Assembly (NCBI GenBank): GCA_041690135.1
Contig: JAWLHY010000020.1
Span: 25,542-89,541, forward strand
Origin: Armatimonadota bacterium
Lineage (GTDB): Bacteria > Armatimonadota > SYMT01
Direction: 5' to 3'
Length of the DNA stretch: 64,000 nucleotides
Below, in pieces: positions 1 to 64,000 of the stretch; the first letter of the stretch is position 1, and every line of letters starts with the position of its first letter. The notes beneath the pieces are model-generated. The model did not search any database, was not told where the DNA came from, and was given only the letters and a program-made list of their open reading frames with translations. The position numbers and the translations under genes are program-made.

Positions 1-2
1 TC

Positions 3-644
3 GAGGCCGAAGCGCGCCGGGCCGATTTCCCCATCGATAAAGAGGTTTACGAAAAGGTCGGAAAGGACCCCCATGTCCCGGTAGCCTATGCCGGAGACTT
101 CGAAGCCCGCATCTGCTCCTTCGGACGCGACCCAGGTCGAGACGAGGTCCGTCACGGCCAACCGCAGATTGGGGCCGCAGGCAAGTTGGTCCGCAACGGT
201 GTGCTCCAGGCCGCGGGAGTCCAGGCGCCGCCCGCGGACAAGCTACTCGAAACCGCGCTCCAGTACGTGTTCCTCAGCAACACGGTGCCTTATAAGCCCC
301 CCGGGAACAAGGCCTACCCGGACCGGGTGAAGGAACGGTTTCGGCCGTTCGTCGCGCGCTTGCTGGCGTTCTATTGGTCCGGCGATGTGGTGCTAACCCT
401 GGGCACGGAGGCGTTCGACTGGTTCGCGCCCTACGCCGAAAAGGGCGCGGCGGCGGAGTTCTGGAAGCGGGAGGATCGCTACGAAGCTGATTTCTCCTGC
501 CTGCTCACCGCCGAAGGACCGGAGGGAAGCGTGTCAAAGCCGCTAACGATCTGTCCCCTCCCCCACCCCTCGCCACTCAACCAGCGCTGGCTGCCGCTCT
601 TTCCGGGTCTGCTCCAGGGACGCCTCCAACGCTATCTCAAGTAG
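3..644 (+). CDS. Uracil-DNA glycosylase family protein (5' partial)
   Basis: The frame of ORF 186..644 is open back to position 3 (EAEARRADFPID...FGRDPGRDEVRHGQPQIGAAG). It has the UDG-like G-x-D-P-G motif, SNTVPYKP and a C-terminal HPSP motif. Confidence 0.8.
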   Translation, partial: EAEARRADFPIDKEVYEKVGKDPHVPVAYAGDFEARICSFGRDPGRDEVRHGQPQIGAAGKLVRNGVLQAAGVQAPPADKLLETALQYVFLSNTVPYKPPGNKAYPDRVKERFRPFVARLLAFYWSGDVVLTLGTEAFDWFAPYAEKGAAAEFWKREDRYEADFSCLLTAEGPEGSVSKPLTICPLPHPSPLNQRWLPLFPGLLQGRLQRYLK

Positions 645-653
645 GGTCGGCGG

Positions 654-1778
654 TTATTCGGTGCATTTGACCACAATCACCGACATATCGTCGCGGGGCG
701 TACCATAAACGTCGAGGGCGGCCTCGATGACCCGGTCCACCAGCGCCGTGGCGCTTAGCTCGGCGCCGGCACGGACCTGCTCCCGAACCCAATCTTCGCC
801 CAGGGCAACCTCCGGAGCGGGATCAGTTACCCCGTCCGAGCAGGCGAAGAGGATGTCGCCCGATTCCAACGGAAGGCGCATTTCCCGGTAGCGGGTTTCC
901 ATCACACCGAGCGCCAGGCCGGTCGGGGCGATCTCACAAAACCGGCCCCGGTGATAGTGGAGAACCGGCGAATGGCCGGCGTTCACCAGGCTGACCTCGC
1001 GACTGTGGGGGAACAGCCACCCATACAGCATCGTCACCATGATCTCGTGGGGCGTCTCCTTCACGAGAACATGGTTCGTTCGCTCCATCACCTGCGCAGC
1101 CGACTTCGAGCCCCGGTAATAGCCGCCACTGATGAACTTCACGGCGGAGACCAGCGTGGCGGCTGCAATCCCATGTCCCGTGATGTCCGCCAGCTTGAAG
1201 GTGACGATGTCGTCCTCCGGATAGCTCTTACAACTCCAGTAGTCTCCACCCACTTCGGCAGCCGGCAACACGCGGCCAGCGATATCGAATCCGGGAATTT
1301 CCGGTACCGTTCGGGGGAGTAACCGCTCCTGGATGCGCTTGGCGACCTGGAGTTCTTTCGCCCACTGGTCGTGTCGCTGCTGCTCGATCGTGGCCTGGAG
1401 GCGCTCGACGTGCGCCTTCCACACGGCATCGCTCAGGCGATTGACCAACCGCACCAGATTTCCGTCCGCGGAGGGAACGGCCGGCAGATCCCGCAGGTCG
1501 AGCGACAGCGCGCGGGACAGGCCGTCTCGGAGGTATCTCAGGGTGGCTTCCGGCCCTACCAACTCTTCCAGGCCGCACGCGAGCCGGTAGGCTTGCGTTT
1601 CCAGTTCCGCCAGATCGTCCGGGGAAGAAGTGCGCATGAAACGCAGCGCCCACTCCAGCAGGCGAGCCGTATGCTCGGCGTCCAGCGGGCCCTCCCGCAC
1701 GCCGGCGGGGAGCGCCTGACGCCACGCCGCATGGCCCGGATCTTCGGGCTGGATAGTTGGTTTGGCAGCGACCCTCAT
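654..1778 (-). CDS. PP2C/SpoIIE (RsbU-like) serine phosphatase with N-terminal helical domain
   Basis: Motifs ELQVAKRIQERLLP, EVGGDYW, LADITGHG, NAGH, SDGVTD and RDDMS. Start uncertain (1778 or 1796). Confidence 0.9.
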   Translation of the reverse strand: MRVAAKPTIQPEDPGHAAWRQALPAGVREGPLDAEHTARLLEWALRFMRTSSPDDLAELETQAYRLACGLEELVGPEATLRYLRDGLSRALSLDLRDLPAVPSADGNLVRLVNRLSDAVWKAHVERLQATIEQQRHDQWAKELQVAKRIQERLLPRTVPEIPGFDIAGRVLPAAEVGGDYWSCKSYPEDDIVTFKLADITGHGIAAATLVSAVKFISGGYYRGSKSAAQVMERTNHVLVKETPHEIMVTMLYGWLFPHSREVSLVNAGHSPVLHYHRGRFCEIAPTGLALGVMETRYREMRLPLESGDILFACSDGVTDPAPEVALGEDWVREQVRAGAELSATALVDRVIEAALDVYGTPRDDMSVIVVKCTE

Positions 1779-1888
1779 TGCCCTGACTCTTCCCACAGAA
1801 GCGGTGTCGCCAATCCCACACAGATCGTGTTACCTCCGGGGCCTCCCCTGGTAAGACCATGGTAGATACTCCTGTAAAGGGGGAAGCG

Positions 1889-2716
1889 ATGGTTTCACGC
1901 GCAACCGGTCCGGCAGCAATTCTCCTTGCGAGCGGCTTGCTCGCATTCACAGCTCCCGCGGCGAACGCCGCCGGTGTTGGTTACTTCGAAGGGCGAGCAA
2001 ACGGCGTGCCCGTACGGGTGGTTCAGGTCGATCCGCGCGACCAGCGGGTCCGGGTGGGGATCGCGCTGCCCGAGCGGGGGATGGGGACTTCGGAGAGCTT
2101 CCATCGCTTCGTCCAGCGCACCCGGCCCGTGGCGGCGATTACGGGAACCTATTTTGACTTCTGCACGGCCCGTCCGCTGGGAGACCTGGTGATCAACGGT
2201 CGCTACATCCACCACGGATCCATCGGCTATGCGCTGACGGTCACCAAGGATAACCGGATCCGCATCGTGCGCCGCTCCGGCGGCCGGAAGTACAAGAACG
2301 CCGAAACCGTGCTCGCCTCGGGACCCCGGCTGGTTGCAGCCGGCAAGCCGTCGGTTTATCCCCGGCGGGAGGGGTTCAAAGACCAGGGGCTGTTCCGGCG
2401 CACGCACCGGGCCGCGGCCGGCGTGACCCGATCCGGCAAGCTCCTGCTGGTGAATGCCGCCACCCCGGTATCGATGTGGGAACTGGCCCGTGCGATGGTG
2501 AAGCTCGGCGCCGTGGAGGCGATCAACCTGGACGGCGGCAGCTCCACGGCGCTGTACTACGGTGGCAAGTTCCGGGCGCGCCCCGCCCGCAAGCTCACCA
2601 ACGTTCTGGTCGTCTACGACAATCCCACCTCGTATCGGCGCGCCTCTTCCGCCTTCTATCCCGGACTGGCTTTCCGGGAGCCTTCGGGAGTGTTGGTCAC
2701 CGCTTCAACCCGGTAA
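1889..2716 (+). CDS. Phosphodiester glycosidase (NAGPA-like) family protein, secreted
   Basis: Signal peptide, AAITGTYF, GPRLV and AINLDGGSST motifs. Start could be 1859. Confidence 0.85.
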   Translation: MVSRATGPAAILLASGLLAFTAPAANAAGVGYFEGRANGVPVRVVQVDPRDQRVRVGIALPERGMGTSESFHRFVQRTRPVAAITGTYFDFCTARPLGDLVINGRYIHHGSIGYALTVTKDNRIRIVRRSGGRKYKNAETVLASGPRLVAAGKPSVYPRREGFKDQGLFRRTHRAAAGVTRSGKLLLVNAATPVSMWELARAMVKLGAVEAINLDGGSSTALYYGGKFRARPARKLTNVLVVYDNPTSYRRASSAFYPGLAFREPSGVLVTASTR

Positions 2717-2917
2717 CCAACATCAGATCGGCGAGACTCACGGCCCATTCCCGCCGTAGTACCTTAAGGACAGGCATCCCAGGGGATTGCGTCCCACGCA
2801 AGCGCCCCTGCGCCAGGAATAGGCCGCAAGCAATGTGGGCATGAATGCCCTGGGAGTGGCGGGAACGATGAGCGGGGGAATAGGAGCTACGTGGAAACGA
2901 TACGTGAGGGTCGCGCG

Positions 2918-3958
2918 ATGACTCCGGGCATCCTCTACGACCCGATCTTTCTGGAGCACGAAACGGGCGAGCACCCGGAGAATCCGACCCGTTTGACGGC
3001 TACCGTGGCGCTCCTCCGGGAGCGGGGCCTGTGGGATCGCCTCACTCACCTACCGGTGCGGCCCGCCGCCGACACAGCTCTGAAGGCGGTGCATGACGAA
3101 CACTATCTGGAACTCATCCGCTACTACGCCTTACGGGGCGGCGGCTGGCTGACGGCGGATACCCCGTTCAGCGCCCGGTCTTACGACGTGGCGGTTCATG
3201 CGTCGGGAGCAGCCGTGGGGGCAATAGATGCCGTGCTCGACGAACGCGTGCCTTATGCCTTTGCGCTCGTTCGGCCACCGGGCCACCATGCCTGCACGGC
3301 GGAGGGCATGGGGTTCTGCCTGATCAACCACGCGGCGGTCGCCGCCCGTCACGCTATCCGCAAGCGGGGCCTGGAGCGGGTGCTCATCGTGGACTTCGAT
3401 GTTCACCACGGAAACGGGACCCAGGAAATCTTTTACGATGATCCCAGCGTGATGTACTTTTCGACGCACCAGTACCCGGCGTACCCGGGCACCGGCCGTG
3501 CGCTGGAAATGGGCCAGGGCGCCGGAGTCGGCACCACCGTCAACGTGCCCCTGCCCGCCGGAGTGGGCGACCTTGGCCATCTGGTCGCTTTCCAAGAGAT
3601 TCTGCTGCCCGCCGCCCGCCGCTTCCAGCCGCAGCTCATTCTCGTATCCGCCGGCTACGACTCCCACTGGCGCAACACGGCCTATCTCAATTCCATCCGG
3701 ATGGCGGTGAGCGTCAGCGGCTTCGCGCAGTGGGTCTCATTCCTGAAAGAACTTGCCGGGGAGTTGTGCGACGGACGCCTTGCCTTCGCGCTCGAGGGCG
3801 GCTACGACCCCGAAGCGCTGGCATGGTCCGTCGATGCGACCTTCCGCGTGTTGATGGGGGAGGCAGTTCACGATCCCATCGGTCCCTCCCCTGCGGGTGA
3901 CGAAACCGCCATCATGGACCTGATCGACGAGTACCGCCGCCTGCACCGCCTCAATTAG
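2918..3958 (+). CDS. Histone deacetylase family (Zn-dependent) protein
   Basis: HPENPTRL, RPPGHHA, GFC, DFDVHHGNGTQ, SAGYD and LEGGY motifs. Confidence 0.95.
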   Translation: MTPGILYDPIFLEHETGEHPENPTRLTATVALLRERGLWDRLTHLPVRPAADTALKAVHDEHYLELIRYYALRGGGWLTADTPFSARSYDVAVHASGAAVGAIDAVLDERVPYAFALVRPPGHHACTAEGMGFCLINHAAVAARHAIRKRGLERVLIVDFDVHHGNGTQEIFYDDPSVMYFSTHQYPAYPGTGRALEMGQGAGVGTTVNVPLPAGVGDLGHLVAFQEILLPAARRFQPQLILVSAGYDSHWRNTAYLNSIRMAVSVSGFAQWVSFLKELAGELCDGRLAFALEGGYDPEALAWSVDATFRVLMGEAVHDPIGPSPAGDETAIMDLIDEYRRLHRLN

Positions 3959-4043
3959 GTCCTATCCGGCCGGATTTTCTCGACACAGAGGGACACAGAA
4001 AAGACGAGACGGCACACAGAAAATGCGGCAGGGTGTGAATCGC

Positions 4044-4080
4044 AAGGGGGGAGCGGCGCTTCGGCCGCTCCCCCCTTTCT
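4044..4080. terminator. Intrinsic terminator hairpin between convergent genes
   Basis: AAGGGGGGAGCGGC-gcttcg-GCCGCTCCCCCCTT followed by TCT. Confidence 0.8.
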
Positions 4081-4140
4081 GATTCCTGATGCCGGCTACC
4101 GATCGCCGGTTTCCTTATCCTGATCCGGTTTCTTTATCCT

Positions 4141-5010
4141 TTACCCGCCCTTGTTTGCGGGCAGGAGGGATTGGGTGAACAGGAGGAGGTCCTGCAGGTT
4201 CGTGCCGCGGGAATTGGTGCGCGCGTTGACCACCTTCCGGACGAGACGCTCGAAGTGCTCGAAGGCGGCGGTATGGTCGTATCCGCCGGCAGCCCGCCGC
4301 ATCTGGATGGCCTTGCGCTTGTAGTTCTCGAGCATCATCGAAAGCGGCATGCTGAAGCCCTCCAGCACTTCTTTCATCTGCACGACCTGGCGGGTCGTGG
4401 CCTCTCCCAGGGCATCCAGCACGAGTTGGCTAAAGAAGTGGCAGTGGCGCGCTTCGTCCTGGGAAAGCTTGGCGAGCACGGAGCGCAGGATCGGCTCCTC
4501 GACGGACTGGCGCAGGCAGGAGTAGTAAAGCTGGGTCGCCTTCTCCTGGACGGCCGTGTAGGTGAAAAGCTGGGTCGGGTTCTCGTGGGGAACGTGATAG
4601 GTCTTCTTTCCCTCGAGCACCATCAGGTCGGTAAGGGCATTCGGGTCGCGGCGGCCGCTGTTCCGGAGCCACAGCTCCAGCACGTGAGCGTGGCGATCTT
4701 CTTCCATGATCCAGCGGAACACGAAGTGGAGCATCTGCCGGCACATCCACGCCTCTTCGTCGGTGCGGTCGGGCGTGACCATGAAGAGACGCATGTACTC
4801 GGAGCCGTAACCGGGGATGTGGTCTTCCACCAGCATCGCCGTCTCGACGGCGCCCACATGGGTGTCCTTCATCCCACTGTCGGTGACGCTGTCCTTCAGT
4901 GCGGCCCAATCGAAGTCTTCGAACCGGTTGTAGCCTACGTTATCATTCTGGCGGAGGTAATCCGTAACGTGCTTTTCCAGGCGCACGAGCGCCGGCGAAT
5001 CGTATTCCAT
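4141..5010 (-). CDS. Acyl-ACP desaturase-like (ferritin-like di-iron) protein
   Basis: Di-iron motifs VEDH, WIMEEDRH, QEKAT and DEARH, plus FSMP. Confidence 0.85.
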   Translation of the reverse strand: MEYDSPALVRLEKHVTDYLRQNDNVGYNRFEDFDWAALKDSVTDSGMKDTHVGAVETAMLVEDHIPGYGSEYMRLFMVTPDRTDEEAWMCRQMLHFVFRWIMEEDRHAHVLELWLRNSGRRDPNALTDLMVLEGKKTYHVPHENPTQLFTYTAVQEKATQLYYSCLRQSVEEPILRSVLAKLSQDEARHCHFFSQLVLDALGEATTRQVVQMKEVLEGFSMPLSMMLENYKRKAIQMRRAAGGYDHTAAFEHFERLVRKVVNARTNSRGTNLQDLLLFTQSLLPANKGG

Positions 5011-5311
5011 TTTTCACCTCAAACCTGCGGCCGCGGCGCGTTCTGCGGCCATTGAAGAGCTCTGACTTCCTCCGCGCATTCTCGCAGAGTTATACCGAAG
5101 GCCCATGCAGAAATCACATGTGACGACCGGAGACACCCGTCATTGACCGCTTCCAGGCCCACCCCTTAACTTTTGCCCACCAGAGGAACTCATTCACCCT
5201 GGAGCCTGCGTAGGCCTTGCGGAGGGGAGCGCGAGTTCGCTCGCCCAGCCGAAGTCCCGCTCAGGCAACTCTATTCCTGACACGCAACTTTTCCCAGAAA
5301 GGTAGAACACT

Positions 5312-5743
5312 ATGCGTCGGCCGAAGCATGAGAATACGGTCATCCCCGGATGCGGATTCCATCACGTCGCGATCCGCACCTCTCAGTGGGACCGTTCCCT
5401 CCAGTTCTGGACGGAAGCCCTGGGCTTCAAACTCGCCGTCCAGTGGGGAGAGGAGCCACGACGCGCCTGCATGCTCGATACCGGCGACGGGAACTACCTC
5501 GAGATCTTCGAGCGGGACCCGGTTCCGGAAGGGGTCCCCAGCGAAGCTGCCATCCTCCACTTCTGCTTCCGCACCGATGATTGCGACGCAGCCATCGAAC
5601 GGGCTCGAGCCGCGGGCGCGGAAGTCACGGTAGAGCCCAAGGACGTCGCCATCTTCGGCGAGCCGCGCATCCCGGTCCGATTAGCCTTCTTCAAGGGGCC
5701 GAACGGCGAGATTTGCGAACTCTTCCAGAACGAAGTCCTGTAA
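5312..5743 (+). CDS. VOC/glyoxalase family protein
   Basis: FHHVAIRT, LEIF, LHFCF and FFKGPNGEICEL motifs; AGAAAGG upstream. Confidence 0.9.
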   Translation: MRRPKHENTVIPGCGFHHVAIRTSQWDRSLQFWTEALGFKLAVQWGEEPRRACMLDTGDGNYLEIFERDPVPEGVPSEAAILHFCFRTDDCDAAIERARAAGAEVTVEPKDVAIFGEPRIPVRLAFFKGPNGEICELFQNEVL

Positions 5744-5751
5744 GCAAAGAC

Positions 5752-5786
5752 GGGCCTGCGGCGCACCTCCGACGCAGGCCCTTGTT
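5752..5786 (+). terminator. Probable terminator after VOC gene
   Basis: GGGCCTGCG...CGCAGGCCC followed by TTGTT. Confidence 0.55.
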
Positions 5787-5840
5787 GCGTATTCCGGGTC
5801 GCTTCTCACTCCCCCACGCAAAACAAGCCCCGTCAGCCCG

Positions 5841-5922
5841 CCCCTCATCCTTCCTTATCCTTACGCTCATCCTCATCCTCCTCCTGATCCCCCGCCGCCC
5901 CTCTTCATCCTGATCCTTATCC
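5841..5922. repeat. Degenerate 6-nt (ATCCTN) tandem repeat tract
   Basis: cctcatcc ttccttatcc ttacgctcat cctcatcctc ctcctgatcc...tcatcctgatccttatcc. Related tracts at about 4111-4141 and, inverted, about 48172-48222. Confidence 0.7.
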
Positions 5923-5980
5923 GCCATAGGGCTTGAGCGGGCCTCATTCCGGGTACAGGATGCCGGGAGGACACGAGAGA

Positions 5981-6358
5981 ATGCAGAAGGATACGCGCAA
6001 CCTCACGGTAGCCCAGGAGCATCTCCGCACCGCGATGCAGGAAGTCACCCTGGCGCAAGGGCAGTCAGAGCAGTCGATGGCGCGCGCCTCCGCCGAACGC
6101 GCGATGCGAAACATGGACCTGGTGGTCCGGCGCCTGGAGACGGAACGGGGACGGCTGGCCCGGACCTCACTGGAGACCGAACTGGAGGCGGCCTTCGCCT
6201 CGGCCCAACGCGCCTGGCAGGGGCTGCACGACGTGCTGAACGACTGGGAGTATGCTTCGCAGGCCGGTTTGGGTCAGGTCCGCGATGATCTGGCCGCGGC
6301 TGAGCAGCGGGTCACCAGCATCTGCGACAAAGCACCCCAGGAAGCCATGCACCCCTAG
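5981..6358 (+). CDS. Hypothetical alpha-helical protein
   Basis: ATG at 5981 preceded by GGAGG; amphipathic helical pattern; no family recognised. Confidence 0.65.
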   Translation: MQKDTRNLTVAQEHLRTAMQEVTLAQGQSEQSMARASAERAMRNMDLVVRRLETERGRLARTSLETELEAAFASAQRAWQGLHDVLNDWEYASQAGLGQVRDDLAAAEQRVTSICDKAPQEAMHP

Positions 6359-6394
6359 CGTTGGACAAGTGCACCACCGGAATGCCGTCCGGAT

Positions 6395-6546
6395 TGGGAG
6401 TGTGGAAGTGTGGGAGTATGGGGGAGTAGGGAACGGGTGGTCGTGGCCTCACCCATTCTCCCATTCTTCCTCTTCTGCATGCGTCGAGTGAAGCGGGATC
6501 CGCCATGGGCATTACCCGGCGTCTCCCACTCCCCCACTCTTCCCAT
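6395..6546. repeat. Octamer (GGGAGTRT-like) tandem repeats with inverted copies between convergent genes
   Basis: tgggagtgtggaagtgtgggagtatgggggagt, then complementary cccattctcccattct and cccactcccccactct. Confidence 0.7.
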
Positions 6547-6580
6547 CCGGATAATATCCGGATGAAGGCTCCGGATCCCC

Positions 6581-7819
6581 TTAGCCGGCGAAGAGCGGAA
6601 ACCCGCTGGTGAGTTCCTTCACTTCCGCCGTCACGCGGGCCAGGACTGCTTCATCGCTCCGGCCGCGGATGGCGGTGGAGATCAGTTCGGCGATCCGGTC
6701 CATCTCCGCTTCCTTCATGCCACGGGTGGTCACGGCGGGGGTGCCGATGCGGATCCCCGAAGTGACCATCGGCTTCTGCGGGTCGCGCGGGATGGCGTTC
6801 TTGTTGACCGTGATCCCCACGTGGTCCAGCAACTCCTGGATTTCCTTACCCGTGAGCCCCATGGGCACGAGGTTCAGCAGCATCAGGTGGTTGTCGGTGC
6901 CGCCCGACACGAGCGTGAACCCGCGGTTCATCAGCCCCTCCGCCAGGGCCTGGGCATTCTTCACGATCTGGCCGCAGTAGTCGCGGTAGGCCTCGGTGTG
7001 GAGCTGCTTGAAGGCCACTGCCTTCGCCGCAATCACGTGCATCAGCGGGCCACCCTGGGAGCCGGGGAACACAGCGGAGTCGATCGGCTTCGCGAAGCCC
7101 TCCTGGCAGAGGATGAGGCCGCCACGGGGACCCCGCAAGGTCTTGTGCGTCGTACTGGTGACGATCTGGGCGTGCTCCACCGGATTCGGGTAATGACCGG
7201 TGCAGGAGAGGCCGGCGAAATGCGCCATGTCGACCATCAGGAGCGCCTCGACCTCGTCGGCAATCTGCCGGAACCGGGCAAAGTCGATCCGGCGCGGATA
7301 GGCCGAGTACCCGGCTACAATCAGCTTCGGGCGGTGTTCCTTCGCTTTAGCCAGCACCTCATCGTAGTCGATCAGCCCACTCTCCGGGTGCACCCCGTAG
7401 GCCACGAAGTTGTAGAGCTTGCCCGAGAAGTTGACCGGCGATCCGTGCGTCAGGTGACCGCCTTCCGCGAGCGACATACCCAGCACCGTGTCGCCGGGCT
7501 TGATGACCGCCATATAGGCTGCCTGGTTGGCCTGCGCTCCGGAGTGCGGCTGTACGTTCGCGTGCTCCGCACCGAAGGCGCTCTTGATGCGGTCGCGCGC
7601 CATGTTTTCGGCGATATCCACGATCTCACAACCACCGTAATACCGGCGCCCGGGGTAACCTTCGGCATACTTGTTTGTGAGGACCGAACCCATCGCTTCC
7701 AGCACGGCCGGAGACACAAAGTTCTCCGAGGCAATGAGCTCGATCTTCTCGCGCTGGCGTACTTCTTCCTGGCGGATGACGTCGTAGATTTCCGGATCGT
7801 AATCCTGAAGGTTTGACAC
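6581..7819 (-). CDS. glyA: Serine hydroxymethyltransferase
   Basis: [25 protein letters not shown] and [14 protein letters not shown] motifs; GTG start at 7819 with AAGGAG RBS. Confidence 0.98.
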
Positions 7820-7844
7820 CCTCTGTCTCCTTCGTTCGGACAAC

Positions 7845-7958
7845 AAAAAAGCAGCCGCAGGGGCCACGGCTCCTGACTGCTTGAGCCCAGGCGAGCGGCT
7901 GTTTCTTCCCCCGTGCTCCCCGGTGGTCGTCCACCTGATCTCGCCAGTTACACGGGAG
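7845..7958 (-). promoter_or_regulatory. ZMP/ZTP (pfl) riboswitch with downstream intrinsic terminator
   Basis: The minus strand reads CCCGTGTAACTGGCGA..GGTGG acga CCACCGGGGAGCACGGG..GCCGCTCGCCTGGGC (aptamer about 7884-7958), then the terminator GCAGTCAGGAGCC gt GGCCCCTGCGGCTGC-TTTTTT. It lies upstream of glyA, a canonical target. Confidence 0.93.
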
Positions 7959-8129
7959 TAGTTCCACGGGTATACGCTGCCGGACCAACACAGGCCCGGT
8001 CGCGGGCGGGCTGCTGTTCAGTCACCCTCCTGCGGAACCGGATCATTGTACCTCCGGCTCGACAGCCCGTGTCAACTTCCGGCCGATTCCGGGATAGCGC
8101 CAGGAAATACCGCGAGGCGCCTGTATCCG

Positions 8130-8522
8130 CTACTCCGTGAATTCGAGCAGATCGGGGAGGACGAGTTGTTCGTGTGCGACACGGCGCCGATTACGAGTGC
8201 GCTTTTGGCGCGGGTTCGCGGCCGCGTTTCCCTGGGGCTGGGTTGAGGAACACTCGGCGGCGGAACGGCAGGCCGAGCAAACATTGCCTCGGCGACGTGG
8301 TACCATCCACCGCCGGCATGCCTCGCAGTGAACGTAGCAGCGGTCTTCCACGTACAGAAGCGCGGTGCCCTCTCCCGTCAGCAACACCCACGTTCCTGCG
8401 GACGCGTGACGCCGGGCCTGGCGGCCGGCGACAGCCAACGCCTGCCGTTCGGATGGGTAGGTTTCTACAGGAATCGCCAGGAGGGTCAATCCAGTCCGGG
8501 CGTCCGCCAGGCGGTAGATCAT
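8130..8522 (-). CDS. Hypothetical small protein with CxxC..CxxC zinc ribbon
   Basis: ATG at 8522 with purine-rich upstream sequence; CEAC and CSAC pairs; fills the gap between glyA and the sigma factor. Confidence 0.55.
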   Translation of the reverse strand: MIYRLADARTGLTLLAIPVETYPSERQALAVAGRQARRHASAGTWVLLTGEGTALLYVEDRCYVHCEACRRWMVPRRRGNVCSACRSAAECSSTQPQGNAAANPRQKRTRNRRRVAHEQLVLPDLLEFTE

Positions 8523-8870
8523 TCCATTCCCTGCGCTTACGTAAGGTGGGACCTCCAGCTAAAGCGGCCGGGGTGCTCTTACTTCCTTAGTATTCGCGGA
8601 TGCGAGTTGAACATACGCCTGGATTGGTTGCTCGGTAGCGAGCCCTTCCGCGGAGAACAGCGCCAGGTGGACTCATCCGGTGCTTTCTCCTGCCTATCTG
8701 TAGCATTGACGACTCAAAGCTCCCCGGAGTCGGGAGGTGGAGAAGGGCTTTCTCTGGAATCCTGCAACAACCACTGGAGGCCCTCCGGCGCAAATGTTTC
8801 TCGCGTTGGGAGTGAACACCCGGAGCCCTCCGGCGCAACTAACCGGTCGACAGGAGACGGCAGAGAGCCC

Positions 8871-9488
8871 ATGCAGAAAACCGATCCCGAAGACCGAGAG
8901 TGGATCCGGCAACTCCAGCGGGGAGAGGCGCTCGCCTTCGAGCGCCTCCTCGACCGTTATGAGCGCCGGGTCTACAATCTGGCGCTCCGAATGCTAGGGG
9001 GTCACTCCACCGATGCGGAAGACGCTACCCAGGACATTTTTCTCGAAGTCCATCGCTCTCTGCCGCGCTTCCGAGGAGAGGCCCGGCTGGATACCTGGAT
9101 CCACCGCATTGCCGTAAACGTCTGCCTGCAGCGACGGCGGAAGAAAGTATTGCCAACGACGGAACTGCCGGAAGCCGACCTTCTGGACGGGACCGAGGGA
9201 GACCCCTTTCAGGCTGCGGTGCGCGGCGAACTCCGGGAAATCCTCACGGTAGCGCTGGATCATCTCCCACCCGCGCAGCGCGACGTGGTGCTGCTTCATG
9301 GAATGCAAGGACTCAGTTACTCCGAAGTTGCAGAGGCGATGAGTTGCCCGGTCGGAACCGTGAAGTCCCGGCTCTCCACGGGATTCAGGCGCCTCCGCGA
9401 GCTTCTGGGGGGTTACCTCTCCGATCCGAATTGCCCCATGGCAACCGCACCGCACACTGTTTCCACCGGGGTGGAGGCTAACGGATGA
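8871..9488 (+). CDS. ECF (RpoE-like) RNA polymerase sigma factor
   Basis: AFERLLDRY, DAEDATQDIF, TWIHRIAVN and LSYSEVAEAMSCPVGTVKSRL; AGGAG upstream. Confidence 0.93.
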   Translation: MQKTDPEDREWIRQLQRGEALAFERLLDRYERRVYNLALRMLGGHSTDAEDATQDIFLEVHRSLPRFRGEARLDTWIHRIAVNVCLQRRRKKVLPTTELPEADLLDGTEGDPFQAAVRGELREILTVALDHLPPAQRDVVLLHGMQGLSYSEVAEAMSCPVGTVKSRLSTGFRRLRELLGGYLSDPNCPMATAPHTVSTGVEANG

Positions 9489-10600
9489 AGAGCACACCCA
9501 GCAGCCAGATGCCCTGTCCCGAGTGGGACGACTTGAAGGTCTACTTCGACGGGGAAGCCCCCGCAACCCAGCATGGGAGGGTCGCCGAACACCTGGAATC
9601 CTGTGACCGGTGTACTGAGGAGGTCCGCGTCATGCGGGAGATCGCAAGTGGACTGCAGCAACTGGAGGGGATGATCGACCCACCGGCGGATCTTCGCCGG
9701 CGCATCCTCGCCCGCGTCAAGACCGGCAGCCGGCCTTCTTCCCGGCGCAACTGGCTGGATTTCCTCGGAGGGCCCTTCGGCGCCACCCGCTGGGCTCTCG
9801 CCGCCGTGACCGTCATCGTGATCGGAAGCACCTGGATCCAGATGGATCCACTCGCCCCCTCGGCGCCCGCGGGCATGGAAACCGGCACAATGCCGCCGGC
9901 GGGGGTCCGAGTGTCCAGCGATTCCGTCACAGCGGCGAAGCCCTCTCACCTGGAAGCCCCCGCCGGGAAAGCCTCGCTTCCCCCGGGTGCCGGAGCAGAA
10001 GGTGCGGTGGCGGGCGCGGTGCCGCCAACGGCCGGCGCGGTGCCGCCAACGGCCGGCACGGTATCCCCACCTGCCGCAGGCGCCCCCGCGCCGCAAGAAC
10101 TGGGTTCGACCGCCAGTGGCTATCTGTCGCGAGCCACCGACACCAGCACACCACCCCCCCGCACTCCGGCGGTTGACAAGTCAGATGCGGGTGAACGAAA
10201 GGTGGCCTACTCCGCCGACCTCACACTGGAGGTCAACAATCCGCTCGAGGCGGTCCGCGAGGAAATCGAAGAGCACCTGCGCAAGGGACAGGGGCGCGTC
10301 GAATTCACCTCGCGCACAACGACCAGCGGCGCGCCCGGTAAGATCCGTATGACACTGCGGGTGCCCGCCGAGCGACTGGACTACCACCTGCAATGTCTCT
10401 CCCGGCTCGGCACACCCCGTACCCGCGGGGTCCGGTCGGATGACCTGACCGAGCGCTGGAAAGAGCTCCGCGCCGCGCTGGCGAGAGCCCCGAAAACCGG
10501 CGAACAGCGGGCTGTCCTCGAGCGAAAAGCTGCAGAGTTGAACCGCCGGATCGAGTTGGCGACCATCGACCTGACGCTTCTCGAAAGGCCGGGCAAATAG
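9485..10600 (+). CDS. Zinc-finger anti-sigma factor (zf-HC2) with TM helix and C-terminal DUF4349-like domain
   Basis: HLESCDRC motif, one TM segment, a Pro/Ala linker, then RKVAYSADLTLEV/LRVPAERL/DLT. Overlaps the sigma stop (ATGA). Confidence 0.85.
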   Translation: MKSTPSSQMPCPEWDDLKVYFDGEAPATQHGRVAEHLESCDRCTEEVRVMREIASGLQQLEGMIDPPADLRRRILARVKTGSRPSSRRNWLDFLGGPFGATRWALAAVTVIVIGSTWIQMDPLAPSAPAGMETGTMPPAGVRVSSDSVTAAKPSHLEAPAGKASLPPGAGAEGAVAGAVPPTAGAVPPTAGTVSPPAAGAPAPQELGSTASGYLSRATDTSTPPPRTPAVDKSDAGERKVAYSADLTLEVNNPLEAVREEIEEHLRKGQGRVEFTSRTTTSGAPGKIRMTLRVPAERLDYHLQCLSRLGTPRTRGVRSDDLTERWKELRAALARAPKTGEQRAVLERKAAELNRRIELATIDLTLLERPGK

Positions 10601-10778
10601 CCAGAGCTGAGGATGATTCCGCACGCGGGGAGACCAGCGCCGGAACGTCTCACCTCTTGCCCACGGTTCAAGATCCAGAAGGGTTCCTGGAAGCGGAGCC
10701 TGAACCGTAGGTTAGCGCAGCTCGTAGGCGATCCGTAGGTGGACGCCCAGCGCGTCGTGCCAAATTGGAGACCTTGCG

Positions 10779-12230
10779 ATGAAGTACCCCGGTTGCACCG
10801 GGACGGACCCGGTCCCCCTCTCGCGCCGCGAGTTGTTGATGCGGAGTGGCGGGCTGGGAGGCGTGGCGCTCTCATGGCTGCTTGCGCAGGATCGACCAGC
10901 CGCGGCGGCTGCATCCGAGAGGACCGGGGCTCTGCTCTCGCCCCACTTTCCGGCCCGGGCCAAGTACGTTATCCAGATCTTCCTGTGTGGTGGCGTCAGC
11001 CATGTCGACACCTTCGACTACAAGCCGGAGTTGATCCGTTCGCACGGGAAGCCGCTTACCGGGAAGGGACCGGTCGATACCTTCTTCGCCCAGCCGGGCA
11101 ACCTGATGAAGAGCCCCTGGGAGTTCCGGCGCCGCGGAGAGAGCGGGCTCTGGGTTAGCGACCTCCTTCCCCACCTGGGGAAGTGCGCCGATCTCCTCAC
11201 CGTGGTCCGCTCCATGGTGAGCAAAAGCAACAACCACACCCCGGCGACCTTCATGATGAACAGTGGGTTCACCATGAACGGGTTCCCTTCGATGGGGTCG
11301 TGGGTTAGCTATGGACTCGGGACGGACAACCGGGACCTGCCGACCTTCGTGGTCCTTCCCGACCCCCGTCAACTTCCTGCCGGCGGCGCCATCAACTGGA
11401 CCGCGGGATTCCTCCCTGCCGCACACCAGGGAGTGACGTTCCGCAGTAAGGGCGACCCGATTCTCGACCTGTTCCCAGCGGGGAAGACGGTGGAGCACAC
11501 CGAACGGGCCAGCCGGGAGTTGCTGGCGCAGATCGATCGGGAGTTCACTCAACGCTCCGGGGACGATAGTGTCCTCTCGGCCCGATTGCGGAGCTACGAA
11601 CTCGCCGCCCGGATGCAGACCAGCGTTCCCGACGCGGTCAATCTGGAGCGCGAATCTCCGGCGACGCGCGAGCTGTATGGGCTGAACGGCACCGTTACTG
11701 CCGGCTTCGGGCGCAACTGCCTCCTGGCCCGGCGGCTGGTCGAACGGGGTGTACGGTTCGTCCAGCTCTTCCATGGGGGAGCCTTCGGCTCGCCGCGTAT
11801 CAACTGGGACGCCCACGAGGATTTACAGGCCAACCACTCCCAAGAGGCTGCAAGCATGGACCGTCCGGTGGCGGCGCTCCTGCAGGACCTGAAACAGCGT
11901 GGGATGCTCGACGAGGGGTTGGTGCTCTGGACCACGGAGTTCGGCCGTACGCCGTTCACGCAGGGCTTGAACAAGCCGGGGCGCGACCACCACCAGCACG
12001 CCTTCACCTGTTGGATGGCCGGAGCTGGATTGCGGCCTGGTATCGCCTTCGGGGAGAGCGATGAGGTCGGCTATGCCGTCGGCCGGGATCCGGTCACCAC
12101 TTACGACCTCCACGCCACCGTCTTGCACCTGCTCGGCCTCGACCACAAGCGGCTGACCTACTACCACAACGGCATTCAGCGCCGCCTCACGGACGTCCAC
12201 GGCCACCTGGTCGAGGGTCTCCTGGCATAA
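10779..12230 (+). CDS. DUF1501 domain protein (Tat signal)
   Basis: SRRELL twin-arginine, GGVSHVDTFDYKP, WDAH, EFGRTP and GRDHH. Confidence 0.92.
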   Translation: MKYPGCTGTDPVPLSRRELLMRSGGLGGVALSWLLAQDRPAAAAASERTGALLSPHFPARAKYVIQIFLCGGVSHVDTFDYKPELIRSHGKPLTGKGPVDTFFAQPGNLMKSPWEFRRRGESGLWVSDLLPHLGKCADLLTVVRSMVSKSNNHTPATFMMNSGFTMNGFPSMGSWVSYGLGTDNRDLPTFVVLPDPRQLPAGGAINWTAGFLPAAHQGVTFRSKGDPILDLFPAGKTVEHTERASRELLAQIDREFTQRSGDDSVLSARLRSYELAARMQTSVPDAVNLERESPATRELYGLNGTVTAGFGRNCLLARRLVERGVRFVQLFHGGAFGSPRINWDAHEDLQANHSQEAASMDRPVAALLQDLKQRGMLDEGLVLWTTEFGRTPFTQGLNKPGRDHHQHAFTCWMAGAGLRPGIAFGESDEVGYAVGRDPVTTYDLHATVLHLLGLDHKRLTYYHNGIQRRLTDVHGHLVEGLLA

Positions 12231-12241
12231 CGTCCTGAGCC

Positions 12242-12901
12242 TCAAACCCGGACGAGGGGGGCCAGGATGAAAACACAAAAATCCCAGAGGAAGTGGGCGA
12301 GTAGAGGGACCAGGATGCTTCCGGTCGCCCATCGCCAGGCGCTCCAGTAGAGGCCGCAGACCAAGGCCAGCAGTGCCAGGAGTGGATGGGCGGCGCCCAG
12401 GTGGCATGTGGCGTAAACCAGGGATCCGACCGCCAATGCCAACGGTCCGGAGATGCGCTCGCACAGCGCTTGCTGCACGACTCCCCGCCATACCAACTCC
12501 TCACTGACAATCACCAGCGGAATAATGAGAAGTGGTCCCAAGGCCGTCGTGGCACCCAGCATCACGTAAAGTTCGTGGGTACCCTTGGCCAGGTCCGGCC
12601 AGAAACGTGAAAAGACAGGATAGAGAGTGTAGGTGAAGGCGATCTGAACCAGGGCACCCAGCAAACCGAGTGCGATACGTCCCGCAGTGGGGGCAAGGAG
12701 CTTCCGCAGCAGAGGCCGTTCATACACCAGGACCGCTAAACCGAGCAAGGCGGCCGCTCCACCGATCCCGACCCACACGCCAAACCACCGGGAAGCCAAA
12801 GCGCCCAATGCCCATACGACAGCGGCAATCACTGCCAGTTGGACGCGCAGTGGGCTCCGGTCCTGCACACCCATGGTTGAAGGGGTCACCTCGGCCGCCA
12901 T
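12242..12901 (-). CDS. CPBP (CAAX/Abi) family intramembrane metalloprotease
   Basis: EELVWRG, YATCH and AHFLWD motifs; multiple TM helices. Confidence 0.88.
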   Translation of the reverse strand: MAAEVTPSTMGVQDRSPLRVQLAVIAAVVWALGALASRWFGVWVGIGGAAALLGLAVLVYERPLLRKLLAPTAGRIALGLLGALVQIAFTYTLYPVFSRFWPDLAKGTHELYVMLGATTALGPLLIIPLVIVSEELVWRGVVQQALCERISGPLALAVGSLVYATCHLGAAHPLLALLALVCGLYWSAWRWATGSILVPLLAHFLWDFCVFILAPLVRV

Positions 12902-12934
12902 GCACGTCTGGCGCGAGTTCTGGGGTCCATCATC

Positions 12935-13162
12935 TCAGCTCACTAACTTCTCGAAGCAATCCGCATCCCAGTTGTACGCGCCGCCGCTGGGAAACTCAAC
13001 AGAAATCTGCGCGGGGTGATCTTCCTCGGCCTCGAAGTAGTCGACCACTTCACCAACTTCGTCTCCATAGAGAGCGCGGTGGAGACCCCAGGCTTCCGGC
13101 ATCCCGCGGACCCGGTCCCGCCCCACCTCGCTGAACCGCACGCGATCGCCTTCGCGGAACAT
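12935..13162 (-). CDS. Small hypothetical protein (SH3/KOW-like pattern)
   Basis: MFREGDRVRF...GEVVD...VEF; sits tightly between two minus-strand genes. Confidence 0.6.
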   Translation of the reverse strand: MFREGDRVRFSEVGRDRVRGMPEAWGLHRALYGDEVGEVVDYFEAEEDHPAQISVEFPSGGAYNWDADCFEKLVS

Positions 13163-13180
13163 CACTCCCCCCACCCCACT

Positions 13181-14272
13181 TCAGGCCGTGCGGATCAGTT
13201 GCGCCACCCGATCGCCGATCTGCTCGGTGGTCCACGCACCGCCCAAATCCGGACCAAGAAGCTCTCCCGCCGACAGTCCCCGCTCCACCGCGGAGTGGAT
13301 TCGGCGTCCTGCCTCGGTCACTGCAGGATCGGTCCGGCGGTCGCCCAGCCAGTCCAGGAGCATTGCGGCACTGAGGACCGTCGCCAGCGGGTTGGCGATG
13401 TCGCGGCCGGCGATATCGGGCGCGGTGCCGTGCGTTGGCTGAAAGACGGCAAAACGGTCGCCTATGTCCGCGGACGGCGCCAACCCCAGCCCGCCGATCA
13501 GGCCTGGACCCAGATCGGAGAGGATGTCACCGAACATGTTCTCGGTCACCATCACGTCGAAGCACTCGGGCTGTCGGACCATCCGCATGGCCGTCGCGTC
13601 CACGTATGCGTGTTCGGCATCTACGTCGGGGTAGCGGGCCGCAACTTCATCGAACACTTTCCGGAAGAACGCAGAGGAGCGGAAGATGTTGGCTTTGTCG
13701 ACGCAGGTCACTTTGCCCCGGCGCCCGCGCTCCCGCGCCCGGAGCCGCGCCCACTCAAAGGCGGCTCGGCAGACTCGTTCGGTGCCGTGGCGGGTGATCA
13801 CTTGCTGATCCACGGCCACATCATCCCGGAGGACCACGCCGCCGCCAAGAGACGCGAACAGGCCTTCGGTGCTCTCCCGCACGACCACGAAATCGACATC
13901 CTCGGGCTGCTTCTGCGCGAGTACGGGGGGAACCCCGGGATACCAGCGGATCGGGCGAATTCCGGCATAGAGGTCCAGCCGGAAGCGCAGCTCCACCTGG
14001 GGCACCATCTCGGTCCCGTCGGGCCATCGCACTTCCGGCAGCCCCATTGCGCCCAGCAAGATCGCCTCCGCCGCCCGGGCACGTTCGACCGTCTCGTCCG
14101 GCAGCGGCTTGCCTCGCTCCAGGTACTCCCCCGCGCCCGCGGGCAGCGTTTCGAACTCCAGGCGGAAACCGCCGACCGCCTCCGCGGCTGCCGCCAGCGC
14201 CTTCGTGCCTTCCCGGATGACTTCCGGTCCAATCCCGTCCCCGGGCATGACGGCTATTTGGTAGGTCTGCAT
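13181..14272 (-). CDS. Isocitrate/isopropylmalate (beta-decarboxylating) dehydrogenase family protein
   Basis: PGDGIGPEV, RESTEG, VDKAN, ENMFGDILSD and HGTAPDIAG motifs. Confidence 0.92.
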   Translation of the reverse strand: MQTYQIAVMPGDGIGPEVIREGTKALAAAAEAVGGFRLEFETLPAGAGEYLERGKPLPDETVERARAAEAILLGAMGLPEVRWPDGTEMVPQVELRFRLDLYAGIRPIRWYPGVPPVLAQKQPEDVDFVVVRESTEGLFASLGGGVVLRDDVAVDQQVITRHGTERVCRAAFEWARLRARERGRRGKVTCVDKANIFRSSAFFRKVFDEVAARYPDVDAEHAYVDATAMRMVRQPECFDVMVTENMFGDILSDLGPGLIGGLGLAPSADIGDRFAVFQPTHGTAPDIAGRDIANPLATVLSAAMLLDWLGDRRTDPAVTEAGRRIHSAVERGLSAGELLGPDLGGAWTTEQIGDRVAQLIRTA

Positions 14273-14347
14273 CGATTACTTGAGGTCACGCAATAGATAC
14301 CCGCGGGAGCGCGGAGGGGACAGGCGCGGCATCCGAACCTGCGTCCG

Positions 14348-14740
14348 TCATAAGCCCGGGTGTTCAGTCCAGGATTCCACCTCCGTGACGGACCGCAGCC
14401 ACTGTTCGAGGCGCTCGAGGTCGGTCTCCGCCTGCAGACGGCGAAGCACCTCCGGAGTAGGTTCTCCCAAGCGGAGTCTGCCGATGATCAGCAGCGAGCG
14501 AAGCACGCCATTGACAATGCCTTCCTCGCGCCCGACCTCGATCCCCTGCTCGCGTCCGACCTCGATCCTTTCTTCGAGTATGGCCCGGTAGGTATCAGAT
14601 TCTCGCATGGCAGTTTTCCCCCGGAATAATTGTGCCACGATTTGGCGGGAGTAACGCAGACCCAGTAGGACGAAGGTATCAGTCCAGAGATCCTTCCGAT
14701 CTTCGGGCGGATGAATGTCTTCGCTCGACGGGTGGCGAAC
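14348..14740 (-). pseudogene. C-terminal part of an Rpn/YhgA-like (DUF4351-type) protein; possible stand-alone small ORF 14608..14348
   Basis: The frame reads DLWTDTFVLLGLRYSRQIVAQLFRGKTAMRESDTYRAILEE...GREEG...RLGEP...DLERLEQW. The N-terminal nuclease domain is absent and there is an in-frame stop upstream. Confidence 0.7.
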
Positions 14741-14762
14741 GCGCTACAGGAGGGTTGCATGC

Positions 14763-15797
14763 ATGAAAGAAGGCAAGCGTTGGGTCGTGACGGGTGAGCG
14801 CCGTACCCAGTTGGAGAGCTTCGAAGTACCTCGCCCAGTATCGCGCCAGATGATCCTGCGGACGGAGGCCAGCCTGGTCAGCGCGGGCACCGAGCTCGCC
14901 ATCTTCACCGGCATACACCAGGGGCTGACCAACCCCAACGTAAACTGGCCGAAGTACCCCCAGGCCATGGGTTACATGGCTGTTGCTCGCGTGGATGAAG
15001 TCGGAGAGGCGGTCGAAGGCTACCGCGTCGGTGATCGGCTGCTGACCTCCACTGGGCACGCCAGCCACGTGTTGGTGGACCTGGCGGAGGGCGGTCACCG
15101 GCGCACGTGGCACGTGCCAGAAGGTGTTCCCGCCCACCGGCTGGTGCTGGCGCGGATGGGAAAGACCGCCATCACCGCCGTCTGCCAGGCGGGGGTAACC
15201 GTCGCCCAAAGCGTGGCAGTCGTGGGACTGGGGATCGTCGGGCAGGTGGCACTGCGGCTCTTTCTCGCCTGTGGTGCGTGGCCGGTGGTAGGCGTGGATC
15301 CGGTCGCGATGCGCCGGGCGACCGCACTTCGGGGCGGGGCGGTGGGGGGCGTCGACCCGCGCGAGGGTGAATCCGCGGAGAGCCTCCGCGCAATCCTGCC
15401 AGATGGGGCGGATATCGTCGTCGACGCGACCGGCCGGGCCGACGCGCTACCGGGCGCGATGGCCCTCGCTCGGGAGGCGGGGACCGTAGTGGTCCTCGGC
15501 AGCCCCCGTGGAACAGCGCCGGATGTGGACTTCTACACGGATCTCCACCGCCGCAGCCTGCGCGTGGTGGGCGCACACGACAGCGGCATCGGGGTGGAGG
15601 CGCGGCCGTCGTTCCCGTTCAGCAACGATCGGGTGGTGCCGGCCCTGGTGGAGTGGGTGCGCTCGGAACGGTTGCCGGTCGAGGACTTGATCTCCCATCA
15701 CGTGGGGGCCGGAGCGCTTCCGGAGATGTACCAGGGACTGCTGGAACGCCCCGAGGAGTTTCTGGGCGTCGTCCTGGGCTGGGAACAAGGGCCGTAA
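14763..15797 (+). CDS. Zinc-binding (MDR) alcohol dehydrogenase family protein
   Basis: SLVSAGTEL, GY, GHAS, VVGLGIVG Rossmann motif, DIVVDATG. Confidence 0.88.
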   Translation: MKEGKRWVVTGERRTQLESFEVPRPVSRQMILRTEASLVSAGTELAIFTGIHQGLTNPNVNWPKYPQAMGYMAVARVDEVGEAVEGYRVGDRLLTSTGHASHVLVDLAEGGHRRTWHVPEGVPAHRLVLARMGKTAITAVCQAGVTVAQSVAVVGLGIVGQVALRLFLACGAWPVVGVDPVAMRRATALRGGAVGGVDPREGESAESLRAILPDGADIVVDATGRADALPGAMALAREAGTVVVLGSPRGTAPDVDFYTDLHRRSLRVVGAHDSGIGVEARPSFPFSNDRVVPALVEWVRSERLPVEDLISHHVGAGALPEMYQGLLERPEEFLGVVLGWEQGP

Positions 15798-15898
15798 AAG
15801 TCGACTGTTTCACATCCGGTGCACCACCGGTAAAACGCGATAGCCGGCCTCCGTCTTTGCCGGCTATCACGGATGAGAACCGGAATTGAGGTGCGGAG

Positions 15899-16429
15899 AT
15901 GAAGAGTAAAGCGGCAGTCGGCAATCACCCCCTGCATCCGGCGTTCGTCGTGCTCCCCATCGGGGCCTGGTTCAGCTCGTTGGTTGGGGACATCGCTTAT
16001 CAGACGACAGCGAATTCGTTCTGGTACGAGTTCGCCTACTACACCATGTGGATCGGCGTCATCAGCGCCCTGGTAGCAGCGGTGTTTGGATTCATCGACT
16101 ACTTCGGCGTGCAGATGAGCGAAGCAGGTCGCCGGGTAGCCACCACGCATATGCTCCTCAACCTGTCGGTCGTGGTCGCTTACCTGATTAATCTGTGGCT
16201 GCGGGCGGACCAGGCGGCGCTTGTTGGAGGGAGGTGGACCCTGGCGTTCGTTCTCCAGATACTCAGCTTTGGGACCCTGGGTATTTCGGGCTGGCTGGGT
16301 GGCAAGATGAGCTACGAGCACAAGATCGGCGTCGCGGAGCACGCCGACCCCGAGGCCACGCGGATCGGCATGGATGAGGCGGCGGAACCGGGGCGAGTTC
16401 CCGCTCGCCAGCGCGGTCTCCAGGGCTAA
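15899..16429 (+). CDS. DUF2231 family membrane protein
   Basis: HPLHPAFVVLPIG, GFIDY, H-MLLN and GWLGGKM motifs; GAGG RBS. Confidence 0.9.
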   Translation: MKSKAAVGNHPLHPAFVVLPIGAWFSSLVGDIAYQTTANSFWYEFAYYTMWIGVISALVAAVFGFIDYFGVQMSEAGRRVATTHMLLNLSVVVAYLINLWLRADQAALVGGRWTLAFVLQILSFGTLGISGWLGGKMSYEHKIGVAEHADPEATRIGMDEAAEPGRVPARQRGLQG

Positions 16430-16463
16430 TCCGTTCGCATCCGCCGAAAATGGGAAGCGCGTC

Positions 16464-17207
16464 TCACTGGGGTGCCTCGGGGACGTGGGCTTCGGCAGCG
16501 GCGGCCACCAGCGTGGCCGCCGAAATGGCAGCGGTTTCCGCCCGGAGAATGCGGGCACCCAACCGGACGGGGTGAGTTCCGGCGGCACGGGCCGCTTCGA
16601 CTTCAGCCGGGGTAAATCCCCCTTCCGGACCGATCAGGATCTGCACGGCTGCCGGGCAGGGTCGAAGGGCGACTGTCAGCGAGTGGGATGCATAGGGGTC
16701 CAGGAAGAAGCGACATTCCGTATCGGTGGACCGAAGCAATGCCTCGAGCCGAACCGGCTCCACTACCTGCGGCACGCGAACCCTGCCGGACTGCTCCGCG
16801 GCTTCCTGCGCAATCCGCTGGTAACGCTGAATGCGGCGGCTCCACCGTTCCTCGCCGGCACTGACGACGGTGCGTTCGGTCTGGAGGAACAAGATGCGGG
16901 AGGCCCCGATCTCGGTGAGCTTCTGGACTACCCAGTCCAGTTTTTCGCCCTTGAGCGCCGCCACGCCGACATCGAGGCGGCAGGGTAGCTCCACGCATGG
17001 AGTCGATTCCGCCAGCACGCGGACCGTAGAACGGGCCGGCGATACGCTTTCCAGCACTCCCTCGCACTCCCGGCCGTCGCCGCAGAAGAGGACCAGCCGG
17101 GCACCGGGGCGAAGGCGCAGCACGCGCGCAATTTGCGCGGACGCTTCGGGCGAGAGTATCACTTCCGCGCCGACGACCGGCGGCTCAACGTGGTAGAAGC
17201 GATGCAT
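16464..17207 (-). CDS. rsmE: 16S rRNA m3U1498 methyltransferase
   Basis: MHRFY, RVLRL, QKLTEIG, EAAEQS, IGPEGGF and LGARILRAETA. Confidence 0.95.
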   Translation of the reverse strand: MHRFYHVEPPVVGAEVILSPEASAQIARVLRLRPGARLVLFCGDGRECEGVLESVSPARSTVRVLAESTPCVELPCRLDVGVAALKGEKLDWVVQKLTEIGASRILFLQTERTVVSAGEERWSRRIQRYQRIAQEAAEQSGRVRVPQVVEPVRLEALLRSTDTECRFFLDPYASHSLTVALRPCPAAVQILIGPEGGFTPAEVEAARAAGTHPVRLGARILRAETAAISAATLVAAAAEAHVPEAPQ

Positions 17208-17211
17208 GCCG

Positions 17212-18873
17212 TCAGACGTGGCGCTGTGCCCGGAGCCGCTTGAGCACATCGTTTCCGCCGCGCCCAAAGTAGTCGTGCAGGCGCTTCCACTCTTCGTAGA
17301 GGCTGCAGTAAACGGTGTGCGCCTGGGGATCCGGGGTGTAGACCCGATCGCGCACGCCGCCCATCCGCGCAACCGCCAGTTCCAGGTCGTCGTACCCGCC
17401 CTGGGATTCGCCCGCGGCCACGGTGCCGAGAATGGCCGCTCCCAGGGCGCAGGTCTGGCCGCTCCGCGCGATACGGATCGGCCGCCCCGTGACGTCCGCG
17501 TAGATCTGCATCAACAATTCGTTGCGATCCGCCAGACCGCCCGCGGCAATGATCTCGTCAATCGCCACACCGTTCTGGCTGCAGTTCTCCAGGATGATGC
17601 GGGTACCGAACGCCGTGCCCTCGATCAGGGCGCGGTAGATATCCTCCGGGCGCGTGTCCAGAGAAAGTCCGATCAACACTCCGGAGAGGTCCGCATCCAT
17701 GAGAACGCTCCGGTTACCGTTCCACCAGTCGAGAGCAAGAAGACCATTCTCGCCGGGGCGGAGCCCCGCAGCCTTTTCCACCAGCACCTGGTGGACGCTG
17801 ATCCCCCGCTTTTCCGCCTCCTGCTGGTAGGCGGAAGGTACTCCGTGGCGCGTGTACCAGGCAAGGATGTCGCCCGTGGCCGGCTGCCCCGCCTCGTAGC
17901 CGAAATAGCCCGGCAGGATCCCGTCCTGTACCACGCCGGCAATCCCTTCGAAGGCATTCCCTTCCCGTCCCAGAACCAGGTGACAGCCGGAGGTCCCCAG
18001 GATCACGAGCATTTTGCCGGGAGCAGCTACACCAGCGGCCGGCACTGCCGCATGGGCGTCGATGATGGAGACCGCTACGGGAATACCCGCTCGCAAGCCC
18101 AGCCGGAGAGCGGCCTCTCCCGTCAGAACTCCCGCCCGCGCTCCGACCGGCAGAACCTCTCCCGGAAGCTTGTCATCCACCAGAGTTTCCAGACGGGAAT
18201 CCAGAGCGGACAGGAAGGCGGAGGAAGGATATCCGTCTGCCCGGCTCCAGAGGCCTTTGTAGCCCGCCTGGCAGGCGCTACGCACCCGATCGCCGGTCAA
18301 TTGCCAAACCAGCCAGTCCCCCGCCTCGATAAAGCATTCGGTTTGGGCGTAGATCTCCGGAGCCTCATCCAGGACCTGCCAGGCCTTGGCGAACAGCCAC
18401 TCGGAGCTGGTCTTGCCACCGTAGCGGGTGAGAAACGACTCGTTTCTCGCGGCGGCGAGAGCATTGATCCGCTCGGCCTCGGGCTGGGCGCCGTGGTGCT
18501 TCCAGAGCTTGGTCCAGGCATGCGGCTGCCGGCGCATGTCCGGGTCGCGGCTCAGGGGTATCCCGTCGGCCGTGGTGGGCACCAAGGTACACGCGGTGAA
18601 GTCCACCCCGATGCCGATCACGTCCGCAGGCGATGCACCGGCCAGGCGGAGCACTTCGGGAACCACTACTTCCAGACAGGCCCAGTAATCGTCGGGGTCC
18701 TGGAGCGCCCAATCCGGCTCCAGTCGCCGGCCCGTACCGGGGAGCGCCTCGTCGATCACCCCGTGCGGGTAAGCGTGGACTGCGGTGGCCACTTCCCGCC
18801 CGTCCGCCACGTCCACCAGCAGGGCACGTCCCGACTCCGTGCCGAAATCGAGGCCTAATGCGTATCGAGGCAT
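17212..18873 (-). CDS. araB: L-ribulokinase
   Basis: GLDFGTESGRA, WALQDPDDY, KLWKHHGAQ, SSEW and LDWWNGNRS. Confidence 0.93.
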   Translation of the reverse strand: MPRYALGLDFGTESGRALLVDVADGREVATAVHAYPHGVIDEALPGTGRRLEPDWALQDPDDYWACLEVVVPEVLRLAGASPADVIGIGVDFTACTLVPTTADGIPLSRDPDMRRQPHAWTKLWKHHGAQPEAERINALAAARNESFLTRYGGKTSSEWLFAKAWQVLDEAPEIYAQTECFIEAGDWLVWQLTGDRVRSACQAGYKGLWSRADGYPSSAFLSALDSRLETLVDDKLPGEVLPVGARAGVLTGEAALRLGLRAGIPVAVSIIDAHAAVPAAGVAAPGKMLVILGTSGCHLVLGREGNAFEGIAGVVQDGILPGYFGYEAGQPATGDILAWYTRHGVPSAYQQEAEKRGISVHQVLVEKAAGLRPGENGLLALDWWNGNRSVLMDADLSGVLIGLSLDTRPEDIYRALIEGTAFGTRIILENCSQNGVAIDEIIAAGGLADRNELLMQIYADVTGRPIRIARSGQTCALGAAILGTVAAGESQGGYDDLELAVARMGGVRDRVYTPDPQAHTVYCSLYEEWKRLHDYFGRGGNDVLKRLRAQRHV

Positions 18874-18895
18874 ACCTGCACCACCCTCGGTCCGT

Positions 18896-20062
18896 CTAAA
18901 TCGCCGCGACTTCGTCCCACAGATCTTCGTAGCCCGCCGGCAATTCCACTTCCTGCTGGACGGCCATTTCGATGATGATCGTGGTGCCGGAGCTGTCGGT
19001 GGAAAGGAAGATCTGGTCCGCCATCTTGTTGATGAGCGTAAACCCCAGACCGGCCGACATCCGCTTCATCCGGCCGAAGCCATCGATCTCCGGAATACCC
19101 TCGGCCGAAGTATGCTTGGACCATCCGGCCTTGAGCGTTGCCTTGGGTAGATCCTCGGGATCGATCCCCCGGCCCCGATCACTGACCCGAATCCGAAGAC
19201 GCCGACCGTCACCGGCGAACTGCGCAGACCCGCCTTTACCGTGTACGAGAGCGTTCGTCGCCGCTTCCGAAGCACAGAGTTCGAAATCCCGGGCCCGGTC
19301 GGGGTCCATGCCCGCATCGAGCCCCGCCTGCCGGGCCAGCGACCGGATGTGGGGAATGTCCGTGTCGCGGTTGATGGAAACTTCCTGCTCGTAGGCAGGC
19401 CATTCCCCATCGATCTCCCCCAATTGGCAGAAGCGGATCTTACCATCCGTAACGGCGTAGAGCACATCGCTAAGCAGCCGGCGGCGCAGCAGGTCCAGGC
19501 GCTGGGCTTCTTGCTTTTGATAGAGCGCGAAGAGCGGAACCGCGGCTAGGCAGGCATACAGGGAGAGGTATTCCAGGATGGTCTCGGCGAACGGCCGCCC
19601 GCTGAGACAGTTGTCCAAGCAGAGTGTGCCCAACAACTCGTCGCCGGCCACAATCGGTATCACCGCCAGGGAAGTGATCCCCGCGCGGAACTCAGCTTGC
19701 GGAAACTCTTCTCGCACCCGGTTGGAAAAAACATACGGGGCTCGCCGCCGCACGACGCGCATCAGGGGCGTATCCCGGTCCGACACCGGAATGCTCTCGC
19801 CGCCGTACTCCGGCATCCCCTCCGTGTCGACTCCCACGATACGGTCCAGGCACTCCGCGAACCGGTTGTACGCGAAGATACCGGCGCGATCCACGGAGAG
19901 GTCCTGGCGCAAGGCATCGACCAGGCGCCAGAGCGATTGGACCGGGTCCGGCTCCGCCGCCAGCTCGCGGGAAGCACGCACAACCGAAGCCAGACGGCTC
20001 TCTGAAAGACCGGCGGAGGGTGACTGCGGATCAGGAACGAGCTCGTTCATCGTTGGGATCAC
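18896..20062 (-). CDS. GAF domain + RsbW/RsbT-like ATP-binding (HATPase_c) protein
   Basis: N-terminal GAF (LAVIPIVAGDELLGTLCLDN), then EAATNALVH, VSDRGRGI, GLGF and GTTII; no HisKA segment recognised. Confidence 0.85.
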   Translation of the reverse strand: MIPTMNELVPDPQSPSAGLSESRLASVVRASRELAAEPDPVQSLWRLVDALRQDLSVDRAGIFAYNRFAECLDRIVGVDTEGMPEYGGESIPVSDRDTPLMRVVRRRAPYVFSNRVREEFPQAEFRAGITSLAVIPIVAGDELLGTLCLDNCLSGRPFAETILEYLSLYACLAAVPLFALYQKQEAQRLDLLRRRLLSDVLYAVTDGKIRFCQLGEIDGEWPAYEQEVSINRDTDIPHIRSLARQAGLDAGMDPDRARDFELCASEAATNALVHGKGGSAQFAGDGRRLRIRVSDRGRGIDPEDLPKATLKAGWSKHTSAEGIPEIDGFGRMKRMSAGLGFTLINKMADQIFLSTDSSGTTIIIEMAVQQEVELPAGYEDLWDEVAAI

Positions 20063-21570
20063 TTCCCTGCGGACCCGTAGTGCGCTTCCAACGCCTCCAC
20101 CAGGCCCGCAGTGGTATAGCGGTCCGCTACCACGTCGACACGTAGCCCCATCTCGCGCGCGGTAGCCGCGGTAATGGGACCGATGCAGGCGATGCGGACG
20201 CGTTCTTTATTGGCCGCCCAGAGACCGGGTGGCATGAGTTCCACGAAGTTCCGAACTGTAGAGGAAGCCGTGAAGGTGATCGCGTCGATCCGACCATTCG
20301 TTAATTCATCGCGCAGGAGGACTGCGCTGTTTGTTTCAGGCACCGTTGCGTAGACCGGAACCACATCCACCGTAGCTCCGCGTGCTCTCCAGAGTTCCGG
20401 TAGGAGTTCGCGCGCCTCGCGAGCCCTCGGGAGTAGGACCCGTTTTCCAGTGACAGGTTCCGGAAATTCTTCCACCACCTGTTCGGCGACAAATTTCGAG
20501 GGGACGAAATCCACGAACAGCCCCGCCGCTTCCACCGCGCGGGCGGTTTCCGGACCAATGGCGGCGATGCGCGCACTCCCCAGAGCACGCAGGTCGCGAC
20601 GGGTATTCCGGAGCGCCTGCAGTAGCGAGTATACCCCGTTGACGCTGGTGAAGACCACCCAATGATAGCCATGCTGTAAGCCGCTGAGATCGGGATTCGG
20701 AAGTGGTTGAATCCGGATGGTGGGGCAGGTGATGGCTTCACCGCCGCGTTCTTCGATGCGGCGCACCAACTCGGGCGCCTGGTCGACCGGCCGGGTTACC
20801 ACGATCCGTTTTCCGAAGAGCGGCCGGTTGTCGAACCACCGCAACTGGTCGCGAAGTGCGGCCACTTCCCCCACCAGGGTCACCGCGGGAGGGCCGCAAC
20901 CGGCTTCCGCACACCGCTCCACGATATCGGCCAGCGTGCCGGAAGCGCACCGCTGGCGCGGGTACGTGCCCCAACTCACCACGGCGGCCGGAGTGGAAGG
21001 GGGACGCCCGTGTGCGATAAGGCGTTCGACGATCTGGGGAAGACGTTCCGCGCCCATCAGGAAGACCAGCGTGTCCCCCCCGGCGGCCAGGTGCTCCCAA
21101 CGGATCGAGGACTCTTCTTTGAGCGGGTCCTCGTGAGCCGTTACGATGGTGAAGGCAGAACAGAGGCCGCGGTGCGTCACTGGGATGCCGGCGTAGCCGG
21201 GAGCCGCGATGGCGGAGCTGATGCCGGGCACGTACTCCCACTCGAGGCCGGAGGCGGTGAGAACCTCTGCTTCCTCCCCACCCCGGCCGAAGATGAACGG
21301 ATCTCCGCCCTTGAGCCGGCAGACGATCTTGCCCGCCCGGGCACGATCCACCAGGAGAGCGTTGATCTCTTCTTGCGTGAGAGCGTGGCGTTGGGCTTCC
21401 TTACCCGCGTAGATCCACTCGGCGGCTTCCGACGCGTAGTCCAGGAAGCGGGGGTTGGCCAGGCGGTCGTAGATGACGACGTCAGCCTCCCGGAGCGCAC
21501 GCTGCCCTTTGAGGGTAAGCAGTTCCGGATCGCCCGGGCCGGCGCCAACGAGGTAGACCTTACCGGCCAT
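20059..21570 (-). CDS. cobA: Uroporphyrinogen-III C-methyltransferase / uroporphyrinogen-III synthase fusion (CobA-HemD)
   Basis: VYLVGAGPGDPELLT and RLKGGDPFIFGRGGEE; second domain PLFGKRIVVTR, FTSVNGV, IGPETA, FTASSTV. Confidence 0.95.
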   Translation of the reverse strand: MAGKVYLVGAGPGDPELLTLKGQRALREADVVIYDRLANPRFLDYASEAAEWIYAGKEAQRHALTQEEINALLVDRARAGKIVCRLKGGDPFIFGRGGEEAEVLTASGLEWEYVPGISSAIAAPGYAGIPVTHRGLCSAFTIVTAHEDPLKEESSIRWEHLAAGGDTLVFLMGAERLPQIVERLIAHGRPPSTPAAVVSWGTYPRQRCASGTLADIVERCAEAGCGPPAVTLVGEVAALRDQLRWFDNRPLFGKRIVVTRPVDQAPELVRRIEERGGEAITCPTIRIQPLPNPDLSGLQHGYHWVVFTSVNGVYSLLQALRNTRRDLRALGSARIAAIGPETARAVEAAGLFVDFVPSKFVAEQVVEEFPEPVTGKRVLLPRAREARELLPELWRARGATVDVVPVYATVPETNSAVLLRDELTNGRIDAITFTASSTVRNFVELMPPGLWAANKERVRIACIGPITAATAREMGLRVDVVADRYTTAGLVEALEAHYGSAGK

Positions 21571-22574
21571 CAGTGGGTCAGGCTCTCCAGGATCTCGCGG
21601 CCGCCCTGATCCAGCAACCGAACGGCCAGCGTACTCCCCAGGCTTTCGGCGTCCTGCGTTGGGCCGGTAAGCTGCGCGCGTACCAGATGGCTGCCGTCGG
21701 GAGCCGCGAGGACGCCAATTAGCTCCAGTTGATCTCCGTGGATGCGGGCGTAGGCGCCGAGCGGCACGGAGCACCCGCCCCCGACCGCGTCCATCAAAGC
21801 CCGTTCCGCGCGCACACAGGTGTGGGTTTCCGCATCGGCCAGGCGGGCCAGCAATCCCAGGGTGACCGGATCCTCCGCGCGCGCTTCCAAGCCCAGGGCC
21901 CCCTGGCCGGGAGCGGGAATGGAGATCTCTACAGGCAGCGGTAAGGAGATCCGTTCCGCGAGGCCCAAGCGACGCAGGCCCGCGGCCGCCAGGAGCAGCG
22001 CGCCGTATTGTCCCTCATCGAGTTTCCGCAGGCGAGTATCCACGTTGCCCCGGACGCTTTCCAGGACCAGGTCGGGACGGAGATGGCGAAGCTGCGCCAT
22101 GCGGCGGAGACTGCTGGTGCCCACCCGCGTGTCCAACGGCAGGGGCAGCCCCTTTAACTCTCCCGCCGCCGAAGTTCCACAGGCACCCGGGTCCTGGGTG
22201 GCGTGACCGAGCGCCGCCGCGACGTCCGCGCCGGCGGGCAGCACCAGCGCATCGCGTGGATCCTCTCTCTCGGGGACGGCGGCGAGAACCAGGCCCGGCG
22301 GCAGTTCGGACGGGAGGTCTTTGAGACTGTGAACCGCCAGGTCCGCCTCACCGGCCAGGAGGGCGTCCTCAATCTCCTTGGTAAAGAGACCCTTCCCCCC
22401 CACCTCGTTCAATGGTACGTTCTGGATGCGGTCTCCACGGGTCACGTATTCGCGGAGGACGACGTCGAGGCCCGGCTGGAGTGCTTCCAGGCGGGCTTTG
22501 ATCCAATGGGACTGTGCGAGCGCCAGCTTGCTGCGGCGCGTCGCGATCGTAAGTCGGGTGGGTGCTTCGCTCAT
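21570..22574 (-). CDS. hemC: Hydroxymethylbilane synthase
   Basis: IATRRSKLALAQ, GKGLFTKE, VHSLKD, GTSSLRR, RGNVDTRL and GGC. Confidence 0.97.
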   Translation of the reverse strand: MSEAPTRLTIATRRSKLALAQSHWIKARLEALQPGLDVVLREYVTRGDRIQNVPLNEVGGKGLFTKEIEDALLAGEADLAVHSLKDLPSELPPGLVLAAVPEREDPRDALVLPAGADVAAALGHATQDPGACGTSAAGELKGLPLPLDTRVGTSSLRRMAQLRHLRPDLVLESVRGNVDTRLRKLDEGQYGALLLAAAGLRRLGLAERISLPLPVEISIPAPGQGALGLEARAEDPVTLGLLARLADAETHTCVRAERALMDAVGGGCSVPLGAYARIHGDQLELIGVLAAPDGSHLVRAQLTGPTQDAESLGSTLAVRLLDQGGREILESLTH

Positions 22575-22575
22575 G

Positions 22576-23445
22576 TCAGGTGGGTGAATTGTTACCCCGG
22601 TATGCCACTAACGTCAAGCCGGCTTCGGGACCCGAAAGGCGCTTGGCCGAATTCGGATGACCGAGGGACGCCACGAAGGCGATCAGGACCACCAGAAAGC
22701 CCGCAATGAGGAAGTAGGTGGTGCGCCGGCCTCGCCAGCCCAGGAACAGGCTCACCCCCAGGTACGCGGCGTAAATGGCCCAGGCCACCAGGCTGGTGAC
22801 GATGCGGGCATCCAGGTACCAGTTGGGGCCCCAGCGCTCCGGCGCGGCCATCGAACCGGTGATAATCCCCAACGTCAGCATCGAAAAACCGACGGTGGCC
22901 AGCCAGTGCGCGGCATTCGAGACGCTTTCCAGAGGAGGTAGGCGCCGGAAAAGGCCACTGATCTGCTTGGTCTTCAGCAACCGGCTCTGGACCAGGTAGG
23001 TGATGGCCAGGCAAAAGGCCAGCGCAAACGCGGCGAAACCCAACAGGATTGCGGTGACGTGTGGGCGCATCAGCGGCCCGCCCGCAAGGTTCTCCACCGT
23101 CGTGCCTGCGGCTCGCATGTTCGCATAGAACTGTGCAATGAAGGCGAGCGGCATGGATAGAGAGCCCAGCGCGGCCCACCGCGGTAGGAAGTTGAGCCCC
23201 ACCTGAGCGAGCACCAGCAGATAGGCGATGAGGGAATACGGCATCCCCGGGTCCTGCAGCAGCCGCCCGTAGTGGGTGCACCAGACCCCGATGCCGGCCG
23301 TATGGAGCGTCAATCCGACCGGCAGAAGCCAGGTGGCGATCCGCTGGGCCCTCTCGCTGCCGGTAAACAGGTGGGCGTGGTAGAGCACACTCCCCGCGAA
23401 GTAGCAGAGCAGCGTCACCCCGAGCAGCACGTTTTCCGGGGTCAT
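22576..23445 (-). CDS. CcsA/HemX-family cytochrome c assembly membrane protein
   Basis: About 8 TM helices, RRLPPLE, GIITG...W...D and GWRGRR motifs; lies between hemA and hemC. Confidence 0.85.
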   Translation of the reverse strand: MTPENVLLGVTLLCYFAGSVLYHAHLFTGSERAQRIATWLLPVGLTLHTAGIGVWCTHYGRLLQDPGMPYSLIAYLLVLAQVGLNFLPRWAALGSLSMPLAFIAQFYANMRAAGTTVENLAGGPLMRPHVTAILLGFAAFALAFCLAITYLVQSRLLKTKQISGLFRRLPPLESVSNAAHWLATVGFSMLTLGIITGSMAAPERWGPNWYLDARIVTSLVAWAIYAAYLGVSLFLGWRGRRTTYFLIAGFLVVLIAFVASLGHPNSAKRLSGPEAGLTLVAYRGNNSPT

Positions 23446-24755
23446 GAGTTTTCCTCCGGCCCACGAGTGGCGCTACCCTCCATCGAGAGGGGTTGGTTCA
23501 ACCCGAAGATCGCCCGCACATTCTCCACTTCGTGGTACCCGTTCCCGGAGCTCGCCGCATCTTTCAGATGCAGGATCGCCGGCCGCAGCATCTTATTGAC
23601 CACACCGCGCACCAGGGTATCGACCATATCCCGATCGCGCTGGTTCAGGTGCGATAACCGGCCCCCTACCCGACTCCACTCGGACTCCACCATCTGGGTG
23701 GCGAGAGCCTGTAACTGCTGGATGGTCGGTCCTACCTCCAGCCCCCGGAACCATGCTTGGAAGCGGTCCTTCTCCTCCTCAACGATGGTTTCCACCCGCT
23801 CGGCTTCCACACGGCGGCCGTGAAGGTTCTTGTCGATGAGCCCCTGGAGATCATCGATGTTGTAAAGATAGACGTCCTCGAGATCTCCTACTCCGGGATC
23901 GATATCCCGGGGCACGGCGATATCGATCAAGAAGAGGGGCCTTCCGCGACGAGCACGGGTGGCCTGCTTCACCTGCGCGGCCGTGATGATCGCGCTCGGG
24001 GCGCCGGTAGAGCTGATGACGATATCAGCGCGCACCAATGCTTCGCCGAGCTTCTCAAACGGCACGACGGTTCCGCCGAACTGCCCGGCCAGCGCCTCCG
24101 CACGATCCTGAGTGCGGTTGCACACCATCAGCTTCGGGGCGGCGCCATCGGCCAGCAACATCTTTGCCGTCTGTTCGCCGGTCTCACCAGCCCCTACCAG
24201 CAGGATGATCCGGCCCGTCAGGCGCTCAAAGATCTGGCGCGCGAGTTGTACGGCCATCAGGCTGATGGAAACCGCGCCGCGCCCAATCTCCGTCTCCGTA
24301 CGAGCGCGCTTCCCGCAGGCGATGGCGTTCTGGAACAGGGAATGGACGACGGTCCCGGAAGTGCCTGCGGTCTGGGCGGTCTGCAGCGCCTCCCGCACCT
24401 GCGCCAGGATCTGGCCCTCGCCCAGCACCTGCGAGTCGAGGCCGGCCGCCACCCGGAAAAGGTGGCGCACGGCGGGGACCCCTTCGTGGTTGTACAGGTG
24501 CTCCTGGAGATGGCCGGGCGAAACCCCTGCCTGGCGAGCGAGAAACTCGATGATCTGCTCCTGCCAATCCTCTTCGCGCGTGAGGCCGTAAATCTCGGTG
24601 CGATTGCAGGTGCTGAGAGCCGCACACTCCTGGAGGCCTGCCGCATCGCGGAGACCGTGGAGCGCCTCTTCGTGAGACCTGCCGTAGAGCGAGAGTTTCT
24701 CCCGCAGCTCGACCGAGGCTGTTTTGTGGCTTAGGCCGACGAGAACGACTCGCAC
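23442..24755 (-). CDS. hemA: Glutamyl-tRNA reductase
   Basis: GLSHKTASVELRE, STCNRTE, GLDSQVLGEGQIL, GAGE and DIAVPRD. Confidence 0.97.
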   Translation of the reverse strand: MRVVLVGLSHKTASVELREKLSLYGRSHEEALHGLRDAAGLQECAALSTCNRTEIYGLTREEDWQEQIIEFLARQAGVSPGHLQEHLYNHEGVPAVRHLFRVAAGLDSQVLGEGQILAQVREALQTAQTAGTSGTVVHSLFQNAIACGKRARTETEIGRGAVSISLMAVQLARQIFERLTGRIILLVGAGETGEQTAKMLLADGAAPKLMVCNRTQDRAEALAGQFGGTVVPFEKLGEALVRADIVISSTGAPSAIITAAQVKQATRARRGRPLFLIDIAVPRDIDPGVGDLEDVYLYNIDDLQGLIDKNLHGRRVEAERVETIVEEEKDRFQAWFRGLEVGPTIQQLQALATQMVESEWSRVGGRLSHLNQRDRDMVDTLVRGVVNKMLRPAILHLKDAASSGNGYHEVENVRAIFGLNQPLSMEGSATRGPEENS

Positions 24756-24934
24756 TCGGATCTATCCTCTTTGCTGGCTAGCGCCGGAACGGCGTTCCCC
24801 TTAGAGTTTACCCGTCGCAGGGGAGAGTGAATGGAAATGGGGCAGTGCAGAACCCCAGAAGAACGGAATTCAGTTTAGCCGCTCCCCCGCGTCCAACGCC
24901 AGAGTACGGTTTCGCCACCCACGTCCGGGCGGGC

Positions 24935-24977
24935 AAAACTTCTGCAGCGGGCGCGAGTGTACTCGCGCCCGCTGCAG
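24935..24977 (-). terminator. Terminator downstream of ccmF
   Basis: Near-perfect palindrome CTGCAGCGGGCGCGAGT-gt-ACTCGCGCCCGCTGCAG, followed by AAGTTTT on the minus strand. Confidence 0.7.
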
Positions 24978-25032
24978 GGTGCGGAACTGTAGCCAGTTCG
25001 TTTCGCAGTTTTCAACCGCGGAACCGGAAGAG

Positions 25033-27786
25033 TTACTCCGCTCCCACCGGTTCCGGTTCCGGAGCAACGGCGGGAAGGTGCTCGGGTGTCTTCGACTCGA
25101 CCACCGGCTTCTTACCGGCCTTCACCGGCACGTTCCGCTTCGCCAGGTCGGCACGGCGGCGCCAGGTAAGGAACGCGCCGGCGAACATGATGTAGCAGCC
25201 CCACCACAGGATCCCGATGCCGGGCACCCAGAGGACCTGGAAGTAGCCCTGCCGCACCGGCTCGCTCGGCATCAGGTCGAAATCGGCCGTCAGGTTGGCG
25301 GGCGAGAGATTGGTGCGCAGGAACCGCAGGCTGTAAGTCGTCGGCTGCTGGAGGGTACCCAGCGGCACCGGCAGCGGCTCCCACTCGGCGCCGTCGCCGG
25401 TGAAGGAGACGAGCACCGCGGGCCGGACCTTCTTCTCCTCACCGTTGATGTTCAACACGACGTCGGCATAGAGCAGGAACGGCTTGGGAATGGAGTTCTC
25501 CGAAGCCTGCATCGCTTTCTGCATTTCGCTGGTGTCGAGACTTTCGAACGTTACGGTGACGCTGTCCTGCGGACTGTCCTGCTTGTGCTGGACCAGCACT
25601 TCCTTCGGCTCCGCCTTCTTGAGCTCGCTTAAGAGGACCGCGCCGGTGTTGTCCGCGCCCTGCGGCACGATGTACAGGTCGTCCAGGCCCTTGTGGAAGA
25701 TCTGCGGCCACGCCATCGTCTGGTTGGCGATCTTCGAGTGGAACAGCTTCGGCTTCGCGGTGAACGTCCGGCCGTCCTTGTCCTTGACCTCGATCACCAG
25801 GCGGTCGCGGTCCTGCGGGTTCTTCGCGGGCTCCTGTCCGCGATAGGTGTACACCCGGCCGTCGACGGTAACGGAGTCCCCCACGGCCAGCTTGTTCACG
25901 GTCTGGACCGTGTTGAAGCGGCTCGTGTAGACCACCCCGCCCAGCATCACCAGGAACCCGATGTGCGCGAGCCACGGCCCCGTGTTCATCAGGCCACCCT
26001 TACCGGCGCGGAACATGCAAACGGTGTTGGTGACCAGGGCAATCCCCAGGGCCAGGCCGAAGGCAATGTAGGCCGGGTCGTTGTTGTAGGACGGCGGGGT
26101 ATCCAGGTGAGTCCGGAATCCACCCTGCCAGGCATGGACCGCGGCAAACAGGAAGAAGACGGTCACCAGCGCCGACAGCCCGAGCGTGGCAATGCTGAAG
26201 GGCGGCAGCGGTTTCTTTTCATCTCGCGCCCGGCGCCACGGCATCAGCGGCGTGATGGCCATCAGCAGGGTCATCACATACACCACCGGAAGCAGCGCCT
26301 TGTTGTAGAAGGTGTAGTCGACGGAGGTCTTGCCACCGCCCAGCCACGGCTTCCACACGGGCAAAGTCACGCCGAACGTGATGACGATCGCCATCGCCGA
26401 CAGCACGATCAGGCCCATGAAGAAGCCGAAGTGGCGCTCCCACACCTGGTCGTAGGCGATCTCCGATTGGATGTCGCGATACCGCCAGAGCCAGATACCG
26501 ACGTTGAGAACGAACCAGATCACCATCACCGCGAGCAACGTGATGAAGACGCTCTTCTGCGGCGAGGCGAACGAGTGGACGGACACTTCCGACAAGACCC
26601 CGGAGCGTACCAGGAAGGAGCCGAGGAGCACCGACGTGCCGGTAAACGCGCCGAGGAAGAGGTTGGCCTGTTTGAAATTGCCGCGCGCCCGCTGCGCGAG
26701 GACGCCGTGGATCAGCGCCGTCCCTACCACCCACGGGATGATAGAGGAGTTCTCGACGGGGTCCCAGCTCCAGTAGCCGCCCCAGCCCAGGGTCTCATAG
26801 GCCCAATAGGCCCCCAGGAAGATGCCGATCCCCAGGATGCCCCAGGCGAAAGCGAGCCACGGTGCAGCGCGATTCACCCAGTTGTCGTAATCGCGCTTCA
26901 TCAGCGCGCCCAGGGCGAAGCAGCTCGGAACCATCATGCTGCTGTAGCCGACGAACAGCGTGGGGGGGTGAATGACCATCCAGAAGTTCTGAAGCTGCTC
27001 GTTCAGACCCTTGCCGTCGTTCATCTTCACGTACTGCGCCCAACCGAAGTAGTAGCTCACGTGCTGCCAGGCGGTCTGCGGCAGGAAGGTGAGCATGTCA
27101 TCGGTGGCGCCCATCGACTGGAGCTCGCGCCGCACTTCCGCGGGCGCATGCACCCAGAACGGGTTCATGAAGGTCAGGAGCGTGAAGAGGGAGACGTTGA
27201 TGAGGGTGAAAAACGGCATCACCCAGCGCTCGTCCCGGCGCGCCTTCCAGAGCAACATGCCGCCGAGGATCAGGTTATAGAGCGCCCAGAGGATGAAGGT
27301 ACCTTCCTGGTCCGACCAGAAGGTGGCAAACCGGAAACCGAAGGCGAGATCCTTGTTGCTGTTCTTCCAGATGTAGTGCAGGTTGTACTGCTGCGTGAAG
27401 ATCAGCGTCCAGAGACTGACGGCGGCGAGCACCGCGCAGGCGCTGGTCAGGTAGAAGAAGCGGCGGCCCCAGAGGCCGATCCGGTCCGTCTTCTGAAACT
27501 CGGCGGAAGGCGCCGCGGCCGTGGCCTCAGCGGCAACGGTCGGCGGCAAGTGGCGTTTGCCGTTCTTCTTGCCGTTGCCCGCGCCATCGGCCGTCGCGTC
27601 GGCAGCGCTCTCGACCGGGTCCGCGGCGCCCTTGCCGCGCACGGTGCGGATCATCGCGACCCAGTAACAGGCCACACAAGAGACGGCGCAAAGAAGGCCG
27701 AGCCAGATGGAGAAGTTGCCGACCGTGACCCCCAGCCCCATCACGGGAGATCGGTATAAGAACTCTGCTAATTGATGTTGGTCCAT
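25033..27786 (-). CDS. ccmF: Cytochrome c-type biogenesis heme lyase CcmF (long form, 917 aa)
   Basis: WSDQEG, GLNEQLQNFWMVIHPP, WAYETLGWGGYWSWDPVEN (WWD), RSG..SVHSF and LAHIG. Confidence 0.93.
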   Translation of the reverse strand: MDQHQLAEFLYRSPVMGLGVTVGNFSIWLGLLCAVSCVACYWVAMIRTVRGKGAADPVESAADATADGAGNGKKNGKRHLPPTVAAEATAAAPSAEFQKTDRIGLWGRRFFYLTSACAVLAAVSLWTLIFTQQYNLHYIWKNSNKDLAFGFRFATFWSDQEGTFILWALYNLILGGMLLWKARRDERWVMPFFTLINVSLFTLLTFMNPFWVHAPAEVRRELQSMGATDDMLTFLPQTAWQHVSYYFGWAQYVKMNDGKGLNEQLQNFWMVIHPPTLFVGYSSMMVPSCFALGALMKRDYDNWVNRAAPWLAFAWGILGIGIFLGAYWAYETLGWGGYWSWDPVENSSIIPWVVGTALIHGVLAQRARGNFKQANLFLGAFTGTSVLLGSFLVRSGVLSEVSVHSFASPQKSVFITLLAVMVIWFVLNVGIWLWRYRDIQSEIAYDQVWERHFGFFMGLIVLSAMAIVITFGVTLPVWKPWLGGGKTSVDYTFYNKALLPVVYVMTLLMAITPLMPWRRARDEKKPLPPFSIATLGLSALVTVFFLFAAVHAWQGGFRTHLDTPPSYNNDPAYIAFGLALGIALVTNTVCMFRAGKGGLMNTGPWLAHIGFLVMLGGVVYTSRFNTVQTVNKLAVGDSVTVDGRVYTYRGQEPAKNPQDRDRLVIEVKDKDGRTFTAKPKLFHSKIANQTMAWPQIFHKGLDDLYIVPQGADNTGAVLLSELKKAEPKEVLVQHKQDSPQDSVTVTFESLDTSEMQKAMQASENSIPKPFLLYADVVLNINGEEKKVRPAVLVSFTGDGAEWEPLPVPLGTLQQPTTYSLRFLRTNLSPANLTADFDLMPSEPVRQGYFQVLWVPGIGILWWGCYIMFAGAFLTWRRRADLAKRNVPVKAGKKPVVESKTPEHLPAVAPEPEPVGAE

Positions 27787-27965
27787 GCTACTGCTCCACG
27801 CTGCCCGAATCGAGGGGCCATCTGGATATACGGAGCGCTATCGTCACAAGTTATCGGAAATAGCGTATCGAGTAAAGCCGGTGGCGCACCTGCAACAATG
27901 GGGCGCCGGGTCGCAGTGCTGCGCCGCGGTCGCCCCATACCAGGTTCCGGATGCGACCCCAATCC

Positions 27966-28505
27966 CTAGAACCGTTTGGGCAGGGAAGTGTCGGGGAGAG
28001 AGTTCAGGCTGGACTGAGTTTCCAGGAGACTCTCGCCCTCGGGCTTCAAGCCGGAGTCCTTCTGCCACTTGCGGACGGCTTCCTGGCGGGCCAGGTCCAT
28101 CTCCTTATCGTACTTGCTGGGACACTTGGTGATCAGGGAGTTGGCCACGAATTCGCCGCTGGTAGGATCGAAGGAGCCCTTTGCGCGGGCGTGGCTGGCG
28201 GCCGGGAAGTTGGCGGTGAGCGCAATGACCGGATTGTCGTAGTAGACGGTCATCTTCTCGCCAGTCTTCTCTTCTTTTCCGTTGCGGTTGCGCACTTCCT
28301 CAAGCACGAACCGCACCTTGTTGCCGCCCTGGAGCGACACGATCGAGTTCGTGTCGAGCTTGCCGTACAGCTCGCACGGCTCGTTCGAGGACCGCACGGC
28401 CGTGAAGGACTTCGAGGTGATCGTGGAGCCATTGCCCAATGAGGCCATGGCCACGACCGCGCACAACCCAACCACCACACTGCCAATGATGACGTTACGC
28501 TTCAT
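27966..28505 (-). CDS. ccmE: Heme chaperone CcmE (CxxxY variant)
   Basis: N-terminal TM anchor, OB-fold pattern, KCPSKY. Confidence 0.9.
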   Translation of the reverse strand: MKRNVIIGSVVVGLCAVVAMASLGNGSTITSKSFTAVRSSNEPCELYGKLDTNSIVSLQGGNKVRFVLEEVRNRNGKEEKTGEKMTVYYDNPVIALTANFPAASHARAKGSFDPTSGEFVANSLITKCPSKYDKEMDLARQEAVRKWQKDSGLKPEGESLLETQSSLNSLPDTSLPKRF

Positions 28506-28615
28506 TCCCGGTTCTCCAGGTCACGGACGCGACCTTCCAGGCGCAACATATAGAAGAAGAGGCCACCCACCGCGATGAGGCTGACCCCAGCCACCACCCA
28601 AAGCTCAGGATTCAT
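28502..28615 (-). CDS. ccmD: CcmD-like small membrane protein (37 aa; absent from the ORF track)
   Basis: MNPELWVVAGVSLIAVGGLFFYMLRLEGRVRDLENRE*. One TM plus a charged tail, between ccmC and ccmE, with an ATGA overlap to ccmE. Confidence 0.8.
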   Translation of the reverse strand: MNPELWVVAGVSLIAVGGLFFYMLRLEGRVRDLENRE

Positions 28616-28620
28616 CGTTT

Positions 28621-29400
28621 TCAGGACTCCGTAACCGGGCGGCGCACCGCCTCCACCCGGACTTCCGCACCCGCGTTCTCCCGCCGCGCCAGGATTCGCT
28701 CCGCGACGAAGGCGAACCGGACCTGCATCTGGTAGGACCAGAGGCTGAACCCGAGAAAGCCGAGAGTGGACATCCAGAACACGGTCCGGTACTCGGGGCT
28801 CATCCCCTCCCGTGTACTGATCACCTTCGTCGGATGAACACTACTGAAGATCGGCAGGTGCGGGAGCGTGTAGTACAGCACCGGCACGAGCACGGCGCCG
28901 ATCACCGCATAAACGGCACAGAGACGCGCCCGGCGGTGCGCTTCATCCACCGAGCTCCGCAGGCCGAAGTAGGCGAAGAAGATGAGGATGACGATCAGGA
29001 TGGCTGTCTGCTTGGGGTCCCACTGCCAGTAACCTTCGTACCAGGGGCTATTCAGCCCCCCGGCCCACTGCATCTTCGAGAAGACCGCGCCGGTGATCGT
29101 GGCGAGCACCGTCAGCACCAGGCCGACTTCCGCTGCCTTCTCGGCGCGGGTGTCGTCCTTCAGGTCCCCATTCTTCAGCAGGCGCAGCGAGAAGAACCCG
29201 GCCGTGAAGAACCAGATCATCGACAGGATGGCGTGCGGCACGTGCCAGAAGATGATCCGCGCCGTTTCCGGCGACTGGAACTCCGGCAGCGCTCCGGCCC
29301 AGGTATAGGACAGGACGGCCACCGACCCCATCAGGGGCAACAGAAGCCACTTCCATAAGGCCACGCCCCCGGCGTTCGGTTTTTTCGTTTGGGAGTTCAT
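28621..29400 (-). CDS. ccmC: Heme exporter/transfer protein CcmC
   Basis: RIIFWHVPHA, YWQWDPKQT (WWD) and SVHP. Confidence 0.9.
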   Translation of the reverse strand: MNSQTKKPNAGGVALWKWLLLPLMGSVAVLSYTWAGALPEFQSPETARIIFWHVPHAILSMIWFFTAGFFSLRLLKNGDLKDDTRAEKAAEVGLVLTVLATITGAVFSKMQWAGGLNSPWYEGYWQWDPKQTAILIVILIFFAYFGLRSSVDEAHRRARLCAVYAVIGAVLVPVLYYTLPHLPIFSSVHPTKVISTREGMSPEYRTVFWMSTLGFLGFSLWSYQMQVRFAFVAERILARRENAGAEVRVEAVRRPVTES

Positions 29401-29456
29401 CGTTCTACTATTCAGTATACCCGTGCGGGGGCCGGCAGTTCCGGATCCGGGCGCCC

Positions 29457-30236
29457 TCAACGATCACTCCACACGTAGTCGAACAGCAACGCCGAAAGCG
29501 TTACCATGGCTACCACGTAGGACACTAAGGGGATGAGGTAGTTGCCGGGTATTCCCCGGCTTGCTGCTGCGGTTCCGTTGATTGCAAAAACAAGGATCGG
29601 CAACAGGATCGGGAACGCGAGCGGCAGCATGAGATAGGTTCGCCCCCCCGCGCGGGCGACCATCGCTCCGACGATCGTGGTGCTGCCCGCCATCCCCAGA
29701 GAACCCGCCACCAGATATCCTACGAAAAGCGGCCAGTTCTTGATCCACGGGTGCAGCATGAAGAGGTAAAGTGGGAAGATGACGCTGACCACCGTCAGCA
29801 TCAGCCCCACATTGAAGAGCAGCTTCCCGGCGAACACTGCGCTGGGTAGGGCCGTTAGCCGCAACGCGGGGGCGGTTCGCATTTCCTCTTCTTTCAGGAA
29901 AGTCCGCGGCAGGCCCGCCATCGCACTGAAGAAGAGAATGATCCAGAGCAGACCCGCCAGCACAGCGTGGCGAGTGGGAGTTCCTTCAGGGACGGTGCCC
30001 AGAATTCGCGCATTGGGGTCCGCTTGGAGCACTTCCACGTAGTTCTCGATTAGCCCCAGTTCGGTGAGGCCCTGCCCTTCCACGCGGACCAGAAAACTCA
30101 CGGTGACCAGGGTGACCAGCCCGAACAGCAGGATCGTGGCTACCGCGGAAGGCGTGCGCATCTCCGACCGCACGTCCTTTAGGAACACGGCCCAGGTCTC
30201 TCCCCACCAGTTCTCCCGCGCCGGCTTCACGCTCAA
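29457..30236 (-). CDS. ccmB: Heme exporter protein CcmB
   Basis: KDVRSEMR, GLLWIILFFS, FLKEEE, GKLLFN and LAFPILLP; TTG start overlapping the ccmA stop (start inferred). Confidence 0.88.
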   Translation of the reverse strand: MSVKPARENWWGETWAVFLKDVRSEMRTPSAVATILLFGLVTLVTVSFLVRVEGQGLTELGLIENYVEVLQADPNARILGTVPEGTPTRHAVLAGLLWIILFFSAMAGLPRTFLKEEEMRTAPALRLTALPSAVFAGKLLFNVGLMLTVVSVIFPLYLFMLHPWIKNWPLFVGYLVAGSLGMAGSTTIVGAMVARAGGRTYLMLPLAFPILLPILVFAINGTAAASRGIPGNYLIPLVSYVVAMVTLSALLFDYVWSDR

Positions 30237-30937
30237 GCGGTGCCTCCCAGGTGCAGGAAGAGGTCGCCGTAGCGGGTCTCGCGCGGATCGTTGGTGGCGA
30301 GCACCAGAATGCCCCGCGACCGCTGCTCGCTGATCACCTGGTCCACGATCTGCACTCCGGATTCGTCCAACATCGCCGTCGGCTCGTCCAACAGGAGCAC
30401 TAACGGTTCCGAATAGAGCGCCACGGCGTACTTCGCCCGCACCCGCATCCCGGAAGAAAAGGTCCCGGTCAGGTCTCGCTCCCGCCCGGCCAATCCCACG
30501 CGGGCCAGGAGTTGCACAGCCTTCTCCCGCTGCCACGGCAGGCCCCGCACACGAGCGAAGAACTCCAGGTTCTCCAGGGCCGTGAGCTCCGGATATAGGG
30601 TGAGATCGGGCGCGACCAGGCTCAGGATGCGGCGGCGGTCGTCCACGGCCACGTCTTTCCCCCCTGAGACGAAGCGGACGGCGCCCCGGTCCGGAGGAAG
30701 CAGGCCCGCGATCACCGAAAGCAGCGTAGACTTGCCCGAACCGTTATGCCCCGTGACGACGAGCGTCTCCCCCGTCCGCACTTCCGCGCACACGTTGCTG
30801 AAGACGGACCGATGGCCAAAGCGCTTGGTGACATTGTCCAGGTGGAGCTCGAACAAGGGGTTTCGCCCAGCCTCCCGAGTCGCCGGCGCAGTCGCCGGGC
30901 CGCGCGGATTATCCCAGAAAGCGTTTGAAACCGTCAA
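30233..30937 (-). CDS. ccmA: Heme ABC exporter ATP-binding protein CcmA
   Basis: Walker A GHNGSGKST, LTALENL, FSSGM and LLLDEP; start uncertain. Confidence 0.88.
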   Translation of the reverse strand: MTVSNAFWDNPRGPATAPATREAGRNPLFELHLDNVTKRFGHRSVFSNVCAEVRTGETLVVTGHNGSGKSTLLSVIAGLLPPDRGAVRFVSGGKDVAVDDRRRILSLVAPDLTLYPELTALENLEFFARVRGLPWQREKAVQLLARVGLAGRERDLTGTFSSGMRVRAKYAVALYSEPLVLLLDEPTAMLDESGVQIVDQVISEQRSRGILVLATNDPRETRYGDLFLHLGGTA

Positions 30938-31114
30938 ATCGCCCCGGGAATTGAAGACGACTGGCGTCCGGCAATCCGCGTCATAAGGGGTGGACCGTTC
31001 GAGCGGTGTCGCGGACGGACCGACCATTACTGCGGGCGGAGCCTCGCAACGAATGAATTCGTCCTTCAGGTGACCGGGGGATCCTGGATGGACGTGGCTG
31101 ATCACGGAGTACGT

Positions 31115-32941
31115 ATGGATCGACGGAACTGGATACGACGCGGCGGCTGGCTGGCGGCCGGAGTGGCCGGTCTGGTAGTGGGAGGGACGCTGCTTCCTTC
31201 ACCTGGAAAGAAGACCGAACGGAGCACAAAGCCGGGAGCGCGGGGCACGGCTAACTACAGCGTCAGCGTGGATCTCCGCGATGCCCTGAAGCAGGCGGCC
31301 CGGAAGCGGGCGGATTTGAAGCGAAGCGCCAGCCGGCGTGCCGGGCAGGAAACTGCCACCCACGCGCAGGCGGTTCCGGCGACAGCGGGGCAGCGGAAGC
31401 GCGGGTCGGCGAGCCTTCCCTCCGGTGGGCGCCGGCAATGGAAGCAGATCCCGGAGTTCCACCGGCGCGGATTTGAGCAGTTGAAGGCGCAGGCCAACGC
31501 GGGCCGCAACGGCCTCCGGGCGATGCAGACCCTGTTCATGGCCCAACGAGACCGCGCGGCCACGAAGGCGATCAACGACCGGAACAAGCGACCAAAGGCG
31601 AAGAAGTATGAGGGCCTCGGTTACCGCGACGAATTCCCCGAATCGTGGCAACCGCCGGACCCGGTCTGCGCCGCCGGTCCGAACCATGTTCTGGAGGCCG
31701 TGAATGACGATTTCACCGTGCTGGACAAGCGCGGGCGGGTGGTCCTGGACGATGGCGCCGGCAACCACTCCCTCGACTTCAACAGCTTCTTTGGGACGAT
31801 TCCGGGCAGCGAGGAAGTGGACTGGTTCGATCCTCGCTGCCTCTATGACGAAAGTTCGGGCCGATTTTTCCTGGCGGTCGCCGGGCTGGACCTCCTGGAG
31901 TTCGACGAGTCCTGGTTCGCGGTGGCCGTCAGCAATACTTCCGATCCTACCGGTACCTGGACCATCCACGGAACCCGCACCGACCGCGATGGCAATACCC
32001 CGTCTGGCGACTTCGGCGACTTCCCGGATATCGGCATCCGGGGAGACTTCTTCGTAGCCTCCTTTAACCAGTTCGACCTGGTCACCAACGAGTTCCAATA
32101 TGCAAAGGTTCGGGTGTTCAGCAAGGCCGCGCTGTTGAACCCCGGGTCGGTGAGTTACGTCGACTTCATCAATCTCCAGGAGGAAGACGGCAGCCTCGCC
32201 GATACCCTGCGCACCTGCAAACACCGGGGTGCGAACGATGCGTTCTACATGGTGAGCTGCAAGTTCGATAGCGGCAATACGGCCTCGATCTGGCGCCTTA
32301 CCGGGACTCCGGCCAATCCGTCCCTTTCCTCCACCATGGTTGGCGGCCTGGCGCCGTACGGCATCCCCCCGGCGGCGCGGCAACCCGGCGCGCCCACTTC
32401 CCTTTCGTTCAACGCCATCGATACCAGCGACGCCCGCCTGTTCTGCGCGGTGGCCGAAGATAACCAGATCGTCACGGCCCATAACACCGCGTACCTCTGG
32501 CCAAAGAGCAGCGAGCTGGAATGCGCCATCCACTGGTTCCAGCTCAACGCGGAGGCGGGCTTCGAGGCGGTTGTCCAACAGGGAATCTACGGCGGGAAGG
32601 GCTTCGACTACTATTACCCGGCCCTGGATACCTCCGCCGGCAAGAGCCCCGGAATCGCGATGGTGTTCAGCCGCAGTGGCCCCCGCGAGAACCCGGGGGT
32701 CCGCACCACCTCCCGCAACGCCCGTCTCGCGGCCGGACAACTCCGCCCCAGCAAACTGCTGCGGGCCGGGAACGGGCCCTTCACCCCGGAGGACGACTTC
32801 CTCCGTTGGGGCGACTACTCCGGCGCCGACCGAGATCCGGCCAACCCCGCCCAGGTGTTCCTGGTGGGTGAATACTCCAACACCCGGCTGGCGAATAATC
32901 CGAACGCCTGGGGAACGCAGTTGGGGGTAGTCAAGCCGTAG
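31115..32941 (+). CDS. Hypothetical exported beta-rich protein
   Basis: RR plus hydrophobic N-terminus, a basic linker, then PPDP..AAGPNHV, FDPRCLYD, SNTSDPTGTW and RWGDYS motifs. Confidence 0.8.
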   Translation: MDRRNWIRRGGWLAAGVAGLVVGGTLLPSPGKKTERSTKPGARGTANYSVSVDLRDALKQAARKRADLKRSASRRAGQETATHAQAVPATAGQRKRGSASLPSGGRRQWKQIPEFHRRGFEQLKAQANAGRNGLRAMQTLFMAQRDRAATKAINDRNKRPKAKKYEGLGYRDEFPESWQPPDPVCAAGPNHVLEAVNDDFTVLDKRGRVVLDDGAGNHSLDFNSFFGTIPGSEEVDWFDPRCLYDESSGRFFLAVAGLDLLEFDESWFAVAVSNTSDPTGTWTIHGTRTDRDGNTPSGDFGDFPDIGIRGDFFVASFNQFDLVTNEFQYAKVRVFSKAALLNPGSVSYVDFINLQEEDGSLADTLRTCKHRGANDAFYMVSCKFDSGNTASIWRLTGTPANPSLSSTMVGGLAPYGIPPAARQPGAPTSLSFNAIDTSDARLFCAVAEDNQIVTAHNTAYLWPKSSELECAIHWFQLNAEAGFEAVVQQGIYGGKGFDYYYPALDTSAGKSPGIAMVFSRSGPRENPGVRTTSRNARLAAGQLRPSKLLRAGNGPFTPEDDFLRWGDYSGADRDPANPAQVFLVGEYSNTRLANNPNAWGTQLGVVKP

Positions 32942-33028
32942 TTGGCGAGAGGTTCTCAGGTCGGTTACAGTGGTCGTAGGATTTCCCGGCACCGGGTTTT
33001 GGGAGACCCTACGACCCACTGAAACACC

Positions 33029-34429
33029 ATGATCCGACCAGGTGAATACATTCGCGACCTCTTCCAGAAGCCCGTAGGCACCGCGGTCTCCGCGCACGGC
33101 TGGGTGAAGACCCGGCGGGACAGTAAAGGCGTTCACTTCGTTCAGTTGAACGACGGCAGCGGTTTCCAGGACCTGCAGGTGGTCATCGACGCCGGGGCCT
33201 TGCCGGAGGAGACCATGAAGCAGGTCACCACCGGCGCTTGCGTGCGGGTGGACGGGGAATTGGTGGAGTCGCCCGCCGCCGGACAGGCCGTGGAGCTGAA
33301 AGCGCGAGCGATCCACGTCTTTGGAGGGGCCGACCCGGCCACCTACCCGCTCCAGAAGAAGGGGCACACGATGGAGTTCCTGCGGGAGATCTCGCATCTC
33401 CGCACGCGCTCCAACACCTTCGGCGCCGTGTTCCGGGTGCGGAACGCGCTTTGCCACGCCATCCACCAGTTCTTTCAGGAGCGCGGGTTCGTTTACGTAC
33501 AAACGCCGATCATCACCGCTTCGGACTGCGAGGGCGCGGGTGAAATGTTCGGCGTAACCACGCTGGACCTGATGAACGTGCCCCGCACCCCCGAGGGCCA
33601 GGTGGACTACGCCGAGGATTTCTTCGGCAAGCCGGCCTTCCTGACGGTCAGCGGCCAGCTCGAAGCGGAGATCTTCGCGCTGTCGTTCACCAACGTCTAC
33701 ACGTTCGGGCCGACCTTCCGGGCGGAGAACTCGAACACGCCGCGCCACCTGGCGGAGTTCTGGATGGTCGAGCCGGAGATGGCGTTCTGCGACCTGGACG
33801 GCAACCGGAAGCTCGCCGAAGAGTTCCTGAAGTACATCATCGCGTACGTGCTGGACCACTGCGCCGCCGACCTGGAGTTCTTCAACAAGCGGATCGACAA
33901 CACCGTCCTCGAAACCCTCCAACATGTAGCTGCCAGCGACTTCGAGCACATCACGTACACGGAAGCGGTCCGGATTCTGGAGAAGGCGCGGGACAACGGC
34001 AGGAACTGGGAGTTCCCCATCCATTGGGGCGCCAACCTGCAGGCGGAGCACGAGCGTTTCCTGGCGGAAGAAACCTTCAAGAAACCGGTTGTCGTCACGG
34101 ACTACCCCAAGGAGATCAAGGCGTTCTACATGCGCCTGAACGAGGACGACAAAACAGTCCGCGCCATGGACGTCCTCGCCCCCCGGATCGGCGAGATCAT
34201 CGGCGGCAGCCAGCGTGAGGAACGTTACGACGTGCTGCTGGAAAAGATCCGCAAGCAGGACCTATCCGAAGAAGCTTACTGGTGGTACCTGGAGCTTCGG
34301 AAGTATGGCAGCGCGCCGCATGCAGGCTTCGGGCTCGGGCTGGAGCGGATGCTGATGTACCTCACCGGCATGAAGAACATCCGGGACGTGATCCCGTTCC
34401 CCCGCACGCCCGGATCCGCCGAGTTTTAG
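33029..34429 (+). CDS. asnS: Asparagine--tRNA ligase
   Basis: [43 protein letters not shown] and GGSQREER. Confidence 0.98.
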
Positions 34430-34452
34430 GTGGCCGTCATCCCGCCGTTTCC

Positions 34453-34495
34453 CAGGCCCATCCGGCAACTTTCGTCGGATGGGCCTGTTTACTTA
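34453..34495 (+). terminator. Terminator after asnS
   Basis: CAGGCCCATCCGGC...GTCGGATGGGCCTG followed by TTTACTT. Confidence 0.8.
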
Positions 34496-34665
34496 TTAGT
34501 CGAGAGATCACCGAAATTGTGTCCACCAAAAGATAGGTAGCGGTTCCTGTGCAAACACCTGTATCCTTACCGCGATATCGTGCGAAGAGGCGAATTCTTT
34601 GCGGTTCGTGGCATACTCCGTCCTGTACAGCGGACTTCGCACGTACCATCGCGTAAGGAGCCCCT

Positions 34666-35199
34666 ATGAAACAAATCTACTGCATCGCCGCCTGCGGTAC
34701 CCTGCTCGCCCTGTCTCTCACCCAGTCTTCTTTCAGCCGGCCCTCGGACGGGCTTCCGGCCAGTGAAGTCAAGCGGGGCCTGGCAATCAGTCCCGTGGAA
34801 CTGAGCCTTCGCGGCAGGAACAAGAGCCTCATCGGCCGCGGCAGCTACATCGTCAACGCGCAAGGCGGCTGCAACGACTGCCACACCTCCCCTTCCTACG
34901 AGCCCGATGGAAATCCCTTCGAAGGGGAACCGGAACAGATCAACACGGAGAACTACCTGGCAGGGGGCCAGCAGTTCGGTCCTTTCACTTCCCGCAACAT
35001 CACCCCGGACGCCCAGGGTCGACCGGCCGGGATGACCTTCCAGGAATTCAAGACGGTCCTGCGCACCGGTATCGATCTGTCCGGCCACCGTCTTCAGGTG
35101 ATGCCGTGGCCAGTGTATGGAAAAATGACCGATCAGGACCTCAAAGCCGTTTATGAGTACCTGCGGGCCATTCCGCATGCCGAGCCGCCGGCTCCTTAA
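34666..35199 (+). CDS. Mono-heme c-type cytochrome, exported
   Basis: Signal peptide, RGSYIVN..GCNDCHT, YLAGG, RNITPD and VMPW (Met ligand); AAGGAG RBS. Confidence 0.9.
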   Translation: MKQIYCIAACGTLLALSLTQSSFSRPSDGLPASEVKRGLAISPVELSLRGRNKSLIGRGSYIVNAQGGCNDCHTSPSYEPDGNPFEGEPEQINTENYLAGGQQFGPFTSRNITPDAQGRPAGMTFQEFKTVLRTGIDLSGHRLQVMPWPVYGKMTDQDLKAVYEYLRAIPHAEPPAP

Positions 35200-35216
35200 T
35201 CCGGGTGTACACAACA

Positions 35217-35257
35217 ACGGCGCTCCCCAACGAAAGCAGTTCGTTGGGGAGCGCCGT
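35217..35257. terminator. Bidirectional hairpin between convergent cytochrome genes
   Basis: ACGGCGCTCCCCAACGAA-agcag-TTCGTTGGGGAGCGCCGT. Confidence 0.75.
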
Positions 35258-35277
35258 GATCTTAACCCAGTTCTCCG

Positions 35278-36633
35278 CTACAGGCTGCGGAGGAAGGCGA
35301 CGAGATCCTGGATCTCCTGTTCGGAATAGCCGATCGTGAAGCGCTCGTCGTAGAACTCCACCACCTGCCGCAGAGTAGCCGCCGACCCATCATGGAAAAA
35401 GGGAGCCCGGGATGCGAGGCCCCGGAGCGGCGCGATCTTGAACCGGTCCATATCGGACCACTTGCCGGTGATCAAGGCGCGACCGGGATCCGTCGTCTGG
35501 TGGATTGCCCCCGTGGAGAGGTTCCGCAGCGTATAGAGCGGGATATCCGCGGTGCGCCGAGCCGCCGTACTCAACCCCAGGTCCATAAACGCCCCCAGCG
35601 AGTTACTGCCCACATTCGGAGCGTTATGGCATGTGCTGCAGGTGACCGTGAGCGTAGGGAACCCCTGCACGTCGTTGAGACCACCTACCCCTGAAACGGC
35701 AAAACGCTTTCGGTTGAAGCTGGCCTCTCCCCGAGCGATCGACTCCCGAATTGCCGCCTGACCCGGATCGACCCCCTTGTTGCGGGTGAACGCTTTGAAG
35801 AGGGTGAAGACCTCCGGGTTGAACAGCGGTCGCCGCGTGCGGAACGGATCGTTGATCCCATCCCGGTAGCGCTGGGCGGCGAGCCGCTTCGGCCCGCCCC
35901 TTGCTCCCTTTGCGGTCAGCGATCCGGCAAGGTCATCCGTCACCTGAGCGGTGAACAGCGCCGACTCGAAATTCACGATCTGCTTCAGCACGGCCGCACT
36001 GGGTTCCGCCGCCGCCTGCGCGTGCCCCATCGTGGCGCCGCGTGCCTGATCCGCCAGGTTTTGCGCCAGCGTCTTGCCAGGGGTGGCGTTGCGACCGTCC
36101 CACATGACCGTGCCGAGGAACTTCAGGTTGGTAGCCGGTAAGGGCCGCCGGTACAGTGAGAGTTCGGCGGCGGACGCAAACTGGTAGGGATCATCCACCG
36201 CTTCCAGGCTGAATTCGGCGCCGGAGGGGATCGGCAGACCCACACGGATCAATCCACGCGTGCGCAGGAGCCGATAGGCCTCCCGGCGTGCGTCCACGGT
36301 GGAGACATCAGCATTCGGGGATACGGAGCCATCGTTCGTCCGGAAAAGTGGGTCCATGCCCTCCGTGGCTTCGAACCGAGCCTCGATTTCGGGGGGAGAG
36401 AGACTCCAGCCGGTGGACTCCACATGACAACTGGCGCAACTGCGGCCATTGGTCCCCAGGCTCTGAAAGAAAGGGTTGGTCGTATGGATGCGGCGCTGGC
36501 GCGTGTGGGTGAGCGCGGTGCCGGAAGGGTTCGGCGCCGGTTGTGGGCTGTTTGGGCCGGCAGCCACGGGAAGCAGGATCCCTAACCATGGCGCGCCCAG
36601 GCAGGCGCAGATTATTCGTTTACGAGCGGTCAA
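35278..36633 (-). CDS. Di-heme cytochrome c peroxidase/MauG superfamily protein
   Basis: CASCH and CSTCH, MWDGR, DPGRALITG, FKIAPLRGL, PFFHDGS and VVEFY. Confidence 0.85.
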   Translation of the reverse strand: MTARKRIICACLGAPWLGILLPVAAGPNSPQPAPNPSGTALTHTRQRRIHTTNPFFQSLGTNGRSCASCHVESTGWSLSPPEIEARFEATEGMDPLFRTNDGSVSPNADVSTVDARREAYRLLRTRGLIRVGLPIPSGAEFSLEAVDDPYQFASAAELSLYRRPLPATNLKFLGTVMWDGRNATPGKTLAQNLADQARGATMGHAQAAAEPSAAVLKQIVNFESALFTAQVTDDLAGSLTAKGARGGPKRLAAQRYRDGINDPFRTRRPLFNPEVFTLFKAFTRNKGVDPGQAAIRESIARGEASFNRKRFAVSGVGGLNDVQGFPTLTVTCSTCHNAPNVGSNSLGAFMDLGLSTAARRTADIPLYTLRNLSTGAIHQTTDPGRALITGKWSDMDRFKIAPLRGLASRAPFFHDGSAATLRQVVEFYDERFTIGYSEQEIQDLVAFLRSL

Positions 36634-36825
36634 TGGTCATCACTCCCAGCTTGCGGGCTCGCTTGCCATCCTAACAACAGCGGCGCCTCGCATAAAGTGC
36701 CGCCTCTCATTATCCAACACAAAGCGCCCGCCTGGTATGGTCCTTTGGTCGCAGTTTCTACGAACCTGCCGGACATGGGTAACATCCGTACAGCGATATT
36801 CGCTGGACGTCCGAAGGGAGGAGAT

Positions 36826-37749
36826 ATGGCGGGAGTTTGCGCGACGCCGGAGACGGGGCTGACCACCACCCAGGCGCCCTTCATCGAACAGGCCCAGCGG
36901 GCGGGACAACTCTACATTCACCAGCCTTACGACCTTTACTCGGCCGACAACCATGAGGCGTGGCGGCGGCTCTATGCGGGCATGGAGCCGCTCTGGCAGC
37001 ACTACGCCAACGACCATTTCCTGCGCGGCATCGAGAACCTCTGCCTCAACCCGGACCGGGTGCCGAACCTTCGCGACGTGAACCGCTTCCTGGAGCCGCT
37101 TACCGGCTTCCAGGCGAAGGCCGTCAGCGGTTACGTCCCGGCCTTTGCCTTCTTCGATTGCCTGCGCAACCGGGAGTTCCCCACCACCATTACCATTCGG
37201 GATGTCCGCACCCTGGACTACCTGCCTGAACCGGATATCTTCCACGACATTGCCGGCCACGTGCCGATGCACACCGAGCCAGCCTTCGCTGACACGCTGG
37301 TTCGGTTTGGGGATTGCGCCCACACGGCGGCCGAGATCGTCGCGGGCCTGCGAGATCCGGACGAACAGGTCCGGCGCATCACCAGCATCTTCAAAGCGCT
37401 CGCTCGGTTCTTCTGGTTCACTATCGAGTTCGGTCTGATGCGGGGTCCGCGCGGGCGGGGCCTCAAGGTCTACGGCAGCGGATTGCTAAGTTCACGCGGC
37501 GAGATCGCCCACTGTATCGAGGCGCCTGAGGTGCAGCGCTATCCCATTCAACTCGCGTGGGTGATCAATCAATACTTCGAGATCGACCACTACCAGCCGC
37601 TCCTCTTCGTCGTGGACTCGTTCGACCACCTCTTCGCACTGGTGGGTGAACTGGAAACCTGGATGAAACAAGGAAAACTCGACAACGTGGCGCCCGGAGA
37701 ACCGCACATGAGCGAAGCGGATGTCCGGAGCTTCCTGCACTTTCAATAG
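36826..37749 (+). CDS. phhA: Phenylalanine 4-monooxygenase
   Basis: PEPDIFHDIAGHVPM, FWFTIEFGL, YGSGLLSS.GE and YQP; GGAGG RBS. Confidence 0.9.
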   Translation: MAGVCATPETGLTTTQAPFIEQAQRAGQLYIHQPYDLYSADNHEAWRRLYAGMEPLWQHYANDHFLRGIENLCLNPDRVPNLRDVNRFLEPLTGFQAKAVSGYVPAFAFFDCLRNREFPTTITIRDVRTLDYLPEPDIFHDIAGHVPMHTEPAFADTLVRFGDCAHTAAEIVAGLRDPDEQVRRITSIFKALARFFWFTIEFGLMRGPRGRGLKVYGSGLLSSRGEIAHCIEAPEVQRYPIQLAWVINQYFEIDHYQPLLFVVDSFDHLFALVGELETWMKQGKLDNVAPGEPHMSEADVRSFLHFQ

Positions 37750-37759
37750 CGTCGACCAT

Positions 37760-38040
37760 CTTCCAGGGCGGGATGCCGGGTTGGAAGGTTGAAGGTTGGA
37801 GGTTGAAGGTTGGAGTTTGAAGCCCCCCTCGGGGGCCAGGGGTTGAAGGTTGGGCAGGGTGGTTCAGTTTTCGGAGTGGTCGGATCGGCAGCCCCGGAGG
37901 GGCGACAGAGATCGGGCGCCCGCATGCGGGCAGGGGGGGTGAGCGTAGCGCTGCCCCCGGAAGATACGGTGACCGCCCAATTTCGAGCCCTGGAAGGGCG
38001 GCAGAGGGCAGCATCTGCGAAAACTGAACCGCCCTGGAAG
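37760..38040. repeat. Composite REP/MITE-like element with inverted ends and heptamer repeats
   Basis: 12-bp IR 37760-37771/38029-38040; 18/19-bp IR 37855-37873/38018-38036; GGTTG(A/G)A heptamers; two GCCC(C/T)GGA(G/A)GGGCG(A/G)CAGAG units. Confidence 0.7.
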
Positions 38041-38150
38041 GTTGGGGATTGATTGGCGGGCGGGTGGGTTTACGAACTCTGGGTGATTGCCTAAAACCGA
38101 GAATGATCGAAATCTGACAAGAGTTAGAAAAATCAAGCTCGGGAGTAAGG

Positions 38151-39248
38151 ATGGCGACAGCACTGAAAGAGAGACCGCCGACAGATGCGACGGTCCGCAG
38201 CGAGCGCCTGGATGGAGAGACGGCGGCCCGGATTGCCGGACTACGTTATGTGGACGATAGCCGCCCCGGAATCCGGCGCCGAAAGCGTGGGCGGAGCTTC
38301 AGCTATGTGCGGGCTGACGGGAGAATGGTCACCGACGCGGCCACCCTGAAGCGGATCCGCTCTCTCGCCATCCCTCCCGCCTGGACGGAGGTGTGGATCT
38401 GCCCCACCCCGAACGGCCACATCCAGGCCACCGGCCGCGACGCGAAGGGAAGAAAGCAGTATCGGTATCACGCTCGCTGGCGCGAGGTGCGGGACGAAAC
38501 CAAGTACCACCGGATGCTGGCTTTCGGACGCGCCCTGCCAGGCATCCGTACGCATGTGGCCCAGGACCTCGCGCGGCCGGGTCTGGCGCGCGAGAAGGTT
38601 CTGGCAGCCGTAGTACGCCTCCTGGAGACGACCTTCATTCGCGTAGGCAACGAGGAGTACGCCCGTAAGAACGATTCGTTCGGCCTCACTACCTTACGCG
38701 ACGAACACGCCGAGATCGCGGGCAGCACGCTGGAGTTCCATTTTCGGGGCAAAAGCGGTGTCGAACACCACGTTCGCCTGCGGGACCGGAAGTTGGCCCG
38801 CATCGTGCGCCAGTGCCAGGATTTGCCGGGTCAGGTCCTCTTCCAATACCTGGGACAGGATGGCGAGCGCCACTCCATCTCATCCTGTGATGTGAACGAC
38901 TACCTCCGCGAAATCTCCGGTGAGGACTTCACCGCCAAGGACTTCCGGACCTGGGCCGGCACCGTCCTGGCGTTCCACGCGCTCCGCAAGTGCCTGCCCT
39001 GTGAGACCGAGCGAGAAGCCAAAAGGCAGGTGGTGCAGGTCGTCAAAGACGTGGCGAAGCGCCTCGGAAACACGCCGGCCGTCTGCCGGAAGGGATACAT
39101 CCACCCGGCCGTCCTTGAGACCTTCCTGGATGGAACCACGCGCCCCACCCTGGGAGCAGTGTGCCAGGAGGCGGATGGCCATGAATGGACGGCGCTCACG
39201 GAGCAGGAAGCAGCCGTGATGGTATTCCTAGAACGGCGTACGCGTTAA
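38151..39248 (+). CDS. DNA topoisomerase IB (poxvirus-like bacterial type)
   Basis: IPPAWTEVWI, GRDAKGRKQYRYH, RVGNEEY, FRGKSG, KDFRTW and LGNTPAVCRKGYIHP (catalytic Tyr). Confidence 0.96.
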   Translation: MATALKERPPTDATVRSERLDGETAARIAGLRYVDDSRPGIRRRKRGRSFSYVRADGRMVTDAATLKRIRSLAIPPAWTEVWICPTPNGHIQATGRDAKGRKQYRYHARWREVRDETKYHRMLAFGRALPGIRTHVAQDLARPGLAREKVLAAVVRLLETTFIRVGNEEYARKNDSFGLTTLRDEHAEIAGSTLEFHFRGKSGVEHHVRLRDRKLARIVRQCQDLPGQVLFQYLGQDGERHSISSCDVNDYLREISGEDFTAKDFRTWAGTVLAFHALRKCLPCETEREAKRQVVQVVKDVAKRLGNTPAVCRKGYIHPAVLETFLDGTTRPTLGAVCQEADGHEWTALTEQEAAVMVFLERRTR

Positions 39249-39425
39249 CCGATGCTTCGGTCTGGGTTGAAGGTTAGCAGGTTGGCAGGTCATCGGAGTT
39301 CGGAAGCAGTATACCGACCGTAGTGGATATGCTGGACTCTAACCTCCTGTCAGTGCGGGATGGGAGTCCCGACGCTGGTCCGTTCTCACTTGCGACTGCG
39401 AATCCCGCAACGGGCTGGGCAACAG

Positions 39426-39938
39426 GAAGCGCCTCCGGGGCGGAGGACCCGGAGGCGCTTCGATTAAGCCGGTGGAGATGCGCCAGCCCAGCAGCCCGAA
39501 CGGCCTGGGGTCGAGGCCCCGGGTCGCGTCCGTCTCGAACCTGGCCCCACATCGGGTGCCTTCATCGAGAGCCGCTCCGCGACGACCGATGAGCGGCGAC
39601 TCTTCTCCACACTTCGGCTGGTTATCAAGTTTCAGCTCCGGAATGGACCGGAAGGCTGTTGTAGCGACCGTTATTCAGTTGTTGCCGTTCTTCAGTTGTT
39701 GGTCGTGTAGCGACCGCTATCGACTCGGCGAGCAAGCCCCGCCATTGATTGCCACTATTCAGTTTGCCGTTATTCAGTTGGCCAATATTCAGTTCGCCCG
39801 TATTCAGTTGTCCGTTATGCGGTTTTCTACACCGCCGCCGGACCCGCCGGCAGCGGAGGTTGGTCTCGATTAACGAGGGAGCCGTGGCCGCTCCGGCCTC
39901 CTTCCGGCCGGAGCTGGGGCTGTTTTCCCCACCCTCGA
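39426..39938 (-). ncRNA. Candidate long structured ncRNA with repeated AACUGAAUA motifs (unassigned)
   Basis: No credible CDS. TATTAT -10 box at 39948-39943, 5' hairpins, six repeat motifs, a long-range 3' stem and a 14-bp terminal hairpin at 39426-39461. Confidence 0.5.
39661..39809. repeat. Array of TATTCAGTT (minus strand AACTGAATA) motifs
   Basis: Copies start at 39672, 39689 (TCTTCAGTT), 39756, 39771, 39786 and 39801. GTAGCGACCG is duplicated at 39661 and 39707. Confidence 0.9.
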
Positions 39939-40174
39939 CTGCATAATACCCGCTGGTCAGAACTTAAAACGGGCAGACGATACTGTTCATTGACTGAGTT
40001 ATGGGCGAGAGCCCGGAAGCATCCCATCGTCCTTTCGAGGGAAGGGCCTCCCGGCCGGAGGTTGGAGCGCTCCACCGTCTTTGGGCCGGCTCGAGATCGA
40101 TGACCGGCGAGGGAGGGAGGCAGGCAACGGACGCGTAAATAGCACGCTGTTCGAACCCATTCTCAGGAGCCTTT

Positions 40175-41221
40175 ATGCCTACCCTTAGCTACGAAACTCT
40201 CTGCGCCATCACACGGAAGGCCGCAGTCGCACTGGGCTGCCCGGAGGACGAGGCGGCGATCATCGCGGAGAGCCTGGCCGGTGCCAACCTGGCGGGCCAC
40301 GATTCCCACGGTATCATTCGGCTGGAGCAGTATACGCAGTTGGTCCGCGCCGGCGATATCATGCCGGGCGGGGCGACCACCACCGTCCGCGAAACGCCCT
40401 GCACGGCGCTCCTCGACGGCGGCTGGAACTTCGGCCAGGTGGTCGCGCGGCGCGCCATCGACCTCGCCTGTGAGAAGGCCCGGCAGTATGGAACCGGTAC
40501 GGTGAGCGTGCGCAACAGCAACCACCTGGGACGCCTGGGAGAGTACACCCTGATGGCGGCCCGGAAGGGGCTGTTGGCGCTCGGTATGGTGAACAACCAC
40601 GGCCGCGGCAACCTGGTGGCACCGTTCGGCGGCAGCGACGGCCGCCTCGCCACCAATCCGCTCTCCTTCGCCTGTCCGGGGTCAAAACAACCGATCTTGG
40701 TCGATATCACCACCAGCGTGGTAGCCGAGGGAAAGGTCCGCATCAAGAAGAACGCCGGCGAGGCCGTGCCGGAAGGCTGGATCATCGACAACCAGGGCCG
40801 CCCTTCCACCGACCCGAACGACCTCTACACGAACCCGCGCGGAGCCATCCTGCCCTTTGGCGGCCCGGTCGGGCATAAAGGGTTTGCGTTGAGCGTGATG
40901 GTGGACATCCTTTCCGGCGCGCTCTCCGGCGCCGGCTGCAGCTACAGCAGCACCTGTCGGCTGGGGAACGCGATGTTCTTCACGGTGATCGATCCGGAGA
41001 AGTTCGTCACGCCCGAAGAGTTCGTCGAGCAGGTGGGCGTGCTGGAGCGCCACATCAAGGCCTCCCCGCCGGCGCCCGGCTTTAACGAGATCCTGATGCC
41101 GGGAGAGCCGGAGCTGCGGGTGGAATCCCGGCGCCGGGAGAACGGGATCGCCATCGATGAAGAAACGTGGCGCCAGTTCGTGGCAACCGTTGAGAGCCTG
41201 GGAGTCAGCGTCGAACTGTAG
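40175..41221 (+). CDS. Ldh_2 family (malate/L-lactate/sulfolactate-type) oxidoreductase
   Basis: GHDSHG, SNHLGRLG, ATNP, DITTS and GHKG motifs. Confidence 0.92.
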   Translation: MPTLSYETLCAITRKAAVALGCPEDEAAIIAESLAGANLAGHDSHGIIRLEQYTQLVRAGDIMPGGATTTVRETPCTALLDGGWNFGQVVARRAIDLACEKARQYGTGTVSVRNSNHLGRLGEYTLMAARKGLLALGMVNNHGRGNLVAPFGGSDGRLATNPLSFACPGSKQPILVDITTSVVAEGKVRIKKNAGEAVPEGWIIDNQGRPSTDPNDLYTNPRGAILPFGGPVGHKGFALSVMVDILSGALSGAGCSYSSTCRLGNAMFFTVIDPEKFVTPEEFVEQVGVLERHIKASPPAPGFNEILMPGEPELRVESRRRENGIAIDEETWRQFVATVESLGVSVEL

Positions 41222-41251
41222 TCGCGATACAGAAATACGAGAGTAACGCAG

Positions 41252-41545
41252 ATGGTTGAACATGTAGTGCTATTCAAGACGACCCCCGAGACCACCCCGG
41301 AGCAACGGGAGCGCATGATCGCGGAACTCCGCTCGCTGAAGGAAAAGATTCCGGGTATTATCGACCTGTCCGTCGGCACCAACTTCAGCGACCGCAACCA
41401 GGGATTCGATGTCGGGCTGGTGGTCCGGTTCGTGGACCGCGCCGCCCTGGAGGTTTACCTACCCCACCCGGCTCACCGGGGCTGCGTGGACCAGTTCGTC
41501 GCTCCAATCAAGGCCGACGTGATCGTAGTGGACTACGAAATCTGA
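41252..41545 (+). CDS. Dabb family (stress-responsive A/B barrel) protein
   Basis: HVVLFK, IPGI, Y..HPAH and VDYE. Confidence 0.9.
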   Translation: MVEHVVLFKTTPETTPEQRERMIAELRSLKEKIPGIIDLSVGTNFSDRNQGFDVGLVVRFVDRAALEVYLPHPAHRGCVDQFVAPIKADVIVVDYEI

Positions 41546-41674
41546 TCGGGAGCCAAGAATCCAGCCGCGGGGTTCAAGGGGGGAGACGGGCAGCGCCGAC
41601 CTGATGATAGGAAGAGGTCTGCTCCGCAGGTTGAACCGTGGCTGGATTCCCACGCATCCGGAAAGGTTCTGAAG

Positions 41675-42382
41675 TTGAGGACGTTCGCTATCGGGGATGT
41701 GCATGGCTACACGCAGCCCCTGCACCAATTGCTGCGACAGCTCAAAGAGCGCGCGGCCCCCGGTGACACCCTGGTATTCGTTGGCGACTACGTCGACCGC
41801 GGTCCGGACAGCCGGGGGGTGATCGACACCGTCATCGAGCTGGCTAATGGCGGCTGGAACGGCCCCGTGGTGCCCCTCCGAGGCAACCACGAGGAACTGA
41901 TGACCGATGCCCTGTCGAAACGGCCGCAGTACGGCCTCGATAGTTGGCTCTCCATGGGCGGCTACGAAACCGTTTGCAGCTACACGGGCGGAGAGGTCAG
42001 TCGCAAGTGGTTCACCTCCGTCCCCCGCGTTCACGCCGAGTTCCTGGTCGGCCTCCGCTCCTGGTGGGAGGACGAGCACGCCATTTACGTCCATGCCGGG
42101 CTGAAGGCAGGCGCCCATCCCGAGGATCTGGATAACGACGTGCTGCTCTGGGCGCGCGAGGAGTTCATCAAGTCGGAGTATGCCTGGCGGAAGGTGGTTG
42201 TCTTCGGACATACCCCGCAGTACGAACCACCAACCACGACGATCATTGATCTCGAGAGGCTACCCTGGCGACCTCTCAACCGACCGGAGAAGATCGGTAT
42301 CGATACGGGTGTCGCTTACGGAGGGCTCCTCACCGCGGTCATCCTCCCGGAACGCGAATTTGTCTCCGTCCGGGCACGGTAA
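41675..42382 (+). CDS. Metallophosphoesterase (PPP/PphA-like Ser/Thr phosphatase)
   Basis: GDVHG, GDYVDRG, RGNHE, VHAG, FGHTP and IDTG; TTG start. Confidence 0.92.
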   Translation: MRTFAIGDVHGYTQPLHQLLRQLKERAAPGDTLVFVGDYVDRGPDSRGVIDTVIELANGGWNGPVVPLRGNHEELMTDALSKRPQYGLDSWLSMGGYETVCSYTGGEVSRKWFTSVPRVHAEFLVGLRSWWEDEHAIYVHAGLKAGAHPEDLDNDVLLWAREEFIKSEYAWRKVVVFGHTPQYEPPTTTIIDLERLPWRPLNRPEKIGIDTGVAYGGLLTAVILPEREFVSVRAR

Positions 42383-42654
42383 CTCATCACTGGGCGCACC
42401 AGCTCCAATTCTGAACTCCGGCCCTGGTACACAACAGGATGGCCTCCTGGTCAACGGGCTGGTCTTTGCCATTCTGCCCGGAGATGTAGGACGGGAAGCT
42501 CTGTCACCGCCTGGCCTTGCATTTGCACCCGTCTCGGCGTGGAGACCTGCGGCAGGCTTTGGGTATCTACCTTTCCTATCGTATGGGATTCCCTGCGCCG
42601 CGGGAGAAAGAACCTGCAAGCCAACTGCCGCCCTTCAGGGCCAAGGAACTCAAT

Positions 42655-43476
42655 TTGAACGCAGGACTGCAACTACAACGACATCGCAGATCACCCGTTT
42701 TCCGCTGGCTGACCCTCCTCGGCATCTGCCTGGTAGCGACAGCCACGACAGCACAGCAGAAGCTGCCGCAAGTGCACCCCAAAGTGCGCGGGGAGTACTC
42801 GGCGCTCCTGATGTGGCACGACGTCGTGGCGAAGAAAAAGGAAGTCTGGTTTGATACCACGGTGGCCGAGCTGGAACATCAGTTCCAATCGATCAAGCGG
42901 CGTGGCCTGACTCCCATCACGCTGGACCGCCTGGCCGACCACCTGGAAAAGGGCACCCCAGTACCCAACGGGGCGGTGGTGCTCACTTTCGACGATAACA
43001 ACCTGGGTCTCTACCAGCACGTGTACCCCATGTTGAAGCGCTACCGGTGGCCCGCGGTGATCTTCGTTCACACGGATTACGTGGGACGTCCCACGGGTAA
43101 GCCGCATTGCACCTGGGAGCAACTCCGGGAGATGGAGCGCAGCGGCCTGGTGAAAGCCTACCCCCACACCGCGAGCCACCCGCCAGACCTCCGTAAGATC
43201 TCCGCCAAGCAACTCCAGCGGGAACTGGTCCACGCCCGCCAGGTAATGGAGAAGCAACTGGGAGGTCCGCGACGTTACTTCGCTTACAGCGAAGGGCATT
43301 ACGACGAGCGCGTCGCCCGCGAGGTGCTGAAGGCCGGCTATCGTTTGGGCATCACCGAAGACTGGGGAGCGGCGCAGCGGTCCACCAACCTGATGATGGT
43401 ACGGCGCTACAGCATGCATAAGCGAGCACGCCAGGCCGTTCAGGATGTTGCCAGGGCCATAGGGAAGCGCCGGTAG
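42655..43476 (+). CDS. Polysaccharide deacetylase (CE4, IcaB/PgaB-like)
   Basis: LMWHDV, LTFDD, TWEQLREM and HTASH; signal-like N-terminus; start uncertain. Confidence 0.88.
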   Translation: MNAGLQLQRHRRSPVFRWLTLLGICLVATATTAQQKLPQVHPKVRGEYSALLMWHDVVAKKKEVWFDTTVAELEHQFQSIKRRGLTPITLDRLADHLEKGTPVPNGAVVLTFDDNNLGLYQHVYPMLKRYRWPAVIFVHTDYVGRPTGKPHCTWEQLREMERSGLVKAYPHTASHPPDLRKISAKQLQRELVHARQVMEKQLGGPRRYFAYSEGHYDERVAREVLKAGYRLGITEDWGAAQRSTNLMMVRRYSMHKRARQAVQDVARAIGKRR

Positions 43477-43578
43477 GTGAGCGTATTAGCGTTTTCTGCG
43501 GAAGACGCCAGAGCGCACATCCCTTATAACGGCAGCCATACACCCAGGGGGAAAATCTAGCAACAGCCTTTGTTAATC

Positions 43579-43590
43579 GTTACCGGTAAC
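43579..43590. promoter_or_regulatory. LacI-family operator-like palindrome
   Basis: Perfect GTTACCGGTAAC with central CG, 40 nt upstream of a LacI-family gene. Confidence 0.7.
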
Positions 43591-43629
43591 CTTTAACGGT
43601 TTCAAAGGCTGAAGCAGATCACCCTCCCA

Positions 43630-44754
43630 ATGGAACGTTGTCACGGCCCTAGAACCATAGCCGATCTTGCGGCGCACCTGGGTGTCTCGTCTATGACGAT
43701 CCACCGAGCCATCGCCAACAAGCCGGATATCTCGGAGAAGACGCGCAACCGGATTCTTGCCGAGATCCAACGGCTCGGCTGGCAACCCAATATCGCAGCG
43801 CGAGGGTTACGCCAGGGCAAAACCTTTACGCTCGGTATCCTGGTTTCAAACGTATCGGTCTCATTCTTGCCCGAGATCCTCCAGGGCGTCGATCGGACGG
43901 CGGAAGAGGCCGGTTGCCACACTTTCGTCTGTGTCCACGAGCACGACCCGGCGCGCGCCGTCCGGCACCTGCAAACCCTGCAATCCAAAGGAGTGGACGG
44001 TATCATCCTCTACCCGACCCTGGCGGGGGAAGAAGCGGTGGTCGTCGAACAGATCCGCCAGACGACTCCCGTCGTGCTCATCATGCGTGCCTTGCCCGGA
44101 ACCGCCTGCCCCGCCATCGTCACCGACGAGGCGCGGTGCGGTGAACTTGCCGCCGAGCACCTTCTGGACCTTCGCCACAAGCGGATTGGATTCATCGGGT
44201 ATGAAGACACGGAAATCGCGCGAGTGCGTCGGGACCAGTTTGCACTGACTCTCGCCCGGGCGGGTTTTCCTCCTGCGGAGGAGAGGTTTCTCGACAACCT
44301 CTCCTCTCGGGCGCTACAGAGTGGAACCATCCTGGAGTACCTTTCCACTACGGATCGGCCGACAGCCGTCTTCTGCGCCTCGGATCGCATCGCCACCCAT
44401 ACGATTCAGGCGGCTCACCGTCTCGGTTTGCAGGTTCCCGGCGATCTGTCGGTCCTTGGTTCCAACGGCGATGCCTGGGCCGAATTGACGAGCCCTCCCC
44501 TCTCTACGATCGCCCAACCCCGTACCCAGCTCGGAATACAGGCTGCCCGAGCAGTCCTGTTCTGCAACGGCGACCCTCACGCAGGTTCCGATCCATCCTC
44601 TTCCGCACCGACGGTGCCCGACACCCGCCTGAAGCCCCACCTCCTTTTGCGCGGATCGACCGCGCCTCCGGCCGGCGACGAGCACGGCGTCTTTGCCTCC
44701 AGATCCGGTCGACAGAGTTACGATGGAGCTCGCCACTGCGAGCCGGTCCACTGA
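43630..44754 (+). CDS. LacI-family transcriptional regulator
   Basis: TIADLAAHLGVSSMTIHRA HTH, PNIAARGL, PTAVFCASD, VPGDLSV and PPLSTI. Confidence 0.95.
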   Translation: MERCHGPRTIADLAAHLGVSSMTIHRAIANKPDISEKTRNRILAEIQRLGWQPNIAARGLRQGKTFTLGILVSNVSVSFLPEILQGVDRTAEEAGCHTFVCVHEHDPARAVRHLQTLQSKGVDGIILYPTLAGEEAVVVEQIRQTTPVVLIMRALPGTACPAIVTDEARCGELAAEHLLDLRHKRIGFIGYEDTEIARVRRDQFALTLARAGFPPAEERFLDNLSSRALQSGTILEYLSTTDRPTAVFCASDRIATHTIQAAHRLGLQVPGDLSVLGSNGDAWAELTSPPLSTIAQPRTQLGIQAARAVLFCNGDPHAGSDPSSSAPTVPDTRLKPHLLLRGSTAPPAGDEHGVFASRSGRQSYDGARHCEPVH

Positions 44755-44766
44755 AAGGACAAACCC

Positions 44767-45498
44767 ATGCTCGGAAGAAGATCGAAAGGCTTCACCCTTA
44801 TCGAACTGCTTGTCGTGATTGCGATTATCGCCATCCTCGCCGCCATCCTGTTCCCCGTGTTTGCCCAGGCACGGGAAGCAGCCAGGAAGACGCAGTGCAC
44901 CTCGAATTTGCGTCAGTTGATGACCGGCATCACGATGTATGCACAAGACTACGACGAAATGTACCCGGGAATTCGTTACGGGGCGTGGGGGTTCAATTCT
45001 CCCACGAATTACGGCTGGGGGCTGGAAGACCAGGTCCAGCCGTACATCAAGAATATGGGCCTGTTCAAATGTCCCTCCGACGGTCTCCGGCGGATGGACA
45101 CGAACTCCGACGGCAGGACGGAACCCATCAGCTACTCCCCGACTCACTACTGGTCGGGTGCCGCGGCCACCAGCAGCGATAGCTGGGGCATCTTCGGAAT
45201 CTCCAATGCATCGCGCGCGTTAGCCGACATCCAGGCTCCCGCCGACACCGTGGCGCTTTACGAACTGTGGATGTATACCAACGAGGCCGAGCGTTACATG
45301 TACTACCGCTGGTTCAACCACGATCTCCGCAACTGGCGGGTGTGGCCACAGGTTTACCAGGACGCCACCGGTCAGTACTGCCTGGGCGCTCACCAGAACA
45401 AGATCAACATCGCTTTCGCGGATGGACATGTAAAGGCAATGGGGCGAGACCAGCTCTTCGCCCCCCGAAACCTCGTGTCCGTAAACCCGAACGACTGA
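44767..45498 (+). CDS. Prepilin-type N-terminal cleavage/methylation, DUF1559 / H-X9-DG domain protein
   Basis: [49 protein letters not shown] and [15 protein letters not shown]. Confidence 0.93.
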
Positions 45499-45511
45499 GG
45501 AGAAACGAAAC

Positions 45512-45670
45512 ATGGATGAACGGATGAAGAATGCGATCCTGATCCTGGTAGTGGTCGCCCTGGTCGGTGTTGCGGGAGTAGTGGGCGTCCGCTCCTTCAA
45601 GGGAGAGACCCCCCAGGTACAGCGGGGACCGGATATCATCCCGCCGGGGGATAAGACCGCGGACCGATAG
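45512..45670 (+). CDS. Small single-TM protein (52 aa; absent from the ORF track)
   Basis: MDERMKNAILILVVVALVGVAGVVGVRSFKGETPQVQRGPDIIPPGDKTADR*; GAGGAG RBS immediately after the DUF1559 stop. Confidence 0.7.
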   Translation: MDERMKNAILILVVVALVGVAGVVGVRSFKGETPQVQRGPDIIPPGDKTADR

Positions 45671-45735
45671 AAGCCAGGAAGCCGGCAGAGCGCAGCAAGG
45701 GCGGTTGCGCACCGTTCGGACCCGACGCCTCAAGA

Positions 45736-45791
45736 ACGAAAGAGCCGCTGACCGATACGCGCGACGCGACGGTCAGCGGCTCTTTCGTCTT
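45736..45791 (+). terminator. Terminator after the LacI/DUF1559 module
   Basis: ACGAAAGAGCCGCTGACCG...CGGTCAGCGGCTCTTTCGT. Confidence 0.75.
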
Positions 45792-45869
45792 CCTTCCAGC
45801 CGCAAGGGGTTGGGCAGGGATTACGCGGAGAACTCGCCAACAGTACAGCGGCGCAGGATAGCCTGAACG

Positions 45870-47375
45870 ATGTGCCCGAAAAGCCGCTCCACCATGAACT
45901 CAATCCGTCTCTTCTCAGCCCGTTTCGTCGATCCCTCTCACCACCACCCGAGCCGCCCTATAGCGTTGCGGATGGCACTCTTATTGGGCCTGGGCGGTGC
46001 CCTGGTTTGTGCGCCCGTGTCGGTACCCCAGGCCGACCCGCCCTTCCAGGTCGGTTACGCGGAGGCCGACATCACGCCGCCACTGGGCGGATCAATGCCC
46101 GGGTACTTCAAGGACCGCAAGGCGACGGGCATCCTGGATCCGCTCAAGTCCAAAGTCCTGGTATTGCGCAAGGGCGAGGAAACGACGGCGCTGGTGGCCT
46201 GCGATCTGCTCGGCATGGGTGCTTCCCTCGTCCGGCGGATCCGCGAGAGCGTAGCGCGCGAAGTTCGCCCGGCTCCCGACCGGGTATGGATCCACTGCAC
46301 GCACACGCACACGGCGGGAATGGTGCCGCGGACGGACCAGTTCACCTCGGATGCAGAGGCGATTTACCCTGCCTTCTACGCGGGCGACGTCGACGAGAAA
46401 TGGATCGATACCCTGGTTGAGAAGACGACCGGAGCCGTGGCACAGGCGACCGCCTCCCTCGCCGAAGAAAAGCGGACCACCCTGCACGAAGGGCACGAGG
46501 CCACCGTGGCGCGTTACCGGCGCTTCTTGATGAAAAACGGTCGTGTGCGGACCAACCCCGGGCGCAATAACCCGGAGGCGGTCCGGCCCGCCGGCGAGAT
46601 CGACCCGCGCGTCCATACCCTCCGGTTCGCCGACAGCCGGGTGATGACCGTCATCTACGGATGCCATCCCGACTGCGTTGGGGGAACCCAGTATTCGGCG
46701 GATTATCCGGCGCATCTCACGGAGGCGCTTCGTGAAAAGGTGGGGCGAGACTGGCGGGTCGTCTTCCTGAATGCCTGTTGCGGCAATATCAACCACATCG
46801 ATGTCAATAACCCGACCCAGAAGAGCGGCCCTGAAGAGTCACGCCGCCTGGGCCGTACACTGGCGGGGGCAGTTCTGAACACCCTGGAACAAGGGAAGCC
46901 GTTGGTGGTGGACCGGTTGGTCGCAAAGTCCTCCGTGGTGAAGTCCCGGCTGCGGCGGCCGCGGCCGGAGGAAGTCACCGAGGCCGAAGAGCGCCTGCGC
47001 ACCGGACGTAACCCCTTCGAGTTCAATGGTCTCTTCGCACCGGCCGCACTGGTTCTGGCGAAAACAAAAGACCGAGAGCACTCCGCGGAAATTGCCGCCT
47101 TGCGGCTGGGCGGCTTCGGCATGGCATTCATGCCCGGCGAGATCTTCGTGGAACTGGGGCGCGAGGTGGAAGCAGGATCCCCTTTCAAACCCACCCGCAC
47201 CATCGGGCTGACCAACGGCAGCATGGGCTACATCCCCACGGCCAAAGGCTATGAGGAAGGCGGTTACGAGGCGGGATATCGCAGCGCGCGCTACGAGCCG
47301 AACACGGGACACCGTTGGGCGGCGCAGGCAGCCAAGTTGCTGAACTCCTTCGCCAGCCGAGGCGAACGCAAGTGA
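45870..47375 (+). CDS. Neutral/alkaline ceramidase-like hydrolase, exported
   Basis: ADITPP, DPL, CTHTHT, CHPD, SADYP, PGEIF and GYIPT; the real start may be 45972. Confidence 0.8.
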   Translation: MCPKSRSTMNSIRLFSARFVDPSHHHPSRPIALRMALLLGLGGALVCAPVSVPQADPPFQVGYAEADITPPLGGSMPGYFKDRKATGILDPLKSKVLVLRKGEETTALVACDLLGMGASLVRRIRESVAREVRPAPDRVWIHCTHTHTAGMVPRTDQFTSDAEAIYPAFYAGDVDEKWIDTLVEKTTGAVAQATASLAEEKRTTLHEGHEATVARYRRFLMKNGRVRTNPGRNNPEAVRPAGEIDPRVHTLRFADSRVMTVIYGCHPDCVGGTQYSADYPAHLTEALREKVGRDWRVVFLNACCGNINHIDVNNPTQKSGPEESRRLGRTLAGAVLNTLEQGKPLVVDRLVAKSSVVKSRLRRPRPEEVTEAEERLRTGRNPFEFNGLFAPAALVLAKTKDREHSAEIAALRLGGFGMAFMPGEIFVELGREVEAGSPFKPTRTIGLTNGSMGYIPTAKGYEEGGYEAGYRSARYEPNTGHRWAAQAAKLLNSFASRGERK

Positions 47376-48172
47376 CCGCCGCAGCCTCCGCGACACCTCC
47401 GCCGAGCTTCAGGGAGCGATTTGTCGGGGTGCTCGTCCGCCCCCGAGAGACGTTCCGGCATCTGGCGGAGAGCGCGGATCGCGACGCCTGGTACGGACCG
47501 GCCTACCTCCTCATCATTGGGTACTCGCTTTACTTCCTCGCCATTGGCGTAGGTATGGCAAGATTGATGAGCGCCATGGCCGCTCCCGGCAACGCAACCA
47601 GTCCCACCCCGCCGGGAATGGCCGACTGGATGACCTTTCTCATGTCCGCCAGCCAGCTGTACACCGCGCTCTGGCAAGTGCCGCTCTACGTGGCGATCTC
47701 GTGGGCGGTAAGGACCGGCATCTTCTACGGGCTGGGAGTCTTACTTCACGGTGATCGGCCCGCCTGGGGCCGGGTGGTGGCCATGATCGGTTGGGCCTGG
47801 GTGCCGATCTTCTTCCAATACGTCCTCCTCGGGGTGCTCATGCTGGCCTTTCCACCCGTCATGGACTTCTTCTTACCGATCCCCGAGCAGGGCAAGCCGA
47901 TCGACGTGATGTCCCTGCAGAATTCCAAGTGGCAGGGCCAGGTCCTTTTCCAGGCCTCACCATTCATCCTCTGGAACCTGTATCTCTGCACCGTGGGCGT
48001 GGCGAATGTCTTTCGGCTGCCCACCTGGAAAGCGTCGGTGGTCGTCCTGGTACCCGCCCTAGCCCAGATCCTTTTCAACATCGGCGCTTATTTTCTCTCC
48101 ACCTGGATGGCCGGGATGTTCCTTCAGCCCGGAGCGGGGCCGGTGGTACCGAACGGACCCGGTGGAGGTTAG
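47372..48172 (+). CDS. Yip1-family membrane protein
   Basis: GVLVRPRETF N-terminal motif, about 5 TM helices, GTGA overlap with the upstream gene. Confidence 0.75.
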   Translation: MTAAASATPPPSFRERFVGVLVRPRETFRHLAESADRDAWYGPAYLLIIGYSLYFLAIGVGMARLMSAMAAPGNATSPTPPGMADWMTFLMSASQLYTALWQVPLYVAISWAVRTGIFYGLGVLLHGDRPAWGRVVAMIGWAWVPIFFQYVLLGVLMLAFPPVMDFFLPIPEQGKPIDVMSLQNSKWQGQVLFQASPFILWNLYLCTVGVANVFRLPTWKASVVVLVPALAQILFNIGAYFLSTWMAGMFLQPGAGPVVPNGPGGG

Positions 48173-48435
48173 AGGATGAACGAGGGTAAGGATAAAGAAG
48201 CAGCGAGGATAAGGACAAAGATGGAACGGGGCACAGGATCACGAGGAGACAATCATCAGAAGCGGTTGATTGGTATCCTACCTCACATGTGTGGTCACGT
48301 GGCCCCTGTCGCAAACGTGATACGTGGGAGAGTCGGCGAAGGTATATGCCCCGAGGGGGTGCGGTTGCCGGGTGCCCATAGAGTGGGTGTGGGCGTTCGC
48401 GCTGCTTCCGCTTGCGACTTTTAGCCGCCGCAAGT

Positions 48436-49296
48436 TCAAGGGCGGATGCCGCGGCGCGTGAGGCCAGTGAAGAAGCGCGGCTCCAACGGCTCGCCGTGGG
48501 CGTATACGGCCCAGTGGAGATGCGGCCCCGTGCTGACCCCGGTACTCCCCACTCTTCCGAGGCGGGCGCCTTTGAGAATCGTTTGACCCTGGCGCACGGT
48601 GATAGCGCTCATGTGGATGTACAGGCTGGTGAGACCCTGACCGTGGTCGAGCACCACGGTTTTGCCATGCTTTCGATAGGAGCCGGCCAGCGCTACCCGG
48701 CCCGTGGCTGGAGCCAGGATAGGAGTCCCGGTGGGCGCGGCGATGTCCAACCCGCGATGCCGACCTACCGCCTTACCGTTGCGCACGCGCTTCACGCCGA
48801 AGGGCGTGGAAAGTCGTCCGCGCGTTGGTAGTGCCCATTGGCCTTTCCAGAGCCGACGATCGGAGAGAGTGCGGATGGCTCCCGAGATGGCCGCGTCTTC
48901 TTTCTCTACCCCCGGATAGCGGTAAAGCGCTTCTGTGCGCGGTGACATCCGCAGGCGCTGTACCGGAAACTTGACCGGGGCGATTTCCACTTTTCGACGG
49001 ATTTCCTCCGGCTCAGCGCTTGCATCCCATTTCAGATGCAAAGTGTGCCCGCCCGCCGGAGTGTCCGAAGGCACGGGTAGAACGGCGAGCCAGTCCTGAC
49101 CACTTCGGTACAGGGGATAAGATTTCTGTTGCCATAGTGCCTCCGGCTTTGTCGTTGCCGGGGCGGACAGCCGCACGAACAAAGCGTCGCCCTGCCGGGG
49201 AAGGGCCGGTTGGATCGCAACCGTGGGCCGGTTTGCTGATCCGGGAACCATCCACAGGGCCTGAACCGTCAGAATGAGGGGAAACCAACCACGCAT
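48436..49296 (-). CDS. M23 family metallopeptidase
   Basis: STPFG, HRGLD, DHGQG, YIH and GSTGVSTGPHLH. Confidence 0.93.
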   Translation of the reverse strand: MRGWFPLILTVQALWMVPGSANRPTVAIQPALPRQGDALFVRLSAPATTKPEALWQQKSYPLYRSGQDWLAVLPVPSDTPAGGHTLHLKWDASAEPEEIRRKVEIAPVKFPVQRLRMSPRTEALYRYPGVEKEDAAISGAIRTLSDRRLWKGQWALPTRGRLSTPFGVKRVRNGKAVGRHRGLDIAAPTGTPILAPATGRVALAGSYRKHGKTVVLDHGQGLTSLYIHMSAITVRQGQTILKGARLGRVGSTGVSTGPHLHWAVYAHGEPLEPRFFTGLTRRGIRP

Positions 49297-49357
49297 CTCG
49301 GACGGAATCTGCCCACCTCTCCATCGGCCCAAAACAACCTTCACGGGAGACCCAGCC

Positions 49358-50476
49358 ATGAAGATCCGCCCCGTTTACCATACCGTGCTCGCCGCGCTGG
49401 CTCTGGCCACCCCCATTCTGCCGGCGTGCGCCGAGCCGATACCGGCTGCCACCGGGGTCCTGCGGGATTACAGTGGCACCGGAGTCATTCAGATTGAGAT
49501 CCCTCCTACCAGTGCGCCCGAGAAGGCATCCGAGAATCGCGACACTGGCGCCCCCGCTGCGGACAAGGCGTCCGCAGCCCCGAAAGAACAGAAGAAGGGC
49601 GAGGCGGAGAAGGTGGTAAATCCGGGCACGTTCCTGGTCTTCGACTACCGCCAGGCTTATGTCCGCCCGGACTGCTACCTGATGGAGACCCTGTACCTGG
49701 GGGCGCGAGAGATAACGACCGGCATAGGAAACACGGAACGGACCTTCTCGGTTGGCTCACCCTATGTGATCGATCGTATCTTCAAGAACATCGATCCCAT
49801 CCGGGATAATCCGATGCGGGTTGCGAAGAATGCACTGGTCACCTACGGCCGTGTCTTTGGCGAGCTAACCTCGGGCAAGTTGCTTCCCGCCGAAAACCTG
49901 GACCTGTTGAAGCAGTCCCTCACCCAGCGGATTCTCGAGTTGGGAGAAGAGCGCCGCCGCCTGCGCATGAGCGTGGACCCGGCCGACATTCCGAGGGCCA
50001 ACGCCAGCGCCGCCGAACAGGCGCGCCTACGGGACGACCTGGGACAACTAGAGTTACGCAAGAAGCACCCGTGCCACATCGTCCGCTTCGAAAACAAGGA
50101 CGTGATGCAGGCGTTGCTGGAGAAGGGCCTACTCAGCGGCTTCAACGCGGAAATGCTGGACGGCGGCACCACCACGATCTGGCTGACGAAGGCCGAAGGG
50201 CTGCCGATCAAGATCGAAACCACCGCCCGTAACGGACGGATGGCCCTGTTCGTCATCCTCAAGGACTTCAAGATCAACGCGGGCCTGCGACCCAGTGACC
50301 TGACCCTGGGGCTCCCACCGGACGCGCAACTGATCCGTGTGACGGCCGATCTCGAGGACCTCGGCTGGGAGCAGAAGCTAGAGCAAGAAGTGGCTGCTCG
50401 CGTAGCCCGCCTGGAGGAGCAGCGCCAGGCTGCCAAGCAGTCGGAGAAGCTGCAGAAGTTCAAAAGAAAGCCATGA
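49358..50476 (+). CDS. Hypothetical exported protein (LolA-like C-terminal pattern)
   Basis: Signal peptide; TIWLTKAEGLPIKIET...FKINAGL..LPPDA resembles LolA-fold ends; internal coiled coil. Confidence 0.65.
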   Translation: MKIRPVYHTVLAALALATPILPACAEPIPAATGVLRDYSGTGVIQIEIPPTSAPEKASENRDTGAPAADKASAAPKEQKKGEAEKVVNPGTFLVFDYRQAYVRPDCYLMETLYLGAREITTGIGNTERTFSVGSPYVIDRIFKNIDPIRDNPMRVAKNALVTYGRVFGELTSGKLLPAENLDLLKQSLTQRILELGEERRRLRMSVDPADIPRANASAAEQARLRDDLGQLELRKKHPCHIVRFENKDVMQALLEKGLLSGFNAEMLDGGTTTIWLTKAEGLPIKIETTARNGRMALFVILKDFKINAGLRPSDLTLGLPPDAQLIRVTADLEDLGWEQKLEQEVAARVARLEEQRQAAKQSEKLQKFKRKP

Positions 50477-52434
50477 CATCCCCCCGGGAGACGGCCGCTT
50501 CCGATCCGGGGGTGGCCGAGGACTTGCTGAACCGCTACTTCGGCTACTCGGCGTTTCTCCCCGGCCAGGAGGCGGTAATCCGCGTGCTTCTGCAGGGCGG
50601 CAGCGCCGTCGCCATCTTTCCGACCGGTGGCGGCAAGTCCCTCTGTTACCAGTTGCCGGCGCTTGCGTTCGAAGGGGTGACGCTGGTTGTCTCCCCTCTC
50701 ATCGCGCTGATGAAGGATCAGATCGACTTCCTGCAGGCACGCGGCATCGCGGCGGCCCGCCTGGACTCGACCCTCTCCCTGCAGGAAACGCTGGCGATCA
50801 ACGATCAACTCCGCGAAGGGTCCCTCAAGCTCCTCTATGTTGCGCCCGAGCGCTTCAACAACGAGCGGTTCCTCTCACAACTCCAGCGCACTTCCATCTC
50901 CCTACTCGCCATCGACGAGGCCCACTGTATCTCGGAATGGGGGCACAACTTCCGGCCGGATTACCTCAAGCTGGCGGAGATCGCGCGCACTCTGCAAGTC
51001 CCGCGAGTCCTGGCCCTCACCGCAACGGCAACTCCCTCCGTGGTTGAAGATATCCGAGCGGCATTCGAAATACCTCCCGGGAATGCGGTGGTAACGGGTT
51101 TTTACCGCCCCAATCTCGAGCTGCATACCACCCCGGTACCCGCGGCGGACCGCGACACCCTCCTGCTGGAGCGGTTGCGGAGCCGACCTCCCGGACCCAC
51201 CATCGTTTACGTAACGCTTCAGCGTACGGCGGAAGAAGTGGCCGCTCGACTTAGCGCCGAAGGCCTCCCGGCGCGAGCCTACCATGCGGGAATGGACCAT
51301 GTGGACCGAGCCCAGGTCCAGGATGCGTGGATGGCCTCCGACCGCGGCATTGTGGTGGCAACGATTGCCTTTGGGATGGGGATCGACAAGACCAATGTCC
51401 GCTACGTTTACCACTACAACTTGCCGAAGAGCCTAGAGAGCTACAGCCAGGAAATCGGCAGGGCCGGACGAGACGGCGCCCCCTCCGTGGTGGAGCTGTT
51501 CGCCACGCCGGAAGACGTGCCGACCCTGGAAAGCTTCGCCTTCGGCGATACTCCCGCCGAGAGTTCCATCGGAGACCTGGTATCGGAACTGCTGAACGGT
51601 GGACCCGAGCTGGCCATCAGCCAATACGAGCTCGCGAACCGCCACGATATCCGGACGCTGGTCCTGCGGACGCTGTTGACCTACCTCGAACTTCAGGGTG
51701 TCTTCCGCCAGGGCACCCCGTTTTACGCGGGCTACGAAGTCCGTCCACTGATACCGATTGACGAGATTATCGGACAGTTCCAAGGCGAGCCGGCACAACT
51801 GGTCCAAAGCCTGTTCCAGTTCGCGAAGAAAGGCCGGACCTGGTACTCACTCAACCCGGACGAAGCCGCGGGAGCACTCCAGCAAGAACGCCGGCGAGTA
51901 GTCCGCGCTCTGGAGTACCTCCAAGAACACGGGTGGGTAGAGCTCCGGACGGCTGATCTCCGGCACCGCTATTACCGGGTCGACCCGGAAGGTGGTGCAG
52001 ATGCGCTGGCGCCGCTGACGGAAGATCTGAACCGCAGGTTCCAGACTCGGGAGAACCGAGAAATCGAACGGGTGCGGATGGTTCTCGACCTGGTGACACA
52101 TACCGGCTGCCAGACCCGCTACCTGGCGAGCTATTTCGGTGAAGAGCGCGCGGAAGACTGCGGGCACTGTACCTACTGCCGAACGGACCGGCCCTCGCAA
52201 TTACCGCCTCTCCCCCCACCGCCGGCTCCCCCCGGTAACCTGGACGTATCGCAGTTTGAATCCCTGCGGCGTACGCATCCGGAGGCCCTCGGACATCCAC
52301 GGCAGGCCGCACGTTTCCTCTGTGGTCTGACAAGCCCCGCGCTAACCCGTGCCAAACTCACCCGCCATCCGCTCTTCGGCGCGCTGGAAGGGTACCGCTT
52401 TCCCGACGTCCTCGCCTGGTGCGAAACGCTCTAG
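50473..52434 (+). CDS. RecQ-family ATP-dependent DNA helicase (no HRDC)
   Basis: PTGGGKSLCYQ, DEAHCISEWGHNFRPDY, ATIAFGMGIDK, QEIGRAGRDG and a Zn site C...CGHCTYC. Confidence 0.95.
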   Translation: MTSPRETAASDPGVAEDLLNRYFGYSAFLPGQEAVIRVLLQGGSAVAIFPTGGGKSLCYQLPALAFEGVTLVVSPLIALMKDQIDFLQARGIAAARLDSTLSLQETLAINDQLREGSLKLLYVAPERFNNERFLSQLQRTSISLLAIDEAHCISEWGHNFRPDYLKLAEIARTLQVPRVLALTATATPSVVEDIRAAFEIPPGNAVVTGFYRPNLELHTTPVPAADRDTLLLERLRSRPPGPTIVYVTLQRTAEEVAARLSAEGLPARAYHAGMDHVDRAQVQDAWMASDRGIVVATIAFGMGIDKTNVRYVYHYNLPKSLESYSQEIGRAGRDGAPSVVELFATPEDVPTLESFAFGDTPAESSIGDLVSELLNGGPELAISQYELANRHDIRTLVLRTLLTYLELQGVFRQGTPFYAGYEVRPLIPIDEIIGQFQGEPAQLVQSLFQFAKKGRTWYSLNPDEAAGALQQERRRVVRALEYLQEHGWVELRTADLRHRYYRVDPEGGADALAPLTEDLNRRFQTRENREIERVRMVLDLVTHTGCQTRYLASYFGEERAEDCGHCTYCRTDRPSQLPPLPPPPAPPGNLDVSQFESLRRTHPEALGHPRQAARFLCGLTSPALTRAKLTRHPLFGALEGYRFPDVLAWCETL

Positions 52435-52509
52435 AACCGGACGGCGCCGTCGCGCGTAATAACCTGTGAGGGGTAGGTCAGACCCCGGCAACTCACCTCA
52501 AGGTAGCTG

Positions 52510-53667
52510 ATGTCGCAAGTCACCGTTTCCGGTTCAACGAGTCCGAAACCTCGCACGTGGTCCGCGCTCCTTCGAGTGGGCCTGGCACTGGGAAGCACGC
52601 TCTTCACCTGCGCCCTGCTAGAGGTAGCCCTGCGGGTGGTCCATCCCATCCCCCTCCACTCGACCGATACTTATCTCGCCCCCATATCCCCCGACGGCGC
52701 TGGCCCCGGCGCAAAGGCGGGCGCGATGCTCCTCGTACCCGGATCGGAAGGACGCGACACCAAGCCCGAGTTCGACGTACCGGTGAAGATCAACTCGCAT
52801 GGACTGCGGGACCGCGAGTTTACTTACGAAAAAGCTCCGAACACCTATCGGATTCTCGTGCTGGGCGACTCGCAGACGTTCGGGTTCGGAGTGCACGCCG
52901 AGGAAAGTTATCCCAAGGTGCTGGAGCGGTTGCTCCGAAAGGAGTCCCGGCGCCCGGTGGAGGTCATCAACACGGGCGTCCCCGGCTCGGGCACCGCGCA
53001 CCAACTGTTCTTCCTGGAACACCAGGGCTGGAAGTACCAGCCCGATCTGGTGGTGGTGGGCTACTTCTTTAACGACATCACCAACAATTCGCTCTGCCAG
53101 CTCTACAATGTCCGGGACGGCCGCCTGATCCGGAGCGCTGCCACTTCGCTCCGCGAAGAAGATGAGTTGTGGAAACAGAGCGACGGGAAAAAGGGCGTGA
53201 TCGCCTACCACCTCCCCAAGGTATCGCGACCCAACCCCCCGTTCTGGATCCGGCACTCGCACCTGGCGCGGCTCGTACGGCAGAGTATCTCCAACGTCAA
53301 GCAGCAGTCGACACAGGAGGTTCGGACCGACCGGATGGCAAACGCCCGAAAGCTGACCACGCACTTGCTGGGAGAGATCAGCCGCCAGTGCGAGGAACGC
53401 GGCATCCCGTGTGTGGTGGCGCTCCTCCCTTCCATCCGGGAGTGCATTCACCGGCCGGATGAGGACCTGGCCGTCCGGAACGCCGACCTGCTGACCCAGG
53501 TGAAGGGCCCGAAAACAATCACCTTCGACCTGATGCCGGCGTTTCGCAAGGCGGGCTACCAGCCGCTCTTCTACCCCCAGGACGAACACTTCACCGCTGC
53601 GGGGCACCAGAAGGTCGGAGAACTCCTGGCGGGAAAGATCCGCCAGGTAGAAAAGCGCTTCCAGTAG
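52510..53667 (+). CDS. SGNH/GDSL hydrolase family protein, membrane-anchored
   Basis: INSHGLRD, LGDSQTFG, INTGVPG, FFND and DEHFTAAGH. Confidence 0.9.
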   Translation: MSQVTVSGSTSPKPRTWSALLRVGLALGSTLFTCALLEVALRVVHPIPLHSTDTYLAPISPDGAGPGAKAGAMLLVPGSEGRDTKPEFDVPVKINSHGLRDREFTYEKAPNTYRILVLGDSQTFGFGVHAEESYPKVLERLLRKESRRPVEVINTGVPGSGTAHQLFFLEHQGWKYQPDLVVVGYFFNDITNNSLCQLYNVRDGRLIRSAATSLREEDELWKQSDGKKGVIAYHLPKVSRPNPPFWIRHSHLARLVRQSISNVKQQSTQEVRTDRMANARKLTTHLLGEISRQCEERGIPCVVALLPSIRECIHRPDEDLAVRNADLLTQVKGPKTITFDLMPAFRKAGYQPLFYPQDEHFTAAGHQKVGELLAGKIRQVEKRFQ

Positions 53668-53676
53668 GGTTTGGGG

Positions 53677-56058
53677 CTACTTTGCCCCCATTGGTGGCTC
53701 CTTCACGGGCAACACCACCCCGTGCACCCGGAAGGAACCGGCCCGCCGCACCTCCGACTTGAGCACCCACTCGAGGCGGAGTTTCTCCGCGGGTTCGGTA
53801 AGTACCGGAAAATGCCCGTCAATCCGGTACCGGGTGCCCTTTCCGCCCCTCTCCAACCCCGAATCAACGCCGGCAACGGCATGGCTGTTGCCGGAGGCGT
53901 CTATCAGAAGCGGATGCAGTTTTTTCCCTTCCGGCGCTTCCATTCGGACTTCCGGCGGCGCCGTAATGCTACCGGAGATCCGGAGGCCCTTCTGATGAGC
54001 CGGATCCGCTTTCCGAAGCTCGTCGTCTGCTTCTCCGGGTGCCAATTTGAGCTCAATGTGGACGGGCCCGACCTGCCGACGGATGATCGAGGGCAAGGGC
54101 TTGAGTGGGATCTCCAGCTTCACCGGCTCGACGCGCGACCAGTAGAGGAAGTCCCCCTCGATCCAATCCAGGCGCCTCACTCCGGAAGCGGGACGCGGCA
54201 GCGCCCAGGCGGTGTGCCACAAGCGGTGGCTTGGCGTCACTGGTAGCTGAGCTGCCGTGAACAAACGTCCCTGATCGTCCCGCGCGACTACATTGACGAC
54301 CCTGACGAGCCGGTCGGAGAACTCCGGCGTGGTCATTCCTGAAAGCGTGAGCCGTGTATTACCTGTGTGCCGGAGTTCCGGGGGATCCACAAACCGCACG
54401 GACCGATCTTCCCAAAGGGTGCTTCGGACCTCCGAAACCGTGATGCCGTGCTGCTTGCGCTCCACCGGCGCCGGCGCCACGGGCTCCGGCGGCGCGTTTG
54501 ACTTTGCAGGGGGCCGGGAGGTGCCATTCTTCTGCAGGCGCAGCGCGGGGAGCGTGACCTTCCCCTGCGGCACCGTTACGAATGTTTCGGCCCCTGTCCA
54601 GTCACCCGGCAGCGCTCCACCCTCCCCCGTGGGTTGATAGAGCCGGAGGAGGCGGTAGGTCCCCGGCCACAGTCCCGTCAGCACGGCCACCCCACCCTTC
54701 ACCGGCGCTTCGAACCACGTCGATGCTTGACCCCCCAACTCCGCCTGCGGGGTCAGGCCGAAGTAGACGATGCCGGGAGGGGCCGGACGGTCGCCCACCC
54801 GTACCGGGCTCACGAGTTCCGCCCCGTCCCGTTGGTAAAGGGAATGCCCGTCCGCCAGCGGGGTCGTGGTCAGCGATACGTCCCCCGCGCTACCGCCTGG
54901 CTGCTCCGGCGGCAGGGGGATGTCCCGCAAGCGGAACGTAGCGATCCGTTCGATCGCGTCGCGCTGGAGGAGGTGGAACTCGAAGCGAACCAGCGGCTCC
55001 TCGATCCGCGGAAACGTCCACTCCAGATCCTTCGCATGGTCCGCTGGAAACCCTTCCGGAGCCGGAGAGCCGGAGGCCCTACCCCCGGAGTAAATTCGAC
55101 CGGAAGCACCGACGAGCAGTGGAAAGGGGAAACCGGACAGTCCCGGTGATGCTAGCTGCTCGCCAAGCTCTGTCCCTGGCGGGCACGATAACCGGCCTAC
55201 GACCACCGGACCGCCCAACATCAGGCCATCGTCTGCCGATCCCGTTCCCGGCCGAACCGCGAGCAATTCGAACCCAAAACCACCCTCTCGCCACCGGCTC
55301 CGGCTGCGCCGCAGCGGCAGCGGCATCTCGATCCGGTACCGGCGGAAGTTGCGGTAGGCGTACAGGTCACCCTGCACGGAGACCAGGCGCTTCTCGCTGG
55401 CATGCGGTGGGGGAAGGGTGACTCCAAAAGTGCAGCGACCCGGCCGGGCAAAAGCAGGGGCTACCCCGCGCTGCATGTCCCGGTCCCGAAGTACGCGCCC
55501 CCGATCGTCCACTGCCGTCACATTCTCGACGTGGGCCAATGAGAACGCATCTCTCCCACCGGGTCGCACTTCCACGCCCAGGTGCAATTGATCGTCCAGG
55601 GGCCGCGCCGGCGTCACGGAGTGGATGACCGCCCGGCCCACCCCAATCCGCAGGCCGTTCACCTCCACCTGACTGGTGGGTCGTACCGGCCATGCCTCGC
55701 GTGGGTCCTCCGCCGGCCAGAGCGAAAACACCCCACCCGGCCCCACCCAGGCCCATACTCCATACCGCTGCCCCAGGGCCTCCAGGGCCTCGGCGGCCGT
55801 GACATCACTCCAGTCAAAAGAGAAACGCGTTTCCAGCCGGGCGCGGGTCTCCTCTGAAAGGGGCCTCGCCGGCGAATTGAGCGCAAAATCAATCGGCAGA
55901 CGACTTGCAGTTCGCAAGACAGCCACCGCCTCGACGCAATTGGCTCGCTCCAGACGGATGCCGAGAGGTCCCACACCGGGGCTCGTGTCCACTGCCCGCC
56001 CCTGGGCCGCCGCCACGCTTCCGAGCAACAGCACCCCAACAAAGATCCTGCGCCACAT
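53677..56058 (-). CDS. Hypothetical exported protein with internally duplicated domain
   Basis: Signal peptide MWRRIFVGVLLL and two homologous beta-rich blocks. Confidence 0.7.
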   Translation of the reverse strand: MWRRIFVGVLLLGSVAAAQGRAVDTSPGVGPLGIRLERANCVEAVAVLRTASRLPIDFALNSPARPLSEETRARLETRFSFDWSDVTAAEALEALGQRYGVWAWVGPGGVFSLWPAEDPREAWPVRPTSQVEVNGLRIGVGRAVIHSVTPARPLDDQLHLGVEVRPGGRDAFSLAHVENVTAVDDRGRVLRDRDMQRGVAPAFARPGRCTFGVTLPPPHASEKRLVSVQGDLYAYRNFRRYRIEMPLPLRRSRSRWREGGFGFELLAVRPGTGSADDGLMLGGPVVVGRLSCPPGTELGEQLASPGLSGFPFPLLVGASGRIYSGGRASGSPAPEGFPADHAKDLEWTFPRIEEPLVRFEFHLLQRDAIERIATFRLRDIPLPPEQPGGSAGDVSLTTTPLADGHSLYQRDGAELVSPVRVGDRPAPPGIVYFGLTPQAELGGQASTWFEAPVKGGVAVLTGLWPGTYRLLRLYQPTGEGGALPGDWTGAETFVTVPQGKVTLPALRLQKNGTSRPPAKSNAPPEPVAPAPVERKQHGITVSEVRSTLWEDRSVRFVDPPELRHTGNTRLTLSGMTTPEFSDRLVRVVNVVARDDQGRLFTAAQLPVTPSHRLWHTAWALPRPASGVRRLDWIEGDFLYWSRVEPVKLEIPLKPLPSIIRRQVGPVHIELKLAPGEADDELRKADPAHQKGLRISGSITAPPEVRMEAPEGKKLHPLLIDASGNSHAVAGVDSGLERGGKGTRYRIDGHFPVLTEPAEKLRLEWVLKSEVRRAGSFRVHGVVLPVKEPPMGAK

Positions 56059-56336
56059 TCGCCCACTCCCTTCCAACCGCCTGGCTGCCCGCTACTCTGA
56101 TCTGATGACGAGTTGACCTGGCACGTTCCACACATTTCCTGGGAGCGGACGCAGGCGAGCGAAGATCACTGGATCGAGTCCTGGTGACGAACTCATCAAC
56201 TCCCGCAACCCCGGCGCACCGCAGAACTCCCAAAGAAGGGACGCGAGCGAAATCGCACTGCGGCTAGCGACCCCTGCGCGCCAATCTGGTGAGCACATTG
56301 CGAACGCCTGCGCCGTCGTAGGCAAAAAGGACCTCG

Positions 56337-57698
56337 ATGGATAGACGCACTCCGTGTAACGGACCGCTCCACCGCCGCGATCTGCTGCGGCTCGGCTTGC
56401 TCAGCGGTGCGGCGGGCCTCAGCCTTCCGGATCTCCTCCGGCTGAAGGAAGCGGCGGCCGCCGAACGGAAGCAGGCGTCCCCGCGATCCGAGACATCCGT
56501 GATCCTGGTGTTTTGCCACGGGGGACCGAGCCACCTCGACACATACGACCTCAAGCCGGAGGCGACCGCCGAATACCGCGGACCCTACAAACCCATCCGC
56601 ACCAATGTCCCCGGAATCGAGATCAGCGAGCTCTTTCCCCTCCAGGCAAAGATCGCCGACAAGTTTGCTCTCGTCCGCTCCGTCCACCACGCCCACTTCG
56701 ACCACCAGGACGGGGCGCAAATGTTTCTCACCGGCCGCAAGCCGTTGACCATCAAGCCGAAGCCCGACCACCCGGACTTCATCGCGGTGACGGCCCGCAT
56801 GCGGGAGGCGACCAGTCGCGACCTACCGCCTTCCATCGGCTTGCCGCCCGTCGAATTCTCGGGACCCGGGTTCCTCGGTCCCTCTTACGCACCCTTCCGC
56901 GTGCAGGGGGATCCCGACCGCGCAAATTTCGTGGTTCCCGACCTCGGCTCTGCGGATCCACGTTTCCTGGCCCGCACGGCTCGCCGGCAGCGGATCCGCA
57001 GCGCGGTCGATGGGATGCGGCGGGATCTCCTGGAATCCCGAGAAGTGGCCGCCGCGGACCGTTTTTACCAGAAGGCCGTGGACATCGTCACCAGTCCGGC
57101 GGCGGCGAAAGCGTTCGACCTGAGTGGTGAACCGGACAAGCTCCGCGACCGGTACGGTCGCAACCGTTGGGGCCAGAGCATGCTGCTGGCGCGCCGGCTG
57201 GTGGAAGCCGGCGTCAGCGTGGCCACCGTTGCGCTCTACGGCATCGGCAACTCCCCCGCCCATAACTGGGACGACCACGCCGTGAACTGGCACATCTTCG
57301 AGGCGATGAACCACCGCGCGCCCTACTACGACCAGGCGTTGACGGCTCTCATCGAAGATGTCTACGCGCGAGGTCTCGATCGGAACGTGCTCATCATCGC
57401 CACCGGGGAGTTCGGCCGCACCCCCAAGATCGAGTACAACAACGGCCGGCCCGGTCGGGACCACTACGCCTACGCCATGTCGATCCTGCTCGCGGGCGGC
57501 GGAATGCGGATGGGCCAGGTTATCGGCTCCACCAACTCGCTCGGCGAACACCCCGACGAACGCCCTCTGACCGTGGGCAACTTGCTCGAAACGGTGTACC
57601 GTCACCTGGGCATCGACACCTCACACGAATTAGTGGACAACTCCGGTCGTCCGCTGCGCATCCTGGACCCTGCCGAGCCGATCTCTGAGTTACTGTAA
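56337..57698 (+). CDS. DUF1501 domain protein (Tat signal)
   Basis: RRDLLR, GGPSHLDTYDLKP, WDDH, GEFGRTP and GRDHY. Confidence 0.92.
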   Translation: MDRRTPCNGPLHRRDLLRLGLLSGAAGLSLPDLLRLKEAAAAERKQASPRSETSVILVFCHGGPSHLDTYDLKPEATAEYRGPYKPIRTNVPGIEISELFPLQAKIADKFALVRSVHHAHFDHQDGAQMFLTGRKPLTIKPKPDHPDFIAVTARMREATSRDLPPSIGLPPVEFSGPGFLGPSYAPFRVQGDPDRANFVVPDLGSADPRFLARTARRQRIRSAVDGMRRDLLESREVAAADRFYQKAVDIVTSPAAAKAFDLSGEPDKLRDRYGRNRWGQSMLLARRLVEAGVSVATVALYGIGNSPAHNWDDHAVNWHIFEAMNHRAPYYDQALTALIEDVYARGLDRNVLIIATGEFGRTPKIEYNNGRPGRDHYAYAMSILLAGGGMRMGQVIGSTNSLGEHPDERPLTVGNLLETVYRHLGIDTSHELVDNSGRPLRILDPAEPISELL

Positions 57699-57701
57699 AG
57701 C

Positions 57702-58994
57702 ATGCAGATCTCAGACCGTGCCGCTTCCTTCCAGGAGTCCGTCATCCGGGAGATGACCCGCCTCCACGCCATTCACGGCGGCGTCAATCTCGCCCAGGGT
57801 TTCCCCGATTTCGACCCACCCCAGGAGATCCTCGAGGCCGCCTGCCGGGCGCTCCGCGACGGCTATAACCAGTACGCCATCACCTGGGGTACGCCGCGGT
57901 TGCGCGAGGCGATCGCCCGGCATGCGACCGATTTCAACCGCATCCCCACCGATCCCGCGGAGAATGTCACCGTCGCGTGCGGCGCCACGGAGGCGATGAT
58001 CGCCACTCTCATGGCTGTCTGCAATCCCGGCGACGAGGTGATCATCTTCACCCCCTACTATGAGAACTACGGCCCGGACTGCGTGCTCTCTGGGGCGAAG
58101 CCGGTCTTCGTGAGGCTTTATCCACCCGATCCCGGATCGGCGTCCGGAGACCGGGAGCTTGGGGCCGGGAGCGGCTGCGAGGACCCATTGCCAATTTCAA
58201 TTGGCAATTCCGACTCTCCCACGCAGCTTGTTGAGCATCGCACTCCCGTTTGGCGCTTCGACCCCCAGGAGCTTGCCGGGGCCTTCAGCGAGCGGACGCG
58301 GGCGATCATCGTCAACACGCCGCATAACCCCACGGGAAAGGTCTTTACACGCGAGGAGCTCGAGTGCATCGCGGACTTGTGCATCCGGCATGACTGCCTG
58401 GCGATCACCGACGAGATCTACGAGCACATCCTCTACGACGGGAGAAAACATCTCTCCATCGCCAGCCTCGACGGCATGCTGGAACGGACCATCACCATCA
58501 GTGGGGCGAGCAAGACCTTCAGCGTCACGGGTTGGCGGCTGGGGTGGGCGGTGGCTCCGAAGGAGCTGAGTGTTGGTATCCGGCGCGTCCACGACTTCCT
58601 GACGGTGGGCGCCCCCCATCCCCTGCAGGAAGCCGCAGCCGTGGCCCTTTCGCTGCCTGAGAGCTATTACCAGGAGTTGGCAGCGAAGTACGCCGCCCGC
58701 CGGGACCGCACTACCCGGATGGTGGCGGCCGTCGGCCTGACTCCGTTCGTACCGGAAGGCGCCTACTATACCCTCACCGACATCAGCGCCTTCGGTTATC
58801 CGGACGATCTAGACTTCACCATGCACCTGATCCGGGAGATCGGCGTGGCCGTGGTGCCCGGATCGAGTTTCTACCCGGCCGGCTGGCCCGACGGGAAGCG
58901 GCTGATCCGCTTCGCCTTTCCGAAACGCGAGGAAACCCTCGACGAGGCCGAAGTGCGCCTGGCCCGGCTCGGTTCTCAGCACAGTCCCGCTTAA
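57702..58994 (+). CDS. PLP-dependent aminotransferase class I/II
   Basis: NLAQGFPDF, NQYA, NTPHNPTG, DEIYEH and SKTFSVTGWRLG; carries an insertion of about 40 aa. Confidence 0.93.
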   Translation: MQISDRAASFQESVIREMTRLHAIHGGVNLAQGFPDFDPPQEILEAACRALRDGYNQYAITWGTPRLREAIARHATDFNRIPTDPAENVTVACGATEAMIATLMAVCNPGDEVIIFTPYYENYGPDCVLSGAKPVFVRLYPPDPGSASGDRELGAGSGCEDPLPISIGNSDSPTQLVEHRTPVWRFDPQELAGAFSERTRAIIVNTPHNPTGKVFTREELECIADLCIRHDCLAITDEIYEHILYDGRKHLSIASLDGMLERTITISGASKTFSVTGWRLGWAVAPKELSVGIRRVHDFLTVGAPHPLQEAAAVALSLPESYYQELAAKYAARRDRTTRMVAAVGLTPFVPEGAYYTLTDISAFGYPDDLDFTMHLIREIGVAVVPGSSFYPAGWPDGKRLIRFAFPKREETLDEAEVRLARLGSQHSPA

Positions 58995-60043
58995 GAGCCG
59001 CGAGGGATGCACAGGTCGTCTCCGGCGTCTCCGGCGCCGAAGACGGTGACAGCACGGTCATCGATGCGGGCACGCATGCCATCGTAGCCGATGACCGTGT
59101 TCGGAAACTCTTGCTGCATCTTGCGTCCTACTTCATGGACGCGAGCGTTCGTGGCGGCGGGATCGTGATGACCGGTAACGGCCAGACGAATGCCGGCTTC
59201 CCGGGCGTACTGCCCACACCACTCCGCATAGCCGTGTCCCCACCCCAGGCGCGGAACACCGTCGTACGTCCCGACATACTGCTCCCGATCATACTGCGCA
59301 TCGACGTAGAGCAGGTCCGCGCCCTCCACCAACTCCTGAAGGACCGGATCCGGGCCGGCATAGGGTTCCGTGTCGGTGGCTACGACGAACACCTTACCTG
59401 CGTATTCGATCCGCCAGCCGTAGGTCTCGTTCGGATGATGGAGCCGACGGCAGGAGGCCGCGATCTCCCCTTCCGGGCCCAGGCGGATCGTCATTCCGTC
59501 GTAGATCGGGCGGTACTCCACCGATGCCGCTTCGCAACGCAACTGTTCCAGGTCGACCGGGAACAACGGCGGGCTCAGCGTTGCAGAGATGATCGTTTGC
59601 AGGTCACCCTGCCACGTCTGCCCACCATACATGGTGAGGCTAACCGAATACTGCTTTTTGGGGGCGAAGAGCGGAGCAAAGAACGGCAGCCCCATGATGT
59701 GGTCGAGATGGACGTGGGTGAAGAGGATGTCCACCTCCAGGCCGCGTTTGCGCACGACCTCCGGCATCAAGTCGCGCCCCAGGCGACGCAGCCCGCTGCC
59801 GGCGTCGATGATCAGTGGGATCTCACCGCAGCGGACGTAAATGCAGGTGGTGTCTCCCCCATAAAAGGAGCGGAGCGGGAATGGGGTGTTGGCGAGCAAC
59901 CACCGGTGCGCCTCGTGCAGGTCGGCAAAAGTTGCCCCGGCCTGGCTGGCCCGGAGCAGTACTGCCGCCAGTTGGGCTTCCACCTCTTCCCCCGTGCACG
60001 GTGAAGGCAGCGAGCCACGGACCCCGTAAAAGGTGACGTCCAT
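58991..60043 (-). CDS. MBL-fold metallo-hydrolase
   Basis: FYGVRGSLP, YGGDTTC, DAGSG, THVHLDHIMG, HP, TDTE, GWGH and HHDP; the start may be further upstream. Confidence 0.92.
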   Translation of the reverse strand: MDVTFYGVRGSLPSPCTGEEVEAQLAAVLLRASQAGATFADLHEAHRWLLANTPFPLRSFYGGDTTCIYVRCGEIPLIIDAGSGLRRLGRDLMPEVVRKRGLEVDILFTHVHLDHIMGLPFFAPLFAPKKQYSVSLTMYGGQTWQGDLQTIISATLSPPLFPVDLEQLRCEAASVEYRPIYDGMTIRLGPEGEIAASCRRLHHPNETYGWRIEYAGKVFVVATDTEPYAGPDPVLQELVEGADLLYVDAQYDREQYVGTYDGVPRLGWGHGYAEWCGQYAREAGIRLAVTGHHDPAATNARVHEVGRKMQQEFPNTVIGYDGMRARIDDRAVTVFGAGDAGDDLCIPRGS

Positions 60044-60236
60044 TGAGCCATGCGGACACTTTCCGTCCGCATCCGGCGCCAGGTCGGTTGCATGCATCTT
60101 GATCAACTGTATACCCCGTACCGTACCGGCGCCCAGTGATCTGCGCGACTTTACATCCACCGCTCAACACAGTATATTTGAAGTTCGGTCCCAGCCTATC
60201 CTATCAAGCGTTCCAGAATCCTCCCCAGAGACGCTG

Positions 60237-61820
60237 ATGCCTACTCCCCCCGTACCTTCCGCCTCTCGCCGCTCGCGAACTCCTAATCGGACCACCGCGC
60301 GCGCTCCGTTCTCTCCATGGCCGGTGGGAATATCATTGGGCCTGTCCGCAAGCGTTGCACTCCTCACCGGCGTGGCCGCGCCTTCGGCCCTGGTAGGACG
60401 CCCGGCCCAGGCGGCTCCACCACCGGCGCTACAGGGTGAAGTCACCGAGGCGCTCTCGTTCGCGGAAGTCGCCCAGGTGGTGCGCACCGCCGCGGAGAGG
60501 GTGGCCGGCGATCAGTTTTCGGTGGCGGTGACGGATCGGCGCGGCGCCCTACTCGCGCTGTGGCATCGTAACGGCGCTACGCCCGAGATCGACGAAGTGG
60601 CGCTTTCCCTCGCGCGCACCGGCGCCTATTTTGGGCATAACCAGGCCCCGCTCACCTCGCGAACGGTCCGGTTTATCAGCGGCATTCACTTTCCGCCCGG
60701 AGTCAAGAATACGCCGAGTGGGCCCCTCTATGGAATCGAGAACACGAATCGGGTCGACTACCACGTGCAGTTCAACTCGCCGCAAACGACGTTCGCGCCG
60801 CCGTTGAACGTGGACGGCGACGGACCGAGCCTGGGGATCACCACGGGCAAAAAAGATCTGTTCGATAGCGACCCGGGCGCGGTCAACCCGGGCGGCGTGC
60901 CGATCGTACAAAACGGGCAGGTGGTGGGAGGCGTGGGCGTGGCTGGCGTGCCGTCCGCACATGCCGAGTACGCGGCGGCCGAGGCAGCCGGTTACCCCCG
61001 CCTCGGCCGAAACGTCGCGATCTTTGTCGAAGGCTTCAAGCTGCCCCTGGTCAAGCATCGCAACGCTCCTCTCGGAATCCAGCCCGGTCAGTTCGACGGT
61101 GCGGGCACTTACCGTCGCGGTCCCCTGGAGGGCGCACCGGACGCCAGTGGCTGGCTTGCCGGTCCCTACTCCAGCCCGGAGCTGAGCATTGCCGACGTGA
61201 CGGCGATCGTCGACCGATCGGTCGAATTCGCCAACCGTACCCGCGCCGCCATCCGCCTGCCACTCGGTTCCCGGACGCGTATGGTGATCGCCGTGGGGGA
61301 CCTCCAGGGAAATATCCTGGGCCTTTACCGCATGCCGGACAGCACCGTTTTCAGCATCGATGTGTCCGTCGCGAAAGCTCGCAACGTCGTGTACTTCAGC
61401 GGACCGGACCGCCAGCCGGAAGAGTTGCCGGGACTGCCCATCGGAACCGCCGTCACCAACCGCTCGATCAGCTTCGGGGCGCAGCCGTTGTTCCCGTCCG
61501 GCATCAATAACACGCAGCCGGGACCCTTCTTCGATCTCTTCCGCTTCGACACGGAAAACCCCGGCACCCAGGGACTCCAGCCGAGCAACTCTAACCAGAA
61601 CGGTATCGTCTTCTTCCCCGGCTCCATTCCGCTCTACCGGAACGATCAACTCGTGGGCGGCTTGGGAGTGAGCGGCGACGGGGTGGAGCAGGACGACTTC
61701 GTGGCCTTCCAGGGCGCCCGGGGTTTCCGGCCCAGCCGGCGGATCAAGCGCTCCGATAATTACCGCATCCGCCGCGTCCGCATCCCTTACCTCAAGTTCC
61801 CCCGCAACCCCCTGCGGTAG
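60237..61820 (+). CDS. Exported protein with two GlcG/HbpS-like heme-binding domains
   Basis: SVAVTDRRG...SLARTGA...GGVPI..GQVVGGVGV, then IAVGDLQG...VAKARN...GSIPLY..LVGGLGVSG...DD. Confidence 0.8.
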   Translation: MPTPPVPSASRRSRTPNRTTARAPFSPWPVGISLGLSASVALLTGVAAPSALVGRPAQAAPPPALQGEVTEALSFAEVAQVVRTAAERVAGDQFSVAVTDRRGALLALWHRNGATPEIDEVALSLARTGAYFGHNQAPLTSRTVRFISGIHFPPGVKNTPSGPLYGIENTNRVDYHVQFNSPQTTFAPPLNVDGDGPSLGITTGKKDLFDSDPGAVNPGGVPIVQNGQVVGGVGVAGVPSAHAEYAAAEAAGYPRLGRNVAIFVEGFKLPLVKHRNAPLGIQPGQFDGAGTYRRGPLEGAPDASGWLAGPYSSPELSIADVTAIVDRSVEFANRTRAAIRLPLGSRTRMVIAVGDLQGNILGLYRMPDSTVFSIDVSVAKARNVVYFSGPDRQPEELPGLPIGTAVTNRSISFGAQPLFPSGINNTQPGPFFDLFRFDTENPGTQGLQPSNSNQNGIVFFPGSIPLYRNDQLVGGLGVSGDGVEQDDFVAFQGARGFRPSRRIKRSDNYRIRRVRIPYLKFPRNPLR

Positions 61821-61987
61821 AGCGGAGCCGCGTGCCTCGCGCCAAGCCGCAAAACTGCCAAGCGGTAAGGCTGCCCGCGAGGCACGCAACCGAGAAGGAA
61901 ACCCCCACCAGGACCGGTAAAGCTGGTAACGGAATTCGCTTTGGGATTCTACGATGTCGCGCCCTCAAGGGCCCAGGAACGCCAGCC

Positions 61988-62878
61988 ATGCGCCTCACCC
62001 ACTTGCTTCGAATCGGCCTCGCAACCGTGCTCCCGTGCCTGTTGGCCCTCTCTGCCGCGGCCGTAGACCGGCCGGAGATCATCCTCTGGCCCCAGGGAAT
62101 GCCGGAACCTCGGGTACCCGCCAATCCCCCGGAACGAGTGGAGAAAGCCACCGACGGAACAGGACGGCGCTTCGACATCTCCCGACCGCGCCTGGTGGTC
62201 TATCGCCCCCCGGCAGGGGTGAAAGCGGGTAACGCGGGCGTGGTGGTCGTTCCCGGCGGCGGCTTCGGCCGTCTGGCGGACACCCACGAAGGCTCCGATG
62301 CGTGTGAATGGCTGGCAAAGCAGGGAATCACCGCGTTTTTGCTCCTCCACCGCACCCCGACCGACAAGCACCCGGAGCCGAGTGCCGGACCGGTGCAAGA
62401 CTGTCAGAGGGGCGTGATCGAGGCCCGGCAGCAGGCCGCCAAGTACGGACTGGACCCCAAACAGATCGGTGTTCTCGGCTTCTCCGCCGGAGGGCAGGTC
62501 GCCCTGATCGCCGCCACCAATGAACCGAAGTTCGAACGGGCCGCGGGAACTTCTCACCGGCCGGACTTCCTGTTGGCCATCTATGCCTGGCGAATTTACG
62601 ACCCCGAGAAGAAGGGGCTGCGTTCCGATATCCGCGTGGACGCCGGCCTGCCGCCCACTTTCATCGCGCAGATGGGCGACGACCGCTCTTCCCTCCCCCA
62701 GGGCAGCACCCACCTCTACCTCGAACTGATCAACCGAGGCATCCCCGCCGAACTGCACATTTACGAAAAGGGCGGTCACGGATTCGGCATGCGCCCACGA
62801 GACGGCGCTACCGGCACGGCCGACTGGGCGGTGCGCGCACTGGATTGGCTGCGCTTGCATCGCTACGCAGGCCAATAG
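61988..62878 (+). CDS. Alpha/beta hydrolase (esterase), exported
   Basis: PGGGF, GFSAGG nucleophile elbow, RPDF and GGHGFG. Confidence 0.9.
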   Translation: MRLTHLLRIGLATVLPCLLALSAAAVDRPEIILWPQGMPEPRVPANPPERVEKATDGTGRRFDISRPRLVVYRPPAGVKAGNAGVVVVPGGGFGRLADTHEGSDACEWLAKQGITAFLLLHRTPTDKHPEPSAGPVQDCQRGVIEARQQAAKYGLDPKQIGVLGFSAGGQVALIAATNEPKFERAAGTSHRPDFLLAIYAWRIYDPEKKGLRSDIRVDAGLPPTFIAQMGDDRSSLPQGSTHLYLELINRGIPAELHIYEKGGHGFGMRPRDGATGTADWAVRALDWLRLHRYAGQ

Positions 62879-63189
62879 AAGCAAAGCCGCATCCTCTCAC
62901 TTGCGCACGATGCATTCGGCCGGCCCGGCAATCCCGGGAGCACTTCACGGAGAAATTGGACTCTAGATCCGTGGAAGCGCGCCGAATACTCTGGTGTCTG
63001 CTTGGTACTCGCGCGGTCGGCCCGGCGAGAGGGGTTCCCCGAGTGGAAACCTGGAAACCGTTTCCGGAACCATCTCAAACTCTCGTTGTTTTGAGGAACG
63101 ATCCCTTAAGCAGCAACAGCACGAAGTCAAACCTGAACCGATTAGGACCGACCTGGCCGACGACTCGGCCGCGCAAGAGGAGAACCAGA

Positions 63190-63549
63190 ATGCTCGCGAA
63201 ATTCGCCCGCAAGAACCGCCACGGCTTCACGCTCGTGGAAATCATGATCGTGGTGCTGATCATCGGCATCCTGCTCGCCATCGCCGTCCCGAACTTCATC
63301 AAAGCCCGCGAGAGCTCCCGCGCCAAGAGCTGCATCGCCAACCTGAAGCAGGTGGACAGCGCCAAAGAGCAGTGGGCGATGGACAACAAGAAGGTCGCGG
63401 GCGACACCCCGGGCTTCTCCGACCTGGTCGGCACGGACAAGTACATCAAGAGCACGCCCGAGTGCCCCAGCAGCGGCACCTACACCATCGCCGGCCTCGG
63501 CACCGCTCCGTCCTGCTCCAAGAGCACCGACGGCCACGAACTGCCTTAA
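63190..63549 (+). CDS. Type IV pilin-like protein
   Basis: Class III signal GFTLVEIMIVVLIIGILLAIAVPNF, three Cys, AGGAG RBS. Confidence 0.93.
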   Translation: MLAKFARKNRHGFTLVEIMIVVLIIGILLAIAVPNFIKARESSRAKSCIANLKQVDSAKEQWAMDNKKVAGDTPGFSDLVGTDKYIKSTPECPSSGTYTIAGLGTAPSCSKSTDGHELP

Positions 63550-63570
63550 GCCCGCCCTGGCACTGTTTGC

Positions 63571-63611
63571 GAACGGCTCCGGACCCTGCGTCCGGGGCCG
63601 TTCTTGTGTTT
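63571..63611 (+). terminator. Terminator after first pilin
   Basis: GAACGGCTCCGGAC-cctgc-GTCCGGGGCCGTTC followed by TTGTGTTT. Confidence 0.75.
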
Positions 63612-63902
63612 CCGGAACTTACCGCGCTCCCCCGCTGGGTTGTAGTACAGCTCTCGATTTGCCTGTGAAGAATTGCACTTAAGAACCGGGATCCACTGCC
63701 GAAAACTGTGTTGGCTGTTGAGATGGGGATGTCTTCTCCGTTCATCAGAACCCGGAAACTCCAGAGAAAAAATCTCCGTGGTCCTCTCAAATCTCCGGCT
63801 TCCTGAGGAACGATCTCTCTAGCAGTCAAAACTCGGTCCACAATTCTCGCATTTCCGAACGACCATCCGGCTGAAGCACGGCCGATCAAGAGGAGATCCA
63901 AA

Positions 63903-64000
63903 ATGCTCGCGAAATTCGCCCGCAAGAACCGCCACGGCTTCACGCTCGTGGAAATCATGATCGTGGTGCTGATCATCGGCATCCTGCTCGCCATCGCCGT
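63903..64000 (+). CDS. Second type IV pilin-like protein (3' partial)
   Basis: First 98 nt identical to the pilin at 63190; own AGGAG RBS. Confidence 0.9.
   Translation, partial: MLAKFARKNRHGFTLVEIMIVVLIIGILLAIA

Follow-up and report, generated by a model that had tools for sequence, protein, structure and literature searches.

The intergenic locus and its predicted structure

The window (the whole 64-kb stretch of DNA analysed) holds, between a topoisomerase IB gene and an Ldh_2 gene, a gap whose minus strand carries the features collected in Table 1. The organism belongs to the Armatimonadota, a little-studied phylum that is common in soil. Both neighbouring genes had been named in an earlier, sequence-only reading of the locus, and both assignments were borne out by Pfam matches. 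The same reading had described on the minus strand a TATTAT box, a 5' domain closed by CGAGGG/CCCUCG around two hairpins, a CCGCUGCCGG/CCGGCGGCGG hairpin and a terminal hairpin. When checked against the sequence, every feature it had named was found at its position, and the complementarity of the 5'-domain pairing and of the other hairpins was confirmed. The promoter and the transcript ends drawn from these features are putative. No full sigma-70 site was called by the consensus promoter scan, and strict terminator scans did not call the terminal hairpin. This hairpin, with its poor U tract, is the only terminal one in the window RNA and lies about 210 nt past the last motif unit. The octamer UUAAUCGA does occur twice, as had been pointed out (39873-39866 and 39467-39460), but its recurrence is not beyond chance, since about two recurrences of some 8-mer are expected within ~510 nt (own arithmetic).

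Table 1. Features of the locus and its neighbours, in plus-strand order of the window.
Feature	Position	Strand	Description	Basis
Topoisomerase IB gene	38151..39248	+	convergent with candidate RNA	Pfam Topoisom_I 5.1e-40, Top1B_N_bact 3.5e-27
Terminal hairpin, candidate terminator	39427..39460	-	13-14 bp, loop UCCUCCGC, weak U tract CUUCCUGUU	sequence
Predicted 3' domain	39462..39632	-	GC-rich	fold only
Predicted hairpin	39633..39658	-	CAGC-cu-UCCGG-uccauu-CCGGA-GCUG	fold
Motif row 2	39668..39700	-	AACUGAAGAACGGCAAC then AACUGAAUAACGG, 17-nt spacing	sequence
Two short predicted hairpins	~39727-39743, ~39701-39715	-	between row 1 and row 2, lineage-specific	MFE and centroid folds
Motif row 1	39753..39824	-	degenerate unit and four AACUGAAUAnnGGC units, exact 15-nt period, motif starts 39809, 39794, 39779, 39764	sequence
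Hairpin	39856-39832	-	CCGCUGCCGG-cgggu-CCGGCGGCGG	sequence and fold
Predicted 5' domain	39874..39937	-	closing helix around two GC-rich hairpins	complementarity checked; fold
Closing helix of 5' domain	39937-39932, 39879-39874	-	CGAGGG, CCCUCG	sequence
5'-domain hairpin 1	39931-39915	-	UGGGG-aaaacag-CCCCA	in MFE and centroid folds
5'-domain hairpin 2	39914-39890	-	GCUCCGGCC-ggaagga-GGCCGGAGC	in MFE and centroid folds
TATTAT, -10-like box	39948-39943	-	putative promoter element	read from sequence
Ldh_2 gene (malate/L-lactate dehydrogenase family)	40175..41221	+	divergent from candidate RNA	Pfam Ldh_2 4.9e-109

The gap is non-coding. None of the six ORFs in the region had a Pfam match at E up to 0.1, those within the 3' domain included, and a protein search at near lengths found no relatives of the 133-aa plus-strand ORF. 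Six-frame translation showed a single frame open across the repeats, of 112 codons, with no ATG, GTG or TTG before them. The GC3 of the overlapping plus-strand ORF is 0.66 vs. 0.77 and 0.85 in the flanking genes. A pentapeptide-repeat protein was considered and set aside, as both the start codon and the Pfam Pentapeptide match are lacking. The view that the gap holds no convincing CDS was thus upheld. The earlier reading could match the RNA to no family either, and cmscan against Rfam agreed: no family was assigned to the locus at gathering thresholds, with only sub-threshold noise in 39200-40200 at E up to 10.

The most distinctive part of the locus is its A-rich middle. Six AACUGAA(U/G)A motifs had been reported there, and all were confirmed on the minus strand between 39672 and 39809; four follow one another every 15 nt exactly. 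In the whole 64-kb window, AACTGAAKA occurs only these six times, always on the minus strand (plus-strand starts 39672, 39689, 39756, 39771, 39786 and 39801), vs. 0.21 expected, and 0 of 100 shuffles reached six. A seventh, degenerate unit, AACCGCAUAACG, is found in addition at 39824-39813. Across the four-unit row, all units agree at 12 of 15 positions (AACUGAAUA plus GGC), and each of the remaining three positions shows three or four different bases. In the predicted fold, the motif bases have a mean unpaired probability of 0.70 vs. 0.35 for the remaining RNA, and relative to 100 shuffled sequences the 521-nt fold has a z-score of -3.9. For the GC-rich 5' and 3' domains, a DNA similarity search in 41 relatives detected no counterpart, and these predicted structures appear to be specific to the organism's own lineage; whether the 3' domain is part of the RNA is uncertain.

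The 9-mer AACTGAATA occurs 16 times in the 9.1-Mb genome on both strands, five times in the candidate locus, and no second cluster of it was found elsewhere in the genome. The genome-wide enrichment that the sequence-only reading had proposed to look for was not seen, the expectation from base composition being about 18 (own arithmetic), so that there is no sign of many exact-9-mer target sites. The 28 other AACYGAATA sites in the genome divide into 14 coding and 14 not, by a crude ORF/GC3 rule that was not relied upon.

A transcript had been proposed for this region, and its middle part was matched by contigs from the soil RNA libraries of two studies, which together cover 39615-39928. These contigs carry no strand, their ends are not transcript ends, and RNA libraries can contain DNA. 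Two contigs of one study (X1, 285 nt, 39615-39899; X3, 153 nt, ending at 39617) show 0 differences and stop just past the hairpin 39633..39658, at 39615 and 39617. The contig of the second study (X2, 266 nt, 13 differences) comes from a related strain and reaches 39928. Its eight located differences all lie within 39841-39885, outside the motif rows. Two of them fall in the hairpin 39832-39856, a loop substitution at 39844 and a G-C pair turned into G-U at 39841, and both are compatible with the hairpin. Row 1 is covered by all three contigs, with no X2 difference listed within it. No contig extends beyond 39928-39930, and none falls on the 3' domain (39426-39614), which carries no weight either way. 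All of them lie inside the candidate RNA; the flanking CDSs of the organism are uncovered in those runs, which is not evidence of absence. One related metatranscriptome contig has a depth of 37, and the abundance in soil metatranscriptomes suggests that such RNAs are highly expressed in nature.

Motif rows in other Armatimonadota and their genomic contexts

Motif rows of this kind are also found in other Armatimonadota. Unit rows were found, with patchy detection, in about 30 of some 400 sampled genomes, spread over eight families. They comprise 3-9 units of consensus A(C/A)AAC(U/C)GAAUA(G/A)CG, separated by variable 2-9-nt spacers at periods of 14-18 nt. A DNA similarity search without any imposed pattern in the 41 relatives matched only the repeat part of the locus, in genomes G006 and G005, which represent two further genera of its family, and G005 contains a pair nearly identical to row 2. 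In the own genome, row 2 is the best match of a unit-pair model, R1 (29.7 bits, E = 5e-6). This model, too short for a sensitive search, matched 12 of 151 genomes, several of the matches being coding or chance, and missed G005. With a degenerate three-unit pattern, 25 of 401 sampled Armatimonadota genomes were matched, 21 with variable-spacer rows and four with exact tandem repeats (own reading), vs. five genomes for the reversed control. Matches were obtained in 11 of 32 genomes of one family (f7) and in 2 of 112 genomes of one Firmicute class, only one of the latter being of the variable-spacer type.

Since the patterns used for collection require the motif, conservation at the required positions is partly by construction. 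Positions left free in the pattern are biased as well: of the 168 units collected, 147 carry A at -2, 108 carry C at +2 and 160 carry U at motif position 8. At the centre of the unit, three bases are free to vary (UGA, CGA, UUC, CGC, UAA, CAA, CAC and others), predominantly at positions 4 (U/C) and 5 (G/A), while the flanking AAC, AUA and CG are fixed. The unit can accordingly be written AAC-N3-AUA-NCG. Taking as a class all rows with at least three such units on one strand and variable spacers, the window RNA belongs to it with seven units. Conservation of the 9-mer in relatives, which the sequence-only reading had proposed to check, was borne out, for the rows recur across many Armatimonadota with other spacers and periods. 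Since the same 9-mer recurs in differing arrangements, and 12 of 15 positions are invariant in the window while three are scrambled, selection acts on the motif and not on the whole repeat.

Metagenomes added little to this distribution. A metagenome scan with a pattern derived from row 2 gave no match, and a genome-contig scan and a second metagenome scan were swamped by AACTGAAT-type microsatellites of 7, 8 and 14 nt from Bacteroidota and others, so that they were of little use. Only a few matches of the swamped scans were variable-spacer rows, at the loci numbered L047, L069, L080, L102, L058, L060, L160, L164, L177 and L176/L188/L194.

The rows are oriented with respect to transcription termination. 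Of 32 loci, 15 have a strict hairpin plus U-run within 150 nt downstream on the motif strand, vs. three in the opposite-strand control; this stricter version replaced a looser first finder (27/32 vs. 20/32). Neighbouring genes differ between loci, and none of the 20 scanned is a partition, replication or toxin-like gene. Among 12 related loci submitted to Rfam, only riboswitches beside the rows were matched. Of 31 loci examined, eight have a Transgly_assoc (GlsB/YeaQ) gene beside the row on the same strand. No such gene is present in the window, and the one in the own genome has no clear unit beside it.

These contexts bear on an alternative that is unlikely but survives best, namely that the row is a leader or 3'-UTR element recruiting a factor for termination, stability or translation of its own transcript, in the manner of TRAP on the (G/U)AG repeats of the Bacillus trp leader, the window copy being an orphan or a long leader remnant. 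Several arrangements would suit it: rows directly 5' of Transgly_assoc genes and followed by a hairpin and then an SD-ATG (L164, L238), rows 5' of c-di-AMP (L031/L244) and c-di-GMP (L032) riboswitches, rows 3' of Transgly_assoc genes ahead of a terminator (L047, L202, L231, L234, L235), and an SD-ATG after the terminator in L018. With many members in mRNA leaders or 3' regions, the class may indeed act mainly in cis. However, the topoisomerase IB gene runs towards the window row, and the gene upstream points away from it. Since no minus-strand gene follows the window row, this copy cannot act in cis as a leader or UTR. Several other rows, such as those of L003 and L014, likewise end in a terminator followed by an opposite-strand gene.

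A putative multivalent binding platform

Taken together, the intergenic stretch is very likely a real ncRNA gene with a row of identical short single-stranded motifs. The occurrence of similar rows in many Armatimonadota relatives suggests that the RNA soaks up an RNA-binding factor. With about even confidence, the locus is interpreted as a separate minus-strand ncRNA gene whose seven-unit core is a multivalent platform for a sequence-specific single-strand binder, which it would titrate or scaffold. Of the seven single-stranded units that would form the functional core, six match AACUGAA(U/G)A exactly, and the window RNA would be a local, unusually long member of an Armatimonadota class with 3-9 units, A/C-rich spacers and often an intrinsic terminator. 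The units would bind the factor multivalently, and the free-standing RNA would act on it in trans. Whatever its identity and even its kind, the factor is probably a protein, and the protein-sponge mechanism itself is drawn by analogy. Where units occur in the leader or 3' region of an mRNA (Transgly_assoc genes, c-di-AMP and c-di-GMP riboswitch leaders), they may then be regulatory targets of the factor, and their presence in such cis contexts is as expected of a binding site common to targets and decoy.

Somewhat less likely still than the cis explanation is a base-pairing RNA, in which the units are seeds for mRNAs or the row sponges an sRNA with the complement UAUUCAGUU. Repeated single-stranded seeds have precedents in the LhrC and CcsR/cuckoo families, and Yfr2 is a sponge of Yfr1. 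G and U in a pairing partner could accommodate the U/C at unit position 4 and the G/A at position 5, and one genomic site (C2:1145920) carries the complement right before GGAGGA-ATG. On the other hand, the genome contains the 9-mer and its complement about as often as chance predicts (own arithmetic), and no second locus with a complementary motif was seen in it. The free centre of the unit between fixed flanks is also more in keeping with a bipartite protein site than with an uninterrupted duplex.

It is highly improbable that the row is an element of the DNA, i.e., direct repeats for a DNA-binding protein in an iteron-like, centromere-like or operator array, with an incidental transcript. 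Iterons and partition sites typically consist of direct repeats of 9-12 conserved bp, and the row is intergenic between divergent and convergent genes. Against this, units follow one another at anything from 14 to 18 bp, both inside a row and from row to row, which leaves no helical phasing. The strong strand polarity relative to terminators, the A/C-rich and predicted unstructured motif strand, the differing neighbours, none of those scanned being a partition or replication gene, and the RNA contigs covering the row and not the flanks also speak against it.

A neutral, decaying tandem repeat or the remnant of a pentapeptide-repeat coding sequence (QLNxG four times in the 15-nt frame) is scarcely credible, for although the 15-nt period is an exact multiple of three in an open frame, a metagenome contig (L171) with AACTGAATAACGCG 15-mers reads by eye as an in-frame A(N/E/Q/K)LNN pentapeptide repeat, and AACTGAAT microsatellites are common in other phyla, the frame lacks a start codon, no Pfam or protein match was found, the overlapping plus-strand ORF has a lower GC3 than the flanking genes, and relatives have periods of 14, 16, 17 and 18 nt. 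Nor would a repeat in neutral decay keep 12 of 15 positions intact and scramble three. Within the row, variation falls on the first and second positions of codons and all third positions are fixed, the reverse of coding constraint.

Returning to the single-strand binder, known regulators were searched as candidates. CsrA (PF02599) was not found in the own genome (97% complete) or in G005 and G006 of the same family, where controls matched; PF02599 did match in two other genomes, G385 and G314. Hfq is encoded in all five row-bearing genomes tested, although gene presence says nothing about binding, and ProQ was found in none of the five. Searches for PUF and PPR_2 gave no match, and their controls had none either, so that these searches are uninformative. 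Two Hfq paralogues and five glycine-rich RRM proteins are encoded in the own genome; the conserved leader of four RRM-protein genes lacks the motif. For RbpB, a published study reports binding in single-stranded regions and a 41-nt motif (PMC11697453). In the full-text literature, the motif strings turned up in primers and papers on other subjects only. Searches on Armatimonadota sRNAs and RNA motifs found nothing relevant among the matches listed, which, given their broad terms, is weak evidence of absence. To our knowledge, no small RNA or RNA regulator has been described in Armatimonadota.

A wider reading is put forward tentatively, with confidence short of even: a global post-transcriptional system of Armatimonadota, so far undescribed, in which a protein would read the bipartite AAC-N3-AUA-NCG on stress-related mRNAs and be antagonised by multi-site decoy RNAs. 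Its proposed targets would be GlsB/YeaQ-type genes and genes under second-messenger riboswitches. The unit signature and the approximately 30 related loci offer a simple handle for finding the ncRNA class across the phylum, together with its binding factor.

Comparison with known RNA systems

Several known systems share traits with the window RNA. In the TRAP leaders of Bacillus (trp, pabA, trpP), (G/U)AG triplets at 5-6 nt with variable spacers are wrapped by a multi-subunit protein. The row of short repeats with variable spacers is alike, and in L164 and L238 it also lies in a leader beside a terminator hairpin, but the units are 12-14 nt long at a 14-18-nt period instead of triplets, and the window copy has no downstream gene. 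ToxI antitoxins of type III systems are likewise tandem RNA repeats; they consist of near-identical ~34-45-nt repeats upstream of a toxin gene, fold into pseudoknots and bind one protein per repeat. The class described here has 14-18-nt units with free spacers and no toxin-like gene among the 20 neighbours scanned, and a ToxIN-like system was rejected for the window with its period of 15-17 nt and no gene downstream on the same strand.

CcsR1 ('cuckoo', RF02791) gave the best sub-threshold Rfam match and resembles the window RNA in its terminal hairpin with a C/U-rich CCUCC-type loop. The match, at 39421-39495, is confined to the last 75 nt and reaches 23.6 bits, where the gathering score is 65.3. 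Motif rows do not belong to RF02791, and the family was discarded.

CrcZ and CrcY of Pseudomonas, which sequester Hfq/Crc through A-rich AANAANAA motifs, resemble it in architecture, with about 400-500 nt and several unstructured A-rich motifs between hairpins. The window RNA, however, has no AANAANAA, and its conserved U, G and CG positions misfit the Hfq distal-face rule. Membership was rejected: Rfam gave no match, and on the minus strand of 39420-39960 neither AA.AA.AA nor a run of three A-R-N triplets occurs.

A further parallel is found in CsrB/CsrC and RsmX/RsmY/RsmZ, free-standing sponge RNAs for CsrA/RsmA with many copies of a short exposed motif and a terminator at the end. The CsrA-type motif is GGA in hairpin loops, found likewise in target mRNA leaders, and titration is multivalent. 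The window RNA would share this multivalent logic, being likewise free-standing and carrying a short exposed motif many times over, but its motif is AAC-N3-AUA-NCG in an A/C-rich single strand. The difference from GGA, already pointed out in the sequence-only reading, is upheld, and no CsrA gene was found in the own genome or in the two of the same family. GGA is not enriched (10 in 512 nt vs. 11.65 in shuffles, only one near the rows), and Armatimonadota are a different phylum. With, in addition, no covariance-model match in the window at gathering thresholds or in 39200-40200 at E up to 10, assignment to the CsrB/RsmY/RsmZ family was rejected. In the best reading, the window RNA would work like CsrB/RsmZ or CrcZ while belonging to neither family. 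The locus class lets one ask whether sponge-type control arose again with another motif. The global system, if real, would mean that the Csr/Rsm or Crc/CrcZ logic was invented independently in this phylum.

The motif row and its putative transcript

Every feature named by the sequence-only reading was found in place on the minus strand, namely the TATTAT box, the helix of CGAGGG with CCCUCG and the two hairpins inside it, a further hairpin of CCGCUGCCGG with CCGGCGGCGG, the two occurrences of UUAAUCGA, and the terminal hairpin. The repetition of UUAAUCGA held up in that two copies are present, but by our own arithmetic such a recurrence is within chance. The 64 kb contain six copies of AACTGAAKA, all on the minus strand, against 0.21 expected, and none of 100 shuffles contained at least six. 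The exact 9-mer AACTGAATA is found 16 times in the whole genome (9.1 Mb, 65% GC), five of them at this locus, with no second cluster in the 9.1 Mb. A degenerate seventh unit, AACCGCAUAACG, lies ahead of the four-unit row.

Coordinates of the locus, of matching contigs from public runs and of the riboswitch in the window
Feature	Position	Strand	Details
Candidate ncRNA	39426-39950	-	between topoisomerase IB and Ldh_2 genes
Motif row	39753-39824	-
Motif row	39668-39700	-
AACTGAAKA copies	39672-39809	-	six
X1 RNA contig	39615-39899		285 nt, identical, depth 7.8
X3 RNA contig	39617-39769		153 nt, identical; same study as X1
X2 RNA contig	39663-39928		266 nt, 13 differences; second study
DNA-run contigs	39780-39930 and 40008-40158
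ZMP/ZTP (pfl) riboswitch	7878-7961	-	65.4 bits, gathering score 39; sole Rfam hit of the window

Since the neighboring genes are convergent (bacterial topoisomerase IB) and divergent (Ldh_2 dehydrogenase), a minus-strand transcript at this locus would be its own unit. Seven public runs were returned for 39300-40100, and part of the stretch was present in four of them, three being soil RNA libraries (two studies) and one a DNA run; the contigs of all four were compared with 38900-40500. For the flanking CDSs, no contig of the window's organism was found in these RNA runs; short RNA pieces at 38922-38971 were assigned to other organisms, since they show 2-4 differences and continue into unlike sequence. 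In X2, the eight located differences all fall at 39841-39885 and none in the rows, the other five being near the contig ends. Two of the eight affect the third hairpin: a change in its loop and the replacement of a G-C pair by G-U. A 215-nt contig of X1, at depth 37, matches motif pieces only and was interpreted as a related RNA from another organism. The RNA contigs support transcription of the locus and do not prove it, as a contig reveals neither the strand nor the termini of a transcript and an RNA library may contain DNA.

The predicted unpaired probability is 0.70 for motif bases and 0.35 for the rest of the RNA, which agrees with the reading that the motifs are exposed, and the predicted fold has z = -3.9. 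The window copy is much longer than other members of the row class, with about 110 nt of GC-rich hairpins before the rows and about 210 nt of GC-rich sequence after them, followed by a terminal hairpin with a poor U tract that neither of two terminator scans called. No counterpart of these flanks was detected in 41 relatives by DNA similarity search, and a metagenome pattern built from row 2 gave no match, so the proposed 5' and 3' domains are thermodynamic predictions.

Distribution and anatomy of the row

The search of 41 related genomes, a check advised by the sequence-only reading, picked up the repeats and nothing else; the matches came from two further genera of the same family, represented by G006 (81% over 74 nt) and G005. 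Both loci contain rows of the same 9-mer with different spacers and periods of 15-18 nt, followed in G005 by a terminator hairpin. Of 401 sampled phylum genomes, 30 contained a two-unit pattern; besides true rows, these matches include simple repeats and pairs arising by chance. A degenerate pattern of three units (two copies of AACNNNATANNG followed by AACNNNATA) was present in 25 of the 401, versus five genomes for the reversed control; on reading, 21 matches were variable-spacer rows and four exact tandem repeats. In family f7, 11 of 32 genomes matched. A sequence-only model based on 31 pairs of units gave hits in 12 of 151 genomes, being too short for sensitivity. With all searches pooled, rows were read in about 30 sampled genomes of eight families (f1, f6, f7, f10, f13, f22, f27 and f29). 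The consensus of 168 units is A(C/A)AAC(U/C)(G>A)(A>C)AUA(G/A/C)CG(A)(C), where AAC, AUA and CG are fixed while three central bases vary widely. The bias extends to positions outside the pattern requirement (A at -2 in 147/168, C at +2 in 108/168, U at motif position 8 in 160/168). Judged by these searches, the motif row is conserved within the phylum Armatimonadota.

A typical member is 100-250 nt long, with a short leader, 3-9 units, at times an internal hairpin, and finally a hairpin plus U-run. Under strict criteria, 15 of 32 loci have a terminator on the motif strand no more than 150 nt downstream, versus 3 of 32 in the other-strand mirror control. Pfam domains of 20 neighbor proteins were diverse (M20 and S41 peptidases, YfhO, DUF1501, glycosyltransferase, ECF sigma factor and others). 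Two kinds of neighbor were conspicuous. At 8 of 31 loci a histone-deacetylase-family gene adjoins the row; these genes share 50-69% identity, which shows that the RNA is syntenic in several f7 genera. At 8 of 31 loci the strand of the row also carries a small membrane-protein gene of the Transgly_assoc type (GlsB/YeaQ/YmgE; 8/8 Pfam-confirmed), upstream of the row in five (L047, L202, L231, L234, L235) and downstream in three (L017, L164, L238); in family f7 this block is divergent from the histone-deacetylase-family gene. The window has no such gene.

Outside the phylum, isolated variable-spacer rows of the same 9-mer just before a terminator were seen in a Peptococcaceae MAG (G401; L102/L161), Bifidobacterium reuteri (L058), B. 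tissieri (L060) and a 27% GC metagenome contig (L160), and may reflect transfer or convergence. In the Peptococcaceae MAG the unit, AACUGAAUAGCGACAA, is identical to the Armatimonadota consensus; the three-unit pattern matched 2 of 112 genomes of its class, and only this MAG has a row of this type. A 68% GC metagenome contig (L155) carries a five-unit row with a 17-nt period, then a hairpin, then the row's own reverse complement; from the sequence, both rows could pair as one long hairpin, an architecture unlike the rest. Three metagenome contigs of 53-56% GC (L176, L188, L194) have up to about 10 units AACYGAAUA-agGAUCG with a 16-nt period, a conserved spacer and a common conserved stretch of about 120 nt after the rows. 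Many Bacteroidota, Planctomycetota and others (within L035-L114 and L155-L199) carry intergenic microsatellites whose unit is AACTGAAT (8 nt) or ACTGAAT/ACTGAAA (7 and 14 nt). An inverted copy often lies close by, and one genome may contain several (e.g., Longitalea, Niastella, a Planctomycetota MAG); these microsatellites are unrelated to variable-spacer rows. In the window's genome itself, an 8-nt unit (CCGAACAC/GTGTTCGG) forms two arrays in inverted orientation around about 250 nt at C2 ~946700-947060, adjoining a gene end, and a similar CCGAACAC array lies at C3:62947-62985.

Proposed mode of action and candidate partners

Exposed, identical and sequence-constrained units with free spacers are the signature of a multivalent binding platform, whose binder would probably be a protein reading single-stranded RNA rather than a continuous RNA duplex or a DNA-binding protein. 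Titration or scaffolding in trans, with mRNA-leader units as targets, is given an even chance. Its weak points are that the exact 9-mer, whose genome-wide enrichment had been proposed as a check, is by our own arithmetic not enriched elsewhere in the genome, and that no clear unit lies beside the genome's own Transgly_assoc gene. The rival that keeps most ground is a purely cis-acting module. In family f6, unit pairs or triplets occur just 5' of c-di-AMP and c-di-GMP riboswitches: in G266 (L031/L244), two to three units follow a promoter-like TTGACA…TATATA and precede a c-di-AMP riboswitch (83.9 bits), and in G197 (L032) they precede tandem c-di-GMP-I-type riboswitches. The contexts observed thus place units in free-standing RNAs and also in mRNA leaders or 3' regions, and trans action is favored since the copy in the window has no gene on which it could act in cis.

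Less weight goes to a multi-seed or sRNA-sponge RNA and, after it, to a DNA-level repeat; the fixed-variable-fixed unit layout and the irregular spacing favor a protein binder of single-stranded RNA. A neutral or coding repeat is the weakest reading. In the four-unit row 12 of 15 positions are invariant (AACUGAAUA plus GGC) and the remaining three take three or four different bases, which is not the pattern left by neutral decay of a tandem duplication. As for a coding repeat, the 15-nt period suggested a pentapeptide (QLNxG) in a frame open for 112 codons, yet no ATG, GTG or TTG precedes the repeats. Pfam gave no hit (E up to 0.1) for six gap ORFs of at least 40 aa, and the longest (133 aa, + strand) had no relative of near length in the protein collection and a GC3 of 0.66 versus 0.77 and 0.85 in neighboring genes. 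The gap lacks a convincing CDS, as originally read. Elsewhere the 9-mer can, in translation by eye, also be coding: as an A(N/E/Q/K)LNN pentapeptide repeat with 15-nt repeats in a metagenome contig (L171), and as two motifs in the apparent N-terminus (…QLNKTQLNKT…) of a signal-peptide protein 3' of a c-di-GMP riboswitch (L009, G320).

CsrA is encoded neither in the window's genome nor in two genomes of the same family; encoded candidates are two forms of Hfq and five RRM proteins rich in glycine. The window RNA contains neither A-R-N runs nor AANAANAA motifs, which argues against canonical Hfq distal-face binding. Four of the five RRM_1-gene leaders (C1:1025812, C6:370637, C11:268344, C10:1119) have a common conserved element of about 45 nt (…AAGUUCAGAUCGAGUUCGUA…CAUUACCG…UCGGAA…), situated some 200 nt before the start codon, which may be autoregulatory; the unit motif is absent from this shared leader.

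Comparison with known systems

To our knowledge, Armatimonadota is a phylum without described RNA regulators, and a literature text search on the motif row, narrow or noisy as it was, found nothing. In line with the sequence-only reading, no Rfam family matched the locus at its gathering score; at permissive thresholds the best match was CcsR1, with 23.6 bits versus 65.3 required and covering the terminal hairpin only. CsrB/RsmZ and CrcZ are the closest functional models, and TRAP-binding repeats the closest for leader-borne copies. Membership in these families fails on the defining features tested (covariance model, motif type and partner presence), and the window RNA is filed as a motif-array RNA with a new motif.
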